From Patescibacteria group bacterium (GTDB taxonomy: Bacteria; Patescibacteriota; Minisyncoccia; UBA6257; GWB1-50-10): a stretch of 59,785 nucleotides of DNA. The stretch spans positions 71,157 to 130,941 of the forward strand of contig JBBTQX010000004.1 of the NCBI GenBank assembly GCA_038065455.1, written 5' to 3'. The notes beneath the pieces are model-generated. The model had not been told where the DNA came from. It saw only the letters and a program-made list of their open reading frames with translations, and did no database searches. Position numbers and translations under genes: made by a program. Below are positions 1-59,785 of this stretch, piece by piece; position 1 is the first letter of the stretch; the number at the start of each line of letters is the position of its first letter.

Positions 1-351
1 GTTTTGGTGGACGCCGGAAATGCCTCGTTTGAGAATTCCGTGCGTATTCCGATTGTGAAGCCGTCCATTGTCATAACCTCATTTCTTAAAGACCAATCGG
101 TGAAGCCGGGCGACGAGGTCGCTTTTCAAGCTCTGCCCTTTTTCTTCAACGTCGATTCTCTCAAAAAACTCACCTTTTTTTGGCAGATAAACAATCAGTC
201 GGCGGCCGGGGACGGCAACAAACTTACGATTAAAGTAGGTACGCCGAAGTCCGATTTCCAAAACTCCATTCTGGTGTCCGCCACGGCTCAAAATTCCGAC
301 AATCCTTATGAATTCAATAAAGGCTTGCTGAATCTTTCGATAACCCAATGA
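1..351 (+). CDS. C-terminal fragment of a hypothetical protein (5' end outside window)
   Basis: The frame is open from the window edge to TGA at 349-351. The stop overlaps the next ATG (ATGA), which suggests an operon. Confidence 0.5.
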   Translation, partial: VLVDAGNASFENSVRIPIVKPSIVITSFLKDQSVKPGDEVAFQALPFFFNVDSLKKLTFFWQINNQSAAGDGNKLTIKVGTPKSDFQNSILVSATAQNSDNPYEFNKGLLNLSITQ

Positions 352-1424
352 AAAAAAACAAAAGATTGATTTTTATCTTGCTGGTTTTGGGGGTGGTAAT
401 TTTTTTCGCGGCTGGACATTCGTCTTTTGCCGCCGACCTGGGGGCGGATAAAAAAATAGTTAATGTCGATTTTCCCTGCCCGGACAAGGGTTTTAATTTA
501 GGAGATTGCCAGCCGAACGACAGTATCCCGAATTATTTGAACAATATCTATAGATTCGCTGTCGGCATCGCGGGGCTCCTGGCGCTGGGAATGATAGTCG
601 CGGGCGGGGTTTATTACACCGTCTCGGCCGGCAGTAGCGACAAACAAAAAGATGCCAAAGACATGATTACCTCCGCCGTTTTGGGCGTGGGTCTGCTTCT
701 GGGATCGTATCTCATCCTCAAAACCGTGAATCCTCAGATAGTGACTTTGGATCTGAATTTCACGAATATTAGCGGCGGAGAACTGCAAGAAATAACCCAA
801 AAATCCAGTTTAGCGGAACAGGGGGGAAAAGATATTAATTGTCCCGATTTCAAACAAATTTTTATTGATCCCCCTGGCAAAACTAAATTTGGAGACACCT
901 GCGAATACAGAAAAAATATTCTAAAGAGCGATGCTAAATTGGATAATAGTGGTGGTTATTACGATGATGCTTCTTGGATTAGTTTGGGTTTGAAAGACAC
1001 GCTAATAAAAGCTGGCTCGAAGGTTTGGACTTATCCTTACTACAAAAACGATAATCCAAGTCTTGCTAGTTGTCTTGTTTATGCCTACCGGGAACCGGAT
1101 AGGAATAGCACTACTACTATGATAAAAATGGATAGTGGAGCAAAATTATGCCCAAATCAGGATCAAAAGGTTCCGACTATTTCTTGTAATTCATGGCGAT
1201 TTACGGCTGATGGGGGATTTCTTGGAAAAGATAAAATAGATATAACCGTTCTGGTAAGTAGTGGTTTTAACTACACAGACCCATATTCTCCCCCACCGGT
1301 AGGAGGCATTTCTGACAACAACAAACAAATAGTGCCCGGCAGAGACGAGTGTTATAAGAATCCGAGACTCTGCTCCCATAAATTATGGACCTGTGTGGGT
1401 ATTGAATTTAAATCTGGTAAATAA
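348..1424 (+). CDS. T4SS-pilin-like (TrbC/VirB2-type) membrane protein with a Cys-rich C-terminal extension
   Basis: 358 aa with a signal/TM segment. It has two hydrophobic helices around GGVYYTVSAGSSDKQKDAKDMITSAVLGVGLLLGS, the pattern typical of CPR T4SS_pilin proteins. The AT-richer C-terminal half carries 10+ Cys. Confidence 0.55.
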   Translation: MKKNKRLIFILLVLGVVIFFAAGHSSFAADLGADKKIVNVDFPCPDKGFNLGDCQPNDSIPNYLNNIYRFAVGIAGLLALGMIVAGGVYYTVSAGSSDKQKDAKDMITSAVLGVGLLLGSYLILKTVNPQIVTLDLNFTNISGGELQEITQKSSLAEQGGKDINCPDFKQIFIDPPGKTKFGDTCEYRKNILKSDAKLDNSGGYYDDASWISLGLKDTLIKAGSKVWTYPYYKNDNPSLASCLVYAYREPDRNSTTTMIKMDSGAKLCPNQDQKVPTISCNSWRFTADGGFLGKDKIDITVLVSSGFNYTDPYSPPPVGGISDNNKQIVPGRDECYKNPRLCSHKLWTCVGIEFKSGK

Positions 1425-1426
1425 TC

Positions 1427-2575
1427 ATGAAATCTTACGTAAAAATCGCGCTCGTTGCCCTCATTATTCTGATTATCGGGCTTATAATTTACTTCGTCTG
1501 GTCGGCGCTCGCGACGCCGGCGCCCGAAACGCTTGTTCCGGCTCCGATAAGCTCCGAACTGCCGACCATCCCATCATCCGGCGGAAATAACGGAACAAGC
1601 ACCCAAGACCAGGCCAGCGGCGAACAATTCGTGCCGGTTCTCACAAAAATTTCCGAAAACCCTGTTTTTGATTTCTGGACTGATATTCAAACCAAAGAAA
1701 CTTATTATCTCGACCCCGAAAGCCGCGTCTTCTTGGGTAAAAACGGGCCGGATTTGGAAATATCCGGACAAAACCTGAATGCTCCGAATTTCATCGAGCT
1801 TTCTCCGAGCGGCCAGCGGGTACTCGCCGCTTTCGGCGACCCGCGCCTGCCCCAATGGGGGATTTTCGACATCATTGACGAAAGCTGGCGGCCGCTTCCC
1901 GACGGCATCCTTAAAGCAACTTGGGGGGATAACAGCGACACGCTTATCGGCTTTGTGAAGAACGGCGCGAATATCAACCTTTCATCCATCAACCTCGCCC
2001 AAAGCCAGCCGACCTACAAAATCATCGCTAAAGATCTGCGGCTGGAGGATGTAAACCTGAAGTCGCTTTCTTCCCAAAATCTCGTCATAAGCGAAAATCC
2101 TTCGGCCGATTACCCGGGACGGGTTTGGAACTTGAACCTCAAAGATCTGTCGCTAAGCCAGATGTTTTCGCCGGAAAACGGCTTAATCATTAAATTATCC
2201 GCCGACAAGAAGATTGTGTTCATCTTCTCACCCGCAAACGGCTTCCGAATGCTGAATACGGCCAACCTGGGCCTCGCGACGCCGGTTCCTTTCTTAACCC
2301 TTCCATCTAAATGCTCGCCGGATTCCGCGATAATCTATTGCTTCGTTCCGGAAAACCTTCCGGAAAACGCGGTTTTGCCGGACGATTATTTCCGGAAAAA
2401 AACGCACACGAGCGATGTGTTATATAAAATCGATATTTCGAATGACGAGGTGTCGCTGGTATCCCTCCCGGGGAACGCCGGCTTGATCGACGCGAAAAAC
2501 CCGAGCGTAAACGCCGGGAATCTCTACTTCATAAATCTTTACGATAATTCTCTTTACTCCCTAACTATCCGATAA
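1427..2575 (+). CDS. membrane-anchored hypothetical protein (possible PD40/beta-propeller-like repeats)
   Basis: 382 aa with an N-terminal TM helix. It contains an LSPSGQRVLAAF-type motif and is tightly coupled to the upstream gene. Confidence 0.55.
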   Translation: MKSYVKIALVALIILIIGLIIYFVWSALATPAPETLVPAPISSELPTIPSSGGNNGTSTQDQASGEQFVPVLTKISENPVFDFWTDIQTKETYYLDPESRVFLGKNGPDLEISGQNLNAPNFIELSPSGQRVLAAFGDPRLPQWGIFDIIDESWRPLPDGILKATWGDNSDTLIGFVKNGANINLSSINLAQSQPTYKIIAKDLRLEDVNLKSLSSQNLVISENPSADYPGRVWNLNLKDLSLSQMFSPENGLIIKLSADKKIVFIFSPANGFRMLNTANLGLATPVPFLTLPSKCSPDSAIIYCFVPENLPENAVLPDDYFRKKTHTSDVLYKIDISNDEVSLVSLPGNAGLIDAKNPSVNAGNLYFINLYDNSLYSLTIR

Positions 2576-2990
2576 GTTGGATGATTATATGGCGGTCCCT
2601 TCCAACCCCCACACTCTCGGTTTTGAGATCGGGGCGGGTGGAGATTTCCACGTGCACCAGGCGGCGCTCATAGGCGTTCATCGCGGGAAGGGCGATTTCC
2701 GATTTGGTCATTACGGCTTTTTTGGCGGCCGCTTTCGCCAACTCGACGATAAGCCGCTCCCGTTCACGGCGGTAATAGTTTATATCCACCACGTAAGCCG
2801 GCTGTTTGTCGCGATGAGCCATCAGATTGACCAAATGCTCCAGGGCCGGCAAAACGGAATCAAGATTGGAGCGGATAATCTCGTCATCCGCCATTATCAG
2901 TATCTTGCGGTGCTCATCCTCAATAGTCACCTCCGGAGCGTAAAAGCCCGCCAAATCAACCAGTTTTTTTATTTTTTCCCCGAATTCCAT
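2565..2990 (-). CDS. jag: Jag/KhpB-like R3H RNA-binding protein
   Basis: 141 aa with a C-terminal R3H motif (YERRLVHVEIS...GVGRDRHIII). It lies downstream of yidC in the canonical rpmH-rnpA-yidC-jag order. Confidence 0.8.
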   Translation of the reverse strand: MEFGEKIKKLVDLAGFYAPEVTIEDEHRKILIMADDEIIRSNLDSVLPALEHLVNLMAHRDKQPAYVVDINYYRRERERLIVELAKAAAKKAVMTKSEIALPAMNAYERRLVHVEISTRPDLKTESVGVGRDRHIIIQLIG

Positions 2991-3024
2991 ACGAAGGTAA
3001 GATTACTTCGCTTTGGGGAAAAAT

Positions 3025-3663
3025 TCAACCTTGCGTCTTTTTATTAATGAACCATTGCTGGCCGATGGAGAAAAGATTCGACACCGCCCAATAAAGCCCG
3101 ATAGCGGCAGGAAGATTCCAAAGAACAACAATAGTAATGACTGGGCCGGCGTACATCATCATTTTCTGATTGGCCGCGACAGGCCCCTTCATCATCATTT
3201 TCATTTGGATATATTGGAGAATGGCGGCGAACGCCGCGAGCGCCAAACTTTTCTCGTCCAGATTCATAAAACCTGCAAAATAATGGCTTTCAAAAACGGC
3301 CGCGCCTATCTCTTTCGTAAATATACTAAAAAGGGCGAAAAATATCGGTAATTGGATTATCAGGAAAATTATACTTGAGAAGGGATTGATGTTGTGTTCC
3401 TTATAAAGCGCCATCAGTTCTTTTGCCTGCTTTTCCTTGTCGTCTTTGTGATCCAGTTGAATTTTTTTGACGTGAGGCTGGATTTTTTGGATTATCGTCT
3501 GATCTTTGGCGCCCTTGTAAAATATCGGCAAGAGCACCAGCCGGACGAGAATGGTTAAGATGATTATCGCGAGTCCAAGATCGTGAAAAGAAAGATTTTG
3601 ATATATAAAAACCAGGAGCCATAAAATGGGCTGGTAGACGTAGGTGTTGAATAAAGCGGTCAT
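3025..3663 (-). CDS. yidC: membrane protein insertase YidC (short form)
   Basis: 212 aa, multi-TM, YidC/Oxa1-like sequence in conserved synteny next to rnpA. Confidence 0.88.
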   Translation of the reverse strand: MTALFNTYVYQPILWLLVFIYQNLSFHDLGLAIIILTILVRLVLLPIFYKGAKDQTIIQKIQPHVKKIQLDHKDDKEKQAKELMALYKEHNINPFSSIIFLIIQLPIFFALFSIFTKEIGAAVFESHYFAGFMNLDEKSLALAAFAAILQYIQMKMMMKGPVAANQKMMMYAGPVITIVVLWNLPAAIGLYWAVSNLFSIGQQWFINKKTQG

Positions 3664-3665
3664 TT

Positions 3666-3902
3666 TTATAACTGATTCAGAATGTCTTTTTTAATCTCGG
3701 CGAAGGTCAGTTGGGCCGCGGCTGGACGGGCTATTACCCGGAAATTGAGTTTGATTTTTTTTGATATAGGTAGAAGTATCGATCTTACCCTCCGTTTCAT
3801 TAAATTGCGCCCGGTCGCCTTCTTTAGGGTATTTTTACCGACTACTACCGTTACAGACTTGGTTTTCTTCCCGGCTAGGCTGGTTTTAACCATAAAATAC
3901 AC
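3666..3902 (-). CDS. rnpA: ribonuclease P protein component
   Basis: 78 aa basic protein (KKATGRNLMKRRVRS) located immediately downstream of rpmH. Confidence 0.8.
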   Translation of the reverse strand: MYFMVKTSLAGKKTKSVTVVVGKNTLKKATGRNLMKRRVRSILLPISKKIKLNFRVIARPAAAQLTFAEIKKDILNQL

Positions 3903-3903
3903 T

Positions 3904-4041
3904 TTAAACCGAGAGTTTGCTCCTGCCTTTCCGGCGGCGCCTAATTAACACACTTCGTCCGCCCGGCGATCGGCTGCGCTTCAGAAAGCCGTGAGTCCGG
4001 CTGCGTTTCCTTTTTTTGGGCTGATAGGTTCTTTTTGGCAT
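3904..4041 (-). CDS. rpmH: 50S ribosomal protein L34
   Basis: Hand translation of the minus strand gives [45 protein letters not shown] (45 aa), a classic L34. It falls below the ORF-track size cutoff. Confidence 0.9.
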
Positions 4042-4186
4042 CTTGGAGAATTATTTGAACATATTACATCAAGAAAAATATAATATCAACATCAACAGCT
4101 TATACACAGTTAAGTCACAAAAGGGTCGGTTGCGCCATATTGGCAACTCCGATGTTTCTCTCTATGATTAACCGAAAAGTATCTTT

Positions 4187-5554
4187 ATGAACACTAACCA
4201 ACTTTGGGAAGCGGTCTTGGGAGAAATCGAAATCCAGATTTCGCGTCCGAATTTCCTGACGTGGATGAAAAACAGCCAACTGCTCCAAAAAAATGACAAA
4301 GACGGCGTGGTGTTGGTGGGCCTTCCGAATAATTTTGCGAAGGAGTGGGTCAAAAGCCGATATCATAAAATAATTCTCGGCTCTCTTAGGAATTTGGATG
4401 GCTCGATAAAAAATGTGGATTACGCGGTCACGAGCCAGAACATCGCAAACGCGCCGTTAAAAAAATTCAGAGTTATGGCGGAGGCGGAGAAGCCCCAGTC
4501 GTCGCTCATTGAATTGAAAATAGATCCCAAAACAAACTTGAACCCAAAATATCTGTTCAATTCATTTATAGTCGGCTCATCGAACGAGTTGGCTTACGCG
4601 GCCGCGCAGGCGGTGGTGAAAGATGTGGGGAAAAAATACAATCCGCTTTTCGTTTATGGCGGGGTTGGTCTTGGAAAAACCCATCTTATCCAGGCGATGG
4701 GCAATGAGATCGCGAATATTTACAAAGGTTCGGTGAATGTCCTCTACACGTCGTCGGAAAAATTTATAAACGACGTGGTTTGGGCTATCCGGAACAAGAG
4801 AATGGATGACGTGAAAAAAAGGTATCGGGATGTGGATGTGCTTATTGTCGACGATATCCAATTTATTGCCGGGAAGCCGACGACCGAACAGGAATTTTTT
4901 TATACCTTCAATACGCTTCACGAAAACAACAAACAGATAGTGATTTCTTCCGATCGGCCCCCGTCGGCAATCCCCACGCTCGAAGAAAGGCTCCGTTCCC
5001 GCTTTGAAGGGGGGATGATTGTCGATGTTTCCTATCCGGACTATGAAATGCGGCTGGCAATTCTGAAAACCAAAGTTCTCCAAAACGGAATTTTCGTGGA
5101 TGAAAAGGTTTTGGAGCAAATCGCCGCCCGGGTCCAAAAAAACATCCGGGAGTTGGAGGGGGTTTTCAATAAGGTTGTTTTTTATGAGCAGGTCAAAAAC
5201 GAAAAAGTTAGCACTAAGAAATTGGACGAAATAATCAACGAGGCTGTTCAGGTTTTGCCGAAGAATATTACCGTGAGCGACGTGATAAAATCGGTAGCCG
5301 ACTTCTTCGAGGTTCCGACTGCAGATATCACCGACCGGAGCCGGAAGCAAGAGGTGGTAGAACCCCGCCAAATCGCGATGTATTTGATGCGCGACATGTT
5401 GAAGCTGTCTTACCCCCACATCGGCGAAAAGCTCGGCAAACGCGACCATACAACCGCTATTCACGCTTGCGAGAAGATAAAAAGAGAAATGAACCAAAAT
5501 CCGGGACTCAACCAAAAAATAATGCTGATAAAAGAAAGATTGTATAAGATGTAG
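4187..5554 (+). CDS. dnaA: chromosomal replication initiator DnaA
   Basis: 455 aa with Walker A GGVGLGKTHL and the C-terminal DnaA-box binding domain (RDHTTAIHACEKI). Confidence 0.97.
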   Translation: MNTNQLWEAVLGEIEIQISRPNFLTWMKNSQLLQKNDKDGVVLVGLPNNFAKEWVKSRYHKIILGSLRNLDGSIKNVDYAVTSQNIANAPLKKFRVMAEAEKPQSSLIELKIDPKTNLNPKYLFNSFIVGSSNELAYAAAQAVVKDVGKKYNPLFVYGGVGLGKTHLIQAMGNEIANIYKGSVNVLYTSSEKFINDVVWAIRNKRMDDVKKRYRDVDVLIVDDIQFIAGKPTTEQEFFYTFNTLHENNKQIVISSDRPPSAIPTLEERLRSRFEGGMIVDVSYPDYEMRLAILKTKVLQNGIFVDEKVLEQIAARVQKNIRELEGVFNKVVFYEQVKNEKVSTKKLDEIINEAVQVLPKNITVSDVIKSVADFFEVPTADITDRSRKQEVVEPRQIAMYLMRDMLKLSYPHIGEKLGKRDHTTAIHACEKIKREMNQNPGLNQKIMLIKERLYKM

Positions 5555-5739
5555 AAAGACTGTGGAAAAAAATCTGATAAAAAATAAATGAAAAAATTAA
5601 TTTCAAAAAATATCAATAAAAAGTCCCCGAGCGGGGATTGGGATATCCACACATTACTAAACGGCAAAAAACCGAATAACTGTTATTTTAATTAAGATAA
5701 ATCGAGTAAAAAATTATACACAACACTAATACCACTACT
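5555..5739. other. candidate oriC (dnaA-dnaN intergenic region)
   Basis: DnaA-box matches: TGTGGAAAA (5561-5569, reverse complement TTTTCCACA), ATATCCACA (5643-5651) and TTATACACA (5714-5722, fits TTATNCACA). An A/T-rich tract at 5570-5620 is a possible DNA unwinding element (DUE). One further TTATACACA box lies at 4100-4108 upstream of dnaA. Confidence 0.5.
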
Positions 5740-6846
5740 ATGAATTTAATAATATTAAGAACTAATCTACTGGACGGATTGAGCTCTGTTGAACGGGCGG
5801 TTGGGGAAAACACCAATCTGCCAATTTTAAAAAATATTCTAATAAAAACCAGGGATAATAAAATCGAATTTATTTCGACTAATTTGGAGCTGGCCGTCGA
5901 GGCATCTGTTTCCGGAAAGATAATCGAAAAAGGCGAAGTAACCGTCCCATTTTCCATATTTAATTCAACCATTAAAAATCTTAACACCGAAAGAATAATC
6001 CTCGAGGAAAAAGGCAAAAAACTGACTGTGAAAACCGATAATTACGAGGCTATTATGCAGATTCACAACCCGAAAGAATTTCCGATTATTCCGTCGATTT
6101 CCAACGAAAACCACAGTATAAAAATAAACACGAAAGATTTAAAAGAAGCGATAGGGAGCGTTATTATCGCGGCCCAATATTCCGACATTCGGCCGGAAAT
6201 AAGCGGAGTTTTTATGAGTTTTTCCGACGGAGCGCTGACCTTTGCCGCCACCGACGGCTTCCGGCTCTCGGAAAGAAAACTGAACCAAAAACAAACCAAA
6301 ACCGACATAGAAGATTTTTCCGTAATTATTCCGCTCAAAACCGCTACCGAGGTTATGAGAATGTTCAACAAAGACGAGGAGGTGGAAATATTCATCGACC
6401 CAAACCAAATAATGTTCCGCGCCCAAACCGAAAAAGTTATTTCAAGACTGATCGACGGAATATTCCCCGATTATCAATCCGTCATTCCGAAACAAATTCA
6501 AAACGAGGTATTGGCCGAAAGAAATGAATTAGTGAACGCCCTGAAACTTGCGAGCGGTTTTTCCGGAAGAGCGAACGATGTCACGATTAAAATCGGCGAC
6601 GGAAATAAATTTTTGGAAATATATTCTTCCGACAATGCTTTGGGTGAAAATTGCTACAAAGTACCGGTGAAAACGAAAGGAGAAAAATTTTCCCTGGTTT
6701 TCAACTGGCGCTACGTTTTGGATGGTTTGAAAATATATAAAAGTTCAGAAATCACGATTGGTGTGAATTCGTCAGACAAGCCGGTTGTGATAAAAAGTTC
6801 AAACGAACCCGGCCTTACTTATGTAGCGATGCCGATAAAAAGTTGA
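5740..6846 (+). CDS. dnaN: DNA polymerase III beta sliding clamp
   Basis: 368 aa with three-domain clamp length and sequence, directly after dnaA. Confidence 0.95.
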   Translation: MNLIILRTNLLDGLSSVERAVGENTNLPILKNILIKTRDNKIEFISTNLELAVEASVSGKIIEKGEVTVPFSIFNSTIKNLNTERIILEEKGKKLTVKTDNYEAIMQIHNPKEFPIIPSISNENHSIKINTKDLKEAIGSVIIAAQYSDIRPEISGVFMSFSDGALTFAATDGFRLSERKLNQKQTKTDIEDFSVIIPLKTATEVMRMFNKDEEVEIFIDPNQIMFRAQTEKVISRLIDGIFPDYQSVIPKQIQNEVLAERNELVNALKLASGFSGRANDVTIKIGDGNKFLEIYSSDNALGENCYKVPVKTKGEKFSLVFNWRYVLDGLKIYKSSEITIGVNSSDKPVVIKSSNEPGLTYVAMPIKS

Positions 6847-8962
6847 ATATACCCGCTTCCCAGTTCGCGAATTGGGAATCGTCGGCTGGGTTTTGTGGTG
6901 GTGGACCCAAAGGATTCTTTTTGTCCACATAATAGAGTATTGAGTGGATTTGTGGGGTTGGAATTCCGTTTATCGGAATAGATATTATATATTGTCCATT
7001 CAACATTGGTTTTGAAACCACTTCTATTGGGTTGGGACTATTAAAAGGTTCGCTTGAATAGTTTTTAATCGTCTCTCTAAGAAAAGCGCTCCAAATCGGA
7101 ACCGCCGCCAATATACTAGTTCCCTTTTTTTGCATTGGAGCGTTGTTATTGTTGCCGGCCCAAACCCCAACCGTAAGTGATGGGGTATATCCCATTGCCC
7201 AGGCATCGCGATAATCGTTTGTGGTACCGGTTTTTAGGGCCACATCGTAGCCTGGAAACACAGTGAGACCGAGGCTGTTTTGAAATAGGTTGGCTCGTAA
7301 CCCACTATCCGAAAGAATTTTATTTACCATTCGTGGGTATTGCTGATCAATCACTTTTTCCGCTTTATCATGATAACTTTCCAAAACATTACCCTTATTG
7401 TCCAACACCTCCAAAATAGAGGTTTGGTCGTGACGGACCCCATCCTGAGAAAGGGTAGAGTAAACATTTACCAGATCTATAAGTTTCACCTCACCGCCAC
7501 CCAAAACAAGAGATAGTCCGTAACGCCAAACATCGTTCAATGTTGTAATACCAAATTTATGAACGTTTGCAAGAAAATCTTTTATTCCAACTAAATACAA
7601 AGTTTTAACCGCCGAAATATTTATTGATTGAGCTAAAGATTGTTCCATTGAAACTGGTCCAAGAAAAGGATCGAAATCCTGGGGGTGGAAACACTCGTCA
7701 TCTTTCATTTCGTTGTAATCAGGAATAGGGGGGCATTTGGGATCGTTCGGAAGAAACTCGGTCGGCACATCGAAAAGAATCGTCTGGGGCGGATAACCCT
7801 TCTCAAAAGCAGTCATATAAGCAAAAGGCTTCAGGGCCGAGCCGGGTTGCCGCAGTCCCTGGACGGCCACATTAAAATTCCCGCCATTCGCTATGTCAAA
7901 GTAGTCTTTAGACCCCACCAGAGCCAGGATTTGGCCTGTTTTGGGGTCTTGGGCCACCAAACTGGCGTTCTTTCCGCCATAAAGCAATTCATTTCGGCTA
8001 GCGCCCTCTTCAACCACTTTTTCTCCAATCTCCTGCATCGGCCAATCTAAAGTTGTTATGACTTTAAGACCGCCATTCATCACTATATCTTCGCCATATT
8101 TATTCACCAAATATTCCTTAACCATAAGCGAGAAATGCGGAGCCTTAATGGAACCCAAAGAAGGCGGCGCGAATTTTATCTTTTCTTTTTTCGCTTCATC
8201 CCGCTGTTTCTCCGTGATTTTCCCGAGTTCGGCCATTCGGTTTAAAACACCGTTTTTTCTGGCCAAAACCTCGTCCAGATGACTCCCCCAAGGAGAGTAG
8301 TAGCTCGGCGCCTTAGTTAGCCCCGCCAAAAGCGCTGACTCGGCCAAGTCGATGTCATTGGCTGATTTTGAAAAAAATGTTTGGCTGGCGGCCTCCACTC
8401 CGTAGGCGTTGGAACCGTAGGGAATTTGATTGAGATAAAGATTTAATATCTCGTCTTTGGAATATCTGGATTCCATTTGGATTGCAAGCACCAACTCCTT
8501 CAATTTCCTGGTTATTGTTTTTTCGGACGACAGAAAAACGTTTTTGGCGAGTTGTTGGGTGATGGTCGAGCCTCCTTGGCTGAAACTCAAATTTTTTATA
8601 TCCACCCACAAGGCTCTCAATATTCCGCGCCAATCGAAAGCTGGCCGGTTGTAAAAATCGTCGTCCTCGGTCGCGATAGTCGCTTCTTTCAGGGTTTCCG
8701 GAATTTCTCCGAAAGGAATAATGGTCCTTTTTTCCTCCCCATGGATTTCATAAAGAACCACTTCGCCCGTCCGGTCGTAAAGTTTCGTGGATTGGCTGAC
8801 TTGGCGGGTTTCGAATTGGTCCGGCGATGGAAGGTCGCGGACGATTACAACCGCGTAAATAACGCCCACAGCGGCAAGGCTGACTGCCGCAATAGAGCTT
8901 AAGAGAAGCGCGGAAATCAAAAAACGCTTCCGCCGTATTTTTCCGGATTTTATTTTTTTCAT
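6815..8962 (-). CDS. penicillin-binding protein 1A (bifunctional glycosyltransferase/transpeptidase)
   Basis: 715 aa with an N-terminal TM anchor. GT51 motifs are present (ATEDDDFY, GGSTITQQLAKN), as is the transpeptidase SxxK (GSALKPF). Confidence 0.9.
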   Translation of the reverse strand: MKKIKSGKIRRKRFLISALLLSSIAAVSLAAVGVIYAVVIVRDLPSPDQFETRQVSQSTKLYDRTGEVVLYEIHGEEKRTIIPFGEIPETLKEATIATEDDDFYNRPAFDWRGILRALWVDIKNLSFSQGGSTITQQLAKNVFLSSEKTITRKLKELVLAIQMESRYSKDEILNLYLNQIPYGSNAYGVEAASQTFFSKSANDIDLAESALLAGLTKAPSYYSPWGSHLDEVLARKNGVLNRMAELGKITEKQRDEAKKEKIKFAPPSLGSIKAPHFSLMVKEYLVNKYGEDIVMNGGLKVITTLDWPMQEIGEKVVEEGASRNELLYGGKNASLVAQDPKTGQILALVGSKDYFDIANGGNFNVAVQGLRQPGSALKPFAYMTAFEKGYPPQTILFDVPTEFLPNDPKCPPIPDYNEMKDDECFHPQDFDPFLGPVSMEQSLAQSINISAVKTLYLVGIKDFLANVHKFGITTLNDVWRYGLSLVLGGGEVKLIDLVNVYSTLSQDGVRHDQTSILEVLDNKGNVLESYHDKAEKVIDQQYPRMVNKILSDSGLRANLFQNSLGLTVFPGYDVALKTGTTNDYRDAWAMGYTPSLTVGVWAGNNNNAPMQKKGTSILAAVPIWSAFLRETIKNYSSEPFNSPNPIEVVSKPMLNGQYIISIPINGIPTPQIHSILYYVDKKNPLGPPPQNPADDSQFANWEAGIFNFLSASLHK

Positions 8963-9020
8963 CTCAACCGTTTAATTTTGCGCGTTTGAATGCGCAGAGA
9001 AAGAAAGAAAACGTCCTTGG

Positions 9021-9185
9021 TTAAAAAATCTCTTCTTCGCCGGGCGTTTCTATCAAGTCGTCATCCGTACCGAAGCCGTCGTTTTCGTCTCCGCTCGGAG
9101 CGGGCGACTGAACTCCTTCTTCTTCCGTCTCCTCCTCTTCGTCGGAAAGGTTCAACGCGCGCGGTTCTAGCTCTATGATAACCAT
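9021..9185 (-). CDS. small highly acidic protein (54 aa), hypothetical
   Basis: Hand translation gives MVIIELEPRALNLSDEEEEETEEEGVQSPAPSGDENDGFGTDDDLIETPGEEEIF. Third-position codon composition resembles neighbouring genes, and it sits behind its own TTGACA-16-TATACT promoter. The R/S-rich plus-strand ORF 8990-9178 looks like its antisense shadow. Confidence 0.4.
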   Translation of the reverse strand: MVIIELEPRALNLSDEEEETEEEGVQSPAPSGDENDGFGTDDDLIETPGEEEIF

Positions 9186-9236
9186 TTTTTTTTCGTATAA
9201 GCGACCTTTTTAATTAAAAATTAATTGATTGGGGAT

Positions 9237-9264
9237 AGTATAGGAGATAGTTTTTAAATGTCAA
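9237..9264 (-). promoter_or_regulatory. sigma70-type promoter (TTGACA-16 nt-TATACT)
   Basis: The minus strand reads TTGACAtttaaaaactatctccTATACT, directly downstream of hairpin 9265-9331 and upstream of the acidic ORF and PBP gene. Confidence 0.5.
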
Positions 9265-9331
9265 CCAGGTAGTAGAAGTTCGGCTTCCGCCTTAGGCGGC
9301 GTTGCGAAGCGGCCGAACTTTCACTACCTGG
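9265..9331. repeat. short inverted-repeat hairpin sharing the CCAGGTAGTAGAA / TTCACTACCTGG clamp of the leader-element family (copy A)
   Basis: 20-bp arms CCAGGTAGTAGAAGTTCGGC / GCCGAACTTTCACTACCTGG carry the same A-C plus G-T irregularity as copies B and C. It lies 7 nt (9332-9338) beyond the ruvC stop codon (9339-9341). Confidence 0.75.
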
Positions 9332-9338
9332 TCAACCC

Positions 9339-9809
9339 TCAATTTTGCGCGGTTGAGGCGGCAATGGCCGTAGCCAGAGCGTCCGTTTCGTCGTCCAAAA
9401 GACCGGCTATTTTCATCTTAAGGAACAAACCCACCATTTTGGCGACAGCTTTTTTGTCGGCCCGCCCATCGCCCGTGACCGCCAGTTTTATCAAGGAAGG
9501 GGATAATTCAACAAGTTTCAATTTATAGGCGGCCGACACTTTCACGATTATTCCTCGGGCCTGGGCGACAAAAACCCCTGTTTTCTTGTTCTTATTCATG
9601 AATATTTTCTCCAAACCGACCAGATCCGGCTTGGTTTTTTTTATCAATTTTTCCATATCTTTCTCCAAAGCCAAAAGCTGGTTTCCAAGACTTGTTTCGG
9701 CGGGTATTTTAAAAATGCCGCTCTCGATTCGGATAAAATCCTGCCCATCTTTCTTTATTAGTCCGTAGCCGGCCCGGACGTTTCCCGGATCGATACCCAA
9801 AATAATCAT
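9339..9809 (-). CDS. ruvC: crossover junction endodeoxyribonuclease RuvC
   Basis: 156 aa with the MIILGIDPG N-terminus and RuvC family length. Confidence 0.92.
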   Translation of the reverse strand: MIILGIDPGNVRAGYGLIKKDGQDFIRIESGIFKIPAETSLGNQLLALEKDMEKLIKKTKPDLVGLEKIFMNKNKKTGVFVAQARGIIVKVSAAYKLKLVELSPSLIKLAVTGDGRADKKAVAKMVGLFLKMKIAGLLDDETDALATAIAASTAQN

Positions 9810-10945
9810 CAGGTTTTTATAACCGGCAAGATGACGAAAAACGTCGTTCCTCGGCCGGATTGGGAAATAACCGATATTTTTCCGCCCTGGCCTTCAATAA
9901 TATTCTTTGTTATATAAAGTCCCAAACCACTTCCGTTCGGTTCCATTTGGACTACATTTGTTCCGCGATAGAATTTCTGGAAGAGTTTTTTCATTTCTTC
10001 TTCCGGTATACCCACCCCGGTGTCTTTTATGGTAAGTTTCGCGGAATCACTACCCGGCTCGTTTTCCAGTAAAATATCCACCTCCCCGTTTTTAACATTG
10101 TATTTCATCGCATTGTCCAGAATATTGGCGAGAGCGATACCCATAAGTTCTTTATCAATACGGACACGGAATGTCCGGCTTCCCGGCGAGAAAACGATTT
10201 TTATCCCATATTCTTTAGCCGCAAGCTCGGACTCCTTCATTATTTTTCCTACAAATTCGGCCAAATCCGTTTCTTCGAAGTTGAAACCAAACCGACCCTC
10301 CTCGATGCGGGCGGCATTCAATAAATCATTCACGATTTTAAGCGAGCGCTCGGTGAGTTGCCAACCTTCTTTGGCCAAATTGGCTATCTCCGCCATATCC
10401 GGCTTTTCGCTCCCCAATATCTTATTCAAGCTTTCGAACGACCAATTGATGGCCGTAAGCGGCGTGCGGAGTTGATGAGCCGCCACGGAAATAAATTCGG
10501 ACTTCGATTCCAAGACACCTTTTTCCCGGGTCATATCCGTCACGAGCTTCATAAACGCGACTACCTCATTCTTGTCGTTTATAACCCTATTTAAGACCGT
10601 CCGAAGTTCCGTGCGGGGTTCCTCGAGGGTTATATCTATTATCTGGGGCCAGCTGTTCGCTAAAATCGTCGCCATGGACGGGGCAAGCGACGGGAAGATT
10701 ATTTGGGTCAACGTCCGCAGGCGGGGATTGTTTATCAGGCTCGGCTCAATGGCTTTTCCGAGCGCCTCCTCGGTCGATATTCCCGCAATTTTCAAAGCCG
10801 CGTTGTTCATGCTTAAAATGATGAAATTGGTGTCGTAAACTATCACTCCATCGCGGATATTTCCCATTATCGTCTCCAGCTCATAATCCTTCATCCGGTC
10901 CGGTGGTTCGCTATTTTTTTTGAAGATTGAGAATAGATTAAACAT
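9809..10945 (-). CDS. cytoplasmic PAS-domain sensor histidine kinase
   Basis: 378 aa with a PAS-like N-terminus, H-box AAHQLRTPL and HATPase boxes (DNAMKYN, DTGVGI, GSGLGL). It has no TM segment, and no response regulator lies in the window. Confidence 0.85.
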   Translation of the reverse strand: MFNLFSIFKKNSEPPDRMKDYELETIMGNIRDGVIVYDTNFIILSMNNAALKIAGISTEEALGKAIEPSLINNPRLRTLTQIIFPSLAPSMATILANSWPQIIDITLEEPRTELRTVLNRVINDKNEVVAFMKLVTDMTREKGVLESKSEFISVAAHQLRTPLTAINWSFESLNKILGSEKPDMAEIANLAKEGWQLTERSLKIVNDLLNAARIEEGRFGFNFEETDLAEFVGKIMKESELAAKEYGIKIVFSPGSRTFRVRIDKELMGIALANILDNAMKYNVKNGEVDILLENEPGSDSAKLTIKDTGVGIPEEEMKKLFQKFYRGTNVVQMEPNGSGLGLYITKNIIEGQGGKISVISQSGRGTTFFVILPVIKT

Positions 10946-13367
10946 TTTCGTATTTCCCCATATTTCCCCAGTTTTTGCCGGTCTTAGCCTCCACCTTGAG
11001 CGGCAAAGCCAGGGATTGCCCGAACAAGGGATAAATTTTCTCCATCAAATCCTTGAAGAGCGGAACGGTTTCTATCAGAATATCATCCCGCACCTCGAAC
11101 AACAATTCATCGTGAATGGTGAGAATGAGCCGGACCTTGTCCTCAAACCATTTTTTGTTTTTCATCAGTTCGAATGATTTTATCATCGCCGTTTTCAGGA
11201 TGTCCGCATTCAGGCTTTGAAGCGGCATATTGACCGCCGCCCGTTCTATTTCCCCCATAACCTTGGGATGCCGGGCATCCGTCCAAAAATACCTCCGCCG
11301 CCCGTTCAGGTTTTCCACATATCCCCGAGCCTTGGCTTCCGTTTTTATTTTTTCCTGCCATTTTTTTATTTTCGGGAATTCGCGATAATAGCCGTCGATG
11401 AATTTTTTCGCTTCGATAAAGCTCACGCCCGCCGATTGGGCGAAGGCCCGCGGGCCCATGCCATAGACGACGCCGAAGTTCAAGGTTTTTCCAAGACGCC
11501 TTTCCGATTGGGTGATTTTATCGAAGGGGATTTTAAGGACGCGCGAGGCCGTCAGAGAGTGAATGTCTTGGTTTTTTTCGAAAGCGGAGAGCAAACCCTC
11601 TTCCATTGTCATATGGGCCAGAAGCCGCAGTTCCAGCTGGGCATAGTCGAAGGAGGCGAATGTAAATCCCGGGCTGGCGACGAAAGCTTCGCGCAGTTCC
11701 TTGGACCAGCTCGATTCCTGGGGCACATTCTGAAGATTGGGTTTTTCGGAAGCCAGTCGGCCGGTCGCCGCGCCGGTCTGGATAAAAGTCGTTCTTACTC
11801 GCCCATCTTTTTCTTTGGCTTGGAGCAGAGGCTCGACGTAGGTGGAATTTATTTTGAAAGTTTCCCGGTATTCCAAAATCTCCGGAATTATCGGGTGAGC
11901 GTCTTTGAGTGATAGAAGCACCTCTTCCGAAGTGGAGCGGCGCCCCGTCGGGGTCTTTTTGTTTTTGGCCGGTTTTATTTTGAGCTTGTCAAAAATTATT
12001 TCCGCCAACTGTTGGGAAGAATTTATGTTGAATATTTCACCCGCCGCCTTGTGGATTTTTTCGGTGAGCAGGTTTATTTTCCTGGCCATTTTTTTGCCGA
12101 GCGCCGCAAGCCTTTCCCCATCAACCGAGATGCCCCATGTTTCCATCCAGGCTAGAACCGGAACCAGCGGCATTTCGATTTTGTGGAAAATATTTTCCAA
12201 GCCGTTCTTTTTCAAATCCTTTTCCATGGCGGAGAAAAGCCCCTCCGCGCCGTCTTTTGAAAACCTTTCCATAATTGCCGCGGGCCCGAAATCCGTCTCG
12301 TCGGAATTTAAAACCCAAGCGGCGACTCCCAGGTCGAATATTTTTTTGGGAAGATTTTTTCTCTCCCTTATCAATTTTTTTATGACCGGTTTCCAGCTCC
12401 ACGCCACATCGAAATCCCCGAATTTGTGCGTTTCATTTTTTTTCTCCGGCTCGAAGGCGAACAATCCCTGGTTCAGAGGTTTGGGTTGTTTTTCTTTTTC
12501 CTCGCCCCCGTTCAATCGGCGGACAAGACTCTCGAATCCCAAGGACTCGAAGTACGGCGGAAGGACACCCTTATCGAATCCCGAATAGGTGATACTTTTC
12601 AATTCCACTTCGATAGGCGCGCCGCAATTTATAGTGGCGAGTTTTTTGGAAAAAAGCGCCTCTTTTTCGAAGGGCCGGATTTTTTTCGCGGCCGGGTCGT
12701 CTTTCGCCATTTTTTTAAAGAGATTTTCCAGGTGGCCATATTTTTTAAGGAACTCTTCGGCGGTTTTGGGTCCAATGCCCCTTACGCCAGGAATATTGTC
12801 CGAGGCGTCTCCCACTAAGCCTTTATAATCGGTCATTTGGTTCGGGTTCAGGCCATATCTCTCAATAACCGCCTTTTCGTCGTAAAGCTGGGTTTCGCTT
12901 ACCCCTTTTTTCAGTATCTGGACGACAATATGTCCCTGGTCCACCAATTGGAGAGTGTCCAAATCTCCGGTCAAAACGACTATTTGAAGATCGCGTTCTT
13001 TTTCAAATTTTTTTGCGAAGGTGCCGATTATATCGTCCGCTTCGTAACCGGGCTTTTCGAAAAATTTCACGCCGAATTTTTCGAAGAGATTATGAGCTTC
13101 GATAATCTGGCTTATGAGCTCGTCGGGCGCCTTGGGGCGGTGGGCTTTGTATTCTTTGAACATTTCTTTCCGGAAAGTGGGTTCGGGCCGGTCGAAGGCC
13201 GCGATGATGAAATCCGGTTTCAGGTCTCCGCCCAGAGTTTTAATCAAAATGCTCGCGAGGCCGTAAAGCGCGCCCGTGGGCCGTCCGCCTTTGGCCGTCA
13301 GCGGCGGAAGTGCATGGAACGCCCGATGAATCAGGGAGTTGGCGTCGATGAGTAAAAGTTTTCTCAT
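10938..13367 (-). CDS. polA: DNA polymerase I (5'-3' exonuclease plus family A polymerase; vestigial 3'-5' exo region)
   Basis: 809 aa with IPGVRGIGPKTA in the 5' nuclease domain. Polymerase motifs present: DYAQLELRLLAH, RRLGKTLNFGVVYG, HDELLFE. I saw no DxE/NxxYD/YxxxD proofreading motifs. Confidence 0.95.
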   Translation of the reverse strand: MRKLLLIDANSLIHRAFHALPPLTAKGGRPTGALYGLASILIKTLGGDLKPDFIIAAFDRPEPTFRKEMFKEYKAHRPKAPDELISQIIEAHNLFEKFGVKFFEKPGYEADDIIGTFAKKFEKERDLQIVVLTGDLDTLQLVDQGHIVVQILKKGVSETQLYDEKAVIERYGLNPNQMTDYKGLVGDASDNIPGVRGIGPKTAEEFLKKYGHLENLFKKMAKDDPAAKKIRPFEKEALFSKKLATINCGAPIEVELKSITYSGFDKGVLPPYFESLGFESLVRRLNGGEEKEKQPKPLNQGLFAFEPEKKNETHKFGDFDVAWSWKPVIKKLIRERKNLPKKIFDLGVAAWVLNSDETDFGPAAIMERFSKDGAEGLFSAMEKDLKKNGLENIFHKIEMPLVPVLAWMETWGISVDGERLAALGKKMARKINLLTEKIHKAAGEIFNINSSQQLAEIIFDKLKIKPAKNKKTPTGRRSTSEEVLLSLKDAHPIIPEILEYRETFKINSTYVEPLLQAKEKDGRVRTTFIQTGAATGRLASEKPNLQNVPQESSWSKELREAFVASPGFTFASFDYAQLELRLLAHMTMEEGLLSAFEKNQDIHSLTASRVLKIPFDKITQSERRLGKTLNFGVVYGMGPRAFAQSAGVSFIEAKKFIDGYYREFPKIKKWQEKIKTEAKARGYVENLNGRRRYFWTDARHPKVMGEIERAAVNMPLQSLNADILKTAMIKSFELMKNKKWFEDKVRLILTIHDELLFEVRDDILIETVPLFKDLMEKIYPLFGQSLALPLKVEAKTGKNWGNMGKYENV

Positions 13368-13822
13368 TTGAAAATTATTATCCGCTCATTTTCTTTTTCT
13401 CCGTGGCGGAATTCCAACCACTTGGTTTTTTTAGGGAGGGCTTTTTTTATCTTCTCCGGCCACTCGACGAGCACGACGGATTTCGGCAATGAAGTAATTT
13501 CCTCAAAATCAAGATGTTTCAGCTCCGAAAGTTTTTTGATTCGATAGGCGTCCATATGAAAAAAATGCGCACGGGATTTTTTTCTGAGCAGGTAATGGCG
13601 GAAGATTACGAAAGTCGGGCTCATAATTCTGTTTTTTATTCCCAACCCTCGGGCGAAACCCTGGATAAAAGTGGTCTTACCTGAACCCAGATTTCCCCTC
13701 AATCCGACAATGATTGGTTGGGAGAATTTTTCTTTCAGGATTTTTTTGGCGAAATTAAAACCCAGTTTTTTTGTTTTAGAGGGGGAGTTGCTTTTCATTG
13801 CGCGGGATTTTGAGATGGTCAT
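13364..13822 (-). CDS. tsaE: tRNA t6A37 biosynthesis protein TsaE
   Basis: 152 aa with P-loop GNLGSGKTTFIQGFARGLGI and SPTF. The start may be the internal Met at 13798. Confidence 0.85.
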   Translation of the reverse strand: MTISKSRAMKSNSPSKTKKLGFNFAKKILKEKFSQPIIVGLRGNLGSGKTTFIQGFARGLGIKNRIMSPTFVIFRHYLLRKKSRAHFFHMDAYRIKKLSELKHLDFEEITSLPKSVVLVEWPEKIKKALPKKTKWLEFRHGEKENERIIIFK

Positions 13823-14783
13823 AGGCTAAAGGAGTCGCGATGCGTCCGAGGGGCGAGCGATGAATAAGGCCGAGCTTCATAAGAAACGGTTCAAAAACCC
13901 CTTCAACCGTTTCCATCTCCTCGTTCAGGGCCGCCGCAATGGTTTTCAAACCCACCGGCCCGCCCGAGAATTTTTTGATGATTATCCCCAAGAGTTCCCG
14001 ATCGGTCTCTTCAAGGCCCAATTCGTCCACGTCGAGCATATCGAGCGTCTTTTGAACCGCCTCCTCGTCGATATTCCTGTTTTTATAGACCTGGGCATAG
14101 TCGCGGGCGCGCTTCAGGAGGCGGTTGGCTGTTCTCGGCGTGAAGCGCGAGGCCTGGGCGAGCTTCGTGATAGCTCCCCTAGTTATTTTCACGCCCAATA
14201 TCTCGGCCGAACGCCCGACAATTTTTTCGATATCCTCGGGCCGGTAGTAATCCAAACGAAAAATGGCGCCGAAACGCGAGCGGAGAGGGGCGGAAAGCGG
14301 ATTGATACGCGTCGTCGCGCCGATTACCGTGAAGGGCGGCAAATCCAAGCTGAAGGTTTTGGCCGACGGACCCTTGCCCACGATAAGATGGAGCTTCCGA
14401 CTTTCGAGCGCCGGATACAATATCTCCTCGATCATCTTATTTACGCGGTGAATTTCGTCGATGAAAAGTATTTCGTTCGGCTCGAGATTCGAGAGTATTG
14501 CGGCGATGTCGCCGGCCTTCTCGAGCGCGGGGCCGGAAGTGGAACGCACGTTCGCGTTCATCTCTTTGCCGACGAGATAAGCGAGTGTTGTTTTTCCGAG
14601 GCCGGCTTGGCCATAAAATAAAAGATGGTCGGTCGTTTCCCCGCGTCCCTTTGCCGCGTCGATAATGAGGCGCAGGTTTGCTTTCACTTTTTCCTGGCCG
14701 ACATAATCTTCCCAACGGTTCGGGCGGAGCAGAAGTTCCAAATTCACGTCCTCACCCGCAGTTTTCTTCGTTTCTTTTTCCAT
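13776..14783 (-). CDS. ruvB: Holliday junction branch migration helicase RuvB
   Basis: 335 aa with Walker A GQAGLGKTTLA and Walker B LFIDEIHR. Confidence 0.96.
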   Translation of the reverse strand: MEKETKKTAGEDVNLELLLRPNRWEDYVGQEKVKANLRLIIDAAKGRGETTDHLLFYGQAGLGKTTLAYLVGKEMNANVRSTSGPALEKAGDIAAILSNLEPNEILFIDEIHRVNKMIEEILYPALESRKLHLIVGKGPSAKTFSLDLPPFTVIGATTRINPLSAPLRSRFGAIFRLDYYRPEDIEKIVGRSAEILGVKITRGAITKLAQASRFTPRTANRLLKRARDYAQVYKNRNIDEEAVQKTLDMLDVDELGLEETDRELLGIIIKKFSGGPVGLKTIAAALNEEMETVEGVFEPFLMKLGLIHRSPLGRIATPLAYDHLKIPRNEKQLPL

Positions 14784-15038
14784 TTGGCGATTTGCTCCTA
14801 TTTTACCATTGATTTATCTTCTTTCCGAGAGGTATTGACCCCCACCTATATAGATGTGGGGGTTGACTTTTAAAATCGTTTGTGATAACATGTCTTTATA
14901 ATCTTGATTAGAGACCTGTGGGCAACGAGAGTTTTCCTAGCCCCGGATCACTTGGTTTCGGCTGGGTGACTCCTCGGAAAAATCTTAAACGCCTTTGCAA
15001 TCTGGCAACCTGCCCACAGATCTTTGCTCGGGATTTTT

Positions 15039-16706
15039 TTATTCCCAAATAATCGGCCCCGTGAGCCGCTCCACTTCTTCGAGGCTTGTGATGCCTTTCA
15101 GGATTTTAAGGACGCCATCTTCCTGCATTGTGACCATACCCTGTTTCTTCGCCAATTCTTTTAATTCGATTTCGGTCGGGTTTTTGTAGATTGCCGTTTC
15201 AATGGCTTCGTCTGCCTGGAGCAGTTCAAATATCGAAGTGCGGCCTTTGTAACCCAGCCGGCCGCATTTGTCACAGCCTTTCGCTTCATATATATCGAAT
15301 TCGGAATACCCGCTCTTATCTACTCGGCTGGGGAGGCCGGAAACGAATTTTTTTATCTTCTCAGCGGTTTTCCCATCGATTTCTTTTTTTATCTTGCAGT
15401 CCGGGCAGAGCTTGCGCACCAGTCTTTGGCCGATAACGAGGCTCAAAGATGGTCCCAATATATTCGTCTGAATTCCCAAATCCAGGAGTCTCGGAATGGC
15501 GCCTACCGCGTCGTTGGTGTGAAGCGTCGAGAAGACGATATGGCCGGTCAGGGATGCATTCAGAGCAATTTCGGCCGTTTCTTTGTCGCGGATTTCACCA
15601 ACCAGAATTATGTTAGGGTCCTGTCTTAATATAGAGTGAAGGCCAGAAGCGAAAGTGTAATTAGCATCCAAATCTACTTGGGTTTGAGAGATGCCCGACA
15701 GATGGTATTCAATCGGATCTTCGACGGTGATTATTTTTATCTCCGGCCGGGAAACCTTCCTTAAAAAGGCGTAAAGAGTCGTCGTCTTGCCCGAGCCCGT
15801 GGGCCCCGTGTTCAAAATCAATCCGTTCGGTTTTTTTATTTCCGCCTCCGCGATCGCAAGGTCGTCCGCGCGCCAGCCCAAATCTTCCAGATTTACTTTA
15901 AGCGATTGCGGGTCGAGTAGCCGCAAAACCGCCGTCTCGCCGTATTCGGACGGAATGAGCGATGTGCGGATTTCTATCGAGCGGTCTTTGAGGGCGATGG
16001 TGAAGCGGCCGTCCTGGGGCTCGTCCTGAACATTAAGCTTTAGATTGGAAAGAAGTTTTATCCGGGTAATAATGGATTTGTAAATATCTTTTCCCAATTC
16101 CGAAAACACGGTATGGAGCAAGCCGTCTATCCGCAGGCGCAAATCACCGGCCTTAACGTTCGGTTCCAGGTGGATGTCGGAGGCGCCCAAAGTGAGCGCG
16201 CCGCTCAGAATAATTTCCAGTATCTGGGAAGTATACGGGCTTTTGAATTCCTGGATTTGTTTTGTAAGATCCTCCAGGCTTTTTATTTCGTTCTGTAATT
16301 CGTGGAGTCTCGCTTCATTTATGTTCACGCTTCCGCTGATATCTTTCTGGACCGTAACATATTGGTAATGGTCCCAGGCGTGTTTGAGACCCGTAAGCGA
16401 ACTTACCACCACCTTTACTTCGCGGGTTTTTTTCAAATCCTCGATTATTTTTTTTGCTTTGGCGTTCTCGGGATCGAAGACCGCCATAATCAATTTCTTT
16501 TTTATGATTTGGAGGGGAGCGAGCCGGGCGGCTTTCGCCTCTTCTTCCGGAATGAGCTCCATCGCCTTTATTTCGGTGGGAACAGTGGCGGAGATAAGGT
16601 CCAGATAGTCCAAGCCGTGCTTTTGAGCGCGTCTTTGGGCATCCTTTTCCTCGGCTTCGCGCCTTTGTTTTTGAAGTTGGTTGTCCAGGCTCTTGGTTTG
16701 AAACAT
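15039..16706 (-). CDS. GspE/PilB-family type II/IV secretion (type IV pilus assembly) ATPase
   Basis: 555 aa with a GspE N-terminal domain, Walker A GPTGSGKTTT and a tetracysteine motif (CPDC...CDKCG). Confidence 0.9.
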   Translation of the reverse strand: MFQTKSLDNQLQKQRREAEEKDAQRRAQKHGLDYLDLISATVPTEIKAMELIPEEEAKAARLAPLQIIKKKLIMAVFDPENAKAKKIIEDLKKTREVKVVVSSLTGLKHAWDHYQYVTVQKDISGSVNINEARLHELQNEIKSLEDLTKQIQEFKSPYTSQILEIILSGALTLGASDIHLEPNVKAGDLRLRIDGLLHTVFSELGKDIYKSIITRIKLLSNLKLNVQDEPQDGRFTIALKDRSIEIRTSLIPSEYGETAVLRLLDPQSLKVNLEDLGWRADDLAIAEAEIKKPNGLILNTGPTGSGKTTTLYAFLRKVSRPEIKIITVEDPIEYHLSGISQTQVDLDANYTFASGLHSILRQDPNIILVGEIRDKETAEIALNASLTGHIVFSTLHTNDAVGAIPRLLDLGIQTNILGPSLSLVIGQRLVRKLCPDCKIKKEIDGKTAEKIKKFVSGLPSRVDKSGYSEFDIYEAKGCDKCGRLGYKGRTSIFELLQADEAIETAIYKNPTEIELKELAKKQGMVTMQEDGVLKILKGITSLEEVERLTGPIIWE

Positions 16707-16746
16707 TAAGCTAATTCTAGCTTATTTGCCCTCCGGTTTCATTGGG

Positions 16747-16774
16747 TTGACATTTACTATTTTTATAGTATAAT
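16747..16774 (+). promoter_or_regulatory. near-consensus sigma70 promoter (TTGACA-16 nt-TATAAT)
   Basis: TTGACA at 16747-16752 and TATAAT at 16769-16774. An AAGGAGA Shine-Dalgarno (SD) sequence lies 7 nt before the ATG at 16817. Confidence 0.55.
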
Positions 16775-16816
16775 TATACCAGTTAACTAAACAATTATTA
16801 ATAAGGAGACCTCGCA

Positions 16817-17626
16817 ATGAAAAAGTCATTCTTTTTTCTAACCCTCCTTTCTTGGTTTTTTTTGGAGGGATGCTACACGGTGGTAGATATTGATTCATCC
16901 AGTGGCTATAACAATATTAATCGTTCCGGCCCCGGGGTGAATATCGAATTTTCCGGAGGAGCAAAAACAATTGCCAATCTCTTGGGAATTGGCCACAAAT
17001 CAAATTTGTTTTTGGCTAATAATACTTCATATTATATTACCGTCTGCGTACTGGATGAGATTTTTGATATTAATCCAAATTCGGCAATTTTTGATTTCTG
17101 GAATATTGAATTTTATTATTCCAGTCTTCCGATTGTTGTCTATGTCTTTTCCGACGAAAATCGGAAACGATTGGTAAAAATAGAGAACGGCATTTTTCCT
17201 ATCGGCAAATCGGAAAACGCCTTCTGGGAATTGGACAAAGACTGTCGGCTCAAAAAACTTCAATCTTCCATTAAGCTAAATTTCAGCAGGGCGAGGAAAA
17301 TTAATGTTCCGACAATCAAAAACGAATCGACGACCTTGGTTCAGTTCATTAATACCAAGGCCTCTGAAGTTGCAATATCGGAAGCCGGCCCAATGAGGTG
17401 TGATTTGGCAAGATCGGGATTTTCGAGGGAAAACTATACTTTCGTGAAAAACCGAAAAGGGAAGATTGGACGCTTCGGTTATCTATCTTTCAGCGTTTAT
17501 CCTTCCGACCGTGACCAATTTCAAAGGGTGATGTATTGGATAGAGGGGATAAAAGAACCGATAATAATCGACATCCAGTCGAATCTGGATCGCGGACCGA
17601 GAGTGATCCAGTTTGTTATTAAATAA
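16817..17626 (+). CDS. hypothetical lipoprotein
   Basis: 269 aa with a signal peptide and lipobox (FLEGC). It is AT-rich relative to its neighbours and I recognised no domain. Confidence 0.6.
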   Translation: MKKSFFFLTLLSWFFLEGCYTVVDIDSSSGYNNINRSGPGVNIEFSGGAKTIANLLGIGHKSNLFLANNTSYYITVCVLDEIFDINPNSAIFDFWNIEFYYSSLPIVVYVFSDENRKRLVKIENGIFPIGKSENAFWELDKDCRLKKLQSSIKLNFSRARKINVPTIKNESTTLVQFINTKASEVAISEAGPMRCDLARSGFSRENYTFVKNRKGKIGRFGYLSFSVYPSDRDQFQRVMYWIEGIKEPIIIDIQSNLDRGPRVIQFVIK

Positions 17627-17639
17627 TTTCATGCATGTG

Positions 17640-17673
17640 CCGCGACCAAGTAATTTGGACGCGGTATTTTTTT
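17640..17673 (+). terminator. rho-independent terminator
   Basis: Hairpin CCGCGACCAAG-taa-TTTGGACGCGG followed by a T7 run. Confidence 0.6.
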
Positions 17674-17683
17674 CATTTACAAT
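17655..17683 (+). promoter_or_regulatory. leaderless-type promoter for fpg (TTGGAC-17 nt-TACAAT, 6 nt to ATG)
   Basis: The -10 element at 17678-17683 lies only 6 nt upstream of ATG 17690, and there is no SD sequence. Confidence 0.4.
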
Positions 17684-17689
17684 ACTGAA

Positions 17690-26935: not shown

Positions 26936-27196
26936 ATGGATAAAAAACTTCTTATAGCGTTCGTGGTCGCAGTAGTGCTTCTCGCGGCGGGGTACTGGTA
27001 TTGGAAAAATACCCAATCATCGATTCCTACGGCTCCCGCTCCCGAGCAGGCGAACATCAATCAAGTTGGTGATAGCGTAAAGGCCTTGAACGACAGCGCG
27101 ACCCAGGGCGTTCTGCCTTCGATTGCCGTTCCGGATGCGAATCCCACAACCAAAACCAATCCCTTCTCCGGGTTGAAAACTAATCCATTCAGATAA
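26936..27196 (+). CDS. small membrane-anchored/secreted hypothetical protein
   Basis: MDKKLLIAFVVAVVLLAAGYWYW, a TM segment followed by a Pro/Thr-rich tail. TATAAT (26924-26929) lies 6 nt upstream of the ATG. The TTG start at 26921 in the ORF track sits inside the promoter. Confidence 0.5.
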   Translation: MDKKLLIAFVVAVVLLAAGYWYWKNTQSSIPTAPAPEQANINQVGDSVKALNDSATQGVLPSIAVPDANPTTKTNPFSGLKTNPFR

Positions 27197-27197
27197 A

Positions 27198-28985
27198 ATG
27201 AAAACCAAATATTTTTTGAGTATCGGTGTTCTTAGTTTCGGTCTTATCGTCTCCGCGTTCTTCGCCATAAACGGAGCGTCCGCTCAAACACCGATTGCAC
27301 CGGCGGTTAATCCGGCGGCGAATATTCAATATCCGATTGCGGAGCTCGGCAATTGCGCGAGTGAATCCTCCTGCCGCACCTATTGCGACGATGTCGCAAA
27401 CAGCGCCGCGTGTATCTCGTTCGCCGAAAAGAATAATCTGATGTCCAAAGACGAGGTTCGGTTGGCGAAAAATTTCGAAAAATCGGGAAAGAAAGGCCCG
27501 GGCGGTTGCACCTCGAAAGATGGTTGCGAAACATATTGCAACGATTCGGCCAATATCAACGAGTGCGTCGCTTTCGCGGAACAAAATAATTTGATGTCCA
27601 AAGACCAACTTGCGGAAGCCAAGAAGGTGCAAGCGGCGATCGCAAGCGGTGTCAAACCGCCGGCTTGTGGCGGAAAACAGGCTTGCGATAAGTATTGCAG
27701 CGACTCGACACACGTTGAAGAATGTATGGCGTTCGCAAAAGCCGCCGGTTTTATGACACCGGAAGAGGCGCAAAATTCGGATAAGGTGATTGCGGCGATA
27801 AAGAAGGGCGTGAAGCCACCGGCTTGTAGGGGTAAGGAGTGCGATAAATATTGCAGCGACTCGGCGCATACCGAAGAATGTATCGCGTTTTCCGAAGCCG
27901 CCGGCATGATGACTTCGGAACAAGCCACCGTGGCGCGGAAGACGGGCGGCAAGGGTCCCGGCGGATGCGTGGGCAAGGAACAGTGCGATGCATTTTGCAA
28001 TGACTCCGCGAATCAGGAAACCTGTTTCAGTTTCGGTAGGGATAACGGACTGATTCCTCCGGAACAGCTTCAAAAAATGGAAGAGGGAAAGAAACAATTC
28101 ACCGGTTCACTGAACCAGGCGCCGGCTCAGGTATTGACCTGCATATCCGGCGTTGTGGGGGCAGATAGTTTGGAGAAGTTCAAGACCGGTACATTAATGC
28201 CGCCGCGGGACATAGGAGACAAGATTGGAGAATGTTTCCGCCAAGGGATGCCGCCCGGCGGTCCGGGAGAGGGAGGTAATATTCCGCCGGCCGGCCAGGG
28301 TCCCGGCGATGCAAAATCGTTCCAGCCCGGGCCGGGAAATATGAATCCCGGCGGGAAGATAATGCCCCAACAATCGGGTCCGGGCGGATGCAAAACTCCG
28401 GAGGAGTGTCAATCGTTCTGTACATCCAATCCGGATGTTTGTAAAAATTTCCAACCGAGCGGGGGACCCCAACAAGGCGAAGGTGATCAAAATCAAGATA
28501 ACAGGAGAGAAATGATGCCGGGAACTCAATCCGGACAAGGACAGTCGAATCAACAAAATCAGCCCAGACAACAGCCCAATCAACCAGTCCAAAGTGGCCA
28601 AGGTGGAAGCGTGGGTCCTTGCGGTACGGGTCCGGGCACCTGTTCGGGTATAGGCCCCGATGATATAAAATCCGGTCAACCGGGACAAAACATGATGCAG
28701 CCCGGAAATTATATTCAGGGAGGGCAGGGGCAAAATCAAAATCAGTCGGGTTCATTTATGCCAAATTCGGAGCAAATGCAGCAGTTTCAAAATCAAATGC
28801 AGTCCGGCACTCAACAAGGTGGAACGCCTCCTTCGGGCAATCAGCAATTTCAGCAGCCGCAGCAGCAATTCCAGTCGCCGCCTCCGGGCGGAGGAGGAAC
28901 ACCACCGCCACCGAGTGGAGGTACGCCACCGTCGCCAGGCGGAGGCTCGCTTATCCAATCAGTTCAATCCTTCTTCGGATTTTAG
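27198..28985 (+). CDS. secreted modular Cys-rich repeat protein with a Q/N/G/P-rich low-complexity tail
   Basis: 595 aa with a signal peptide (..NGASA/QT) and six modules of C-x5-6-C-x3-C-x7-9-C (for example CTSKDGCETYCNDSANINECVAFAEQNNLMSKD). The last roughly 180 aa are Q/N/G/P-rich. Confidence 0.8.
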   Translation: MKTKYFLSIGVLSFGLIVSAFFAINGASAQTPIAPAVNPAANIQYPIAELGNCASESSCRTYCDDVANSAACISFAEKNNLMSKDEVRLAKNFEKSGKKGPGGCTSKDGCETYCNDSANINECVAFAEQNNLMSKDQLAEAKKVQAAIASGVKPPACGGKQACDKYCSDSTHVEECMAFAKAAGFMTPEEAQNSDKVIAAIKKGVKPPACRGKECDKYCSDSAHTEECIAFSEAAGMMTSEQATVARKTGGKGPGGCVGKEQCDAFCNDSANQETCFSFGRDNGLIPPEQLQKMEEGKKQFTGSLNQAPAQVLTCISGVVGADSLEKFKTGTLMPPRDIGDKIGECFRQGMPPGGPGEGGNIPPAGQGPGDAKSFQPGPGNMNPGGKIMPQQSGPGGCKTPEECQSFCTSNPDVCKNFQPSGGPQQGEGDQNQDNRREMMPGTQSGQGQSNQQNQPRQQPNQPVQSGQGGSVGPCGTGPGTCSGIGPDDIKSGQPGQNMMQPGNYIQGGQGQNQNQSGSFMPNSEQMQQFQNQMQSGTQQGGTPPSGNQQFQQPQQQFQSPPPGGGGTPPPPSGGTPPSPGGGSLIQSVQSFFGF

Positions 28986-28988
28986 AAA

Positions 28989-29483
28989 ATGGAAACGCTC
29001 TGGAGTATTTTTGAGGAGCGGAAGCGGGAAGTGGAAAAAGCCAAAGACCGCTGGTTTTATTGGTTCGTCGCGAACATCATTCTCCTTTTTCTCATCGCGG
29101 TTCTCATTTTTATCGGTCTTGCGACCGGTATGGGCTTCGCCGTTTCTTCTTGGCTGGAGTTCGGTGTGGCGCTTCCGCTCGTCTATTCGGCTATCTTCTT
29201 CCATGCCCAGCATTCCAAGGCGCGGGAGTATCTGGAGGAGTACTCATTCAAAACTCTCGTGGCGCGCTCGCTCGAGGCTTCCCGGCGGATGCTGAAAGAG
29301 GATATGGGCGGGAAGGGGGCGGACGAGGCGAAGAGGTATATGGATTTTGTCGTGGGCTCGCTCAAAGACCTTTATGTGCCGCCGAGGGAGATAATCTCGA
29401 AGCATCCGGTCAAAAATGAAGATGACGTGAAGGTGGGGGTGGTGGAAAAACTTGGTGACATTTTCAAGAAATTTATACCTTAA
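28989..29483 (+). CDS. hypothetical membrane protein (2 TM)
   Basis: 164 aa with two hydrophobic helices followed by a charged helical C-terminus. Confidence 0.55.
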   Translation: METLWSIFEERKREVEKAKDRWFYWFVANIILLFLIAVLIFIGLATGMGFAVSSWLEFGVALPLVYSAIFFHAQHSKAREYLEEYSFKTLVARSLEASRRMLKEDMGGKGADEAKRYMDFVVGSLKDLYVPPREIISKHPVKNEDDVKVGVVEKLGDIFKKFIP

Positions 29484-29580
29484 CCTCCTTTCGCTCGTCT
29501 GGCATCCCCGCTCATTGAAATAACTCAAGAAGCGATTAGTTGGCCAAGGGGGTCTATAATTTTAGTTAGATTTAACTCAC

Positions 29581-30936
29581 ATGACTCAAGAAGAAGCTCT
29601 CAATATTCTCAAAATGGGGCACAATGTTTTTCTGACCGGCCAGGCCGGGAGCGGTAAAACCTATACCCTGAACAAATACATCGAATATCTGAAAGTAAAA
29701 AATATCGGGGTGGCCGTTACGGCTTCGACCGGCGTGGCTGCCAGCCACCTGAACGGAAGGACGATCCATTCATGGTCCGGCATAAGAATTAAAGATGATA
29801 TGACCGACAAGGAAGTGAGCGATCTCTCGAAAAACAAGACATTGGGCGGAAATTTCAGGAAGGCTAAGGTTTTGATTATCGATGAGATATCCATGCTCCA
29901 TTCCTTCCGTCTCGATTTGGTTCAGAAGATATTGCGCATAGCCAAGGGAAACTTCGAGCCGTTTGGCGGTATGCAAGTGGTCCTATGCGGGGATTTTTTC
30001 CAGTTGCCGCCAGTTACCACGAACAGCGACGATCCGTCGGAATATTTCGCGTTCAAATCGCGTTCGTGGAATTCCATGAACATACGAGTCTGTTATCTCG
30101 AGAGCCAATATCGGAACATAGACCCCGTCTACTATGGAATATTGAACAAAATCAGGACTGATACGGTTGATCGGGAGGCCGTAGAAATTCTGAAGAGCCG
30201 TTATCAGAAATCGATCTTATACGATGAAATGACGCGGCTTTACACTCATAACGAAAATGTAGATGCGATCAATGACGTCGAGTTATCAAAACTGCCCGGA
30301 GAGCCGAAAACGTATTTCATGCAGAGTAGCGGCCTTCAAAAACTCGTAGCGGAGCTAAAGAGGAATTGTTTAGCGAAAGAAGAACTGTTTCTGAAAAAAA
30401 GAGCCGTGGTCATGTTCGTAAAGAACAATTTCGATAGGGGATACGTGAATGGCACCATCGGAGTCGTTGAAAGCTTCGATGAATATGGCAATCCGGTCGT
30501 TCGATCGAGGAATGGAAATGTTATCGTCGCTTTACCGGAAAGTTGGGGATTCGAGGAGGGTGGAAAAATCTTGGCGGAAATCAGCCAGGTGCCGCTTAAA
30601 TTAGCTTGGGCGATCTCCGTTCATAAAAGCCAGGGTATAAGCTTGGATGCCGCAGAAGTCGATTTATCCAGAGCATTTGAACCAGGAATGGGATATGTGG
30701 CTCTATCGCGCATACGCACCCTGGATGGACTCCGCCTTATGGGCTTGAATGACGTTGCCTTAAAAATCAACGCCGAAGTTTTGGAATTTGATAAAGAGCT
30801 GGTCGAATTATCCGAGAAAGAGGCGCGAACAGTGCGAAGCATGTTATTGAAGGAAATAGAAGATATGCAAAACTCGTTCATAAGCAAGATTAATCCCGAT
30901 TCGGTAGGAATGTCGGAGCAATCCGGTCGCGTCTAA
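29581..30936 (+). CDS. PIF1/RecD-like superfamily 1 DNA helicase
   Basis: 451 aa with Walker A GQAGSGKTYTL, Walker B VLIIDEISML and the PIF1-type LCGDFFQLPPV motif. Confidence 0.85.
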   Translation: MTQEEALNILKMGHNVFLTGQAGSGKTYTLNKYIEYLKVKNIGVAVTASTGVAASHLNGRTIHSWSGIRIKDDMTDKEVSDLSKNKTLGGNFRKAKVLIIDEISMLHSFRLDLVQKILRIAKGNFEPFGGMQVVLCGDFFQLPPVTTNSDDPSEYFAFKSRSWNSMNIRVCYLESQYRNIDPVYYGILNKIRTDTVDREAVEILKSRYQKSILYDEMTRLYTHNENVDAINDVELSKLPGEPKTYFMQSSGLQKLVAELKRNCLAKEELFLKKRAVVMFVKNNFDRGYVNGTIGVVESFDEYGNPVVRSRNGNVIVALPESWGFEEGGKILAEISQVPLKLAWAISVHKSQGISLDAAEVDLSRAFEPGMGYVALSRIRTLDGLRLMGLNDVALKINAEVLEFDKELVELSEKEARTVRSMLLKEIEDMQNSFISKINPDSVGMSEQSGRV

Positions 30937-30979
30937 AAAAGCTTGGTTTGATAGAATAAGTTTTTGGTATAATAAATAT

Positions 30980-31258
30980 ATGGCAGTCATCCATAAAAAA
31001 TGCTGGCCGGAGATGTTCGAAAAGTTCAATTCGAGCGAACGGACCATCGATTCGCGATTGGCCGACTTTGAGCTCAAAAACGGCGATATCCTGGTTTTCG
31101 AGGAATACGACCCCGGGAGAATGGAATACACCGGCCGGGAAGCGTCGTTCGAGTGCAAAAAAGTGGAGCGTTCGGTCCGCGACCCGTTGCTTTTCTATAA
31201 GCCCGAGGACATCTCCAGATACGGATTTTGGAATATTGAGCTGGAAAAGAAAAATTAA
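30980..31258 (+). CDS. ASCH/DUF3850-like domain protein
   Basis: 92 aa with the pattern H-K-x-W-P-x-x-F...GDILVFEEYD...YTGRE. TGgTATAAT (30965-30973) lies 6 nt upstream of the ATG. Confidence 0.6.
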   Translation: MAVIHKKCWPEMFEKFNSSERTIDSRLADFELKNGDILVFEEYDPGRMEYTGREASFECKKVERSVRDPLLFYKPEDISRYGFWNIELEKKN

Positions 31259-31261
31259 TTT

Positions 31262-31399
31262 ATGAAGACTCAGATGAAACTTTGTCGGCGGGGGCACAAA
31301 TACATGGCCGGCAGTTCCCATTGCCCGATTTGCTGGCCAGGAAAGGAGGCAAATAAAAAATTGGGAACCCTGAAGAAAAAGAGAAAAGCCAAGAAATAA
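31262..31399 (+). CDS. possible small zinc-ribbon protein (45 aa)
   Basis: Hand translation gives MKTQMKLCRRGHKYMAGSSHCPICWPGKEANKKLGTLKKKRKAKK, with a C-x3-H...C-P-x-C motif and a basic tail. It is below the ORF-track cutoff. Confidence 0.35.
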   Translation: MKTQMKLCRRGHKYMAGSSHCPICWPGKEANKKLGTLKKKRKAKK

Positions 31400-32095
31400 T
31401 CAGCTTGCCTGGTGCAGTTCCGGCTCGCCATTCGTGATTGTAACGTAGCTTGACGGTATATCCGTCCAACAGCCGGTGTTGAAGTATTTTATTCCGCCCA
31501 GAGTCCAATGGAGTGCTTTGTGCGTATGACCGCAGAAAACGTAATCCGCACTTTTTCTTTTCCCCATCTTCACGGCACCCTCCGCCACATCTTTCGAAAC
31601 CCTTAACCATCCTTTGCTGACGCGCTTGATGTAGTGGCTCAAGCGCTGTTTCTTGGTATCCAGTTTTTGAATAATCTTGTACAGTGTGGCGGCCATATTG
31701 CTTATAATCCGATTTTGAATGAGGAAGTAGTCGAATTGGTGGCCATGGATGGCAAAAAAACTTCGATTATTCTCCTCCCAATAAAAATTCTGTCTTACCT
31801 CCGAGCCAATGAGGTATTTCATAACATCTACCAGAAGCTCGTCGTGATTGCCGACAATCCAGATTACCTCAACTCTCTTTTTCCGGTTAGTCAAAAGACG
31901 AATATACGAAAGAAGTTCCCAGTGTTCCCGCGAAAGGCGCTGGAAATTGAGATCGTCGAAAATGTCGCCCAAGAGGATTAAGCGCCCAAAAGAATGTTTT
32001 TTCAAGGTGGCGAGGGCCGCTTCCGGCCGGCTGACTTCGGAGCCGAGATGGATATCGGACATTATAAACGTATCCACTACCCTTCGTTTTAACAT
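31400..32095 (-). CDS. calcineurin-like metallophosphoesterase (LpxH-family-like)
   Basis: 231 aa with DIHLG, LGDIFD, GNHD, HGH and GHTH motifs. Confidence 0.8.
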   Translation of the reverse strand: MLKRRVVDTFIMSDIHLGSEVSRPEAALATLKKHSFGRLILLGDIFDDLNFQRLSREHWELLSYIRLLTNRKKRVEVIWIVGNHDELLVDVMKYLIGSEVRQNFYWEENNRSFFAIHGHQFDYFLIQNRIISNMAATLYKIIQKLDTKKQRLSHYIKRVSKGWLRVSKDVAEGAVKMGKRKSADYVFCGHTHKALHWTLGGIKYFNTGCWTDIPSSYVTITNGEPELHQAS

Positions 32096-32119
32096 CCTTA
32101 AAATTATATAATTAATCCC

Positions 32120-33031
32120 GTGATCAAGATACGGAAGAATGTCAGACTCGCGCCCTTGTCCACTTTTTGCATCGGGGGGCGGGCGGAGTATTTTTGTTCG
32201 GTCGGAAAGCCTAATGAACTCGTAAAGGCCATCGGTCTCGCGAAAAAACTGAAACTGCCCTACAAGATTTTTGCCGGCGGGAGCAATGTGGTTTTTCCGG
32301 ATGGAATTCTGAAAGGGCTCCTAATCCGTTTTTCCGGCGGGTGGCTTACACGGAAAGGGAATATCATCGTGGCGGATGGCGGGGTGAGTCTGGCGAGGGT
32401 TATCTCGAGTTCTATCGGCTGGGGATTGAAGGGATTGGAAACCCTGTCAGGCATTCCCGGCACATTGGGCGGAGCGGTCGCGGGAAACGCCGGCGCCTAC
32501 GGCCACTCCATTTCCGAAATCGTAAGGCGAGTGGAGATCTGGGATGGCAAAGAAAAACATTGGATTCGGAAATCAAATTGCAATTTCGGCTATCGCGACA
32601 GCATTTTCAAACATAAAAATATTCTGGTTTTGCGGGCGGAGCTTATTTTCAAAAAGGGGAAGAAAAAAGAATTGAAGAAAATATCCCGAGAGATTATCAA
32701 AACAAGGGAAAAGAAATATCAGCCCGGCTTGAGATGCCCCGGCAGTTTTTTCAAAAATGTGCTGATGGAAAATATCTCCGAAAAATCTCTGGAATCAATT
32801 GATAAAAAGAAAATCATCGAAGGAAAAATTCCCGCCGGTTATCTTTTGGAGGAGGCGGGCGCGAAGGGGATGAAGCTGGGTGGGGTGAGAATCGCGAATT
32901 TCCACGGCAATTTACTTATTAATTCCGGCCGGGCCAAGGCGAAAGAGGTCAAAAAAATGGCTGCCATCCTGAAGCGGAAGGTTCATAAGAAATTTGGCAT
33001 AGAGTTGGAAGAGGAGGTCAGATACTTCTGA
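32120..33031 (+). CDS. murB: UDP-N-acetylenolpyruvoylglucosamine reductase
   Basis: 303 aa with a GTG start, an FAD-binding domain (AGGSNVVF) and a MurB C-terminal domain. Confidence 0.9.
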   Translation: MIKIRKNVRLAPLSTFCIGGRAEYFCSVGKPNELVKAIGLAKKLKLPYKIFAGGSNVVFPDGILKGLLIRFSGGWLTRKGNIIVADGGVSLARVISSSIGWGLKGLETLSGIPGTLGGAVAGNAGAYGHSISEIVRRVEIWDGKEKHWIRKSNCNFGYRDSIFKHKNILVLRAELIFKKGKKKELKKISREIIKTREKKYQPGLRCPGSFFKNVLMENISEKSLESIDKKKIIEGKIPAGYLLEEAGAKGMKLGGVRIANFHGNLLINSGRAKAKEVKKMAAILKRKVHKKFGIELEEEVRYF

Positions 33032-33130
33032 TAATTCCGCCTAATACTGTTGAAAAGTTAGAAATTATGCGGGTTAGGCACTATAACCCAGCACTACAAC
33101 GAAGTTGTAGTACTGGGTATAATAAGACCA

Positions 33131-33469
33131 ATGGCCTTAGCTTATCTAATCCAAAGATTTTTCTTCCGCGTGGTTGAATTTCTCCGCCACTGGTACATAA
33201 AAAGCTTCAAAATTTATTCGAATTTCGTCTTCGACCAGCTCCAAAAAATGGACCGGACGCTGGCTTGGCGTGTGAATGTGAGATATCTCTTTCAGCCGCT
33301 CTATAAGGACTACTCCATAATCGGCTATGTTTTGGGCTTTATTTTGAGAATTGGGCGGCTTTTGGGAATAAGTATCATTTATCTGGTTGTTTTTCTATTC
33401 GTCATTGTTGCTTATGTTATTTGGCTCATGATACCGATTGCGATAGTCTTGAGGATTTTTTATTTCTAA
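33131..33469 (+). CDS. small hypothetical membrane protein
   Basis: 112 aa with two C-terminal TM helices. TATAAT (33118-33123) lies 7 nt upstream of the ATG. Confidence 0.5.
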   Translation: MALAYLIQRFFFRVVEFLRHWYIKSFKIYSNFVFDQLQKMDRTLAWRVNVRYLFQPLYKDYSIIGYVLGFILRIGRLLGISIIYLVVFLFVIVAYVIWLMIPIAIVLRIFYF

Positions 33470-33488
33470 ACAATATGATTCAAATACT

Positions 33489-35984
33489 ATGACAGAATTC
33501 ATTTTCAAAGAGCCGCGCCTTTTGATGACTGCCGCCGGGGAATTCCTGGTTCGGGTTGTTTCCTATATCTTTTTTATTTTTCTCACCATTTCTTTTTTTA
33601 TGCTTTTTTCTTCCGGGTCGGATTTTTTGAGGATGATGTCTTTTCTACTCGCCCTGTTCCTGATTGACCGGGCGATAGATTTTGGCGAAGCCGACCGGAA
33701 TCTTTCGGAGCTCACGGGCCGCAATCGGAACATCGCGAGTGCCATCGCGCCCGACGCCTACCAACTCTTGAGCCGCGCTTTCCGCAAATCATATCTGGTC
33801 GGGGAGGATTTCTACCTGCTTTTTCTTTCGGAGCTCATCCAAAAAAGGGACATCCGGGAAATATTAAAGCGGCTGGATATAAAGACGGAAGATCTGGCAT
33901 CGAAAATCGGAGAATTTTTAACCAAAGGAAAAGGCGGAGCCAAACCTACCAAGAGTGGGAATTTAGAATTGATAAATGATTTGGCTCTTCTGGCCCATCA
34001 AAGCGCGCTCAGTGCGAATGAAAAATTCATCGAGGCACGGAATTTCCTCGCGGCGCTTGCGAATATCAACAGTCCTGACCTCAAAATGCTTTTCAGTTTC
34101 TTCAATATCAATATTGCGGATATCCAGGCCGCCTCGGTTTTCGGGCGATTCCGAAGCTTTTTCGGCCGTATGCGGATTTTGCCCGCCGTGCTGGGCGGTT
34201 TCGCCCATCGGCCCAAATTCCTGCGCCATCGTGTGATGAATCGCTCCTGGACGGCTCGGCCTACGCCGACGCTCGACCAGTTCAGTACCGATTTTACCGA
34301 CCTGGCTCGGGAGGAACAGATTGGATTCCTGGTCGGCCACGAGAGCGATTATGAGAAACTCATCCAAATAATCTCCCGGCCGGGCAAACCGAATGTCATT
34401 CTTTCCGGCGAAGCCGGAGTGGGCAAGTCATCCATTATCGCCCATCTGGCGTTTAAAATGATCAAAGACGAGGTGCCGCCCGTACTGTTCGATAAGCGCC
34501 TGGTTTCCCTGGAGTTGAGCCGGCTCGTGGCGGATGCGACGGGAGATGTTTTGAGCGGCCGGCTCCAGAAAATCACCGACGAGATACTTTTGGCGGGGAA
34601 TATCGTTCTTTTCATACCCAATATCCACGACCTTTTCCGGACCGCCGAGACGAAAGCTCTGAATGCAATCGACGTCATATTGCCTATCATAAGAAGCAAC
34701 GGCATTCCGGTCATCGGCGAAACTTATCCCCGCGAATTCAAGCAATTCATCGAGCCGCGTTCGGATTTCCTGGAGCAGTTCGAAATCGTGAAGGTGGAAG
34801 AAATTTCCGAAGAAGAAGCCGTCCGTTATCTTACTTATGAAAGCCTGATAATGGAGAGGGAATACCGTGTTTTCATTTCCTATCGCGCCATCCGCGAAGC
34901 GGTGGTTCTGGCCCACCGGTATTTGAGGGATAAACCCTTGCCGGGGAGTGCTTCCAATCTTTTGAAGCTCGCGCTTTCGGAAACCAAAGAAACCGGCGGA
35001 AAAACTTTGGATGCGGATCTTGTGGCGGCGGTGGCCGAGAAGATGACGCGGATACCCATCCAGAAAGCGGGCAAGTCCGAAACGAAAAAACTTTTGAATT
35101 TGGAAGATATCATTCACGAAAAATTCGTGAACCAGGACGCGGCCGTGCATTCGGTGTCGCGTTCTCTTCGGGAATACCGGAGCGGCCTCACGCGTCGGGG
35201 CGGGCCCATTGCCACATTTCTTTTCGTGGGGCCGACCGGCGTCGGAAAAACGGAGCTCGCGAAGATATTGGCCAAAACCCAATTCGGCTCCAAAGAAGCG
35301 ATGGAAAGATTCGATATGTCCGAATACCAGGATAAGACGAGTATTTTCCGCCTGATCGGCAATCCCGACGCTTCGCAGACGGGCACTTTGACCGATGCCG
35401 TTTTGGAAAAACCTTACGCGCTCATCCTTCTCGATGAATTCGAGAAATCCCATCCGGATGTTTTAAATTTATTTCTCCAGGTTTTCGACGACGGCCGGCT
35501 CACCGACAGCCTCGGCCGGACGGTGAGTTTCGAAAATACGATAATCATCGCGACCTCGAACGCCCACTCGGAGTTCATAAAATTGGAAACGGAAAAAGGG
35601 AGACCGAGCGAGGAGATCGCCGACGACCTCAAGAGGAAGCTCACCGACTACTTCAAGCCGGAGCTTATCAACCGTTTTTCGGATGTTATTGTTTTCCGCA
35701 ATCTGAACAAGGAAGAAATTGCTTCCGTGACCGAGTTTCTGATGCGGAATTTGGCGGGACTTGCTTCCGAAACGAACGGCATTACGCTTTCTTGGGATAA
35801 GGAGACAATCAAGCAATTGGCAGAGCTGGGCTATAGTCCCGTCTTCGGCGCGCGGCCCCTGCGGCAGGCCATTGCCGATAATATCCGGAGCGTTTTGGCC
35901 GAGAAAATCCTCAAAGAGGAGATAAAACGCGGCGACAGCGTGAAGATAACCTTTGAGAAAGACAAATTCGAATTCAAAATATGA
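33489..35984 (+). CDS. ClpA/B/C-family double AAA+ ATPase with N-terminal transmembrane segment(s)
   Basis: 831 aa with hydrophobic N-terminal helices (VSYIFFIFLTISFFMLF, FLRMMSFLLALFLI) and Clp_N-like repeats. Two Walker A motifs are present (GEAGVGKSS, GPTGVGKTE). There is no long coiled-coil M-domain. Confidence 0.85.
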   Translation: MTEFIFKEPRLLMTAAGEFLVRVVSYIFFIFLTISFFMLFSSGSDFLRMMSFLLALFLIDRAIDFGEADRNLSELTGRNRNIASAIAPDAYQLLSRAFRKSYLVGEDFYLLFLSELIQKRDIREILKRLDIKTEDLASKIGEFLTKGKGGAKPTKSGNLELINDLALLAHQSALSANEKFIEARNFLAALANINSPDLKMLFSFFNINIADIQAASVFGRFRSFFGRMRILPAVLGGFAHRPKFLRHRVMNRSWTARPTPTLDQFSTDFTDLAREEQIGFLVGHESDYEKLIQIISRPGKPNVILSGEAGVGKSSIIAHLAFKMIKDEVPPVLFDKRLVSLELSRLVADATGDVLSGRLQKITDEILLAGNIVLFIPNIHDLFRTAETKALNAIDVILPIIRSNGIPVIGETYPREFKQFIEPRSDFLEQFEIVKVEEISEEEAVRYLTYESLIMEREYRVFISYRAIREAVVLAHRYLRDKPLPGSASNLLKLALSETKETGGKTLDADLVAAVAEKMTRIPIQKAGKSETKKLLNLEDIIHEKFVNQDAAVHSVSRSLREYRSGLTRRGGPIATFLFVGPTGVGKTELAKILAKTQFGSKEAMERFDMSEYQDKTSIFRLIGNPDASQTGTLTDAVLEKPYALILLDEFEKSHPDVLNLFLQVFDDGRLTDSLGRTVSFENTIIIATSNAHSEFIKLETEKGRPSEEIADDLKRKLTDYFKPELINRFSDVIVFRNLNKEEIASVTEFLMRNLAGLASETNGITLSWDKETIKQLAELGYSPVFGARPLRQAIADNIRSVLAEKILKEEIKRGDSVKITFEKDKFEFKI

Positions 35985-36481
35985 TTCCCATTCCCAATTC
36001 CAATCAGGAAATATCCGCCGGCGTCATCATCTACCGCCGAACAAACGAGGGGCCGAAATTCCTCATTCTCTATAACGGCGGGCCTTATTGGAATTTTCCG
36101 AAAGGGAAGCTCGCGGAGGGGGAACGAAGCTTTCGGGCGGCGCTTCGGGAGGTTTGGGAGGAGACGGGTTTGAGCTTCCGCGACCTCAAATTCTCCGACC
36201 GTTTCAAAGTGGAAGACAAATTCACCTACTTCCGGAATAAGCAGAAAATTTGGAAGACCGTCACCTACTATCTGGCCGAGACCTCGAATCCGTACGTCCG
36301 GCTGAAGATAAAGCCCGAAAACGTTCCGGGTGAAAAACACCAGGGTTACGGCTGGTTCCTTTTTCGGGACGCGATGCGAATACTGAAAGCGCCGAATTTG
36401 AAGAATAGCCTGAAAAAAGCCTACGGTCTGATTTCGGGCAAGAGTCTTAATCGTCCTCCGGCGGCCGCCCCGAAGAAATAA
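35981..36481 (+). CDS. NUDIX hydrolase
   Basis: 166 aa with Nudix box GKLAEGERSFRAALREVWEETG. Confidence 0.85.
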   Translation: MIPIPNSNQEISAGVIIYRRTNEGPKFLILYNGGPYWNFPKGKLAEGERSFRAALREVWEETGLSFRDLKFSDRFKVEDKFTYFRNKQKIWKTVTYYLAETSNPYVRLKIKPENVPGEKHQGYGWFLFRDAMRILKAPNLKNSLKKAYGLISGKSLNRPPAAAPKK

Positions 36482-36516
36482 AAACCCAGCCAATCCATGG
36501 ATCGGCCGGGTTATTT
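36480..36516. terminator. bidirectional hairpin between the NUDIX gene and rplT
   Basis: Hairpin ACCCAGCCAATCC-atgg-ATCGGCCGGGT flanked by an A-run and a T-rich tail. Confidence 0.45.
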
Positions 36517-36855
36517 GACGGCTTCGACGATTTTCTTGAAGACCTCCGGGTGATTCTGGGCCAGGTCCGCGAGAATTTTCCTGTCCAATTTTATATCCTT
36601 CTTTTTCAGGGCATTTATGAATTGGCTGTACTTCATTCCGTGCTCCTTGGCCGCGGCGCCGAGCTGAACCTGCCAGAGCCGGCGATAATCGCGCTTCTTT
36701 TCTTTGCGGCCCTTGAACATCCGCGAGAGCCCGTGAAGCAAAGCTTCCTTGGCCGCCCGTTCTTTGGACTTGCGGCCCCAACGATAGCCCTTTGTGAGCT
36801 TCAATAACTTCTCCCTTTTTTTGTGGGCGACGGTGCCCCGTTTTACTCTTGGCAT
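36511..36855 (-). CDS. rplT: 50S ribosomal protein L20
   Basis: 114 aa, MPRVKRGTVAHKKREKLLKLTKGYRG-type sequence. Confidence 0.95.
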   Translation of the reverse strand: MPRVKRGTVAHKKREKLLKLTKGYRWGRKSKERAAKEALLHGLSRMFKGRKEKKRDYRRLWQVQLGAAAKEHGMKYSQFINALKKKDIKLDRKILADLAQNHPEVFKKIVEAVK

Positions 36856-36864
36856 GTTTTTGGA

Positions 36865-37038
36865 TTAAAAATATCTTTTTATCTTTTTTGCGGTAATAGT
36901 CAGTTGCCGCTCATTCTTTTTCCGTTTCATTTGGGAAGTGCTCTTGTTGGCGCGGGAGTGGCCGAGCGTGGTTGAGCGGCGCAGGATTTTGCCCGATTTT
37001 TTCACTTTGATTCTTTTGGATACGCTTTTTTGTGCCAT
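36865..37038 (-). CDS. rpmI: 50S ribosomal protein L35
   Basis: MAQKSVSKRIKVKKSGKILRR. The 10-aa N-terminal extension in the ORF track (to 37068) is a read-through of the repeat arm. Confidence 0.9.
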   Translation of the reverse strand: MAQKSVSKRIKVKKSGKILRRSTTLGHSRANKSTSQMKRKKNERQLTITAKKIKRYF

Positions 37039-37043
37039 ATTTA

Positions 37044-37187
37044 CCAGGTAGTGAAAATGCGATTGCAAATCGTGATTAAACCAACGATTTGTCCTTTAAT
37101 TCTAATGACCTTTTATATAATTTCATATTCTGTGTTAAGTGATAGTTCATAATTTAAATTTAACCTAATCGCATTTCTACTACCCGG
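37044..37187 (-). repeat. inverted-repeat leader element, copy C (fills the infC-rpmI intercistronic gap)
   Basis: On the coding strand, arms CCGGGTAGTAGAAATGCGATT ... AATCGCATTTTCACTACCTGG enclose a 102-nt AT-rich interior. It begins 1 nt after the infC stop and ends 5 nt before the rpmI ATG. Confidence 0.85.
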
Positions 37188-37691
37188 TTAATTTCTTCTG
37201 GCGATCTGGGCCACGAATCCCCGGCCGCCCTGTCTCGGGCTCATCGTTATCTCATGGGGAACGGAAATCATAGTAAGGAATTCCCGCATTTTCTGCAAGG
37301 CCCATTCCTTGTTTCCTTTTTCCCGGCCCCGGAGAAAGATGCCGATTTCCACCTTGTGACCCTCTTTTAAAAACTCGTCCGCCTGCTTCGCTCGGATTTG
37401 CAGATCGTTCAGCGCCGCCCGAGGACTGATGCGCACCTGCTTCAGTTCCTTCTGTTTCTGGGCCTGCTTCTGTTTTCTCTCCTCTTTGCCCTGGTAGTAG
37501 CGGAATTTGTCGAAGCTCATTATTCGCGCGACGGGCGGCTTGGCCATAGGGGCGATTTCAATGAGGTCGAGAGTCTTCTTTTGGGCCAGAGCGAGCGCGT
37601 CTTCTTTGCTCATCACGCCGAGGTTCTCGCCGGCTTCGTCTATTACCCGGAGTTCCTTGGCGATTATTTGATTGTTGATTCTGTTTTGGAT
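37188..37691 (-). CDS. infC: translation initiation factor IF-3 (probable non-AUG start)
   Basis: The ORF-track version (142 aa from GTG 37616) lacks the conserved N-terminus. The in-frame upstream sequence reads IQNRINNQIIAKELRVIDEAGENLGV, as IF-3 N-termini do. The candidate start is ATC at 37691, or ATA/ATC further in. The exact start is uncertain. Confidence 0.8.
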   Translation of the reverse strand: MQNRINNQIIAKELRVIDEAGENLGVMSKEDALALAQKKTLDLIEIAPMAKPPVARIMSFDKFRYYQGKEERKQKQAQKQKELKQVRISPRAALNDLQIRAKQADEFLKEGHKVEIGIFLRGREKGNKEWALQKMREFLTMISVPHEITMSPRQGGRGFVAQIARRN

Positions 37692-37730
37692 ATTCGAATG
37701 ATAGCAGGGAAGAAAGATAAATTCAATTAT

Positions 37731-37817
37731 AAAGAAACCAGGGTATGCCGAAAAAGTGTGCGCTCCGGGGCGCTAGCCCAAGTCTTACCCACTTTTCCAG
37801 CACACCCTGGTTTCTTT
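37731..37817 (-). promoter_or_regulatory. 87-nt three-tier hairpin in the infC upstream region
   Basis: A 14-bp outer stem AAAGAAACCAGGGT/ACCCTGGTTTCTTT encloses an inner stem GAAAAGTG/CACTTTTTC and a GC-rich apex. It could be an L20-type leader or a terminator. Confidence 0.4.
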
Positions 37818-37855
37818 ACATGTATTCATCTAGAGAGAAGATTATTAATTTTTTG

Positions 37856-37887
37856 AAAAAAAATAACCTCTCACATAGTAAGAGGTT
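37856..37887 (-). terminator. rho-independent terminator (minus strand)
   Basis: Hairpin AACCTCT-tactatgtg-AGAGGTT followed by a U8 run on the minus strand. Confidence 0.6.
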
Positions 37888-38099
37888 AAATATATAAACT
37901 TGTGATTGGAATTCTCCAATCTGATTTCGGGTTTTGGGCCCGATTGAACTGTTATTCGCAGTGGCAAATTACTGATATAAGTATAGCATTTTCCGCGGCG
38001 GGGAATAGACCGGGCTGGGGATAACTAAATATAGCCTTTCATTTGGTTAATATTACACCCATCCGCATGAAAATAGAATAAAAAAACCGCTCACTTTTG

Positions 38100-38534
38100 T
38101 TAAGTGAACAGTTTTTTATCTATTTCAAATTCAATGATTTCCGGACCATCCTCAATACAGGCCCGAATCCTCTCTTTTTCCGAATTATAAATACCTATTT
38201 CTTTTTCCATGGATTTTGATATTTTATCCAGGAATTTTTCAATGCCATCCGACCATTTCGGCAGATGATCGGTTGTTTCTTCCCACTTCGAAATTTCTTC
38301 GCACCTGCACTCTTTATCCGAGGCAAAACACATTGTTTTTATGTTTTCAGTGCCAGGTTCCAAAAAAACCATAAAGTAGACAAACTTCGATTTTTCATCT
38401 TCCTCGAACTCCTTCTCAATATCGAGAAAAATGGAAAAAAATAGAACCTTTCTACCTTCGGCAAGTTTCAATTGGGGTTTAAATCCCCCTACAATTTTTT
38501 CCACCAAATCTTTCACATCAAATCTCGCTTCCAT
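38100..38534 (-). CDS. hypothetical acidic protein
   Basis: 144 aa, AT-rich, with an AGGAGG SD sequence upstream. I recognised no domain. Confidence 0.55.
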   Translation of the reverse strand: MEARFDVKDLVEKIVGGFKPQLKLAEGRKVLFFSIFLDIEKEFEEDEKSKFVYFMVFLEPGTENIKTMCFASDKECRCEEISKWEETTDHLPKWSDGIEKFLDKISKSMEKEIGIYNSEKERIRACIEDGPEIIEFEIDKKLFT

Positions 38535-38778
38535 AAAATCCTCCTACTCATGAATTGGTTGATTTTAAAGCGTTTGGAAAATAAACTGCTTTTTAATTTA
38601 CCACTAAAGTCGAAAAAAGACAATTCTTCTCCCTCATCCCTCGACTATGCTCGGGATTCATCCGAAGCCACGGACTTTCGCTTTATCATCCCCCGGATGC
38701 GCGAAAGTTCCGTTCAATTCCCGTTCAACTACTAAAAACACAAATACCCGGCCTTTTATGGTTGGGTGTTTGTGTTTG

Positions 38779-39086
38779 TGGAGACGGCGGGAATTGAACC
38801 CGCGTACGGAAAGATTCGGCAAGCGTTTCTACAAGTTTAGTTCCGGTTGCCCGGAGCGGTTTTGCCTTCCTGTTTTAACGGAAGATACGGAAAGCGGATC
38901 TCTCCCGCGAACTCGCGATATGACACCGGAAGTTCCCTAGCGAGTGTCGGGGCCGATGCGGCATTACGCGAAAGCGAATGCCGGAGCTACCGTTTTATTG
39001 GCAGTTATCTTGGAAGCCGTTTTAGTGAGCGGCAGGCTCAGCTTGCTGCGTTTGCTTCATTCATCCCGTCGAAGCCGATCATCCCC
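38779..39086 (-). ncRNA. ssrA: tmRNA (SsrA)
   Basis: On the minus strand the 5' end reads GGGGATGATCGGCTTCGACGGG and the 3' end GCGGGTTCAATTCCCGCCGTCTCCA. The acceptor stem has G3-U. The tag reading frame at 39002-38964 gives ANKTVAPAFAFA*. It is adjacent to smpB. Confidence 0.85.
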
Positions 39087-39102
39087 ATATTCTGTTTTCA
39101 AT

Positions 39103-39546
39103 CTACTCTCGGACGGCGCGCTGGATTTCTCTATCCACCTCCTTTTTCCTGATTGCATCGCGCTTATCTGCCTTTTTGAGGGGCTTGCCCAATCCTAACT
39201 TCAGTTTGATTAAGCCGCGTTTAGTGTAGACCTCAAGCGGAAGCAAGGTCAAGCCTTTCTCATGGAGCTTGCCCGTCAGATACTCTATCTCCTTTTTGGT
39301 AATCAGAAGCCGCCGGGAGCGGTTCGGCTCGTATTCCTTCGGAGTATTCTTGGGCTGGTATGGCGGAATGTGCGCATTCAAAAGCCACGCCTCATTGTGG
39401 CGGATGACGGCGTAACTGCCCGCAATCTGCATATGGCCGCTTTTGACCGCTTTCACCTCGAAGCCTTTCAATTCTATGCCGGCCTCGATCTTTTCCTGGA
39501 TATCGTAGTCAAAACTCGCGCGTTTGTTGAATGCCAAAGATGACAT
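39103..39546 (-). CDS. smpB: SsrA-binding protein SmpB
   Basis: 147 aa SmpB family sequence next to the tmRNA. Confidence 0.95.
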   Translation of the reverse strand: MSSLAFNKRASFDYDIQEKIEAGIELKGFEVKAVKSGHMQIAGSYAVIRHNEAWLLNAHIPPYQPKNTPKEYEPNRSRRLLITKKEIEYLTGKLHEKGLTLLPLEVYTKRGLIKLKLGLGKPLKKADKRDAIRKKEVDREIQRAVRE

Positions 39547-39591
39547 ACTTATATTCTAGCGATTTTTCTCCTAAAAAGGTAAATTTAATCT

Positions 39592-41184
39592 ATGAGTATT
39601 CGCGATATCATCGCCTCCTATCTCGTTAAAGTCATTCCGAAGGGAACGGCGGTAGATCTGCGCGTACCCGATGAAAACCAAGACGCCCATTATGCGACGA
39701 GTGTCGCTTTTCGGCTTGGGAAAGAGCAGGATAAGAACCCCCGCGAGGCGGCGGAAGAAATAATACTAAAACTATTAAAAATCGCTCCGCCGGAGCTTTT
39801 CGATCGGGTGGAAGTAGCCGGCCCCGGTTTCATTAATTTTTGGCTTAGCCAAAAGACCCTGAATGCCGAGCTTGGCAAGATTTTAAAAGAAAATAAAAAG
39901 TATGGCACTTCCAATAATATAAAAGACAATATCCAACTGGAATTCATCTCCGCCAATCCCACGGGACCGCTCACGCTTGCGAACGGCCGGGGCGGATTTT
40001 TGGGCGATGTGCTCGGAAATATTTTGAAAGCCGCGGGTGCGAAGGTGGAGAAAGAATACTATGTGAACGATACCGGCAACCAAGTATTCACGTTCGGCAA
40101 ATCGCTCTTGGCCGCGCGGGGAATAATCAAAGATGAAGAAAATTTCTACAAGGGCGGATATGTGGCGGAATGGGCGAAAAAGAACGCGAAGTTCGTAACG
40201 AAAATGAAAAGCAAGCCGATGGAGCTGGGTGAGCGGGCGGCTAAAGACCTTTTGAAAAAAATTAAAGCCGATATCGGTAAAAAAGCGAAGATAAAATTCG
40301 ACCGTTATACATCCGAGAAAAAGATTCATCAGTTGAAATTGCCGGAGAAAATCCTTCAGATATTCGGAAAAGGCGGCTGGACTTACGAGCAGGATGGCGC
40401 TTTATGGCTAAAAACCACGCCTTTCGGCGACGACAAAGACAGGGTTCTTATCACAAGCAAAGACAACCTTCCAACTTACCTTTTGGCAGATGCCGGCCAT
40501 TATTTGGAGACCAAAAAGAGGGGATTCGATACGAAAATAAATATTTTGGGTCCCGATCACTACGGCTACGTGAAGAGGATCCAGGCCGTGGCGAAGATAC
40601 TGAAATTCAAAAAATCGGAGGTACTTATCACTCAGGCGATACGTCTGATGCGGGACGGGCAGGAGTTCAAGATGTCCAAACGGAAAGGGGAATTCGTCAC
40701 TTTTGAGGATTTGGTCACCGAAGTGGGAGCGGATGTGGCGCGCTTCTTTTTCCTAATGATAGCGCCGGAGACCCATATGGATTTTGATATGAATCTCGCG
40801 AAAGAACGTTCCAATAAAAACCCGGTTTTCTATCTCCAGTATGCTTACGTGCGGGCGAATAATGTTCTGCAAAAAGCAAAAAATTATAAGTCAAAAGTCA
40901 TAAGTCATAAGTTATTAAATACAGAGGCGGATGTGAAATTAATTCGCTCGCTCGCCCAGTTTCCGGATATCATCACCGATACAGCGAAAGATTATCAGGT
41001 TCACCACATCACCCGCTACGCGCTCGATCTCGCCCACGATTTCCATAACTTTTACGAGAAAGAACGAGTTTTGGGAGAACCGAAAGATATTGCTGCCGCC
41101 CGATATGATTTGATAAAAGCCGCCGCTAGTGTGTTCGAAAATCTTTTCGGTATTTTAGGCATCACCAAACCGAAGAAGATGTAG
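39592..41184 (+). CDS. argS: arginine--tRNA ligase
   Basis: 530 aa, class I ArgRS, with SANPTGPLTLANGRG and an MSKRKG (KMSKS-like) motif plus a DALR anticodon-binding C-terminus. Confidence 0.95.
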   Translation: MSIRDIIASYLVKVIPKGTAVDLRVPDENQDAHYATSVAFRLGKEQDKNPREAAEEIILKLLKIAPPELFDRVEVAGPGFINFWLSQKTLNAELGKILKENKKYGTSNNIKDNIQLEFISANPTGPLTLANGRGGFLGDVLGNILKAAGAKVEKEYYVNDTGNQVFTFGKSLLAARGIIKDEENFYKGGYVAEWAKKNAKFVTKMKSKPMELGERAAKDLLKKIKADIGKKAKIKFDRYTSEKKIHQLKLPEKILQIFGKGGWTYEQDGALWLKTTPFGDDKDRVLITSKDNLPTYLLADAGHYLETKKRGFDTKINILGPDHYGYVKRIQAVAKILKFKKSEVLITQAIRLMRDGQEFKMSKRKGEFVTFEDLVTEVGADVARFFFLMIAPETHMDFDMNLAKERSNKNPVFYLQYAYVRANNVLQKAKNYKSKVISHKLLNTEADVKLIRSLAQFPDIITDTAKDYQVHHITRYALDLAHDFHNFYEKERVLGEPKDIAAARYDLIKAAASVFENLFGILGITKPKKM

Positions 41185-41228
41185 TTTTTTTGCCAAAAAG
41201 CTCCATTTTCATTAGAATTATTAGGCTA

Positions 41229-44200
41229 ATGCTCAAGAAACTCGAAAAATTCTCCCTTCCGGAACTAGAAGAAAAGGTTCTGGAATTCTGGAAAACGAAC
41301 GATATTTTCGGAAAATCACTCGCCAAAAATGCGAAGAAGAAAAAATTCATCTTCTACGAGGGTCCGCCGACGGCGAACGGCCGGCCAGGCATCCATCATA
41401 TCCTTGCCCGTTCCTTCAAGGATATTATTCCGCGCTACAAAACGATGGCCGGATTTTCGGTGCCGCGCCGGGCCGGCTGGGATACGCACGGCTTGCCGGT
41501 GGAACTCGAAGTGGAAAAGAAGCTCGGCTTGAAATCCAAAAAAGAAATCGAGAAGTTCGGTATCGCGGAGTTCAATCAAAAATGCAAAGAATCCGTCTGG
41601 CAATACAAAGATGAGTGGGAAAAATTGACCGAGCGGATGGGTTTCTGGCTGGATCTCAAAAATCCTTATGTTACCTACGAAAATTCGTACATCGAATCGG
41701 TTTGGAGCATATTGAAGCGCGTTTGGGATAAAAAACTTCTGTATAAGGGCCATAAGGTGGTGCCCTGGTGCCCGCGTTGCGGCACGGGACTTTCCTCACA
41801 CGAGCTCGCTTTGGGATACAAAGAAACGACGGATACTTCGGTTTATGTGAGATTCAGATTAAAAATTAAACCAGAAGAAATTAAAGGAAGATTTAATAGT
41901 GAGGATATTTCAATATTGTCTTGGACTACTACACCTTGGACTCTGCCTGGAAATGTGGCTTTAGCCATTAATCCAAAATTGGAATATGTTGCTGTTTTTA
42001 CTAATCGATATGGTCCGCCAGCGCGATATTATATTTTGGAGAAAAATTCACTTGAAAGGCTTAAAAGTGAAATTCCAGATCTTGATTACACTCAAGTTCC
42101 ACAGAAAATAGAAAAGGAATTTCTTTTGAATAGATATTATGAGCCGCTTTTTGATGTTTCGCCGCTGGAATCAAAAGATTCATACAGAATATACCCAGCC
42201 GACTTCGTGACGACGACGGACGGTACGGGCGTAGTGCACACGGCCGTGATGTACGGCGAGGATGATTATAATCTCGGCAAAAAGATCGGCCTGCCTCAGC
42301 ATCATACCGTGGACGAGCAGGGGAAGTTCACGAAAGATGTGAAGGGTTTTGAGGGAATGCCCGTGAAGGCCAAAGAGACGGAAGATAAGATATTCGGACA
42401 CCTGAAGGATAAGGATTTTTTGCTTAAGACCGAACCCTACAAACACGAATATCCCTTCTGCTGGCGGTGTAATACTCCACTCATTTATTACGCCTGCGAC
42501 TCTTGGTTCATCGCGATGTCCAAACTCCGCCCGAAGCTTTTAGCGGCGAACAAAAAGATCAACTGGGTGCCCGGGAACATCAAAGACGGCCGTTTCGGCG
42601 AGTGGCTGAAGGAGGCGAAAGATTGGGCGATCTCCCGCGAACGCTATTGGGGCACGCCGCTTCCGATTTGGGTCTGCGACAAGTGCGGGCACGAAAAATT
42701 CATCGGCAGTATCGCGGAGTTGGAGAGTGGACGGAAAAAGAGCTCAAACCGCTATATCTTGGCGCGTCACGGCGAGGCGGAAAACAACGTGAAAAACATC
42801 ATTGACCACGTCGCCGAAAAATCCGTCTCCAATTTAACGCTCAAGGGACGTTCCCAAATAGAGAAGCTGGCGAAAAAGCTCTCAAGAGAGAAGATAGACG
42901 TCGTTTTTGCCTCGGATTTTCCGCGCACCAGGCAAACGGCCGAAATTTTAGCCTTGGCCTCGGGAATAAAGAAGGTCAATTTAGATAAGAGATTGAGGGA
43001 AGTCAATATGGGATTTTTGAACGGCCGCCAGGCGTATGAATATCACAGGCTTTTCCCGAATGATATGAAAAAATTCACAAGGGCTCCGGAGGGCGGCGAA
43101 ACCCTGAACGAACTCCGAAAACGCCTTTATGAATTCATAGAGGAGAAAGAAATGGAATTTTCCGGGAAGACGATCCTGGTCGTAAGCCACGAATATCCGA
43201 TATGGATCTTCGCGAGTGTCCTGGAGGGGTGGGGAAATCGGGAAGCAGTGGAGGAACATCACCGCCGCGGGGGAGAGTTCATAAGCAACAAGGGAGAAGT
43301 GCAGGAGTATCGTTTCCGTAATTTACCGAGGAATGAGAACGGCGAGATGGATGTCCACCGGCCTTATCTTGATGCCATCCAGTTACCTTGCGAGAAATGT
43401 GACGATAAGATGGAGCGCGTGAGGGAAGTAATAGATGTCTGGTTTGATTCTGGCGCCATGCCCTTCGCCCAGGCCCATTACCCCCTCAATAAAAAGATAG
43501 AATATCCGGCTGATTATATCTCCGAAGCAATGGACCAAACCCGGGGTTGGTTCTATACCCTGCTTGCCATAGGGGTTCTAATGGGCAAAGACAGCCCCTA
43601 CAAGAACGTTGTCTGTCTGGGGCTCATAATGGATAAAAATGGCCAGAAGATGTCCAAATCCAAGGGGAATATCGTAGACCCTTGGGAGGCCATGAGGAAG
43701 CACGGTGTGGACGCCATCCGCTGGTACTTCTACACGGTCAATCCGCCGGGCGAGCCGAAAAAATTCGACGAGTTCGAGATTACGAAAACTTCCCGCCAGC
43801 TTTTTTCGCTTCTCTATAATTCATTTCTGTTTTTTGAAACATATAGGGCTAAAAATTCGAAATCCAATCCGCCGGCCGGCGGACTAAATCCGAAATCATT
43901 CAGCGTGCTGGACCGTTGGATACTGAGCCGGTTGCACGAGACAATCGGCCTCGCGACCGAAAATTTGGACAAGTTCAATATCGGGGACGCGGGTCGGACA
44001 ATTGAAGATTTCGTCGGCGATCTTTCGCGCTGGTATATCAGGCGTTCCCGGCGCAGGTTTCAGAAACCTGAATCGTCAATCGAAGGGCAAAATGACCATG
44101 AGAATGCTTCGAATATTCTGGGCTACGCGCTTCTCGAGACAAGTAAACTTATCGCGCCTTTCGCGCCGTTCTTTGCCGAAGCGCTGTATAAATCTTTAAA

Positions 44201-44765
44201 TGCCGCGCTCTCGGTTCATTTGGAAGATTGGCCGAAGGCGGAAAATAAATATATCGATAAGAAACTTTCCTCGGCGATGGACGAAACGCGCAAGTTCGCG
44301 AGCGCGGTTCTGGCCAAACGGGCGGAAGCCGGCATAAAAGTAAGACAGCCCCTCGCAAAGCTTAAAATCCGAAATCCGAAATCCGAAATTTTGAACAACA
44401 GAGATTTAACAGAGATTTTGAAAGACGAAATAAACGTGAAAGATATAGTTCTTGATGCGGGCATCAAAGAAGATTTCGAATTGGATACGAATATCACGCA
44501 TGAACTCAAAGAGGAGGGGATTTTGCGGGAGCTCACGCGCGCGATTCAGGGCTTCCGGCAGGACGCGAAATTGAAGCCGCAGGATATTATCGGGCTTTTT
44601 CTGGACGGCCCGGAAGAATTAAAGATAATTGTTTCGAAATACGGAGAAACCCTTAAAAAGGACGTAAAAGCCGAGAGCATCGAATTGAAGCGTTCGTCCA
44701 AATTCGACGCGGAACTCGAAACAAAAGTGGATGAAATGCCGATTTGGATAGGAATAAAAAAATAA
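41229..44765 (+). CDS. ileS: isoleucine--tRNA ligase with an inserted histidine-phosphatase domain
   Basis: HIGH region (PGIHHILAR), CP1 editing domain (TTPWTLPGN), KMSKS, and zinc motifs CPRCG / CDKCG / CEKC. The ORF opens at 41190, but MLKKLEKFSLPELEE at 41229 matches IleRS N-termini. Confidence 0.95.
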   Translation: MLKKLEKFSLPELEEKVLEFWKTNDIFGKSLAKNAKKKKFIFYEGPPTANGRPGIHHILARSFKDIIPRYKTMAGFSVPRRAGWDTHGLPVELEVEKKLGLKSKKEIEKFGIAEFNQKCKESVWQYKDEWEKLTERMGFWLDLKNPYVTYENSYIESVWSILKRVWDKKLLYKGHKVVPWCPRCGTGLSSHELALGYKETTDTSVYVRFRLKIKPEEIKGRFNSEDISILSWTTTPWTLPGNVALAINPKLEYVAVFTNRYGPPARYYILEKNSLERLKSEIPDLDYTQVPQKIEKEFLLNRYYEPLFDVSPLESKDSYRIYPADFVTTTDGTGVVHTAVMYGEDDYNLGKKIGLPQHHTVDEQGKFTKDVKGFEGMPVKAKETEDKIFGHLKDKDFLLKTEPYKHEYPFCWRCNTPLIYYACDSWFIAMSKLRPKLLAANKKINWVPGNIKDGRFGEWLKEAKDWAISRERYWGTPLPIWVCDKCGHEKFIGSIAELESGRKKSSNRYILARHGEAENNVKNIIDHVAEKSVSNLTLKGRSQIEKLAKKLSREKIDVVFASDFPRTRQTAEILALASGIKKVNLDKRLREVNMGFLNGRQAYEYHRLFPNDMKKFTRAPEGGETLNELRKRLYEFIEEKEMEFSGKTILVVSHEYPIWIFASVLEGWGNREAVEEHHRRGGEFISNKGEVQEYRFRNLPRNENGEMDVHRPYLDAIQLPCEKCDDKMERVREVIDVWFDSGAMPFAQAHYPLNKKIEYPADYISEAMDQTRGWFYTLLAIGVLMGKDSPYKNVVCLGLIMDKNGQKMSKSKGNIVDPWEAMRKHGVDAIRWYFYTVNPPGEPKKFDEFEITKTSRQLFSLLYNSFLFFETYRAKNSKSNPPAGGLNPKSFSVLDRWILSRLHETIGLATENLDKFNIGDAGRTIEDFVGDLSRWYIRRSRRRFQKPESSIEGQNDHENASNILGYALLETSKLIAPFAPFFAEALYKSLNAALSVHLEDWPKAENKYIDKKLSSAMDETRKFASAVLAKRAEAGIKVRQPLAKLKIRNPKSEILNNRDLTEILKDEINVKDIVLDAGIKEDFELDTNITHELKEEGILRELTRAIQGFRQDAKLKPQDIIGLFLDGPEELKIIVSKYGETLKKDVKAESIELKRSSKFDAELETKVDEMPIWIGIKK
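42732..43343 (+). other. histidine phosphatase (PGM/cofactor-dependent mutase superfamily) domain inserted in IleRS
   Basis: About 204 aa lie between ..CDKCGHEKFIGSIAELESG and DVHRPYLD... The segment contains RHGEAENN (RHG at 42765-42773), DFPRTRQTAEIL and VVSHEYPI (His at 43188-43190). Confidence 0.8.
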
Positions 44766-44769
44766 AAAT

Positions 44770-45534
44770 ATGCCTCCTAAAAAATTCGAAATATTCAAAA
44801 CAGAACCAAATCATGAAGAAGAGCCGGCTAAAGTAGCGCAACAACGGATTCTTAAAATTATAAATGCCCAAATTATTGAGGCTCAAGTATCGAAGATTTC
44901 CCAAGGTCTCCATAATGAGCTTCATCGAGAGAAGAGAATGAATATTCTTGGAGAAATTTCCATGTATGAGGATGCTCGCGAAGATGTTTATTTAAGTTTC
45001 GGCATTCCGGACGATGAGGAACATTGTTATCTGATGCCGGGAAAGGAAGGGATTCAGCGCGCATACAGGGCTTTTGTCGTGTTTATTGACAGAAAAAAAA
45101 CCGATCCTAAATCAAAACTTCATGAAGCCTTTTACGGAGAAGGGCGCACGTCTCATAATCATTTGCTTCAAGCGGTTATTGATAAGGCAAATGAATATGG
45201 AATAAAAGATGCCAGTCTTGAATCATATATAGCCGAAACGGAAAAGAAGAGTTCTTCTGATTTCACATTTGCGGATCTTCCAAAAGATCCGGAGGCGACC
45301 CAGGGGCCTCGCTGGCTGTTCTTTAAGGGATTTTTGATTGCCAATGAAGATGAGATAAATCACCTCCCTTTGTTCGAACGCGAGAAGATAGAGGATTTAT
45401 TTGCGACTAGAAATAAGATGGAGGAGTATATTTCCGATGAATCGGGGGAGATCCCGACTGAAACACTTCGCTGGTTTCTTACCGGCTCGAATGTGCCATC
45501 CTCGCATCATCTTTCGGAAAATAACCCGACTTAA
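44770..45534 (+). CDS. hypothetical protein
   Basis: 254 aa, AT-richer than its flanks. I recognised no domain. Confidence 0.55.
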   Translation: MPPKKFEIFKTEPNHEEEPAKVAQQRILKIINAQIIEAQVSKISQGLHNELHREKRMNILGEISMYEDAREDVYLSFGIPDDEEHCYLMPGKEGIQRAYRAFVVFIDRKKTDPKSKLHEAFYGEGRTSHNHLLQAVIDKANEYGIKDASLESYIAETEKKSSSDFTFADLPKDPEATQGPRWLFFKGFLIANEDEINHLPLFEREKIEDLFATRNKMEEYISDESGEIPTETLRWFLTGSNVPSSHHLSENNPT

Positions 45535-45538
45535 AAAA

Positions 45539-46534
45539 TCAAAGGAGTCCGATTCTCTTTTTCACCTCCAAAAGTTTTTTTGAGGCCGCTACACCGGCTT
45601 TCTTGTTTCCTGCCAAAGTTATCTTACCTATAAGGCTCGTCTTTTTCGTTAACTCTCCCTTTCTTTTCTGGAAAGGCGCGAGAGTCTTTATGGCCGCTTC
45701 CGCCAAATCGCGCTTGAATTGGCCGTATCCTTTTCCGCGATACCTCTTTTCGATTGAGGCGCCGGTTTCATTCGTGAAAGCGGAATAAAGAAGGACGAGA
45801 TTTCCGATGCCTTCTTTGCCTTCCACATCGGCACTCACCTCCTTCCCTGAATCCGTAACCGCACCCATGATTTTTTTGCGGATGATGTCCGGTGAATCAT
45901 CGAGGAAAAGACAGCCGGCTGGCCGGGATTTGGACATCTTCTTTTTAGGATCGTCCAAACTCATCACTCTCGGATTGTCTGTGAGAATAGGCATAGGTTC
46001 GATGAAGGTCTTCCCGAATTTGTGGTTGAATTTCCGAACGAGCGTGCGGGCGAATTCCAGATGCTGAAGCTGGTCATCGCCCACCGGAACGAAATTAGCG
46101 CCATAAAGGATAATGTCCGCGGCCATCAGGACGGGATAGTCGAAAAGGCCGAGATTCACGTTTTCCGGAGAATGTTCCGATTTATCTTTAAATTGTGTCA
46201 TTCTTTGGAGTTCTCCTATTGAGGTCAAGGTATTCAAAATCCAACCCAATTCAGTGTGGGCCGGTATGGCGGACTGGACGAAGATGACGGATTTTTTCGG
46301 ATCCAGGCCGGCGGCAATATAATCGACGAGCAATTCCATTATCTGTTTCAGCTTTTCTTTAGGATTGTTCCGCCCACTGGCGGATTCCGTAAGGGAGTGC
46401 AAATCCGCCACGAAGAAGAAGCATTGGTACTTGCCGGAGTTCTGGAGCGCCACGAAGTTCTGGAGGGCTCCCAGGTAATTCCCGATATGCAGTTTTCCCG
46501 TCGGCTGAATGCCGGACACAAGGATTGGTTTCAT
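45539..46534 (-). CDS. trpS: tryptophan--tRNA ligase
   Basis: MKPILVSGIQPTGKLHIGNYLG (HIGH motif) and KMSKS. The ORF-track start at 46570 reads through the repeat arm. Confidence 0.93.
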   Translation of the reverse strand: MKPILVSGIQPTGKLHIGNYLGALQNFVALQNSGKYQCFFFVADLHSLTESASGRNNPKEKLKQIMELLVDYIAAGLDPKKSVIFVQSAIPAHTELGWILNTLTSIGELQRMTQFKDKSEHSPENVNLGLFDYPVLMAADIILYGANFVPVGDDQLQHLEFARTLVRKFNHKFGKTFIEPMPILTDNPRVMSLDDPKKKMSKSRPAGCLFLDDSPDIIRKKIMGAVTDSGKEVSADVEGKEGIGNLVLLYSAFTNETGASIEKRYRGKGYGQFKRDLAEAAIKTLAPFQKRKGELTKKTSLIGKITLAGNKKAGVAASKKLLEVKKRIGLL

Positions 46535-46655
46535 CCCGTTAGAAATAGTGCGCATGCGCATAAGAAGCAAAACATGCGTTATTTTTACTGACCTTTATTG
46601 CAGATTGATTATTCATGGTTATTTATATTGATTTGCGCACGCGATTTCTAACGGG
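46535..46655 (-). repeat. inverted-repeat leader element, copy D (abuts the trpS ATG)
   Basis: Coding strand: CCCGTTAGAAATCGCGTGCGCA ... TGCGCACTATTTCTAACGGG followed directly by ATG. Length 121 nt. Confidence 0.85.
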
Positions 46656-46678
46656 ATTCATATGGATTTAGTATAAAT

Positions 46679-46710
46679 GAAAAACCCACCTTTTTAAAAG
46701 GTGGGTTTTT
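46679..46710 (-). terminator. bidirectional rho-independent terminator after the RNase J gene
   Basis: AAAAACCCACC-tttttaaaa-GGTGGGTTTTT. Confidence 0.7.
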
Positions 46711-46713
46711 CTC

Positions 46714-48528
46714 TTAGACCTCAATAATAACCGGCAGGATCATCGGCCTCCGTTTCGTCTTCGTGAAGAGAAATTGGCCGACTTGGTCGCGGATGAGCGC
46801 TTTGATGTAGTCGCCGTCCACCGCTTGTTGGTCGTGAGGGAGTCGGCCGATGATGCCGCGCACTTTGCGCCGAATTTCGTCCAATAGACTTTGATTCTCT
46901 TTGAGATAAATGAAGCCGCGGGAGATGATGTCGGGATTCTTGAGAACCCGGCCCGTTTTTCTGTCCATGGTCGTGATGACCACAAACATCCCTTCTTGAG
47001 CGAGCGCCAAGCGGTCGCGCAGAACCACCTCGCCCACGTCGCCCACTCCCAAGCCGTCCACCATCACATAGGAAGAATTAACTTTTTCCTGGGCTACGGT
47101 CACCTTGTCTTCCGAAAAAAGCGCCATATCGCCATTGTCCAGAATTACCACCCTTTCCCGCGGGATACCGACTTCCTGGGCGATTTTCACGAGATTTTTT
47201 CTCATAAAATAATAGCCATGGACCGGAAAGACGAATTTGGGTTTCACGAGTTCCATCACGAGCTTCAAATCTTCGTGTTGGGCGTGGCCGCTCGCGTGGA
47301 TGTCCAGAAGTTTCGTGTTGTAAACTTCGTCCACTTGGCGGGCGACATTGTCCTGGAGGAATTGAATGCTCCGTTCGTTCCCCGGAATAACGGAAGAAGA
47401 GAAGACGACGGTGTCCGTCGGCTTCAGGCGCACGATGCGATGCTCGCCGTTCACGATGCGCATCAGTCCCGCATTCGCTTCGCCCTGCGCGCCGGTCGTG
47501 AGAATCAAAACTTTGTCGTCTTTATGCTTGTTTACTTCTTCGAGCGGAATTATCGAGCCGGCTTTGGGCTTGAAATATCCGAGCTCTTGGGCAATGGCCA
47601 TATTGTCTTTCATTGAACGGCCGTTCAAAGCCACTTTACGCCCGTACTTTTCGGCGATTCTCACGATTTCAAAAACGCGGGTCATAAGCGAGGCGAAAGT
47701 CGCGAGAATAATGCGATGCTTGGCACTTGCGATAAGCTTGTCCAAATTATCTTCCACCATCATTTCCGAAAAGGAGAAGCCGGGCCGGAGCGAATTGGTG
47801 CAATCCAAAAAGATGCTGTGAATGTTGCGTTTGCCGAGATTTTCGTAAACTTCGGTGTCGAGCGGCTTGCCGTTCTTGTCGATGCGCAGGCGGAAATCGC
47901 CCAAGTGGGCCATATTGCCGGCCGGAGTCTTCAAGAGAAAACCCAAAGCGTCCGGAATGGTATGATCCACATTGAAAAATTCGGCTTCGAAATGTTCGCT
48001 CAAAACGCGCTTATCGCCGTGCTTCACGACATCAAAGCGCAGTTTGGGGGCGTTTATGAATTCCAAATGTCTTTTTTCCACCACTGCTTTAGTGAAATCG
48101 GCGGTATAGATAAGCGGATTCGCGATTTTGCCGACAACATAGTGGATAGCCGCGATATGGTCGTAGTGGCCGTGGGTGAGCAATATCGCTTTGATTTTGT
48201 CCTTATTCTTTTCCAAATACTCGATATTCGGAATGATGTAATCCACGCCCGGCGTGGTTTCTTCCGGGAATTGAATGCCGACGTCCACGATGATTATCTC
48301 GTCCTTATATTCGAAGAAGGAGCAATTGCGGCCCACTTCCTCGAGTCCGCCCAGCGGCACGAAGCGCACCGAGTCGTGGTCTTTAATGGCGGCTTCGGCC
48401 GCGCTCATGCCCGGGCGTACTATCTGGATTTGGGGCATGGTTGTTCGGCTGGATGATTTGCGCCGAATCCCGCTCGATCTTGAGTTGTCTCTATAGGAAG
48501 ATTTTCCCGTTCTTGTCTGTTTTAACAT
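46714..48528 (-). CDS. rnj: ribonuclease J
   Basis: 604 aa, MBL plus beta-CASP, with THGHYDH and an R/S-rich N-terminal extension of about 30 aa. Confidence 0.92.
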   Translation of the reverse strand: MLKQTRTGKSSYRDNSRSSGIRRKSSSRTTMPQIQIVRPGMSAAEAAIKDHDSVRFVPLGGLEEVGRNCSFFEYKDEIIIVDVGIQFPEETTPGVDYIIPNIEYLEKNKDKIKAILLTHGHYDHIAAIHYVVGKIANPLIYTADFTKAVVEKRHLEFINAPKLRFDVVKHGDKRVLSEHFEAEFFNVDHTIPDALGFLLKTPAGNMAHLGDFRLRIDKNGKPLDTEVYENLGKRNIHSIFLDCTNSLRPGFSFSEMMVEDNLDKLIASAKHRIILATFASLMTRVFEIVRIAEKYGRKVALNGRSMKDNMAIAQELGYFKPKAGSIIPLEEVNKHKDDKVLILTTGAQGEANAGLMRIVNGEHRIVRLKPTDTVVFSSSVIPGNERSIQFLQDNVARQVDEVYNTKLLDIHASGHAQHEDLKLVMELVKPKFVFPVHGYYFMRKNLVKIAQEVGIPRERVVILDNGDMALFSEDKVTVAQEKVNSSYVMVDGLGVGDVGEVVLRDRLALAQEGMFVVITTMDRKTGRVLKNPDIISRGFIYLKENQSLLDEIRRKVRGIIGRLPHDQQAVDGDYIKALIRDQVGQFLFTKTKRRPMILPVIIEV

Positions 48529-48573
48529 ATGCTTATATTTTTATTTTTCGACTTTTTTATTAAATATTTACTC

Positions 48574-48660
48574 TGGTGGGGACGGGGAGAGTCGAACTCC
48601 CAATCTCTTGCGAGAACTAGCTCCTGAAGCTAGCGCGTCTGCCAATTCCGCCACGTCCCC
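48574..48660 (-). tRNA. tRNA-Leu (anticodon CAG), CCA encoded
   Basis: The minus strand reads GGGGACG..CTAGC-TTCAGGA-GCTAG, a long variable arm, then GGGAG-TTCGACT-CTCCC-CGTCCCC-ACCA. Confidence 0.9.
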
Positions 48661-48690
48661 TCGATATGTCTGCCATCCGCCCCAATCCTT

Positions 48691-49680
48691 CTATTTCTTC
48701 AGTCTGTCTATTATTTTTGTTTTTCTGGGGTCCACCTTGTTCAGTTTAGCTAGATACAAACTTACCCAATGGGAGAGAACGATACTGTTCCAGGTCTTTT
48801 CCTGTAAATTTCGTCCCTCAATAGGCACCTCGAAACTTTTCGCCCTATTCCCGATTATTTTTGAAATTATTTTAATTTTCTCGTTCAGGACGGCGGACGA
48901 TTTCTCCTTAAGCCAAAAAATCGCCCACGCGCCTTTCGCTTTCTCAAATCCGGCAATCTCGTTGTGATTCAACTCGGGATAAATATTGGTAAAAGCGGGA
49001 ATCTTCGCCGTCTCGTTGAGGTTGGTTTTCCAGATGTAACCCAGATGTGCAAACGAATGATCAGTGTAAATTAAAATGTTCCGATCTTTTGCCTTTCGGG
49101 CCAACTGTTCGCCGAAACCCTTCAAATGAAGAGGTTCAAATCCTTTAAGAGGAGAGGTTTTTATAAGCGGAAATACCGCTTTCAAAACCTTTACGATTCC
49201 ATGGACCATTATACCCGATGCTTCTCTCGGAGTCAACCCCCACACCTGATCGCCAGGTGTGGGGGTCAAGTCTCCAGCTCGGAAGGTTACGAGAGGGAGC
49301 CCGCGCTTATCGGCAAACGATTTCAATTTGCCTCCCGAAGTCACAACCGCTACGCCGGATTTGCTCTTTAGAGCCAAGGCTTGTTTGAGGCAGGCAAGTG
49401 TTTCCGCCGTTTTTCCGGAGAAGGATACGGCGATAAAGAAAGGATTTTTGAGATAAAGCCGGGGAATTTTTTTATCCTTCACGATTACGATCGGTACCAG
49501 GAGCCCCAGTTCTTCCGAAAAACTTTTGATAATCATCCCCGGAATTCCCGAACCGCCCATGCCGCAGATAACGATGCCATCCGGCTTGGTTTTAGCCGGT
49601 TTTTTGAGCCGGAAATCGGCGAGGTTTTTGAACGAAAGTTGTTTGCCGAACTCCGCCAAGTTTTTTTCGTAGGAAACCAT
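48691..49680 (-). CDS. bifunctional phosphoglucose/phosphomannose isomerase (SIS domain)
   Basis: 329 aa with CGMGGSGIPG and SFSGKTAET SIS motifs and a C-terminal PGI/PMI-type domain. Confidence 0.78.
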   Translation of the reverse strand: MVSYEKNLAEFGKQLSFKNLADFRLKKPAKTKPDGIVICGMGGSGIPGMIIKSFSEELGLLVPIVIVKDKKIPRLYLKNPFFIAVSFSGKTAETLACLKQALALKSKSGVAVVTSGGKLKSFADKRGLPLVTFRAGDLTPTPGDQVWGLTPREASGIMVHGIVKVLKAVFPLIKTSPLKGFEPLHLKGFGEQLARKAKDRNILIYTDHSFAHLGYIWKTNLNETAKIPAFTNIYPELNHNEIAGFEKAKGAWAIFWLKEKSSAVLNEKIKIISKIIGNRAKSFEVPIEGRNLQEKTWNSIVLSHWVSLYLAKLNKVDPRKTKIIDRLKK

Positions 49681-49686
49681 CTTTTC

Positions 49687-51288
49687 TTATTTTATCACTC
49701 TTACTTCCGCCACATACCATTCGTTTACGTTGATGAATTTGTCGGTCGGGGAAGAGAGAAAGTTGCCTGCCGGGGGGCGGATGAAGCCGCCCAAATCGGC
49801 CGAATGGATGTAGATATAGGGGAGGGAAAAAAGGAAAATGGCCGGCGCGTCCGCCAATACCGTTTTCCGGGCCTGGTCGGCCAAATCCTTCTGTTTTGAT
49901 TCATCGGCCGTTTGCCGGACGTTCTCCATGATATTGTCCGCCTGCTGGTTTTGATAAAGGGCGAGGTTCAGGCCGGGGTAAAGGCTTTGGGAAGAATGCC
50001 AGAACGGGAAAATATCATTCGGATTCTCGAGGACGTTTCCGAAGAGCAGTATTTCGTAATCGCGGGATTTCACCGTTGCGTTGCCGGGCTCGTTCGGATT
50101 AAAGGTGATTATCCGCACCTGGTTTGCGCCGGCCTCCTCCCAATCTTTTTTGATAAGCTCGGCCGTCTTCTTCATAAATTCCGCGTCCGGTATGGTGAAA
50201 GTGATATCGACAGCCTCGTTTTTATTCTTCGCCTTGAAATCGGCGAGCATTTGTTTCGCGAGTTGCGGATTATACTCGGGCGAGGGGAGGCCGAGCGCGC
50301 CCGTTTTTTCGGCGTTCCCGCCGAGCGCCTCCTGGATAATCCTGTCCCGATTGACGGCGTAGGAAAGTGCAAGGCGAATATTTTTTTCCTTGAGGAGAGG
50401 ATTGCTGTTTTGATTGAAAAATATGGCATAGTAGTCGGACATTGGAATTTTTTCTTCCGCCACGCCTCTCGCGCCCGAAACGTCGAAGTCCACCGGAGCG
50501 GCGCTCCCGAACCCGTTTACTTCATGGAGCCTGGCGGCTTGCGAAAGGTCTGCGGAATTCTGAAAAAAGTTGAAATAGAAATCTTTTATGTAAGGTTCTT
50601 TACCGGAGTAATTTTCATTCGGCACGAAGTGATACCGGGTAATGAAGCCATCTTTCCTTTTTGTGAAACTTTCGAATTTATAAGGGCCGCTTCCGACCGG
50701 CTCCAGATTATAGTCCGAAAGCCGGAAATTTTCCGTCGGAATTCCGCCGAAAATATGCTTCGGAATGATGGGTAAGCGCTCGATGTTATTTTTGAAAAAT
50801 ACGTAAGGAAGAGGGAGTGTGAGTTTTATCTGAAGCTCGCTGCCCCGTTCCGCCGCCACGCCCTGCCAGCTCTTAAGAAAAGGGGAATTCACCTCCGGAT
50901 TTTGAACAGTCCGAATTGTGAAAATGATGTCATCCGAAGTGAGCGGCTCTCCGTCATCCCACTTCAAGCCTTCTTTCAATTTAAGATTGAAAATGCGGCC
51001 ATCGGAGCTTGCGTCGTAAACCGAGAGGAGTCCGCCCAAGCGGCTGAAAATCATCGAGGATATTTCCTGGTCAATCGGATTCTGCGAAGTAATTGGATTA
51101 AGGGCAATAGGCTGGCCGACGAAGCCTTCGTGGTACGCCCCGCCCTTAATCGGAACCATTATGCTGTTTTCACCCACAGCCAGAGCCAATCCCGAGATGC
51201 CGGAAATAAAGAAAACCGCGACGGCGGCGAAAAACACCTTTCTTTCGGAAAGGGAAAAAACGGAAAATATTTTTTTCATCAGGCGCAT
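49687..51288 (-). CDS. ABC transporter substrate-binding protein, family 5 (peptide/nickel type)
   Basis: 533 aa with an N-terminal TM/signal segment and SBP_bac_5-like sequence. No permease or ATPase genes lie nearby. Confidence 0.78.
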   Translation of the reverse strand: MRLMKKIFSVFSLSERKVFFAAVAVFFISGISGLALAVGENSIMVPIKGGAYHEGFVGQPIALNPITSQNPIDQEISSMIFSRLGGLLSVYDASSDGRIFNLKLKEGLKWDDGEPLTSDDIIFTIRTVQNPEVNSPFLKSWQGVAAERGSELQIKLTLPLPYVFFKNNIERLPIIPKHIFGGIPTENFRLSDYNLEPVGSGPYKFESFTKRKDGFITRYHFVPNENYSGKEPYIKDFYFNFFQNSADLSQAARLHEVNGFGSAAPVDFDVSGARGVAEEKIPMSDYYAIFFNQNSNPLLKEKNIRLALSYAVNRDRIIQEALGGNAEKTGALGLPSPEYNPQLAKQMLADFKAKNKNEAVDITFTIPDAEFMKKTAELIKKDWEEAGANQVRIITFNPNEPGNATVKSRDYEILLFGNVLENPNDIFPFWHSSQSLYPGLNLALYQNQQADNIMENVRQTADESKQKDLADQARKTVLADAPAIFLFSLPYIYIHSADLGGFIRPPAGNFLSSPTDKFINVNEWYVAEVRVIK

Positions 51289-51309
51289 TTCAAGAAACAG
51301 TTCAGCTTT

Positions 51310-51519
51310 TTATTTGACCAGGTTCAAAATGGCGAGCGCCGCGAAAATAACGGCGGCGCCGATGGTGCCCCAATAGACGAATTTTTCCAAGCCCCGACGG
51401 GTCTGATAAGGAGTCGCTCCCTGACCGCCGAAAACACCGGAAAGGCCGCTCGAGCGTTCTTGAATGAGAATAAGCCCGATAAGGATGAGTGATATGATTA
51501 TTTGAGCGATGATAAGCAT
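51310..51519 (-). CDS. secG: preprotein translocase subunit SecG
   Basis: MLIIAQIIISLILIGLILIQERSSGLSGVFGG. I chose the internal Met as the start to avoid overlap with the upstream gene. Confidence 0.85.
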   Translation of the reverse strand: MLIIAQIIISLILIGLILIQERSSGLSGVFGGQGATPYQTRRGLEKFVYWGTIGAAVIFAALAILNLVK

Positions 51520-51523
51520 GCCG

Positions 51524-51904
51524 TTATTTATAACCCATTCTTGCCGCGAAGCCGACAATCAGGTTCACGACGCTAATTATAATAGTGGCGAGGATCAAAG
51601 GCAAATATCCCGCGAAAGCGATGGGCGATCCGAAGCCAAGGATTTGGAGGAGATAAGGGACAAGGAAGAGTGAAACGGCGTTTATCACAATAATAAATAA
51701 TCCAAAAGTCAGTACGAGCAGGGGGCCGAGCATCATTTTAATAATGGGTCGGATGAAGGTATTAATGGCGGAGAGGACGAGGGCGGCGATAGCTAGGCCG
51801 ATTAGGTCGCCGTTCCAGATGAAGCCGGAGACCACGTTCGCCGCTATGAGTATCGCGACGGCATTCGTGAAGATATGGAATATGAAGCGGCCGATGACTT
51901 TCAT
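51524..51904 (-). CDS. holin family IV / DUF360 (YvlD-like) membrane protein
   Basis: 4-TM protein with FIRPIIKMMLGPLLVLTFGLF. Start chosen at MKVIGRF. Confidence 0.7.
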   Translation of the reverse strand: MKVIGRFIFHIFTNAVAILIAANVVSGFIWNGDLIGLAIAALVLSAINTFIRPIIKMMLGPLLVLTFGLFIIVINAVSLFLVPYLLQILGFGSPIAFAGYLPLILATIIISVVNLIVGFAARMGYK

Positions 51905-51908
51905 ATGT

Positions 51909-52511
51909 TTATTTGTTTTGGTCCGAATACCGGTCAAAGGCGGCCATTTTGTCCGCGAAGTTGCGGTTCAGAGCATTTATCAGAACTACCCGATTGTTTA
52001 TATCCCTCAAATTATCTCCAATTGTACCCCCGTTAGCGGTTCCGTTCGAGACCGATTTAGCCAAATTGTTCAGAAAGTCGTTCAAAGTGCCGGTGTATGA
52101 AATGAATTCGGAGACGAGCGAAAGTTCCATAGCGACGGCTTCGAAACCGATTTGTTGGCTTACGGATTGGACGCCCTTGAGCGATTCCGCCATCTGCTGG
52201 ATGGATTGGGAAAGTTCGAAAGCTTTCTGATAGGCGAGCGTATTCGATTTTTTTGCCTCTTCAATGAGTCCTAAAATTCTTTGAAGATCACCCTCCGATT
52301 CCGCCCGATTCGCCAGCTCTATACTCTTGCCGGTTTCGTTCGTGATGTTCACGATATCCTGGCTCACGATTGCGGCCTTCTGACGGGCAGCGGTAAAGTC
52401 GGCGGGAATAACCACTCCTTCAAGAGAACTCAAAAGATAAGCCAGTAGGCCGGCCACGATTAATATCGCGCCGACCGCCAATATAATCTTCTTTATAATC
52501 GTCTTTTCCAT
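51909..52511 (-). CDS. membrane-anchored hypothetical protein
   Basis: 200 aa with an N-terminal TM segment followed by a helical domain. Confidence 0.55.
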   Translation of the reverse strand: MEKTIIKKIILAVGAILIVAGLLAYLLSSLEGVVIPADFTAARQKAAIVSQDIVNITNETGKSIELANRAESEGDLQRILGLIEEAKKSNTLAYQKAFELSQSIQQMAESLKGVQSVSQQIGFEAVAMELSLVSEFISYTGTLNDFLNNLAKSVSNGTANGGTIGDNLRDINNRVVLINALNRNFADKMAAFDRYSDQNK

Positions 52512-52586
52512 ATCCGTTTAGCTATCGTAAAATCATAGCATGCCCCTTTGATTCTGTTCAAACTATATGCCATTATATAAGCGAAA

Positions 52587-52657
52587 GTGGGATTAGTTTA
52601 GTGGTAGAATGTTTGTTTTCCAAACAAAGGGCAGGAGTTCGATTCTCCTATCCCGCA
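52587..52657 (+). tRNA. tRNA-Gly (anticodon UCC)
   Basis: Acceptor GTGGGAT/ATCCCGC, anticodon loop TTTCCAA, T arm AGGAG-TTCGATT-CTCCT. A hairpin GGTTGAGT-attt-ACTCAACC follows. Confidence 0.9.
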
Positions 52658-52856
52658 CACTGGTTGAGTATTTACTCAACCTCAAAGAACCCTTTGTTTA
52701 AAAGGTTTTTTGTTTGTTAGAGTACCTCCAAAGAAAAAACACGGTGTGATAAATTGCCTCAAAGGACAATAATTCCCCTCTTCATAAAAAGTTCTAACCC
52801 TTTGGGAATCTCAGGATCTACGACATCGTGGACTAGGGCGCACAAAACACATTAAT

Positions 52857-53477
52857 ATGAAACTTTTTCTTACATCAAGCGTTCACGCCGTAGCGCATGA
52901 TATCACCAAGAAAGCAAACCTTTCCAAAGCTAAAAAACTTGTCTTTATAGATACCGCGGCGGAAATTGAGGAAGGGGACAAAACATGGCTTAAAAATGAC
53001 AGGCAAGCACTTATGGATGCCGGATTTGAAGTTGATGATTATTCGATTACCGGTAAATCAAGGAATCAGTTGGAAATCGATCTTGAAAAATTCGATTATA
53101 TTTATCTTTCCGGCGGGAACACTTCTTATCTTCTTCAAGAATCCCAAAAATCCGGATTCATATCCCTCGTTAAAAAATTGGTTCAAGAGAAAGAAAAAAT
53201 ATATATAGGAACCAGCGCCGGCTCAATAATCGCGGGACCGAAAATTCCCGAATATTTGGTGGATGATAATCCTAAATTGGAAGATACGAATGCATATAAT
53301 CTTGTTAATTTTACCGTTCTGCCACACTGGGGCTCCGAGGGTTTTAGGGAATTATATTTAGGCAAGAGATTAAAAATTGCTTACAAAAAAGATCAGATAC
53401 CGATTTTGCTTCTTACGGATAATCAGTATGTTTACGTTCAAAACGACCAATCTACGATTATCGACGTTAAAAAATAA
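52857..53477 (+). CDS. peptidase S51 (dipeptidase E-like)
   Basis: 206 aa with YLSGGNTSYLL and GTSAGSIIAG motifs. AT-rich. Confidence 0.78.
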   Translation: MKLFLTSSVHAVAHDITKKANLSKAKKLVFIDTAAEIEEGDKTWLKNDRQALMDAGFEVDDYSITGKSRNQLEIDLEKFDYIYLSGGNTSYLLQESQKSGFISLVKKLVQEKEKIYIGTSAGSIIAGPKIPEYLVDDNPKLEDTNAYNLVNFTVLPHWGSEGFRELYLGKRLKIAYKKDQIPILLLTDNQYVYVQNDQSTIIDVKK

Positions 53478-53486
53478 AATACTCAT

Positions 53487-53638
53487 AAAAAGCCAGAAGC
53501 GTTTTATAAGAAAACCGTTTCGCAGGCCGAACGGGCACGGTTCGAGCGAAGCGAGAGAGTGAGGCCGAGAGCGAGCGCAATCCGCCGGCTGGGGCGGATT
53601 GATAGCGTGTTTTCGAGTGAAATACTTCTGGCTTTTTT
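53487..53638 (+). terminator. long composite hairpin, a terminator-like structured element
   Basis: AAAAAGCCAGAAG ... CTTCTGGCTTTTTT encloses about 125 nt of GC-rich sequence with several internal hairpins (AATCCGCC-ggct-GGGGCGGATT). Confidence 0.45.
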
Positions 53639-53685
53639 ACTCCCCTTGTATTAGGCGTTTTTTCTGCTATTATAGCCATTACAAA

Positions 53686-53800
53686 CCGGGTAGTAGAACA
53701 TAGCTGCGCAACCCGGTAAAGGTCGGAAGGCGTAACGTTACACCCCGTTACACTTAACTCAAAAACTCTAGAAACAAATCTTCAAAAACCTCGTTTAACT
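53686..53800 (+). repeat. degenerate relative of the leader-element family (copy F) forming the sigma-factor leader
   Basis: It starts with CCGGGTAGTAGAA, identical to the 5' clamp of copy C, and contains AAAGGTCGGAA (53718-53728). The 3' arm has decayed to TTCAAAAACCTCG. Confidence 0.5.
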
Positions 53801-54370
53801 ATGGAAGACGAAAAGAAAGTCATTTTGAAGGCCAGGGATGGCAATGAGCAGGCTTTCGGCCAGCTTTACGATAAATATATGCCGGCCATTTACCGTTTCG
53901 TCTTTTTAAAAGTAGGCGGCCAAAAGGCCCAGGCGGAGGATATCTGCCACGAGGTTTTCTTGAGTGCCTGGCAGAGTATCGGCAAGTATCAATTCAAGGG
54001 CTATCCGTTTTCGAGCTGGTTGTACCGCATCGCGGGAAATGCCGTGATAGATTACTACCGAACAAAGAAACCGAATATCAGTCTCGAATTGGTTCCGGAA
54101 GAAGCGATGGTTTATGAAACCTCGCTCGCCGAAAAGCTCGACGACCAAGCGGATCTTCGGACGGTAAAATTCTGCCTGAAGAAACTGGAGCCGAGCTATC
54201 AGGATGTGCTCATCATGAAATTCGTGGAAGAACTTTCCAACAAGGAAATCGCGGCGGCCGTGGAAAAGAGCGAGGGCGCCGTAAGGGTCATTCAGCATCG
54301 GGCGCTGAAACAATTGAAAAAATACATAGAAGATGAACGATCGAATAATCCTACAATTAAAGAGGCTTAG
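53801..54370 (+). CDS. ECF-type RNA polymerase sigma-70 family factor
   Basis: 189 aa with region 2 (YRFVFLKV, DICHEVFL) and a region 4 HTH (NKEIAAAVEKSEGAVRVIQHRALKQL). Confidence 0.88.
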   Translation: MEDEKKVILKARDGNEQAFGQLYDKYMPAIYRFVFLKVGGQKAQAEDICHEVFLSAWQSIGKYQFKGYPFSSWLYRIAGNAVIDYYRTKKPNISLELVPEEAMVYETSLAEKLDDQADLRTVKFCLKKLEPSYQDVLIMKFVEELSNKEIAAAVEKSEGAVRVIQHRALKQLKKYIEDERSNNPTIKEA

Positions 54371-54794
54371 AGAAATCGAGCCGGAGGCTGGCTTTGTGGC
54401 CGGAAGCCGCCGGACGATTTTGGCGCTCAAGAAAGAACAGGTGCCGGTTTTCGTTTGGCCGAATTTGAGAATGGTCGGCGCTTTCGCCGGTTTGGTGGCG
54501 GTGCTCTCCGCAAGCATATTCTTTTTCTCCGGCCAGAATGCCCAAGAGGCGCTCGCGAGCCCAGAGGTTTTGAATAACGAATTTGCCGCTTTAAGCATAA
54601 ACATCGAGCTCCAGGAAATTTCCTATCGTCAGAACGTTAATAAAACTATTTCTTCGGCCATCTCCGAGATCGGCAGTACGAACGCCAACCACATGAATAA
54701 GGACGTTTTAAACGCCGAGAGCGAAAAATTCAATCTCGACACTTTGGAATCCAATCCGCAAATAGACCGGCTTTTGGAACAAGTTATTTTTTAA
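54333..54794 (+). CDS. putative membrane-anchored anti-sigma factor
   Basis: 153 aa. It overlaps the sigma gene and has a single TM segment (VGAFAGLVAVLSASIFFF). The call rests on position only. Confidence 0.45.
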   Translation: MNDRIILQLKRLREIEPEAGFVAGSRRTILALKKEQVPVFVWPNLRMVGAFAGLVAVLSASIFFFSGQNAQEALASPEVLNNEFAALSINIELQEISYRQNVNKTISSAISEIGSTNANHMNKDVLNAESEKFNLDTLESNPQIDRLLEQVIF

Positions 54795-54796
54795 AT

Positions 54797-55738
54797 ATGA
54801 ATAAATTTATTGTCATAGCGGCTGTCGCCGCAATCAGTTTTTCTTCCATCTTCGTATTGTCCGCGAGTTCGGCTCAAGCCGAAGAAACCAAAGGAGTCCA
54901 GAAGGCTTACGAAAACGCCAAGCAATATTTGGATGACCTCGTGACGGCGAAGGACGAGAATCAGGCCGACAATGTCGGATTGAGGGTGGAAACTTTCCGC
55001 CAGGTGCTTGATCTCGCAAAGGCTGAAGCGAAGGATTTCGAATTTAAGCTCATTACTGTCGACAAAGACGAAACTTTTGAAGCGTGGAAAAAAGAAGTGA
55101 TGGACAGCCTCACCAAAGATATGGTTTTTATCGATTCCCAAAAAGAGCTTTTGAGTGACATAAAATCCATCGATCTCGCGAAGGTGAAGAAAATCGCCAA
55201 GAATTTCAAGGCTTGGCGCGATGGGGAATATATGCCGCTTGCATCCCAAATCCAGGATTTTCTTCTGGTGAAACAGGAAGCCAAGGCGGTTCAAACGGCC
55301 CAAGCGCGTCTCCAGAAAATAACGACCGACATTAAAAACATCAAGCAACCCAAAATAACCGATTCCAAGGATATAAAGAATTTTTTGGATAAATCAAAAA
55401 CACTGATAAATCAGGCCGCCGAATTGAACAAGAAGGCCCTTAACATTTTTACGGAAAGATACGCGAATTCGAAAGATGCTTCTTCGACGGATATCATCGC
55501 GACTTCCACTATCGCTATGACGACCTCCACTGTTTCCGTGCCCATTCTGAATCTGGCAACTTCTTCCGTTCTCAATTCATCTTCTTCCCTGCCTGCGCAG
55601 GCAGGCCCGGCGGATGTATCCGCTTTTCCTCCCATCGTATCAATCAAGGACTTGGTAAGGTCCTCTTTGGATAAAATCAAAGAGTCTTATCAGGGATTTA
55701 TTGATATCAGTAACCTAGTGAGGAAGTTGCTGAAATAG
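54797..55738 (+). CDS. secreted helical hypothetical protein
   Basis: 313 aa with a signal peptide (..SSAQA/EE), a coiled-coil-like body and a Ser/Thr-rich segment. Confidence 0.55.
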   Translation: MNKFIVIAAVAAISFSSIFVLSASSAQAEETKGVQKAYENAKQYLDDLVTAKDENQADNVGLRVETFRQVLDLAKAEAKDFEFKLITVDKDETFEAWKKEVMDSLTKDMVFIDSQKELLSDIKSIDLAKVKKIAKNFKAWRDGEYMPLASQIQDFLLVKQEAKAVQTAQARLQKITTDIKNIKQPKITDSKDIKNFLDKSKTLINQAAELNKKALNIFTERYANSKDASSTDIIATSTIAMTTSTVSVPILNLATSSVLNSSSSLPAQAGPADVSAFPPIVSIKDLVRSSLDKIKESYQGFIDISNLVRKLLK

Positions 55739-55744
55739 CAAAAT

Positions 55745-55788
55745 AAAAAACTCCCCTTTCCACCGATTGGCGGATGGGGGAGTTTTTT
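55745..55788. terminator. bidirectional rho-independent terminator
   Basis: AAAAAACTCCCC-...-GGGGGAGTTTTTT, between convergent genes. Confidence 0.7.
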
Positions 55789-55811
55789 GTCGGTTCAATA
55801 AGGTCGGAAAT

Positions 55812-56087
55812 TTATTTAACCGCCTCTTTCAAGAGTTTTCCGGCGCGGAACTTGGGCTTCGTCGCTGCGGCAATTTGGATTTTTTCTCCCGTCTTCGGGT
55901 TAACACCCATCCGGGCCGCCCGTTTGGCTACCTTGAAGACGCCGAAACCGGTAATCGCGACTTCCTCGCCGCGAGCCAGGGTCTTTACGATCGTATCAAA
56001 AAGAGCGTCCACTGCCTGTTCGGATTGTTTTTTAGTTTCAATTCCGGCGGATTTCATTACCGCTTGCACGAGATCTGATTTTTTCAT
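55812..56087 (-). CDS. hup: DNA-binding protein HU
   Basis: 91 aa, MKKSDLVQAVM...GFGVFKV..RMGVNPKTGEKIQI. Confidence 0.93.
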   Translation of the reverse strand: MKKSDLVQAVMKSAGIETKKQSEQAVDALFDTIVKTLARGEEVAITGFGVFKVAKRAARMGVNPKTGEKIQIAAATKPKFRAGKLLKEAVK

Positions 56088-56150
56088 CTTTTTTGGTAAT
56101 CTTTTGATTCTTTTCCGACCTTTTTTAGATTAACCCCATTATAGCAGGTT

Positions 56151-57674
56151 TTATCTGGCAAATTCCACTGCCTTCACTTCCCGAATAACCGTCACTTTTA
56201 TCTCACCGGGATATTGGACGTCGGCTTGAATCTTACCTGCGATTTTTTTAGCCAGCTCCAGTGCGCCGAAATCGTCGATTTTCTCCGGCACGACGAAGAC
56301 CCGAACCTCCCGGCCGGCTGAAACGGCGTATGATTGTTTCACGCCCTCGAAGGTGTTCACGGCTTTTTCTATTTCCTGCAGACGTTTGATATATTTCTCG
56401 ATGGTATCGCGCCGGGCGCCGGGCCGGGCGGCAGAAATGGCGTCCGCGGCCGTCACGATGTAGGCCTCGGGCGTCGCATACGGATAATCGTCATGATGGG
56501 ATTCCATTGCGTGAATGACCGCTTCCGGCATATTGTACTTTTTGAGGAGTTTGCGGCCGATCTCGACGTGCGTACCTTCCACCTCGTGGTCGATGGCCTT
56601 GCCAATATCGTGGAGCAAGGCGCCTTTTTTCGTCGTTTCCACATTCAAATGAAGTTCGCTTGTGATCATTCCGGCGATATGAGTCATCTCAATGGAGTGG
56701 ATGAGCACATTCTGGCCATAGCTCGTGCGGAAGTTCAGCCGGCCCAGGAGATAAATAAGCTCTTTCGGCAAATCCATTATTCCGACTTCATAGGCCGCTT
56801 CCTCGCCGATTTTATGGATGCGGTTTTCGAGTTCTTGGCGCGCCTTCTCCACTTCCTCTTCTATTTTCGCTGGCTGGATGCGGCCATCTTTCAATAGTTT
56901 TTCAAGCGCCATTTTCGCGAGTTCGCGGCGCATCGGATCAAAAGATGAAATAGTAACGCTCTCGGGTGTTTCATCCATGATAAGTTCCACCCCGGTCAGC
57001 CGCTCGAAAGCGCGGATATTCCGTCCTTCTCGGCCGATAATTTTCCCTTTCAGTTCCTCGTTCGGAATGCTCACGACGCTCGTCGTTACATCCGCGATGG
57101 AGTTGCGCGCGTAGCGCTGAATTGCGCCAATGATTATCTCTTCGCCTTTTTTCTCGATTTCTTCATGGCGGTCACGTTCCAATTTGGAGATTGCATTCGC
57201 AATTTCCTGGCGATGGCTGGTTTCAAATTCGTCGAAGATGGCTTTCTTCGCTTCTTCGCGCGAAAGGCCGGCCACTCGTTCTATTTCGCGAATCGCTTTT
57301 TCGTGGAGTTCCTTCACCTCCTCCTCTTTTTTCTTGAACTCCTCGTCTTTTTCGGCGATGCGCCGATTCTGTTTTTCCAGTTCCTTTACGCTCGAGTCCA
57401 GTGAATCCTCCTTTTTTATCAAACGCTCTTCCAATCGCCGCAATTCCTGCTTGCGTTCCCTCTCTTCTTTTTGGGCCTCGGAGATAATGGAAGCCGCCTG
57501 CGTTTTCGCTTCAACGACTATTTCTTTCGACTGGGTTCCGGCCGCTTCAAGTTCTTTCTCCGCCTTCCGCTCCAATGAGGAGTGAAGTTGCTTGGCCATT
57601 CCCAGACGCAGGAAGTAGCCGATTACGATACCTAGAACCGCCAAACCGCCCGCTAATAGGGGGTCTTGAATCAT
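56151..57674 (-). CDS. rny: ribonuclease Y
   Basis: 507 aa with an N-terminal TM segment, coiled coil, KH domain and HD domain (LLHDIGKAIDHE). Confidence 0.93.
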   Translation of the reverse strand: MIQDPLLAGGLAVLGIVIGYFLRLGMAKQLHSSLERKAEKELEAAGTQSKEIVVEAKTQAASIISEAQKEERERKQELRRLEERLIKKEDSLDSSVKELEKQNRRIAEKDEEFKKKEEEVKELHEKAIREIERVAGLSREEAKKAIFDEFETSHRQEIANAISKLERDRHEEIEKKGEEIIIGAIQRYARNSIADVTTSVVSIPNEELKGKIIGREGRNIRAFERLTGVELIMDETPESVTISSFDPMRRELAKMALEKLLKDGRIQPAKIEEEVEKARQELENRIHKIGEEAAYEVGIMDLPKELIYLLGRLNFRTSYGQNVLIHSIEMTHIAGMITSELHLNVETTKKGALLHDIGKAIDHEVEGTHVEIGRKLLKKYNMPEAVIHAMESHHDDYPYATPEAYIVTAADAISAARPGARRDTIEKYIKRLQEIEKAVNTFEGVKQSYAVSAGREVRVFVVPEKIDDFGALELAKKIAGKIQADVQYPGEIKVTVIREVKAVEFAR

Positions 57675-57753
57675 ATTGTTTTATATTGGTTAAATTGTTT
57701 TTCATCGACGTTTTACCGTTTTTATTATATCGCTTACAATTAGCTTAATCAAT

Positions 57754-57872
57754 CCCGTTAGAGACGTAAAACTTTAGAATTATGAATTATTCCAATTACA
57801 ATCAAGTCGAATCAGCGAAATTAATCGAGGTGTCACGGATGCGCTTTTTAAGCGCATCCGGTCTCTAACGGG
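57754..57872 (+). repeat. inverted-repeat leader element, copy E (abuts the gpmI ATG)
   Basis: CCCGTTAGAGAC ... GTCTCTAACGGG followed directly by ATG at 57873. Length 119 nt. A local perfect hairpin GGATGCGCT-tttta-AGCGCATCC lies at 57836-57859. Confidence 0.85.
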
Positions 57873-59429
57873 ATGACCAAGAAACCGGTAGTTTTGGCGA
57901 TTTTGGACGGGTGGGGGATCGGTAAGCTGGATGAATCGAATCCGATCTACCGCGCTGAACCTCCAACCATGAATTTCATCCGCGCCAACTTTCCGGCCGG
58001 AGCTCTTCAATCATCCGGCATTGCTATCGGCCTTCCGTGGGAGGAGGAGGGAAACAGCGAAGTCGGCCACCTTACAATCGGGGCGGGCAAAGTCCTTTAT
58101 CAGCATTTTCCCAGAATATCGCTCGCAATCAAGAACGGCAGTTTTTTTAAAAACAGCGTTCTTCTCACAGCTATGGAGCACGCGAAAAAAAATAATTCCA
58201 CTCTCCATTTGATGGGGCTTCTGACCGATGCCAATGTCCATGCATCTCTCGAGCATTTGGAAGCGCTTATAAAAATGGCGCGGGAGGAAAAGTGCCCGAA
58301 TATCTCCCTTCATCTTTTTTCGGATGGCCGTGACACCGACCCAAGTTCTGTTTTGAAGATTTTAGCCGGGCTTTCGGATGACCTTAAATTCGATGCCCGC
58401 TCTATTCTCGCGACCCTGACCGGAAGGTATTATGCGATGGACAGGGACAAGCATTGGGACCGGACGGAAAAAACCTATCAAACTTTGACGGGAGCGAATC
58501 CGGTAAAAATCGGTTTGGAAGAAGCGGTTAAAAAAGCCTATAGTCTCAATTTAAATGATGAATATATTGAGCCGTCGATAGTCGCTAATGAACCGCGCTT
58601 CATTGGGGAAAACGATGCCGTTATTTGTTTCAATTTTCGCGAGGATCGGATGCGCCAACTTTCCGAAACTTTCATCGATCCGAATTTCGGCGTTTTTCCT
58701 GTGAAGAAATTTACCAATCTTTTTTTCGCGACTTTCACGAACTATGATGCCCGATTCGCCGTTCCGATCGCTTTTCCGGAAGAAGCGGCGGAAAATCCGC
58801 TAGGCAAGGTGCTTTCGGATAACGGCAAGCGCCAGTTGCGGATTGCCGAGACCGAAAAATATGCTCACGTCACTTATTTTTTTAATGGTCTCAAGGAAAA
58901 ACCTTTTCCGGATGAATTCCGAATTCTCGTGCCATCGGAGAATGCCGTCCATTACGAACAGTATCCGCAAATGATGGCCGGGGCCGTGACTGATCGGGTG
59001 ATCGCAGCGCTCGCAGAAGGGACCTACGATTTTATTCTGGTGAACTATGCCAATCCCGATATGGTGGCGCACACGGGCAATTATGAGGCGACGCTGAAGG
59101 CGATTTCGATCGTCGATCAGGGAATCAAAAGAATAATGGAAAGTGTTTTGGACCAGGACGGCGTGCTTCTCATAACTTCCGATCACGGGAACGCCGAGGT
59201 GCTGCTCGATCTGAAGACGGGCGAGCCGGAAACGAAGCACAATCCGAACCCAGTTCCGTTTTATCTGGTGGGGAAGCGTTTCAGAAAACGTTCTCCCGTG
59301 GATTCGCTCGCGCCCTTGCCGGTCATCGGAATTTTGTCCGATATCGCTCCGACGATTTTGGAATTGATGAAAATACCCCAGCCGCTCGAAATGACCGGGC
59401 AGAGCCTACTCCCGCAATTATTGAGTTAA
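57873..59429 (+). CDS. gpmI: 2,3-bisphosphoglycerate-independent phosphoglycerate mutase
   Basis: 518 aa with GNSEVGHLTIGAG and TSDHGN motifs. Confidence 0.93.
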   Translation: MTKKPVVLAILDGWGIGKLDESNPIYRAEPPTMNFIRANFPAGALQSSGIAIGLPWEEEGNSEVGHLTIGAGKVLYQHFPRISLAIKNGSFFKNSVLLTAMEHAKKNNSTLHLMGLLTDANVHASLEHLEALIKMAREEKCPNISLHLFSDGRDTDPSSVLKILAGLSDDLKFDARSILATLTGRYYAMDRDKHWDRTEKTYQTLTGANPVKIGLEEAVKKAYSLNLNDEYIEPSIVANEPRFIGENDAVICFNFREDRMRQLSETFIDPNFGVFPVKKFTNLFFATFTNYDARFAVPIAFPEEAAENPLGKVLSDNGKRQLRIAETEKYAHVTYFFNGLKEKPFPDEFRILVPSENAVHYEQYPQMMAGAVTDRVIAALAEGTYDFILVNYANPDMVAHTGNYEATLKAISIVDQGIKRIMESVLDQDGVLLITSDHGNAEVLLDLKTGEPETKHNPNPVPFYLVGKRFRKRSPVDSLAPLPVIGILSDIAPTILELMKIPQPLEMTGQSLLPQLLS

Positions 59430-59544
59430 AAAATCCAAGTAAATATTTGACTTTATATCTAAATTATTGTAATGTTTAAATATTCCTAAAACTTAGGAAA
59501 GCACCTAAACAATTTCATTTACCAACAAAGAAAGGATGGCTCCG

Positions 59545-59785
59545 ATGAAAACTTCACTGGCTCCGTCTATCACTACCCGAGACTCCAAAGGTCTCAAATT
59601 CATGTCTATTGTTGAGGCCGCCTATAACAAAGCCGGTCTTTTCGAAGATGAAGCACAACGTGTGAACGAAGCTCCGGGCTTATCTGAGCTCGTCAGCAAC
59701 TTCGTTAACGAAAACCGTACCACTAACCGTTTCTCCAACGAAGAAATGTCGTCGAAATACGGATACCTCTCCGGATACAAACCGA
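59545..59785 (+). CDS. N-terminal fragment of a hypothetical protein (runs off the window)
   Basis: The frame is open to the window edge (MKTSLAPSITTRDSKGLKFMSIVEAAYNKAGLFEDEAQ...). AAAGGA lies 8 nt upstream, with a TTGACT-17-TAATGT promoter at about 59448-59476. An alternative ATG is at 59536. Confidence 0.5.
   Translation, partial: MKTSLAPSITTRDSKGLKFMSIVEAAYNKAGLFEDEAQRVNEAPGLSELVSNFVNENRTTNRFSNEEMSSKYGYLSGYKP

Follow-up and report, generated by a model that had tools for sequence, protein, structure and literature searches.

A MITE-like insertion between infC and rpmI of a Patescibacteria genome, and a family of very small elements whose full-length members carry a GIY-YIG nuclease

The element between infC and rpmI described here, copy C, very probably derives from a group of very small mobile elements of Patescibacteria, as a non-autonomous copy that has no ORF and the structure of a MITE. 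The spacer that it forms is a recent insertion of selfish DNA in a ribosomal operon, and not a regulatory RNA. In structure copy C is a MITE in every respect, having the size, the lack of coding sequence, the terminal inverted repeats, the target duplication, the dispersed copies and the empty sites of such elements. We infer that the mobility of the family is driven by the nuclease carried by its full-length members.

Copy C and its empty sites

The window, by which we mean the whole stretch of 59,785 nucleotides that was analysed, contains three copies of the element, A, B and C. They and the genes next to copy C are as follows.

9265..9331, plus strand: copy A, a 67-bp short form (arms and a GC hairpin), between ruvC and a PBP gene
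19729..19848, minus strand: copy B, a 120-bp element with arms as in C, in the divergent ruvA/rpsT spacer
36511..36855, minus strand: rplT (L20)
36865..37038, minus strand: rpmI (L35), whose true start is the ATG at 37038
37041..37043, minus strand: TAA, right copy of the duplicated target (element/TAAA), 2 nt before the rpmI ATG
37044..37187, minus strand: copy C, MITE-like and without an ORF, 144 bp long, with 31% G+C (window, 47%)
37044..37063, minus strand: 3' terminal inverted repeat of C, ATCGCATTTTCACTACCTGG (the 'GA' arm)
37066..37091, minus strand: subterminal hairpin CAAATCGT-loop-ACGATTTG, which adjoins the 3' arm of C and is kept in the C-type subfamily
37168..37187, minus strand: 5' terminal inverted repeat of C, CCGGGTAGTAGAAATGCGAT (the 'AG' arm)
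37188..37190, minus strand: TAA stop codon of infC, left copy of the duplicated target (TTAA/element)
37188..37679, minus strand: infC (IF3), with the conserved N-terminus INNQIIAKELRVIDE lying upstream of the first GTG/ATG

Along the minus strand the order is thus infC, copy C, the five bases TAAAT, the rpmI ATG (37038-37036) and rplT. An earlier note on this DNA had described positions 37044-37187 as occupying exactly the space from the infC stop to the rpmI start, with a 5' arm reading CCGGG where copy B has CCAGG and a 3' arm reading CCTGG, and had pointed out that the same arms stand ahead of rpsT; all of this is borne out. The arms of C pair throughout, except for A.C and G.T at positions 10-11, which are found family-wide, and G.T at position 3, which is specific to C. 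A 21-mer taken from the arm has 4 matches in the window at up to 3 mismatches, and 0.00 were expected from 100 shuffles. The arms of C are therefore not explained by chance.

Stop codons are present in all six frames of C. The sole ORF listed there is a spurious extension of L35, a 67-residue ORF (MQSHFHYLVN...) starting from a TTG at 37068, which is a read-through translation of the 3' arm of C. The earlier note was right to dismiss the ten residues MQSHFHYLVN as a translated arm, and in relatives the protein starts at the ATG (MQKSVS in L130, MHKSVS in L131 and L393). The annotation of L35 should not be extended through copy C, whose insertion shifts rpmI 147 bp downstream. On the other side of the element, the start codon of infC is non-canonical, because the conserved N-terminus of the protein precedes the first GTG/ATG.

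The two other copies in the window differ in their flanks. Copy A has a perfect TCAA/TCAA duplication, with its arms in a variant form. The flanks of copy B match at only 2 of 4 positions, a degenerate target duplication, and the element lies between the -10 box of rpsT (19854-19859) and the rpsT ATG (19718). The window derives from groundwater at the Hainich (well H41), where an exact-protein match recovers the same locus. No recovered contig of the window species lacks any of the three copies, so that there is no sign of mobility at the present time. Copy C is identical across these contigs, except in L126, where one interior base differs.

It could be proposed that copies B and C are a cis-regulatory RNA stem common to rpmI and rpsT, used for feedback by L20, S20 or another ribosomal protein. 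Each of the two copies immediately precedes a ribosomal-protein gene, with which it shares its orientation and would be co-transcribed. The stem is stable (z = -4.5), and the change at position 3 of C gives a G.U pair on the minus-strand (coding) RNA and an A.C mismatch on the plus strand, just as the earlier note had it. This reading nevertheless has to account for the genomes in which the spacer is empty.

The infC-rpmI-rplT loci of 80 related genomes were compared, and in many of them the infC-rpmI spacer is only 0-17 nt long. The closest relative among the fetched loci, L130, in which IF3, L35 and L20 together are 97% identical to those of the window, has a junction without the element, ...AAATAG ATC ATG CAAAAAAGC (TAG-ATC-ATG). 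The junction in L131 is likewise empty (TAA-AA-ATG). The empty site in L147, TAA-AT-ATG, is the window sequence minus C and minus one TAA. A second lineage is polymorphic, since L393 has a C-type element on the infC stop and L131, which is 95% identical to it, has none. An empty B site is seen in L226, where the rpsT promoter reads TTGACA-N17-TATAAT-ATGAAACCACTTAA-ATG. The earlier note had suggested that the spacers of related genomes should be aligned. The lack of the element in L130, in L131 and in many others is the outcome that the note itself had named as telling against its structural inference.

Further observations point in the same direction. In many phyla-level lineages the arms stand next to unrelated genes, hundreds in all, and target duplications are present. 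No Rfam model matched the element, and no L20 leader was found, in scans of the whole window at gathering scores and of positions 36800-38100 at E up to 10. The two strands fold equally well, the 144 nt of C alone giving -36.0 kcal/mol on the coding strand and -36.8 kcal/mol on the other, and the 166-nt stretch 37030-37195 giving -38.8 and -39.3 kcal/mol, respectively. The asymmetry of the G-U pair had been taken as a sign of selection on an RNA. It is, however, a single substitution, and transitions in a single arm elsewhere in the family (a small sample) produce a wobble on the gene-sense strand 3 times and an A.C mismatch there 9 times, so that wobble changes do not favour the sense strand. 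On this evidence an RNA feedback device is very improbable. Of the two possibilities that the earlier note had left side by side, a feedback module or something unrelated to L20, the first is not supported, given the relatives that are without the element and the lack of any Rfam match, and the second stands.

A palindrome with 29-nt arms upstream of infC (37715-37831) was also considered as a possible L20 leader. It was rejected, because L131 lacks it and it is confined to the window species and L130; it is lineage-specific and probably another repeat.

The dispersed family and its target sites

Copy C is one member of a large dispersed family. An 18-nt arm pattern matched more than 119 stretches in a species-representative genome collection and, among the matches listed, nearly every one that has a partner arm comes from a Patescibacteria MAG. 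The ATGCGA variant of the arm adds at least 111 further loci in metagenomes. Some genomes carry at least 10 copies of the arm-bounded element. All fetched loci pooled gave at least 249 distinct paired copies, which fall into size classes of 60-80, 110-150 and 290-340 bp. It is worth adding that assemblies break at elements of the family.

The borders were analysed in a first sample of 85 paired copies. Perfect 4-bp direct repeats are present in 53 of them, and a further 23 match at three of the four positions. The sequence CATA/TATG makes up 37 of the 53 perfect duplications. In 43 copies an ATG directly precedes the element and a long host ORF runs from an ATG directly after it. The orientation of the TATG type is biased, with the host gene leaving the 'AG' arm in 48 copies and the other arm in 11, and the GC hairpin is usually distal to the host gene.

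Two ideas about these insertions were tried and rejected. The first was an outward promoter as the reason for the orientation bias; matches to sigma-70-type and extended -10 promoters do not exceed those in shuffled interiors, on either strand. The second was a read-through fusion of the host start codon to the downstream gene; the element lengths have no frame preference (17, 16 and 10 copies), and the uORF MPGSENST... terminates within the element in 41 of the 43 copies.

The arms of the family begin CCWGG-TAGT and by family statistics are exactly 20 nt long, the pairing ending abruptly past position 20 across the 249 or more copies. At 18 arm positions the pairs are Watson-Crick in at least 94% of copies, and at six of these several pair types occur. 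At position 3, for example, 180 copies have A-T, 33 have G-C and 22 have C-G, and at position 16 there are 171 with T-A and 70 with G-C. The central mismatch is nearly constant, with A.C at position 10 in 242 and G.T at position 11 in 240 of the 249 listed copies. The co-variation does not single out RNA, because it is equally expected for the ends of a transposon or for a DNA hairpin.

Copies that have the arms and the interior of copy C form what we call the C-type subfamily, with copies at at least 10 other loci that are 64-83% identical to C over the full length. At 8 independent and unrelated gene junctions, members of this subfamily are arranged in the sense orientation as TTAA/element/TAA(A). 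The left TAA is the stop codon of the upstream gene, and the ATG of the next gene lies 0-10 nt past the right TAA. Copy C therefore fills the gap between stop and start exactly because the C-type subfamily integrates there. Position 3 in the C-type paralogues is A-T in 8 and G-C in 4-5, and the mixed G.T is found only in the window copy, which makes copy C a one-step intermediate between two symmetric states.

The hairpin of C might have been exapted by the operon, through coupling of infC to rpmI or through processing or stability by way of RNase III, an idea that is compatible with C being a MITE-like derivative. In C the infC stop codon adjoins the 5' arm, and 5 nt separate the 3' arm from the start codon of rpmI, so that a folded RNA would juxtapose the two codons. 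C-type copies occur at many such tight stop/start junctions in one orientation, the insertion between infC and rpmI is also found in the second lineage (L393), and C is fixed in its species with the single L126 difference noted above. Nevertheless the closest relative, L130, does without the element, target specificity alone accounts for the fixed orientation and site, and the conserved mismatch at positions 10-11 indicates that perfect pairing is not what is selected. We regard exaptation as unlikely.

The GIY-YIG nuclease and a proposed mechanism

The full-length members of the family are about 300-330 bp long. Two of them, L056 (327 bp) and L072 (314 bp), are bordered by perfect TATG/CATA duplications and have a single ORF between the arms, and the two ORFs match the Pfam GIY-YIG domain (PF01541) with E = 1e-15 and 5e-17, respectively. 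The best solved relative of the ORF is the UPF0213/Slx1-like protein BH0048 (PDB 1ZG2, E = 8e-4). A genome search with the nuclease protein gave at least 80 loci, and recognisable arms bound 48 of 80 homologue loci. There are at least 42 distinct intact ORFs of 86-105 residues with the catalytic motifs conserved. Their common pattern is Y.Y..S..Y.G.T..L..R...HN..STK..PW..E..DA.RRE.YLKT.QG.R..KR.LKEY.Y, and the columns conserved in at least 90% of the nuclease sequences are Y.Y..Y.G..R...HN..E. The ORF thus has the motifs and the conserved Arg and Glu by which the GIY-YIG superfamily is recognised. At E <= 1e-10 the nuclease forms a large family of at least 951 clusters, whose annotations read only 'GIY-YIG nuclease family protein', 'putative endonuclease' or 'excinuclease ABC subunit C'.

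In all 42 listed full-length elements, of 297-345 bp, the nuclease is the one ORF that fills the space between the arms. It begins 25-32 nt inside one end of the element, and terminates with a stop codon that touches or overlaps the arm at the other end. The nuclease ORF and the host gene run in the same direction, and the host ATG lies 20 nt past the nuclease stop in 14 of 23 cases. The polarity of the central mismatch relative to the ORF can be either. Another idea considered was that the nuclease ORF takes over the host ATG in frame; this is so in only 12 of 26 copies and is not decisive.

The arms co-vary between coding elements, as in the pairs CCAGTT../..AACTGG, CCAGGAAG../..CTTCCTGG and CCCCGTAG../..CTACGGGG. 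Distant GIY-YIG clades, some of them in Bacteroidetes, have different flanking repeats that are again inverted, and at least one of these clades likewise has a central mismatch and a TATG duplication. That each clade has inverted arms of its own indicates co-evolution of the protein with the ends.

Coding and non-coding members, and thereby the size classes, are linked by two cases. In L438 a 131-bp copy stands in tandem with a 317-bp full-length copy, the first ~40 and last ~48 nt being common to both. In L452 a 313-bp coding element (TTAA/.../TAAA) occupies the junction that in L405 and L440 holds a 140-bp C-type MITE. Since the full-length members carry the nuclease and a 131-bp derivative stands beside its parent, copies A, B and C are taken to be MITE-like, ORF-less derivatives. 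Most of the 130-bp copies are not simple deletion derivatives, because their interiors cannot be aligned to the ORF.

A different explanation is that these are ordinary MITEs moved by a conventional transposase, for example of the DDE type, encoded elsewhere, and that the GIY-YIG gene is a passenger which has been captured repeatedly. DDE transposition is classically recognised by terminal inverted repeats and a 4-bp duplication, both of which the family has. Moreover no GIY-YIG ORF is encoded within the 59.8-kb window, and to our knowledge no known transposase belongs to the GIY-YIG class. On the other hand, in about 1.4 Mb of fetched loci there is no transposase ORF beside solo arms or between distant arm pairs: the ORFs that adjoin solo arms are ordinary host genes, and arm pairs 400-4000 bp apart enclose no transposase. 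The nuclease is the sole ORF of every listed full-length element, divergent GIY-YIG clades have inverted arms of their own, and within each subfamily the duplicated sequence is near-constant (TATG or TAA) with the orientation fixed. Taken together, these observations make a conventional transposase an improbable source of the mobility.

On the basis of these observations, we hypothesise that the arms, perhaps folded into a hairpin or cruciform, are what the GIY-YIG protein recognises, in the manner of Slx1-type nucleases, and that the staggered cuts of this protein would mobilise both the full-length and the ORF-less copies. Eukaryotic Slx1 is a structure-specific nuclease that acts on stem-loops and junctions. 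A folded form of the arms is suggested as the substrate by the invariant A.C/G.T in a stem that otherwise co-varies, a feature reminiscent of integron attC sites, in which extrahelical bases are conserved. Copy C itself would be passive DNA, for which the nuclease is supplied in trans. The near-constant duplicated sequence in each subfamily could result from strict target recognition, or from joining via matching short overhangs.

There are two difficulties with this mechanism. Strand transfer is not obvious for a hydrolytic nuclease, and the GIY-YIG enzymes characterised so far usually leave 2-nt 3' overhangs, as against the stagger of 3-4 nt that is implied here.

Copy C would be transcribed along with infC, rpmI and rplT, and its arms should then be able to pair in the mRNA. 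Such pairing would be a by-product of the inverted repeats and not a sensor of a ribosomal protein. The predicted RNA fold puts the infC stop and the rpmI start within a few nt of each other, and this may be what makes the insertion tolerable.

More generally, the arms could mark a new class of mobile element, a cassette of 300-330 bp made up solely of two 20-bp inverted repeats with an obligatory central A.C/G.T mismatch and a Slx1-type nuclease of 86-105 residues, which is self-mobilising and specific for start (TATG) or stop (TTAAA) codons. The same elements would also move ORF-less derivatives, insert in a specific orientation and be expressed from host promoters, and their hairpin may restore the proximity of stop and start. 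Taken jointly, this set of proposals seems to us about evenly poised between right and wrong.

The genomes of Patescibacteria are tiny and tightly packed, and are thought to be poor in transposons. The family is nonetheless widespread in them, with insertions placed exactly at start and stop codons. Its coding members hold nothing but a minimal GIY-YIG nuclease, from a group regarded as housekeeping. If the nuclease does drive mobility, cut-and-paste or copy-in elements would gain a new class of enzyme, with a minimal model of ~310 bp. The element would then rank as the smallest known autonomous DNA transposon, and as the first with a GIY-YIG enzyme.

We found no description of this element in the literature on MITEs, GIY-YIG nucleases, UPF0213 or Patescibacteria. 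A survey of GIY-YIG proteins from 2006 presented the prokaryotic Slx1-like proteins as housekeeping repair proteins of mostly vertical descent; it described no flanking inverted repeats or mobility for them, and left open whether other GIY-YIG members are molecular parasites (PMC1564403). A study of Hainich groundwater listed GIY-YIG proteins among the genes donated horizontally by Patescibacteria, with no mention of repeats (PMC12455944). A mobile family of the kind proposed here would explain why GIY-YIG proteins are found among the horizontally transferred genes of groundwater Patescibacteria (PMC12455944).

Comparison with known systems

The L20-responsive leaders (Rfam L20_leader and the rpmI operator of E. 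coli) have only their location in the operon in common with copy C. Copy C differs from them in having no covariance-model match, in being missing from orthologous spacers, and in having relatives beside unrelated genes.

As in the REPIN-RAYT system, a small nuclease-type gene is found between cognate inverted repeats, and gene-less hairpin doublets are dispersed elsewhere. The present family could accordingly be viewed as REP-type repeats spread by a RAYT (HUH tyrosine) transposase, being made of hairpin-forming doublets of inverted repeats in intergenic DNA with a GTAG tetranucleotide near the end of the arm, as in the GTAG-tagged REPs described in PMC3733652. The single arms are not palindromic, however, and there are clear target duplications, which REPINs are without. 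The gene enclosed by the arms encodes a GIY-YIG protein and not a RAYT of the HUH-Y1 type, and the coding element is itself dispersed in many copies. A RAYT-driven origin is accordingly hardly credible. Targeting at the level of codons and the obligatory mismatch in the middle of the arms also set the present family apart, both from REPIN-RAYT and from the homing endonuclease genes.

The GIY-YIG homing endonuclease genes, such as T4 Seg and the relatives of I-TevI, are likewise the sole gene of a selfish insertion and are transcribed from the host. They differ in lacking terminal inverted repeats and a duplication, in being inserted only in the cognate allele, and in encoding extra DNA-binding domains. 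The protein of the present family is a minimal domain of 86-105 residues, and its copies are at many unrelated loci.

In domain and size the protein matches the Slx1-like/UPF0213 proteins, of which BH0048 is the solved example cited above, with the sequence similarity at E = 8e-4. By analogy, the action of eukaryotic Slx1 on stem-loops and junctions would fit a hairpin substrate.

In structure the family resembles the Correia/NEMIS elements of Neisseria and the RUP and ERIC MITEs. These too are non-coding, multi-copy elements of 60-150 bp with terminal inverted repeats and a short duplication. They are intergenic or intercistronic, form a long hairpin in the host mRNA, and are present or absent between close relatives. 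They are not known to have sequence similarity to the present family. The partner that shares its ends with the present elements carries a GIY-YIG nuclease, unlike those MITEs, for which it is a DDE transposase. The present family also differs from them in being placed on start (TATG) or stop (TTAAA) codons in a fixed orientation, with 20-bp arms and an invariant A.C/G.T.

Elements at the ends and starts of host genes

Short-form elements, the 60-80 bp size class of the family, occur on a host C-terminus in nine loci (L319, L321, L324, L331, L332, L336, L339, L340 and L344). They are 65-75 bp long, with arms CAGGGTAGT.../...ACTACCCTG and a target duplication of TGGA, and are inserted into the final codons of an orthologous gene ending in ...NWTG*. 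With its first bases the element rebuilds the codons ACA GGG TAG, and the C-terminus and stop of the host protein are therefore kept. A GIY-YIG gene without flanking arms lies about 20 nt downstream of the element.

Solo or 5'-truncated elements were found at three further loci.

L050, 5050-5068: solo or 5'-truncated element
L053, 3870-3888: solo or 5'-truncated element
L097, 3772-3790: solo or 5'-truncated element

In each case the gene-proximal arm alone is kept (GTCGAATTTCTACTACCTGG, then TATG), immediately 5' of the host start codon. In L050 a glyA-like gene lies upstream, and the retained arm also supplies its TAG stop.

Leaders and start codons in the window organism

Copy B, the 120-bp element upstream of rpsT, lies in the spacer between the divergent genes ruvA and rpsT.

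19854-19880 and 19930-19945: rpsT promoter / ruvA TATAAT region

Before the insertion of copy B, the distance from the rpsT promoter (TTGACA-N-TATAAT) to the ATG was only about 14 nt, and in ruvA the TATAAT overlaps the start or sits just upstream of it. These positions suggest that leaders in this organism are very short and lack obvious Shine-Dalgarno sequences.

The conserved N-terminus of IF3 (INNQIIAKELRVIDEAGENLG; 37617-37679, minus strand) sits 5' of the first GTG or ATG. The infC start codon is therefore non-canonical, probably one of the AUU/AUC class. Depending on the contig, gene callers predict a product of 141 aa or 213 aa.

The infC-rpmI neighbourhood

37715-37831, minus strand: second long palindrome, between a terminator-like hairpin (37864-37888) and infC

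The arms of this palindrome are 29 nt long with 90% complementarity (TAAAGAAACCAGGGT...ACCCTGGTTTCTTTA). It is found in the window species, L121 and L130 (the closest relative at this locus); in L131 the region upstream of infC lacks it. The palindrome could belong to a further repeat family or be a leader specific to this lineage; the sole Rfam matches, to plant microRNAs, were judged spurious.

In three Logan assemblies of the same locus (L124, L125 and L127), the contig ends 20 nt into the 3' arm of copy C, the 144-bp element between infC and rpmI, so short-read assemblies of this organism break at the repeat.

Other features of the window

26715-26742 and 26885-26912: 28-nt direct repeat, 93% identical, copies 170 nt apart
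27198-28985, plus strand: 595-aa ORF with internal tandem repeats
38776-39086, minus strand: tmRNA gene (118 bits, tag ANKTVAPAFAFA)

The first copy of the direct repeat overlaps the 3' end of tRNA-Arg(CCG) (26667-26739), and the pair could be a remnant attachment-site duplication. The tandem repeats of the ORF, of about 153-156 nt, lie at 27378-27605 and 27679-27925 and are 75-77% identical; no Pfam match is recorded for it in the matching contig. The tmRNA gene is adjoined by smpB (39103-39546), which is the expected arrangement.

Follow-up and report, generated by a model that had tools for sequence, protein, structure and literature searches.

Few enzymes are as conserved as the aminoacyl-tRNA synthetases, and the modules known to have been added to their catalytic cores serve, to our knowledge, in editing or in tRNA binding. 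Type-2 isoleucyl-tRNA synthetases (IleRS2), represented by the T. thermophilus (1ILE) and Priestia megaterium (8C8U and 8C8V) enzymes, contain a Rossmann fold, a CP core, CP1, CP2, a KMSKS loop, and anticodon-binding and type-2 C-terminal domains. Small histidine phosphatases of branch 1 with broad specificity, such as PspA (4IJ5), PhoE/YhfR (1H2E and 1EBB), GpgP Rv2419c (4PZA), and CobC (6NRU and 6E4B) are free proteins of ~190-210 aa. There are precedents for an IleRS bearing an unrelated enzyme domain (NF040702, ileS_w_GNAT) and for an RNA-related enzyme joined to a His_Phos domain (PRK07238, the mycobacterial RNase H/acid phosphatase of the Rv2228c type), both of which we take to be terminal fusions rather than CP3-nested domains. 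None of the solved IleRS structures has a phosphatase insert, the passages of PMC10485003 that mention Patescibacteria, Candidate, or phyla do not refer to one, and the word "phosphatase" is absent from a preprint on IleRS evolution (bioRxiv 2026.02.03.703510). Our literature searches found no description of a phosphatase-in-IleRS architecture, which seems never to have been described before.

We analyzed a stretch of 59,785 nucleotides (the window) from a Patescibacteria group bacterium (contig JBBTQX010000004.1 of assembly GCA_038065455.1). Its ileS gene is a continuous forward-strand open reading frame (ORF) of 1191 aa (41190-44765); the homologue consensus begins at M14, and comparison with these homologues indicates that the true start is probably the corresponding ATG at 41229. 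The protein scored 907.1 bits against TIGR00392 (ileS; cutoff 621.4), in two stretches around an insert, identifying it as an IleRS equivalog, and the Pfam tRNA-synt_1 match (PF00133; E 1.3e-124) was split in two around a His_Phos_1 match. An AlphaFold2 (AF2) model of the whole protein had a mean pLDDT of 86.8 and a pTM of 0.77. The top solved relatives were the type-2 structures 1ILE and 8C8U-W (sequence E 9e-240, Foldseek E 1e-84), ahead of the IleRS1 structures 1FFY and 8C9E. The C-terminus matched DUF5915, as expected of an IleRS2. By contrast, the scores were far below the cutoffs for NF040702 (318.7 bits versus 1999) and for MupA and MupB (NF000257 and NF000258; 749 and 798 bits versus 1900), and the likeness to MupA/MupB is only what any type-2 IleRS would show.

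The preliminary description had considered the IleRS motifs flanking the insert to be intact. This held for CP1 and KMSKS, but the canonical HIGH motif is missing: the class I signature HXGH is replaced by the swapped form GIHH (residues 67-70; 41388-41399), with G67, H69, and H70 invariant in alignment A1. This G/AXHH variant, shared with IleRS2 enzymes, is described as active in mupirocin hyper-resistant IleRS2 in PMC10485003. The CP1 editing domain (~residues 208-422; 41811-42455) matched the isolated IleRS editing-domain structures 1WK8 and 1UE0 and contains WTTTPWTLP (245-253) and GTGVVH...D359, with T246-T248, H350, and D359 invariant in A1. The KMSKS loop (residues 820-824; 43647-43661) has K820, M821, S822, and K823 invariant and S824 conserved in at least 90% of sequences. 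Anticodon_1 (908-1056; E 1.2e-29) and the type-2 C-terminal DUF5915 (1098-1190; E 1.4e-15) together span 43911-44762. As in T. thermophilus IleRS, CP3 bears zinc (CP3 name and zinc motif according to PMC7191050). Its first Cys pair, C496/C499 (CDKC 496-499; 42675-42686), aligned with the CQAC of the T. thermophilus enzyme and lies upstream of the insert; the second, C734/C737 (CEKC 734-737; 43389-43400), aligned with that of insert-less relatives and lies downstream, followed by DVWFDSG at residues 749-755. Both pairs are invariant.

Between these Cys pairs, the IleRS departs from all solved IleRS2 proteins. Alignment with 1ILE paired residues 15-514 with 2-479 and residues 720-1049 with 488-821, so ~205 aa stand in place of the ~8-residue loop at the tip of CP3. 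The insert (residues 515-718; 42732-43343, forward strand) is a His_Phos_1 domain of branch 1, matching PF00300 over residues 523-686 (42756-43247; profile positions 2-166 of 194) with E 1.4e-34 and 119.9 bits (cutoff 21.7) when the full IleRS was searched, and with E 4.4e-36 when the 204 aa were searched by themselves. An in-frame histidine phosphatase domain within the IleRS catalytic core, as the preliminary description had proposed, is thus borne out, with the coordinates it gave correct to within 1-2 residues and every phosphatase and IleRS motif that it quoted present apart from HIGH.

All active-site residues characteristic of branch 1 were found. The RHG motif consists of R526, the nucleophile H527, and G528 (42765-42773); R526 and H527 are both invariant in A1, and among ungapped nested domains they are conserved in 242/242 and 241/242, respectively. 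The second phosphate-binding Arg, R579 in SDFPRTRQTAEI (42924-42926), is Arg in 245 of 246 nested domains; the predicted general acid/base, E604 in LREVNMG (42999-43001), is Glu in 231 and Asp in 15 of the 246; and the second catalytic His, H667 in VVSHEYPIW (43188-43190), is His in 246/246. The ~246 nested domains kept this set at a mean pairwise identity of only 34%. Such near-invariance indicates catalysis, or at least obligatory binding of a phospho-ligand. Insert length was confined to 197-209 aa. The insert evolves faster than the IleRS core (45% versus 63% identity).

Modeled by itself with AF2, the insert reached a pLDDT of 95.3 and a pTM of 0.92; as modeled, it is a complete enzyme of ~190 aa that folds autonomously. 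The best Foldseek matches of this model were PspA (4IJ5/6), PhoE (1H2E), and GpgP (4PZA), and the best 50 of 301 matches (E<=0.001) were all members of the His_Phos superfamily. PspA, PhoE, GpgP, and CobC share the fold (TM ~0.65-0.7, E 1e-13 to 1e-11), the size, and identical catalytic residues with the insert, but are only 22-28% identical to it and are not nested. By sequence and fold together, the nearest relatives were PspA, PhoE, GpgP, a riboflavin-pathway HFP, TIGAR, and CobC. Scores nevertheless stayed below the cutoffs for the dPGM families (NF038349 dPGM_arch, 82-87 bits versus 225; TIGR01258 pgm_1, 21 versus 81.7), CobC (TIGR03162, 65-70 versus 162.9), SixA (TIGR00249, 24 versus 74.5; E 2.8e-5), and PspA (NF045917, 67-72 versus 350), even though no solved structure is closer than PspA. 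PRK07238 matched through its phosphatase half at E 3e-22, with 79 bits against a cutoff of 326. Since the insert falls below every NCBIfam equivalog cutoff, no substrate can be transferred from known relatives. A search of PHROGs returned a sole match, phrog_12933, of unknown function.

A metagenome assembly invites general suspicion that a phosphatase gene has been fused with ileS by chimeric assembly or faulty annotation, but this explanation is effectively refuted and its remaining likelihood is negligible. Both junctions, at 42732 and 43343, recur in a second, independent assembly of long reads, itself error-prone (ENA ERZ1286166 contig_2896; 99.3% identity over 20.8 kb), which spans them; GC content runs through the insert without a break, and all four zinc-knuckle Cys residues around it are invariant. 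Among the best 120 full-length homologues (54-73% identity), 120/120 had both PF00133 and PF00300, and 141 clusters at the 50% identity level matched at E<=1e-30. Of the 79 GTDB species loci, 72 had the N-terminal part, insert, and C-terminal part in one ORF, one of them in the complete genome CP011209.1; the remaining seven were interrupted by contig ends or frameshifted. The GTDB survey relied on a six-sequence alignment and the single pattern VSHEY[PS]IW, and is therefore skewed to close relatives. Some IleRS proteins carried 2-4 phosphatase copies, or a second copy in another loop. Judged by these homologues, the nested phosphatase is not peculiar to the window genome: it recurs in hundreds of related species and is conserved in a large clade of Parcubacteria. 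The independent assembly and the clade-wide conservation exclude a chimera or a pseudogene, and the Pfam match with its kept catalytic residues excludes a common CP3 expansion lacking them. The domain thus appears functional, as initially suggested, with invariant catalytic residues, conserved IleRS motifs, and the same architecture in every close homologue.

Other Patescibacteria encode the same phosphatase family as a separate gene of ~190 aa in an argS-hisPhos-ileS operon. The free gene was upstream of ileS in 9/9 contexts, either abutting it or separated by up to ~2.5 kb of inserted genes, and abutted argS in 8/9. These free-standing proteins (P0002, P0287, P0301, P0392, and others) belong to the same subfamily and neighborhood as the insert but are separate polypeptides, and the orthologous IleRS of their genomes (40-52% core identity) has a CP3 loop of 8-10 aa at the insertion site. 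The insert aligned end to end with P0002 (194 aa; 43% identity, E 9e-49). Mean identity was 34.5% between nested and free domains, 33.8% among nested domains, and 26% to outgroups. Databases name the free form only "PhoE" or "histidine phosphatase family protein". No free copy lay close to a nested copy at any of the loci examined. In the window, argS (39592-41184, forward strand) lies directly upstream of ileS, a gene order also seen, with Pfam calls, in locus L001; the gap of 5-44 nt holds no phosphatase gene. Among nested GTDB loci, argS was upstream within ~3.4 kb in only 16/72. A neighbor-joining tree of 158 domains placed 66 of 70 free-standing sequences in one clean clade, but the outgroups fell among nested sequences, so the tree cannot be rooted to tell movement into the loop from movement out to a gene.

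On balance, we think it likely that the ileS product of the window is bifunctional: a housekeeping type-2 IleRS that holds a complete histidine phosphatase of the PhoE/PspA kind within the loop at the tip of its CP3 zinc knuckle. A large clade of Parcubacteria has retained the catalytic set (R526, nucleophile H527, N533, R579, E604, and H667). In the predicted mechanism, an Arg/Arg/His/Asn pocket would grip the phosphate while H527 attacks the phosphomonoester to give a phospho-histidine intermediate; E604 would protonate the leaving group and then activate water. The domain would most likely be an autonomous module for catalysis, with a small phosphorylated metabolite or nucleotide as its substrate, and a small-molecule phosphatase is the class that most likely fits the nearest sequence relatives and modeled fold. 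The free gene and the nested domain are probably two states of one function, and the most likely history would be relocation of a neighboring phosphatase gene into the permissive CP3 loop. Nesting would then serve mainly to keep the phosphatase co-expressed with IleRS and tethered to it, not to build a shared active site. Because copies number 1-4 and a second insertion loop is used, precise geometry does not appear critical.

The genomic company of the family nevertheless raises a rival reading, which we regard as rather unlikely: the phosphatase may act on a substrate of the aminoacylation machinery, with CP3 nesting delivering it there. Candidate substrates are tRNA 3' ends with a 2'/3'-phosphate or pyrophosphate, and a nucleotide by-product or inhibitor from class Ia synthetases; the preliminary description had likewise named tRNA ends, and also an alarmone, as possible targets. 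At a similarly low likelihood, the phosphatase would be a true partner of the class Ia synthetases of Patescibacteria, clearing phosphate from species that block or poison aminoacylation (for example a CCA end bearing phosphate, or a by-product in the form of a phosphorylated nucleotide or an adenylate-like compound). Both states of the family are tied to synthetase genes, nested in ileS or abutting argS and upstream of ileS across the nine contexts; the rest of the block is translation-related (tmRNA, smpB, infC, rpmI, rplT, and trpS), and a remoter member (35% identity) is found within gatC-hisPhos-gatA-gatB. This conserved argS/ileS linkage could reflect real coupling to aminoacylation that the term "autonomous module" understates. 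But recO and smpB are conserved as neighbors to the same degree, and being adjacent therefore says little by itself for or against coupling. One side of the IleRS synthetic site is lined by CP3 residues (PMC12077802), and next to this site the short linkers and constrained insert length would suit a fixed geometry; against this stand the variable copy number and second insertion site. Several free forms are basic like SmpB and IF3 (net charge +10 to +13 per 100 aa), but the charge is inconsistent, being very basic in three lineages, +2 in L092, and -8 in L009. Among the matches listed, the close relatives by sequence and fold are all small-molecule phosphatases, none acting on RNA or protein; a PADLOC search found no match to a defence system; and it is difficult to see why a repair activity would be tied to a single synthetase out of twenty.

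The remaining alternatives concern what the domain itself does. The preliminary description had raised moonlighting chemistry of the phosphoglycerate-mutase kind in a reduced genome, and Jaffe et al. (2020) reported that PGM is absent in several shallow Parcubacteria clades, possibly through divergence (PMC7304191). A short cofactor-dependent mutase within a gene named IleRS would evade per-gene annotation and could fill this missing step, and the best NCBIfam family was indeed dPGM_arch (E 1e-24). However, the window already encodes a canonical iPGM ~13 kb downstream of ileS (57873-59429; iPGM_N E 1.8e-66; TIGR01307, 577 bits versus 331), the insert is well under both dPGM cutoffs given above, and its nearest structures are phosphatases, not mutases. 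In dPGMs, the catalytic Glu is followed by Arg/Tyr, which LREVNMG lacks after E604. The iPGM and the failed cutoffs weaken the moonlighting idea: the nested domain probably does not have glycolytic phosphoglycerate mutase activity, and a hidden glycolytic enzyme is very improbable. We are equally doubtful of a SixA-, PGAM5-, or Sts-like protein phosphatase working on IleRS or other proteins, for example reversing HipA-like kinase inhibition near KMSKS. The superfamily includes protein phosphatases, the insertion adjoins the catalytic core, and SixA gave a weak match, but that match is far below its cutoff, the best 50 of 301 Foldseek matches are small-molecule phosphatases or mutases with none of the SixA, PGAM5, or Sts type, no kinase was linked in the neighborhoods examined, and untethered free-standing forms exist. 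The TFIIIC tau55 domain shows that the fold can serve as a pseudo-enzyme, and the faster divergence of the insert than of the core would agree with a spacer, tRNA-binding surface, or ligand sensor modulating IleRS without turnover. We hold such a role to be highly unlikely given the essentially invariant nucleophile and phosphate-binding residues of the ~246 domains, duplicated copies included.

If the bifunctional reading is correct, a complete enzyme from an unrelated class, catalytically intact judging from its residues, would sit within CP3 of the sole housekeeping-type IleRS of organisms in a major bacterial radiation. It would be a natural case of domain nesting in an essential enzyme, and since the "before" state (a neighboring gene and an empty loop) is extant, the evolutionary path and its fitness logic are directly testable. 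The findings also point to a conserved Patescibacteria phosphatase tracking argS and ileS. If coupling to tRNA charging were true, this would add a new type to the accessory functions of synthetases, and the synthetase would gain a third catalytic site besides synthesis and editing. Public databases have carried sequences of this clade since 2015, labeled simply as IleRS, and NCBI often names the proteins just "class I tRNA ligase family protein". A phosphatase hidden under such a name can distort metabolic reconstructions of CPR bacteria.

Around the locus, RecO was not detectable in the ORF at 44770-45534, which had no Pfam match, and an Rfam scan around argS/ileS found no leader RNA. A promoter scan returned one promoter-like hexamer pair at 41190-41218, just 5' of the ATG at 41229.

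The ileS gene of the window is a single uninterrupted reading frame (41190-44765, forward strand; 1191 aa). Its true start is probably the ATG at 41229, because the consensus of homologues starts only at M14, residues 1-11 have pLDDT values below 50 in the AlphaFold2 model, and one promoter-like hexamer pair detected by promoter scan overlaps 41190-41218; we kept numbering from 41190 for all residue positions. Pfam placed tRNA-synt_1 in two stretches (E 1.3e-124), Anticodon_1 at residues 908-1056 and DUF5915 at residues 1098-1190, with His_Phos_1 lying between the two synthetase stretches (residues 523-686; E 1.4e-34; 119.9 bits against a cutoff of 21.7). Searching Pfam with the 204-aa insert by itself again returned His_Phos_1 (E 4.4e-36), as a preliminary description of a histidine-phosphatase domain within IleRS had anticipated. 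The NCBIfam ileS equivalog TIGR00392 likewise matched in two stretches (907 bits against a cutoff of 621). Residues 15-514 aligned with residues 2-479 of Thermus thermophilus IleRS (1ILE) and residues 720-1049 with its residues 488-821; therefore about 205 residues occupy the place of eight in the T. thermophilus enzyme, and the coordinates originally assigned to the insert (42732-43343) were correct. The insertion site lies in CP3, the subdomain that carries a zinc-binding motif in T. thermophilus IleRS (naming as in the Candida IleRS paper, PMC7191050), between the two Cys pairs of the zinc knuckle. In the forward-strand translation we located CDKC (residues 496-499), RHG (526-528), R579, E604, H667, CEKC (734-737), DVWFDSG (749-755) and KMSKS (820-824).

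Every motif quoted in the preliminary description was found at its translated position except HIGH. The class I signature, described there as an intact HIGH, has instead the swapped, non-canonical form GIHH (41388-41399, forward strand; residues 67-70), with G67, H69 and H70 invariant in the insert-bearing clade. In type-2 IleRS, G/AXHH is catalytically competent and confers mupirocin hyper-resistance (Brkic et al., PMC10485003). Swapped signatures also occur in relatives that encode the phosphatase as a separate gene between argS and ileS, here called operon-type (GIHH at loci L091, L094 and L095; GAHH at L092; GVHH at L002), and one such relative, L090, has the canonical HYGH. Alignment of 52 sequences showed that the four zinc-knuckle Cys residues, the editing-site residues T246-T248, H350 and D359, and K820, M821, S822 and K823 of KMSKS were invariant, with S824 nearly so. 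Both the IleRS part and the phosphatase insert look functional. Every defining feature of IleRS2 and of His_Phos branch 1 that can be tested in sequence was present. An intact IleRS2 and an intact histidine-phosphatase catalytic centre are conserved together in one chain.

An assembly chimera was excluded. The GC profile of the window showed no discontinuity over the insert, and an independent long-read assembly (L001; a 121-kb ENA contig, ERZ1286166 contig_2896) was continuous across both junctions. Over 20.8 kb, L001 and the window were 99.27% identical, and their alignment had 64 gap openings; inside ileS, there were 13 mismatches and 11 gap columns, the latter at homopolymers or GC-rich motifs. 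Such differences are the typical errors of long-read assembly, and the ileS gene call in L001 was fragmented, yet both insert junctions were spanned. The architecture also recurs well beyond this genome. PF00133 and PF00300 occurred together in all 120 best full-length database matches (54-73% identity), with source names from Jorgensen-, Wolfe- and Brennerbacteria, Paceibacterota and Minisyncoccia. When the databases were searched exhaustively with residues 485-748, 141 clusters (50% identity) emerged at E<=1e-30, most of them proteins of about 1150-1200 aa that matched at about residues 450-740. Among GTDB species genomes, surveyed with one peptide pattern and thus with a bias to close relatives, 79 loci were found, including one in a complete genome (CP011209.1, Wolfebacteria); the N-terminal part, insert and C-terminal part of IleRS lay in one ORF in 72 of the 79, and the other seven were frameshifted or cut at contig ends.

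About 246 nested domains, cut out of long proteins, were aligned against a profile. R526 was present in 242 of 242 ungapped domains, H527 in 241 of 242, R579 in 245 of 246, H667 in all 246 and N533 in 213 of 246; position 604 was E in 231 and D in 15. The mean pairwise identity among nested domains was only about 34%. In the 52-sequence set, in which insert length ranged from 197 to 209 aa, identity to the window sequence was 45% for the insert versus 63% for the IleRS core. Given this difference and the retained catalytic residues, the insert evolves faster than the core, yet its putative catalytic machinery is under clear purifying selection. The AlphaFold2 model of the whole protein had a mean pLDDT of 86.8 and a pTM of 0.77, with insert blocks at 90-96; modelled alone, the insert reached a pLDDT of 95.3 and a pTM of 0.92, in keeping with an autonomous domain. 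By both sequence and fold, the closest solved proteins were small-molecule phosphomonoesterases of about 200 aa. These included the Hydrogenobacter phosphoserine phosphatase PspA (4IJ5/4IJ6; sequence E 5e-15; Foldseek E 1e-13, TM 0.69), Bacillus PhoE/YhfR (1H2E, 1EBB), mycobacterial glucosyl-3-phosphoglycerate phosphatase (4PZA), a riboflavin-pathway histidine-family phosphatase (9MMH), TIGAR and CobC. The insert reached none of the NCBIfam equivalog cutoffs, scoring 82-87 bits for dPGM_arch (cutoff 225), 65-70 for CobC (163), 67-72 for PspA (350) and 24 for SixA (74.5). It is therefore a member of the superfamily, but of an unnamed subfamily to which a substrate is not transferable by homology.

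A search with the insert alone also recovered a handful of free-standing proteins of 192-198 aa (40-45% identity). The best of these, P0002, aligned end to end (insert 2-176 with P0002 3-177; 43% identity; E 9e-49), and the insert therefore corresponds to a whole protein, not a fragment. Used as a query, P0002 defined a family of at least 604 proteins at E<=1e-10, named only "PhoE" or "histidine phosphatase family protein" and drawn from Patescibacteria including "Pacebacteria"; the taxonomy of the operon-type genomes is taken from sparse source names. The phosphatase gene lay upstream of an insert-less IleRS (923-1006 aa) in all nine genomic contexts looked up for this family, which include L009, where ileS is convergent and in two ORFs, and L010, where ileS ends at the contig edge. 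It overlapped or directly adjoined the end of argS in eight of nine, and the wider block in relatives is rplT-rpmI-infC / smpB / argS-hisPhos-ileS-recO. The operon-type IleRSs are orthologues, with core identities to the window enzyme of 40-52% versus 59% for the insert-bearing P0103, and they display an "empty site" that in L091 reads ...CEKCDKQICVGSLNELKKLQ-VTSYKLQDLHRPSIDKATFKCEKC... Mean identity was 34.5% between nested and free domains and 33.8% among nested domains, against 26% for outgroup His_Phos proteins, and none of the 72 nested loci had a free copy within 5 kb. The simplest reading is that the nested and free forms are two genomic states of a single function. A large Parcubacteria clade most likely descends from an ancestor in which the neighbouring gene relocated to the CP3 loop; this direction is an inference, since the NJ tree could not be rooted reliably.

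Mobile or accessory genes occasionally separate the phosphatase gene from ileS in relatives. The gap holds an RHH/ParE-type toxin-antitoxin pair and an HD_3 phosphohydrolase in L092 (5652-6819), and in L093 (5668-8055) it holds bAvd and a reverse transcriptase, resembling a diversity-generating retroelement. The two ileS ORFs of L009 (2682-5609, reverse strand; 412 and 554 aa) break after CP1 (Pfam profile positions 185/187), which could reflect a split IleRS or a frameshift error.

In the window, argS (39592-41184, forward strand) is followed by ileS, and there is no gene between the two in either the window or L001. The tmRNA (38776-39086, reverse strand; tag ANKTVAPAFAFA) and smpB, together at 38776-39546 on the reverse strand, lie immediately upstream of argS-ileS, and L001 shares this block of tmRNA, smpB, argS and ileS. 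Nearly all of the neighbourhood has to do with translation, and relatives keep it as rplT-rpmI-infC / smpB / argS...ileS. A 254-aa ORF (44770-45534, forward strand) that begins 5 nt past the ileS stop matched nothing in Pfam, PADLOC or PHROG and did not resemble RecO, whose gene follows ileS in relatives. Beyond it, a TrpRS-like gene (45539-46570, reverse strand) was recognised by eye from its translation, and PF00579 fragments lie at the corresponding place in L001. Because dnaA and dnaN adjoin (4187-6846, forward strand), the chromosomal origin of replication probably lies in a region within the window.

In database sequences, some IleRS homologues (P0282, P0228, P0223, P0231 and P0271) appear to carry two to four His_Phos_1 domains. 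In P0271 and P0231 (1419 aa), the apparent second copy occupies another surface loop, which corresponds to window residues 886-904 and lies between the KMSKS/SC-fold region and the anticodon-binding domain. IleRS seems to tolerate added domains unusually well in these lineages. In one homologue, P0181 (1066 aa), the His_Phos insert is combined with a GNAT acetyltransferase domain at the C-terminus and, in the CP1 region, with an IS200-like Y1 transposase domain; NCBIfam has a special model, "ileS_w_GNAT", for IleRS with a GNAT domain. P0010, a His_Phos_1 protein less closely related to the insert (35% identity), is encoded inside a gatC-hisPhos-gatA-gatB operon by a gene that overlaps the end of gatC (loci L007 and L008, 5724-9408). 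This arrangement is a second association of such a phosphatase with the tRNA-charging machinery.

By the established mechanism of the superfamily, H527 would attack a phosphomonoester to give a phospho-histidine, R526, R579, H667 and N533 would hold the phosphoryl group, and E604 would act as general acid and then as general base. We favour, with some reserve, a small phosphorylated metabolite or nucleotide as the substrate and an autonomous module as the nature of the domain, because comparisons indicate that related lineages use the same protein as a separate polypeptide, because some IleRSs have two to four copies, and because a second copy can sit in the other loop. Copy number and a second site are hard to reconcile with an exact geometry relative to the synthetic site. 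The main alternative, which we consider unlikely, is a true coupling to aminoacylation, in which the phosphatase would act on tRNA ends or on nucleotide by-products. The persistent company of synthetase genes in a translation-centred block, the distant member among the gat genes, the short linkers flanking the insert and the position of CP3, which flanks the synthetic active site of IleRS (PMC12077802), all speak for coupling; recO, however, is an equally faithful neighbour, and the best structural neighbours listed are all small-molecule enzymes. Several free forms match SmpB and IF3 in basicity, a further point for coupling, although this charge signal is absent in two lineages.

The preliminary description had also raised moonlighting phosphoglycerate mutase (PGM) chemistry. 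This idea fits a report that some shallow Parcubacteria clades seem to lack PGM (PMC7304191), but the window encodes a canonical cofactor-independent enzyme, iPGM (57873-59429, forward strand; iPGM_N E 1.8e-66; TIGR01307 577 bits against a cutoff of 331), so that this genome can do without the insert at the PGM step of glycolysis. Together with the failure of the insert to reach the dPGM cutoffs, this weakens the idea, which we consider highly improbable. There was little support for a domain acting on proteins, or for a non-catalytic module in which the fold is kept without turnover.

What is new is the combination, a complete second enzyme nested in CP3 of IleRS. None of the solved IleRS structures has a phosphatase insert, no IleRS-with-phosphatase model was among the NCBIfam matches listed, and a 2026 survey of IleRS domain evolution does not mention a phosphatase-bearing IleRS. 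Full-text searches of open-access papers and preprints did not recover any account of the architecture, and an earlier mention elsewhere is possible; the architecture is computable from public data and apparently undescribed. Insert-bearing proteins were in the public databases as early as 2015 (for example, KKS82181.1 / UniRef100_A0A0G1EGL4), under the names "isoleucine--tRNA ligase" or, often, "class I tRNA ligase family protein". The NCBI pipeline gave P0016, P0029, P0045 and others only the latter name, and a free-standing phosphatase of 202 aa, P0400, was named "isoleucyl-tRNA synthetase" by JGI; both misnamings appear to be caused by the nesting.

Follow-up and report, generated by a model that had tools for sequence, protein, structure and literature searches.

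Copy D, the hairpin-forming sequence at the 5′ end of trpS in a Patescibacteria contig, is very probably a MITE-like palindromic mobile element seated on the trpS start codon and a member of a large family in CPR/Patescibacteria, a judgement that takes in the route by which the gene would still be expressed. It lies on the minus strand of the window, by which we mean the whole stretch of DNA analysed (59,785 nt of contig JBBTQX010000004.1, assembly GCA_038065455.1). The features of this copy and of a second one, copy E, are the following.

46679..46711, minus strand: intrinsic terminator of the upstream RNase J gene, overlapping the -35 region and lying outside the element.
46670..46675, minus strand: -10 hexamer TATACT of the predicted trpS promoter, 8 nt before the upstream ATG and kept 7-8 nt before the ATG in all orthologues examined.
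46657..46661, minus strand: upstream copy of the duplicated target ATGAA, from the comparison with locus L129.
46535..46656, minus strand: body of copy D, 122 nt, T + CCCGTTAGA...TCTAACGGG, missing from the orthologous trpS loci L128-L132.
46644..46657, minus strand: 5′ arm of the outer stem, ATCCCGTTAGAAAT, its first 11 nt being the family-invariant terminus.
46634..46643, minus strand: 5′ strand of the inner stem, CGCGTGCGCA, predicted by RNAfold and in agreement with the CGCG subfamily consensus.
46623..46661, minus strand: uORF1 from the upstream ATG, MNPVRNRVRKSI and stop, crossing the 5′ arm and the inner stem.
46539..46616, minus strand: uORF2, 25 codons in the frame of uORF1, with its ATG 6 nt past the uORF1 stop and its end at the 3′-arm TAA, 4 nt before the trpS ATG.
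46548..46560, minus strand: 3′ strand of the inner stem with the 12-nt palindrome TGCGCATGCGCA, then unpaired CTAT, predicted by RNAfold.
46533..46546, minus strand: 3′ arm of the outer stem, ATTTCTAACGGGAT, with TAA at 46541..46539, 4 nt before the ATG, and taking in the A and T of that ATG.
46530..46534, minus strand: downstream copy of ATGAA, made up of the working trpS start ATG (46534..46532) and the first 2 nt of codon 2.
57752..57874, plus strand: copy E on the gpmI start codon (ATG 57873), with arms at 57752-57765 and 57861-57874.

The hairpin before trpS (ORF 45539-46534, ATG 46534..46532 on the minus strand) is real. As the initial annotation had it, the coding (minus) strand reads CCCGTTAGAAATCGCGTGCGCA ... 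TGCGCATGCGCACTATTTCTAACGGG-ATG, no SD sequence lies between the stem and the ATG, and the AUG is predicted to be occluded. The pairing of the outer stem, described as 12 perfect base pairs, is indeed perfect and its true length is 14 bp (arms 46657..46644 and 46546..46533), the inverted repeat 46533-46546 / 46644-46657 enclosing a 97-nt loop. That no base separates the stem from the ATG also holds; the 3′ arm, said to end just before the ATG, takes in the A and U of the trpS AUG in the RNAfold prediction. The tandem TGCGCA is present as well and can be redefined as a 12-nt perfect palindrome, TGCGCATGCGCA (46549-46560), belonging to an inner stem in which this block is predicted to pair with CGCGTGCGCA (46634-46643). 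The RNA fold of copy D is predicted at -40 kcal/mol (z = -5.0), and none of 200 shuffles was equally stable.

The trpS orthologues found in the same gene order (RNase J - trpS - ileS), with 76-85% amino acid identity, read TATACT-N7-8-ATGAAACC and carry no element; over its full length the ORF at 45539-46534 is 85% identical to P0002. At L129 and L130 the flank is that of the window up to CATATGA and then goes on as AACCAATC, which is an exact empty site: L129 reads CATATGAAACC and the window reads CATATGAA[T..CGGG]ATGAAACC. The trpS sites of L128 and L131/132 are likewise empty. These empty sites in syntenic orthologues indicate that copy D arrived as an exact insertion of 127 nt, which duplicated 5 bp (ATGAA) of the gene start. 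By the same comparison the upstream ATGAA is the original trpS start codon, and it is probably the 5′ end of the trpS transcript.

The hairpin had been annotated initially as a control leader specific to trpS, in which the stem masks the AUG and either regulated melting or RNase III cleavage yields a translatable leaderless mRNA. The AUG does lie inside the stem, the predicted structure (14 + 10 bp with an internal loop) would in principle be long enough for RNase III, and the host appears to use leaderless mRNAs. Yet the comparison of trpS in sister genomes, set beforehand as the test that could refute this reading, found the element absent from close relatives, the nearest syntenic orthologues showing the exact empty site, and present on the start codons of dozens of unrelated genes in at least 120 genome stretches. 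The Rfam searches, made over the whole window at the gathering threshold and over 46480-46720 at E up to 10, returned only tRNAs, tmRNA and terminator-like matches, the last being all that was obtained at copy D, which bears out the absence of a T-box noted at the outset. A T-box, a riboswitch and a Trp leader-peptide attenuator were rejected, there being no Rfam family match, no W in the uORF peptides and no element in the orthologues. Gene-specific control of trpS is thus an improbable explanation and, as far as the sequences tell, the element is selfish DNA and neither a tryptophan-responsive nor a gene-specific regulator.

The termini ATCCCGTTAGA...TCTAACGGGATG were sought in 596 Gb of sequence as a 23-nt terminal pattern with a 70-100 nt gap, for which we estimate a chance expectation of about 0.5; the count of at least 120 genome stretches is a lower bound. 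Among the matches listed, the hosts are mostly CPR/Patescibacteria, with a few Planctomycetota and Omnitrophota, and these matches put the element in considerably more than a hundred bacterial species of groundwater and sediment, CPR for the most part. Phage carriage received little support, the pattern occurring in only one viral contig. The terminal inverted repeats of the family read (A)TCCCGTTAGA...TCTAACGGG(AT), where the invariance of the 11-nt terminus follows from the design of the search, and in most listed copies the arms are perfectly complementary over at least 14 bp. Copies are 93-125 nt in size, are non-coding and contain no transposase ORF. Among the matches listed, nearly every copy is seated at a genuine start codon; ATGR is duplicated upstream, and the interiors have diverged. 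In 117 of the 136 listed matches an ORF of 50 codons or more begins at the ATG that follows the 3′ arm, and the N-termini encoded downstream, assigned by sequence to pheT, clpP, ssb, rpmJ and others, come from unrelated genes. In 1 Mb of loci, ATG or CAT flanks 143 of 149 relaxed-arm pairs. No description of such an element was found in the full-text literature on CPR leaderless, MITE or palindromic DNA or on start-codon target duplication; this is apparently an undescribed MITE-like element that colonises start codons. The best reading of its sequence is that it is built to keep the host gene translatable.

Family-wide, the duplicated block is ATGRA, although the length of the duplication is not perfectly uniform. 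Among the matches listed, ATG stands directly upstream, at -4..-2, in 99/117 copies and is missing in 18/117, E among them; the fifth base is A in 106/117, and the fourth base is the same in both duplicate copies in 86/92. Tandem copies occur (L056, L017, L097, L078), as does a nested one (L136), and gpmI has been hit independently in the E/L136 lineage and in L153/154. A presence/absence difference is also seen between the window and L135, whose gpmI genes are 92% identical and whose 90-nt upstream flanks are identical. As to copies per genome, the 60-kb window has two, and several loci have two per 8 kb. No autonomous element or transposase with the same termini was found in 1 Mb of loci, a sample chosen for short copies, and in that sample, biased as it is to short copies, paired or solo termini at 150-3500 nt were at chance level. 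Apparent long terminus pairs turned out to be degenerate or tandem copies. Around the window copies, 20 neighbouring ORFs were scanned and contained no transposase or recombinase.

The orientation of the copies is strongly biased (42 to 3 and 27 to 4), which is not expected of a symmetric cut-and-paste transposon. Such a bias to the target strand would fit an IS200/IS605- or REPIN-type single-strand element that is moved by an HUH tyrosine transposase and inserts 3′ of ATGRA on one strand. The downstream ATGRA would then be the right end of the element, not a staggered-cut duplication, and the transposase would read folded ends. Consistent with this are the fixed short target, the subterminal hairpin that many copies, E included, carry 13 nt in from the end nearest the gene, and arms that co-vary as if structure, not sequence, were recognised past the first 11 nt. 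On the other hand, the long conserved terminal inverted repeats are not, to our knowledge, a feature of IS200/IS605 elements, and no TnpA or RAYT gene was seen beside the copies in a non-systematic look. An element-encoded target, with the R of ATGR tied to subfamily, was tried and rejected (not significant, Fisher p = 0.15); the fourth base thus matches in 86/92 copies yet is unlinked to subfamily, a combination that a true target duplication fits better. We therefore hold an HUH-type origin to be unlikely.

Do the arms bear the mark of selection on RNA structure? The compensatory differences between D and E were correctly described (AAT/ATT in D, GAC/GTC in E), and of 119 copies among the matches listed, 112-115 have paired bases at arm positions 12-14, with at least four pair types, compared with 72-80 when partners are shuffled. 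The co-variation itself therefore stands, but its use as evidence for RNA-structure selection does not: in the arms of the listed copies there are as many G.T as A.C mismatches (11 of each), and transposon arms also co-vary for DNA-level reasons, so that on this sequence evidence the co-variation is not a good argument for such selection.

The arms might also act in the DNA, as paired operators for a dimeric regulator or as the ends of an invertible promoter segment. Identical 11-bp half-sites do surround an AT-rich stretch of about 100 bp adjoining gene starts, in whose interior -10-like hexamers are common. These hexamers have no positional or strand preference, however (86 of the listed copies sense, 95 antisense, evenly spread), and the promoter is outside the repeats. 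Empty sites, target duplication and tandem and nested copies point to insertion, the host genes are unrelated housekeeping genes, and the orientation is biased (42 to 3), not mixed as an inverting switch predicts. An inverton was rejected on the outside promoter, the lack of a positioned interior -10, this orientation and the lack of a recombinase among the neighbours scanned. A DNA-level device of either kind is hardly credible.

How could a gene be translated with its start codon held in a hairpin? The only good promoter predicted for trpS (-35 TTTAAA, -10 TATACT at 46670-46675) is upstream of the 5′ arm and therefore the stem can form in the transcript, as had been supposed. The loci L128 to L132 share a TATACT placed 7-8 nt ahead of the ATG and lack an SD; because the -10 box is this close, trpS in the lineage is probably leaderless, and many genes of the window are of the same type, with the -10 close to the ATG and no SD. 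Among the matches listed, a -10-like hexamer stands 4-9 nt before the upstream ATG in 49/91 copies, against 16/91 in a shifted control, and an SD-like sequence precedes this ATG in just 6/91. An internal promoter that could launch a new leaderless transcript at the downstream ATG was rejected: the suitably spaced hexamer, TAYYTC (in D, TATTTC), is without the final T. The earlier proposal that translation needs the stem opened or removed may reasonably be kept. In leaderless translation, a hairpin from +5 would be expected to hinder initiation at a 5′ AUG, which counts against a route that begins at the old start.

We propose that the element is tolerated because its ends would hand ribosomes on. 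Transcription would still start from the old site, giving an mRNA that consists of 5′-AUGA and then the whole hairpin, in which the only frame open through the 5′ arm would be that of the old AUG (MNPVR...). Ribosomes initiating there would unwind the stem that masks the new AUG, and the 3′-arm stop, 4 nt upstream of the new AUG (UAACGGGAUG) or overlapping it (AUGA), would favour termination-reinitiation. In copy D the relay would run from uORF1 to uORF2 to trpS.

Several properties of the family are in line with such a hand-over. The conserved 3′ arm places a stop codon 4 nt before the regenerated ATG, or overlapping it, in two of the three frames. The frame of the upstream ATG is open across the entire element in 35/116 copies among the matches listed, whereas shuffled interiors give 12.4 ± 3.4 (maximum 25 in 500), making bridging upstream ORFs about three times commoner in the listed copies than chance. 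In 26 of these bridging frames the terminating codon is the arm TAA and in 9 it is the TGA within ATGA. Among listed copies of the in-frame class none is open (0/25), and the frame is open in 32/91 listed copies with an intact upstream ATG against 3/25 without. In SD-using phyla, arms of the form GACCT(C)/(G)AGGTC place GGAGG/GAGG 9 nt before the ATG, and the upstream ATG keeps its own SD; an SD in the 3′ arm is confined to these CCT-type arms, CPR-type arms having none. In D and in E, a single stop interrupts a bridging frame of 43-45 codons that is open elsewhere. Nevertheless, premature stops in this frame affect about 70% of the copies among the matches listed, D and E included. In the copies with premature stops the three length frames are equally common (28/28/25), which together with the frequency of such stops means that 3′-arm reinitiation cannot be the universal route. 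For trpS, translation by uORF-driven unmasking and reinitiation is a serious candidate to which we give somewhat less than even confidence.

Nuclease processing of the hairpin would be another route. A cut just 5′ of the downstream AUG needs no upstream AUG and would consequently also serve E and the 18/117 copies without one, and the reported retention of rnc in CPR genomes (PMC12641178) speaks in its favour. Nonetheless, processing leaves unexplained the excess of bridging uORFs, the stops abutting the ATG and the SD in the copies of SD-using phyla, and the parity of G.T and A.C mismatches gives no sign of selection on a sense RNA helix. RNase III normally cuts within a helix and not at its base, and after its cut some 10-14 nt of SD-less leader would still precede the AUG, which would not be 5′-terminal. 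It is rather unlikely that trpS is translated in this way. A translational hop has also been weighed, in which initiation occurs at the upstream AUG, the hairpin blocks the way and the ribosome with its initiator tRNA slides to the downstream AUG. The duplication does create identical take-off and landing codons, and a stable hairpin starts one nucleotide past the former. But the upstream AUG is missing in E and in 18/117 copies, and it has been retained no better (85%, about 95% per base) than the neighbouring duplicated base (93%), which suggests no special selection on the ATG; the excess of bridging uORFs argues for read-through, not jumping. Both as an explanation of the element and as the route to TrpS, a hop is very improbable.

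Taken with the ribosome hand-over proposed here, the family might be a kind of selfish DNA, undescribed so far, that is specialised in start codons, targeting ATGRA where genes begin, for the most part leaderless genes, over a whole bacterial radiation and beyond it, rebuilding the start by duplication and carrying the hand-over with it, a reading that we advance tentatively. In it, one frame is open from the old AUG through the 5′ arm, the two remaining exit frames have their stops right at the new AUG, and an SD is added where the hosts need one. In a stronger form, the MNPVR... frame is possibly the remnant of a transposase gene that borrowed the host promoter and start codon; alternatively, targeting is possibly to the open promoter complex or the transcription start of leaderless genes.

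Copy E folds at a predicted -50 kcal/mol (z = -6.4) and contains a subterminal hairpin at 57836-57860. Its left flank is ATCA, not ATGA, and comparison with L139-L141 suggests that the duplication was of 2 bp or absent, or else that 4 nt were lost later. There is no strain-level polymorphism at this site in the seven contigs with identical gpmI, all of which carry the identical element. With loops of no more than 250 nt, the window contains 32 perfect inverted repeats of 10 bp or longer, compared with 10.5 in shuffles; the only ones to attain 14 bp are D, E and 37730-37818. Copies A-C, which had been grouped with D and E, form a separate family, for their termini differ (ACCAGGTAGTAGAA) and no ATG adjoins them; this A-C hairpin family was not found in the fetched loci.

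The element matters first for annotation, because gene callers extend ORFs into it. TrpS from the working ATG has 331 aa, whereas the database copy is a 340-aa protein starting MRMRTISNGM, a gene call that begins inside the element; hundreds of CPR genes probably have false N-termini or spurious small ORFs. It is also a natural experiment in initiation: trpS, gpmI and, judging by N-termini, pheT, clpP, ssb and ribosomal protein genes tolerate an AUG-swallowing hairpin predicted at -30 to -50 kcal/mol. Explaining this tolerance would show how CPR ribosomes locate start codons in hosts that seem reliant on leaderless mRNAs. It is unusual for a transposable element to be specific for start codons and to carry a portable stop/start (and SD) module, and this one could serve as a compact translational coupler. 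The 11-nt termini common to CPR, Planctomycetota and Omnitrophota of the same habitats point to horizontal spread, for which the element may be a marker, and its presence/absence polymorphisms offer strain markers in groundwater populations.

Among known systems, the element has the traits of a MITE: shared terminal inverted repeats, a short target duplication with an empty site, small size, several copies and no transposase ORF. Bacterial MITEs co-transcribed with neighbouring genes include the Correia elements of Neisseria (CREE), ERIC/IRU, RUP and BOX. Like CREE, ERIC, RUP and BOX, the element measures about 100-150 bp, has terminal inverted repeats, a short target duplication and no transposase ORF, is found in many gene-adjoining copies, would be transcribed into a long hairpin and shows insertion/absence polymorphism in relatives. 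Unlike CREE-type MITEs, it has unrelated termini and targets ATGRA at start codons, where theirs is TA in intergenic DNA; it regenerates the start codon and carries stops, and in some hosts an SD, placed for the downstream gene; it is strongly oriented, lives in CPR, Planctomycetota and Omnitrophota and has no known parent IS. A Correia element as such was rejected, the termini being ATCCCGTTAGA with a duplication of ATGRA and not the 26-bp Correia TIR with TA.

REPINs, which are RAYT-mobilised REP doublets, and derivatives of IS200/IS605 resemble it in the hairpin of about 100 nt made of two inverted halves, the compensatory differences and the small subterminal palindromes, and strand-specific insertion is possibly common to both. 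Tested against IS200/IS605, the element has the fixed target, the orientation bias and the 3′ subterminal hairpin but also long TIRs and what looks like a true duplication. REPs lie outside genes, usually on their 3′ side, with a GTAG-type motif and no target duplication, whereas the element has a 4-5 bp duplication, an 11-nt invariant terminus and its residence on start codons; a REP or REPIN identity was rejected on the start-codon position, the lack of a GTAG terminus and the lack of a RAYT gene in a non-exhaustive look. Rickettsia palindromic elements (RPE) are similar in being palindromic selfish DNA of about 100-150 bp that survives in essential genes through function-compatible insertion. 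They are, however, in frame and translated in the host protein, while the present element stays outside the protein and its in-frame class is never open (0/25).

The gene 60 gap of T4 and the byp elements of Magnusiomyces mitochondria share with it a short hairpin-forming insert that the ribosome encounters between two identical codons. Copy D has such matched AUGs with a hairpin; E and 18/117 copies among the matches listed do not, and these copies, together with bridging uORFs that suggest read-through and reinitiation, set the family apart. Finally, termination-reinitiation coupling between host genes (AUGA, UAAnnnnAUG) is closely paralleled by the UAA 4 nt before the AUG, or the overlapping UGA, and by an SD or AUG held in a stem that an upstream ribosome would open. 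What distinguishes the element from such coupling is that the arrangement is carried by mobile DNA and is intact in only about 30% of its copies.

The start codon of trpS is free of this hairpin in the orthologous loci compared. The trpS orthologues found in the databases (P0002, 85% identical; P0006 and P0005, both 76%) all lie in an RNase J-trpS-ileS neighbourhood, and the DNA in front of trpS in five fetched genome stretches (L128 to L132) can be set beside that of the window, which carries the hairpin called copy D on the minus strand:

L129/L130, trpS intergenic DNA: GGCGGCTTTTTCATTTATACTAAATCCATATGAAACCAATC
L128, trpS intergenic DNA: TATACTGATACTTATGAAACC
L131/L132, trpS intergenic DNA: TATACTAACCTATATGAAACC
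Window, DNA upstream of trpS: ...TTTTTCATTTATACTAAATCCATATGAA-TCCCG...CGGG-ATGAA-ACCAATC

Since the orthologous spacers do without the element, copy D is, by this comparison, a clean 127-nt insertion at the trpS start codon, made up of 122 nt and a second ATGAA. The initial annotation had read the hairpin as a processing or occlusion leader of trpS and had itself named absence from close relatives as the finding that would speak against it; the element is absent from L128-L132, and the reading as a regulatory leader of trpS is not supported. The gene behind the element is a normal TrpS of 331 aa, read from the ATG at 46534. The database call (P0001, window 45539-46570) has 340 aa (MRMRTISNGM...) and starts inside the element because the gene caller ran into it. 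Several trpS orthologues are listed at 340-367 aa, and over-extended N-termini of this kind are probably frequent at genes that carry the element. Between RNase J and trpS, one relative has an ORF of 150-154 aa (L131 1984-2448, L132 1984-2436), mostly hypervariable GCG/GTT-rich 6-nt repeats (TGCGGTTGCGGGTGCG...), that differs between two samples of one aquifer.

On the minus strand the locus reads terminator-ATTTATACTAAATCCAT-ATGA-ATCCCGTTAGAAAT-CGCGTGCGCA-(loop)-TGCGCATGCGCAC-TA-TTTCTAACGGGAT-GAAACCAATC. The outer inverted repeat is perfect, as first described, and measures 14 bp rather than 12 (46644-46657 against 46533-46546); it reaches into the trpS ATG (46534..46532), whose A and T it includes. 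The RNA is predicted to fold into this 14-bp stem, a 4-nt bulge and an inner 10-bp stem, with an energy of -40 kcal/mol (z = -5.0 against dinucleotide shuffles). The worry that a stem covers the trpS AUG where no Shine-Dalgarno (SD) sequence is available is real. Rfam searches at D, at the gathering threshold and at permissive E-values, gave no family, the sole match being the RNase J terminator just upstream. The second member of the family in the window shares the outer 11 nt and the relation to the ATG:

57752-57874, plus strand: copy E, upstream of gpmI

Its predicted energy is -50 kcal/mol (z = -6.4), and its left flank is ATCA where D has ATGA. The interior of D (AAT-CGCGTGCGCA / TGCGCATGCGCAC-TAT) places it in the commonest subfamily, whose sides read ATCCCGTTAGA-RRY-CGCGRWCGC and GAYCGCGWCC-T-RYY-TCTAACGGGAT; E belongs to another, with a local hairpin of 7-11 bp lying 3-4 nt before the 3′ arm.

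D is a member of a mobile hairpin family that colonises start codons and is widespread in bacteria of the Candidate Phyla Radiation (CPR), a more general object than a single trpS leader. A scan for the exact termini ATCCCGTTAGA-N70-100-TCTAACGGGATG, with one genome per species, matched at least 120 genome stretches, where by our own arithmetic about 0.5 would be expected by chance in 596 Gb. Among the matches listed, nearly all are CPR/Patescibacteria MAGs (Paceibacterota, Saccharibacteria, Nomura-, Kaiser- and Moranbacteria, and others) and a few come from Sedimentisphaerales/Planctomycetes and Omnitrophota; only one viral contig carries the terminal pattern. In 117 of the 136 matches listed, the ATG after the element begins an ORF of 50 codons or more, and the N-termini belong to unrelated genes, PheT, ClpP, SSB, L36, L35 and a GlyRS-like protein being recognised by reading the sequences. 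When the arms were relaxed and the flanks left unconstrained in about 1 Mb of fetched DNA, 143 of 149 pairs were still bordered by ATG or CAT. Copies from different genomes can hardly be aligned in their interiors (only 14 pairs reach E < 1e-4), and two copies within one genome can reach 87-97% identity (L062, L095).

The insertion site is itself a start codon. An ATG lies directly 5′ of the element, at -4..-2, in 99 of 117 copies and is absent in 18; it is followed by A in 83 and by G in 24, this base equals the one after the downstream ATG in 86 of 92, and the fifth base of the target is A in 106/117. The commonest layout, ATGRA-T-CCCG...CGGG-ATGRA, accounts for 59 copies, with 24 more in which the following T matches by chance; minor classes have the ATG one base closer or farther. 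From these layouts the duplicated block is 4-5 bp long, TGRA or ATGRA according to where the element ends are drawn. The R of ATGR is not linked to subfamily (p = 0.15), which favours a genuine target duplication. Tandem copies, another indication that the element moves, have the middle ATGA in common (L056, L017, L097 and L078).

Comparison of 80 metagenomic gpmI loci, which also speaks for mobility, gives the same start codon in several states. L136 (77% aa identity) has an element orthologous to E, recognised by its interior, in which a further, nested element takes the place of E's subterminal hairpin (1290-1500). In L153/L154 (58%) the gpmI ATG bears an element of another subfamily, and ATGAA is duplicated. 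L135 (92%) has no element and a different 19-nt leader after the TACAAT box; its 90-nt upstream flank is 100% identical to the window (57660-57880) up to that box, which suggests a recombination breakpoint at the gpmI promoter. E is an atypical copy: relatives at its site (L139-L141) read AATCA-ATGA, and either its upstream ATGA was lost again or no more than AT was duplicated.

A -10-like hexamer stands 4-9 nt before the upstream ATG in 49/91 copies, against 16/91 in a stretch shifted by 30 nt; SD-like tetramers are found there in 6/91, equal to the control. Many first genes of the window likewise lack an SD and have a TATAAT-like box 5-8 nt ahead of the ATG, and its internal operon genes carry AGGAG:

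16706, 17690, 21792, 26936, 33131, 39546, 51519 and 57674: gene starts with a TATAAT-like box
46670-46675: -10 box of D, 8 nt before the upstream ATG
57735-57740: -10 box of E (TACAAT), 7 nt before ATCA

The organism thus appears to use leaderless mRNAs extensively. As the window and all orthologous trpS versions examined have TATACT 7-8 nt before the ATG and no SD, we infer that the trpS mRNA of this clade has no leader or almost none. Transcripts would then start at or beside the upstream copy of the start codon and include the whole hairpin.

How is a gene behind such a hairpin translated? In the 5′ arm only the frame of the upstream ATG is open (ATG AAT CCC GTT AGA, MNPVR), the other two meeting TGA and TAG, and in the 3′ arm a frame exits through a TAA 4 nt before the ATG (TAACGGGATG), through the TGA of ATGA, or in frame into the gene. 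The upstream-ATG frame is open across the whole element in 35/116 copies, where shuffled interiors give 12.4 +/- 3.4 (maximum 25 in 500), and interiors are stop-free in that frame in 37 copies against 13-23 in the other five. Open copies exit by TAA (26/35) or TGA (9/35), and 0/25 of the in-frame class are open; the skew of the length classes (54/37/25) comes wholly from open copies. Openness also tracks an intact upstream ATG (32/91 with it, 3/25 without). In Planctomycetota and Omnitrophota the arms are GACCT(C)...(G)AGGTC, their GGAGG or GAGG lies 9 nt before the ATG, stem-paired to a CCUC mimic, and the upstream ATG keeps the gene's own SD (L057, L068, L074, L079, L121); CPR-type arms contain no SD. 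Bridging frames, arm stops and SD-bearing arms together suggest a hand-over, in which a ribosome that initiates at the old start codon would unwind the hairpin and then be passed to the regenerated start codon.

This cannot serve every copy. The frame of D has one premature TAA (MNPVRNRVRKSI*), 6 nt after which an in-frame ATG opens 25 codons ending at the arm TAA 4 nt before trpS; that of E has ATC for ATG and one TAG, then 33 open codons to a TGA overlapping the gpmI ATG. Because the bridging frame is closed in about 70% of copies, with no frame preference (28/28/25), because 18/117 lack the upstream ATG and because a hairpin at +5 ought to get in the way of leaderless initiation, hand-over must be joined by at least one further route. 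This could be nuclease processing, as the initial annotation proposed; alternatively, the stem may breathe, or CPR ribosomes may have a mechanism of their own.

The compensatory arm differences noticed earlier between D and E are part of a family-wide pattern. At arm positions 12, 13 and 14 the two sides form a pair (A-T, G-C, C-G or T-A) in 115, 112 and 115 of the 119 distinct copies, against 80, 72 and 78 (maximum 87) with shuffled partners, and pairings of mismatched copies end at 11 bp in one third of trials, real stems mostly reaching 14-19 bp. Among the non-Watson-Crick cells, G.T and A.C account for 11 cases each, the mismatch harmful to a sense RNA not being depleted. Since transposon ends also co-vary, one protein or templating step seeing both, we treat the co-variation as a sign that the palindrome matters to the element and not as evidence for a selected mRNA structure.

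The element is directional relative to the gene: the asymmetric 3′ module is found beside the arm nearer the gene in 42 copies and beside the farther arm in 3, and the local hairpin is gene-proximal in 27 and distal in 4. A simple symmetric cut-and-paste model does not explain this bias. A parent of DDE type would fit the 4-5 bp duplication and the terminal inverted repeats; a HUH-type mechanism acting on single strands would fit the fixed target, the bias in orientation and the subterminal hairpin. In the fetched DNA, which is biased to short copies, and in collection scans spanning at most 600 nt, we saw neither a long element nor a solo end, and no transposase nearby.

Copies A-C, previously grouped with D and E, have other termini (ACCAGGTAGTAGAA) and form a different family, ACC(A/G)GGTAGTAGAA...TTTCACTACCTGGT, with the same A.C mismatch and G.U in all three:

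9262-9334, plus strand: copy A, between the ruvC stop and a small acidic ORF, with TCAA on both flanks
19722-19850, minus strand: copy B, in front of rpsT at 9 nt from its ATG; a TATAAT box precedes the 5′ arm by 5 nt
37043-37190, minus strand: copy C, filling the spacer between infC and rpmI, with TAA on both flanks

This second family has the look of a further MITE that uses another target; no copy turned up among 132 fetched loci. A motif at about 53683 (ACCGGGTAGTAGAAC) resembles its terminus. Hairpins at 37730-37818, upstream of infC, and 53487-53637 have 29-nt arms (90% and 79% complementary) and no Rfam family apart from generic hairpin models. Within 26667-26912, the 3′ end of tRNA-Arg(CCG) (26715-26742) recurs directly at 26885-26912 (93%) and inverted at 26789-26801, as if an integrated element had left attachment-site scars there. 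The neighbouring ORF, of 595 aa, contains repeats of 153-156 nt and has no match in Pfam. A second integration scar may lie at 38712-38799, where a 12-nt inverted repeat (GTTCAATTCCCG) involves the tmRNA gene (38776-39086, minus strand) at its 3′ end.

We file the start-codon element as a MITE-like palindromic mobile element. Our full-text literature search, whose coverage is incomplete so that an earlier description is possible, found no description of it. It most resembles the bacterial MITEs that are co-transcribed and form hairpins (Correia/CREE, ERIC), the REPINs, and the Rickettsia palindromic elements, selfish palindromes that are tolerated inside essential genes; to our knowledge, no member of these groups has start codons as its target or brings along a module for stop/start hand-over.

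Follow-up and report, generated by a model that had tools for sequence, protein, structure and literature searches.

A start-codon-clamping repeat upstream of gpmI in a Patescibacteria genome as a probable miniature copy of a GIY-YIG mobile family

Introduction

The Correia/NEMIS elements of Neisseria, RUP of S. pneumoniae and ERIC are multi-copy, non-coding, co-transcribed elements of about 100-150 bp with terminal inverted repeats (TIRs), a long hairpin and a short target duplication. They are derived from DDE insertion sequences, duplicate TA at their target, and are found at variable distances and in both orientations. Here we analyse a repeat, copy E, that precedes the gpmI gene in a stretch of 59,785 nucleotides (the window) from a Patescibacteria genome. 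The family to which it belongs resembles these systems as a co-transcribed MITE with a TIR foldback and a short target duplication; unlike them, it abuts and rebuilds the start codon, keeps a fixed sense orientation, and has its ends in common with a 275-bp element encoding a GIY-YIG nuclease.

Three other systems invite comparison. Rickettsia palindromic elements (RPE) are likewise selfish palindromic repeats that persist through compatibility with gene function, but they are read through in frame as an extra peptide, whereas in the present family the insertion leaves the host ORF whole and sits ahead of a start codon that has been regenerated. REP/REPIN sequences and their RAYT genes offer a similar pairing of short, hairpin-forming, covarying repeats with one small gene, and the present family even includes minimal hairpins of 28 nt; RAYTs, however, belong to the HUH/Y1 enzymes, and REPs lie outside genes, produce no target duplications and show no association with start codons. 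Free-standing GIY-YIG homing genes (the seg genes of phage T4; the I-TevI family) are also small selfish nuclease genes that sit at host-gene edges and use host signals. Homing genes have a separate DNA-binding domain and one cognate site, and lack inverted repeats, target duplication and miniatures, whereas the nuclease considered here consists of the 86-aa catalytic domain alone, occurs at many unrelated sites, and comes with TIRs, target-site duplications and miniature copies.

Among proteins of solved structure, the nuclease is closest to the stand-alone UPF0213/YhbQ proteins (1ZG2, 1YWL), which share its size and single-domain architecture, were deposited as hypothetical proteins and have no mobility or flanking repeats on record in the sources searched. 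A search of the literature for the repeat sequence, for MITEs or leaderless genes in CPR, for GIY-YIG genes with TIRs or target-site duplications, and for COG2827/UPF0213/YhbQ returned no description of this element family.

Results

Copy E encloses the gpmI start codon in a perfect inverted repeat

The features of the locus are as follows.

57712..57740, plus strand: promoter-like site of gpmI, TTTACC-17-TACAAT, belonging to the host and outside the element (promoter scan 9/12; conserved in L191)
57752..57765, plus strand: left terminal inverted repeat, 5' strand of helix P1, ATCCCGTTAGAGAC (repeat finder; P1 covariation)
57753..57873, plus strand: copy E, consisting of T, 119 nt (CCCG...CGGG, 57754-57872) and A (family ends Y...R; empty site in L191)
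57782..57868, plus strand: ORF of 28 codons, MNYSNYNQVESAKLIEVSRMRFLSASGL, which stops at a TAA within the right repeat, 4 nt before the gpmI ATG
57837..57859, plus strand: hairpin P2, GGATGCGCT-TTTTA-AGCGCATCC (RNA fold; P2 covariation in the parent element)
57861..57874, plus strand: right terminal inverted repeat, 3' strand of P1, GTCTCTAACGGGAT, overlapping bases 1-2 of the start codon
57873..59429, plus strand: gpmI, the host gene, encoding a 518-aa 2,3-bisphosphoglycerate-independent phosphoglycerate mutase (202 relatives)

A preliminary description of this locus had reported 12-nt arms, CCCGTTAGAGAC at 57754-57765 and GTCTCTAACGGG at 57861-57872, spanning 119 nt and followed by the ATG at 57873, with a 9-bp hairpin one nucleotide (G57860) ahead of the 3' arm and the promoter TTTACC-17-TACAAT 13 nt ahead of the 5' arm. 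Each of these elements was recovered, and the repeat finder extended the perfect inverted repeat to 14 bp, with 95 nt enclosed. Since this repeat covers 57874, both the A and the T(U) of the gpmI start codon lie inside the helix, and the A of the ATG (A57873) is at the same time the terminal base of copy E.

Could the inverted repeat be a chance feature, or a lineage-specific palindrome without wider meaning? The 9-mer of the clamp, allowing up to one mismatch, is found 9 times in the window against 12 expected and is thus not over-represented, as this reading would have it. However, only about 0.016 perfect 14-bp inverted repeats at the spacing of copy E are expected by chance per window, and identical termini recur at hundreds of loci in many phyla, which refutes the idea; we assign it virtually no credence.

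The RNA of the region folds at -50.4 kcal/mol (z = -7.35; 0/200 shuffles as good). This strong fold, with the start codon within a helix, favours the reading implied by the preliminary description, namely a dedicated cis-regulatory leader RNA in which a structured 5' UTR clamps the start codon, answers a ligand or protein, and controls the translation of a housekeeping gene. Against it, the element matches no family in Rfam 15, either at the gathering score or at E <= 10.

The interior of copy E is AU-rich and contains a sole upstream AUG, at 57782, which opens the 28-codon ORF. This ORF is likely a relic of the nuclease ORF described below and could possibly act as a coupling uORF; no GIY-YIG resemblance is recognisable in its peptide (hhalign probability 6%). 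The promoter scan also marks a promoter-like site inside the element, at 57773-57802. Copy E is thus small (119 nt) and has no coding capacity for a mobility protein, as in a MITE. Its flanks carry neither a target duplication (TCAA on the left, TGAC on the right) nor an old ATG.

On the minus strand, at 57752-57724, lies a divergent promoter-like site of rny, TTGATT-17-TATAAT (10/12), whose -35 hexamer (AATCAA on the plus strand) abuts the left end of copy E and is kept in L191.

The closest relative holds an empty site

The nearest relative in the genome collection is a Patescibacteria MAG, L191, with a GpmI 92% identical to that of the window. From the rny start codon through TACAAT, about 95 nt are identical base for base between the two. 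Past TACAAT, L191 reads GAATGTAATCAAATTTTTT|ATGACCAAG, and the window reads TAGCTTAATCAAT, then the 119 nt of the element, then ATGACCAAG; the element-free junction of L191 is ...TACAATGAATGTAATCAAATTTTTT|ATGACC. This presence/absence polymorphism at an orthologous site identifies copy E, on the aligned flanks, as an insertion that separates the conserved gpmI promoter from the start codon of the gene. The copy E flank needs, in addition, a secondary deletion of about 12 nt relative to L191. Such a deletion would account for the loss of both the old ATG and the duplication, removing a decoy start.

The element is also missing from most of the 79 gpmI orthologs examined, and this, together with the empty leader of L191, argues against a dedicated leader RNA. 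Six loci (L208, L222, L224, L226, L227 and L239) carry related or degenerate copies at the same gpmI site, and in L245 the gpmI start itself is occupied by an intact related coding element, the two overlapping in ATGA. This last element (790-1104 of L245, another MAG) contains an intact 98-aa GIY-YIG ORF bounded by a third type of repeat, CCCAGTAATACAACCGC...GCGGTTGATATACTGGG, with the duplication ATGA and a TGA stop overlapping the ATG. As a separate observation, many gpmI orthologs (L191-L270), and many element-bearing host genes, show a leaderless layout: a TAnnnT box whose end lies 6 nt ahead of the ATG, and no Shine-Dalgarno motif.

Short copies form a large family inserted at start codons

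The family is bounded by YCCCGTTAGARRY...RYYTCTAACGGGR, with terminal inverted repeats of 12-14 bp. Two scans with the pattern CCCGTTAGA-N70-100-TCTAACGGG(ATG) each gave at least 120 stretches. In all, more than 200 short copies were collected, from many lineages of Patescibacteria as well as from Omnitrophota, Planctomycetota, Desulfobacterota and others. As the preliminary description had supposed from the glycolytic neighbour of copy E, the family extends beyond translation genes: dozens of unrelated genes lie downstream of its copies.

A 4-bp direct repeat (left[-5:-1] = right[1:5]) flanks 131 of the 205 copies, against 19 on average and at most 36 with shuffled flanks. The four duplicated bases lie just outside the terminal Y...R pair and read TGAA, TGGA, TGAG, TAAA, TCAA and similar. 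An ORF of at least 60 aa adjoins 126 of the 205, and in 97 of these a start codon is retained 6 nt before CCCG. The ORF-abutting copies have ATGxyT as left flank and ATGxyz as right flank, which means that the element was inserted directly after the A of the original start codon. As read from these junctions, the start is rebuilt from the terminal A of the element (G in the C...G-ended copies) and the duplicated TG, giving ATG (or GTG), and the host ORF is left untouched, with the old ATGxy staying upstream and the rebuilt start downstream. In L039, the duplication ATGCGT brackets a copy inserted at a Met codon inside lysS, close to the end of the gene, so the target is a sequence and not solely a start. 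Among the 97 retained old starts, a TAnnnT box lies 4-9 nt upstream in 39 (with a peak of 20 at 6 nt) and an SD-like motif occurs in 12, so that many of the host genes look leaderless.

Near-identical short copies are found before different genes (L079, L091), others stand in tandem, and some are nested in full-length elements; short copies therefore do move. These target-site duplications and the tandem and nested arrays weigh further against a leader RNA, as do the unrelated downstream genes and one copy that sits at the 3' end of a gene. In its favour, the helix is maintained: over 198 distinct arm pairs, P1 positions 10-12 are paired in 90-96% with four pair types each, evidence that complementarity, beyond sequence alone, is preserved. 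Readings as attC/integron, Xer or BHB-intron sequences were ruled out by the sequence polarity and the variable duplicated flank.

TIRs combined with target-site duplications are the hallmark of DDE cut-and-paste elements, which brings in a different explanation: an ordinary MITE moved in trans by a classical DDE transposase (for example of the IS1380/piggyBac type), with the GIY-YIG ORF as a passenger or addiction gene. The CCC... ends and the 4-bp T..A duplication recall what we take to be the piggyBac/IS1380 pattern, and we know of no GIY-YIG transposase established in prokaryotes. However, about 2 Mb of loci contained no DDE transposase, either between distant repeat pairs or near copies and orphan ends; the distant pairs in L129, L166 and L039, considered as candidates, contain ordinary host genes.

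Several further forms were seen. Minimal hairpin versions of 27-29 nt (CCCGTTAGARRY-loop-RYYTCTAACGGG), some with duplicated flanks, occur in L161, L176, L107, L162, L166 and L169. In L129, two inverted copies with matching flanks (2167-2258 and 4942-5033) bracket a 2.7-kb segment with the gene of a 686-aa secreted protein, which looks like an inversion or a composite structure. Ten IMG/VR viral contigs (L351-L360) also match the element pattern.

Copies lie in sense to their genes

The outer repeat is symmetric and the interior asymmetric, and orientation was accordingly scored by interior markers. Among gene-oriented copies, the NGYG motif that follows the 12-nt arm at the 5' side is in sense in 41 and antisense in 0, and CC[T/G]NNN before the 3' arm in 48 and 3; a 4-nt bulge on the 3' strand, between P1 and the second helix, gives 29 against 0. 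The census across genomes with a binomial test, which had been put forward as the check on sense orientation, thus bears the claim out (p from 4e-9 to 9e-13). Sense orientation also speaks for a leader RNA. The TAA of the right repeat closes an ORF in 60/126 sense and 21/126 antisense readings (p = 2e-7), an excess that could reflect translational coupling or a coding relic.

Two general rules were rejected. Coupling through a uORF is not a universal requirement, since 44 of 97 short copies lack an ORF that stops at the TAA. Nor is an internal sigma-70 promoter common to the family: the excess of -10-like boxes in sense is only weak (51 vs 38), and their distance from the internal ATG follows no clear pattern.

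The window holds a second copy, D, of the same family.

46535..46655, minus strand: copy D, long-stem form, before trpS (ATG 46534-46532); old start ATGAAT at 46661-46656 and target-site duplication TGAA intact

Copies D and E belong to one family and are both in sense relative to their own genes, trpS and gpmI. They share an identical outer clamp (the same nine outer bases, with D on the minus strand), as originally noted. The interior blocks ATGAAT[T/A]AT and AAG[G]TC, said to be common to both, are indeed present in D and E; they are short, however, and only GTCG[AG] is biased in orientation across the family (22 vs 5). The D-E interior as a whole is not conserved, a further point against a leader RNA. 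The junctions of copy D read catATGAAT|CCCG...CGGG|ATGAAACC, and the ORF lister extends trpS into the element. No empty site was obtained for copy D, the trpS scan having given no relative above 52% identity. Attenuation at Trp codons before trpS was considered and rejected, as the relic ORF of D contains no Trp.

Full-length elements carry a single GIY-YIG gene

Longer elements with the same ends as copy E do exist, as expected for a MITE. Full-length copies measure 273-284 bp, and their single gene encodes an 86-aa GIY-YIG nuclease of the UPF0213/YhbQ type. Two such loci, L175 (279 nt) and L123 (386 nt, with a nested short copy), have an 89-aa ORF between the same repeats that is a GIY-YIG domain (Pfam PF01541, E = 5.7e-14). 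The resemblance to the group I intron endonuclease family NCBIfam TIGR01453 is weak (E = 6e-5, below its cut-off); the nearest solved structures are the UPF0213 proteins 1ZG2 (BH0048, E = 3.6e-10) and 1YWL (EF2693, E = 9e-4). The catalytic-type positions Y3, Y5, R26, H30, E62 and N76 are invariant in 40 sequences. The GIY-YIG catalytic domain is present in the full-length form and lost in copy E.

Gene and repeats are closely integrated. The nuclease has at least 1747 homologs; among the best 120, exactly 86 aa ending in KRFLSLTG are found in 71, and in 96 the C-terminus is the right repeat itself, the last four codons, S-L-T-G, being the repeat TCT CTA ACG GGR. At 80 nuclease loci, collected from a metagenome scan with a protein profile blind to the repeats, both repeats are present at a spacing of 273-284 bp in 68. 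A nuclease ORF that fills the element, with its C-terminus formed by the right repeat, the repeats at 68 of 80 nuclease genes and the minimal 28-nt hairpin copies argue against a MITE moved by a DDE transposase. We consider this explanation unlikely.

The stop codon of the nuclease follows directly after GGR, as the first flank triplet, in 46 of the 67 distinct full-length copies (TGA 30, TAA 15, TAG 1); in most copies, then, the stop is supplied by the target and not by the element. T...A-ended copies read ATGAAT|CCCG...CGGGA|TGAA..., a junction at which the TGA that ends the nuclease shares bases with the rebuilt host ATG (A-TGA). A perfect 4-bp duplication is seen in 21 of the 67, and in many C...G-ended copies the flanks look inverted, not direct. 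Coding regions flanking the nuclease are co-oriented in 66 cases and opposed in 3.

Individual sites illustrate this arrangement. In L361, the element lies ahead of a glycosyltransferase gene (...AAAATGAAC|275 nt|GTGAAAATCGG), and the called gene begins inside it. The nuclease gene of L175 lies between etfB and etfA with a TAATG overlap; other full-length sites are between pgk and tpiA and between a ygjP-like gene and radC. Identical nuclease proteins map to one locus each across samples, and a recent multi-locus spread of identical full-length copies was rejected on this ground. GIY-YIG genes have been listed among the horizontally transferred genes of Patescibacteria (PMC12455944).

Other small GIY-YIG ORFs were found in L002 (minus 1942-2262) and L012 (minus 5458-5784), flanked by long direct repeats that consist of a tRNA-like fragment in one and a repeat of about 45 nt in the other. 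Small GIY-YIG genes may, from their flanks, use further insertion modes in these bacteria.

Copy E probably retains the ends and a subterminal helix of the parent

A DNA profile built from 67 full-length elements matches the window at the two ends of copy E only, and in collinear order. Both matches are weak: profile positions 253-278 correspond to 57847-57872 with E = 0.036, and positions 2-30 to 57754-57790 with E = 2.5, the ATGAATTAT block being aligned with the nuclease start. ATGAAT, one of the blocks noted in D and E, likewise falls on the start codon of the nuclease in full-length elements. The window itself holds no full-length copy, and no segment of it matches the GIY-YIG profile at E <= 1e-3.

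Full-length elements contain a long-range helix, P2, in which nt 70-80 (codons L-R-K-R-F) pair with nt 233-243 (L-K-R-F-L), at 89-100% per position. Synonymous sites covary (at 74/239, for instance, AT 29, GC 20 and CG 14), and 705 of 726 cells are paired against a shuffle maximum of 645. Short copies keep either the long-range P2 or a local hairpin, which stands beside the 3' arm in 47 and beside the 5' arm in 17. The clamp of copy E is the terminal inverted repeat of the mobile family, and its hairpin is the collapsed form of the long-range P2, the conserved subterminal helix of the parent; hairpin, ATGAAT block and sense orientation are all inherited from that parent.

The covariation in P2, like that in P1, had counted in favour of a dedicated leader RNA. 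With a coding GIY-YIG parent in existence, alongside the lack of an Rfam match, the empty L191 site and the duplications flanking the family, a leader RNA as the origin of the element is largely refuted, and we judge it very improbable. Copy E is instead, with good probability, a non-autonomous, internally deleted, non-coding MITE copy of the GIY-YIG mobile family.

Other repeats and RNA genes in the window

A second foldback family, CCAGGTAGTAGAA...TTTCACTACCTGG, has three copies in the window, at 9266-9330 (plus strand), 19729-19848 (minus) and 37039-37192 (minus), with a constant A.C/G.U asymmetry; the copies lie before rpsT, before rpmI and at the 3' end of a gene. It is also present in the Patescibacteria loci L060, L112, L118 and L163, with ATG/TATG duplicated at its flanks. 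Its right end would read F-S-L-P-G, comparable to the F-L-S-L-T-G of the nuclease family, and the two families may be sisters. No coding or full-length copy was found, and a viral scan gave chance matches only.

At 53487-53637, a 29-nt imperfect inverted repeat surrounds a GC-rich segment (GAGCGAAGCGAGAGAGTGAGGCCGAGAGCGAGCGCAATCC...) that resembles the sequence upstream of gpmI in L257 and possibly represents another repeat family. The following RNA genes are ordinary.

38776-39086, minus strand: tmRNA gene, with the tag ANKTVAPAFAFA
26667-26739: tRNA gene
48574-48660: tRNA gene
52587-52658: tRNA gene

Discussion

The previous observations lead to a proposal for how the element would live with its host. 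Mechanistically, the nuclease would be expressed from the promoter and ribosomes of the host gene, which would then be translated by termination-reinitiation at the A-TGA overlap, making the insertion nearly harmless. The nuclease would mediate movement, with the repeats and the subterminal P2 helix as its sites in cis; we ascribe this role to it because the element contains no other gene and no transposase was found in about 2 Mb of loci. Taken globally, we put forward as a working proposal, still tentative, that the 86-aa GIY-YIG nuclease may be the mobility enzyme of an element of about 275 bp. It would recognise hairpin-forming ends (P1, P2), land in sense orientation inside host starts, borrow the promoter, ribosome entry site and stop codon of the host, pay for them by translational coupling, and have spread with its miniature derivatives across Patescibacteria and several other phyla.

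For copy E, transcription from the conserved promoter would yield a leader of about 126 nt whose 5' end clamps the gpmI start. Ribosomes reading the 28-codon relic ORF would pass through P2 and the 3' arm to the UAA, 4 nt before the gpmI AUG, unmasking the start and being handed over to it; in addition or instead, P1 may open. The internal promoter-like site at 57773-57802 or RNase processing could provide alternative routes.

If the nuclease is indeed a transposase, no smaller autonomous DNA transposon would be known, its mechanism would form a new class, and the parent element may be categorically new. That a bare GIY-YIG domain can be the sole gene of an element with TIRs and target-site duplications runs against the idea that these nucleases only "home", and suggests a very small transposition machine.

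For annotation, hundreds of apparent structured leaders before housekeeping genes of candidate phyla are probably relics of mobile elements, and gene callers misplace starts at such elements, as for trpS in the window and in L361. The family is also a natural experiment on how a start codon buried in a 14-bp helix is used after an insert of 120-280 nt, in hosts where many genes look leaderless. Finally, termini that are nearly identical in distant phyla indicate that horizontal transfer between ultra-small bacteria and their neighbours is frequent.
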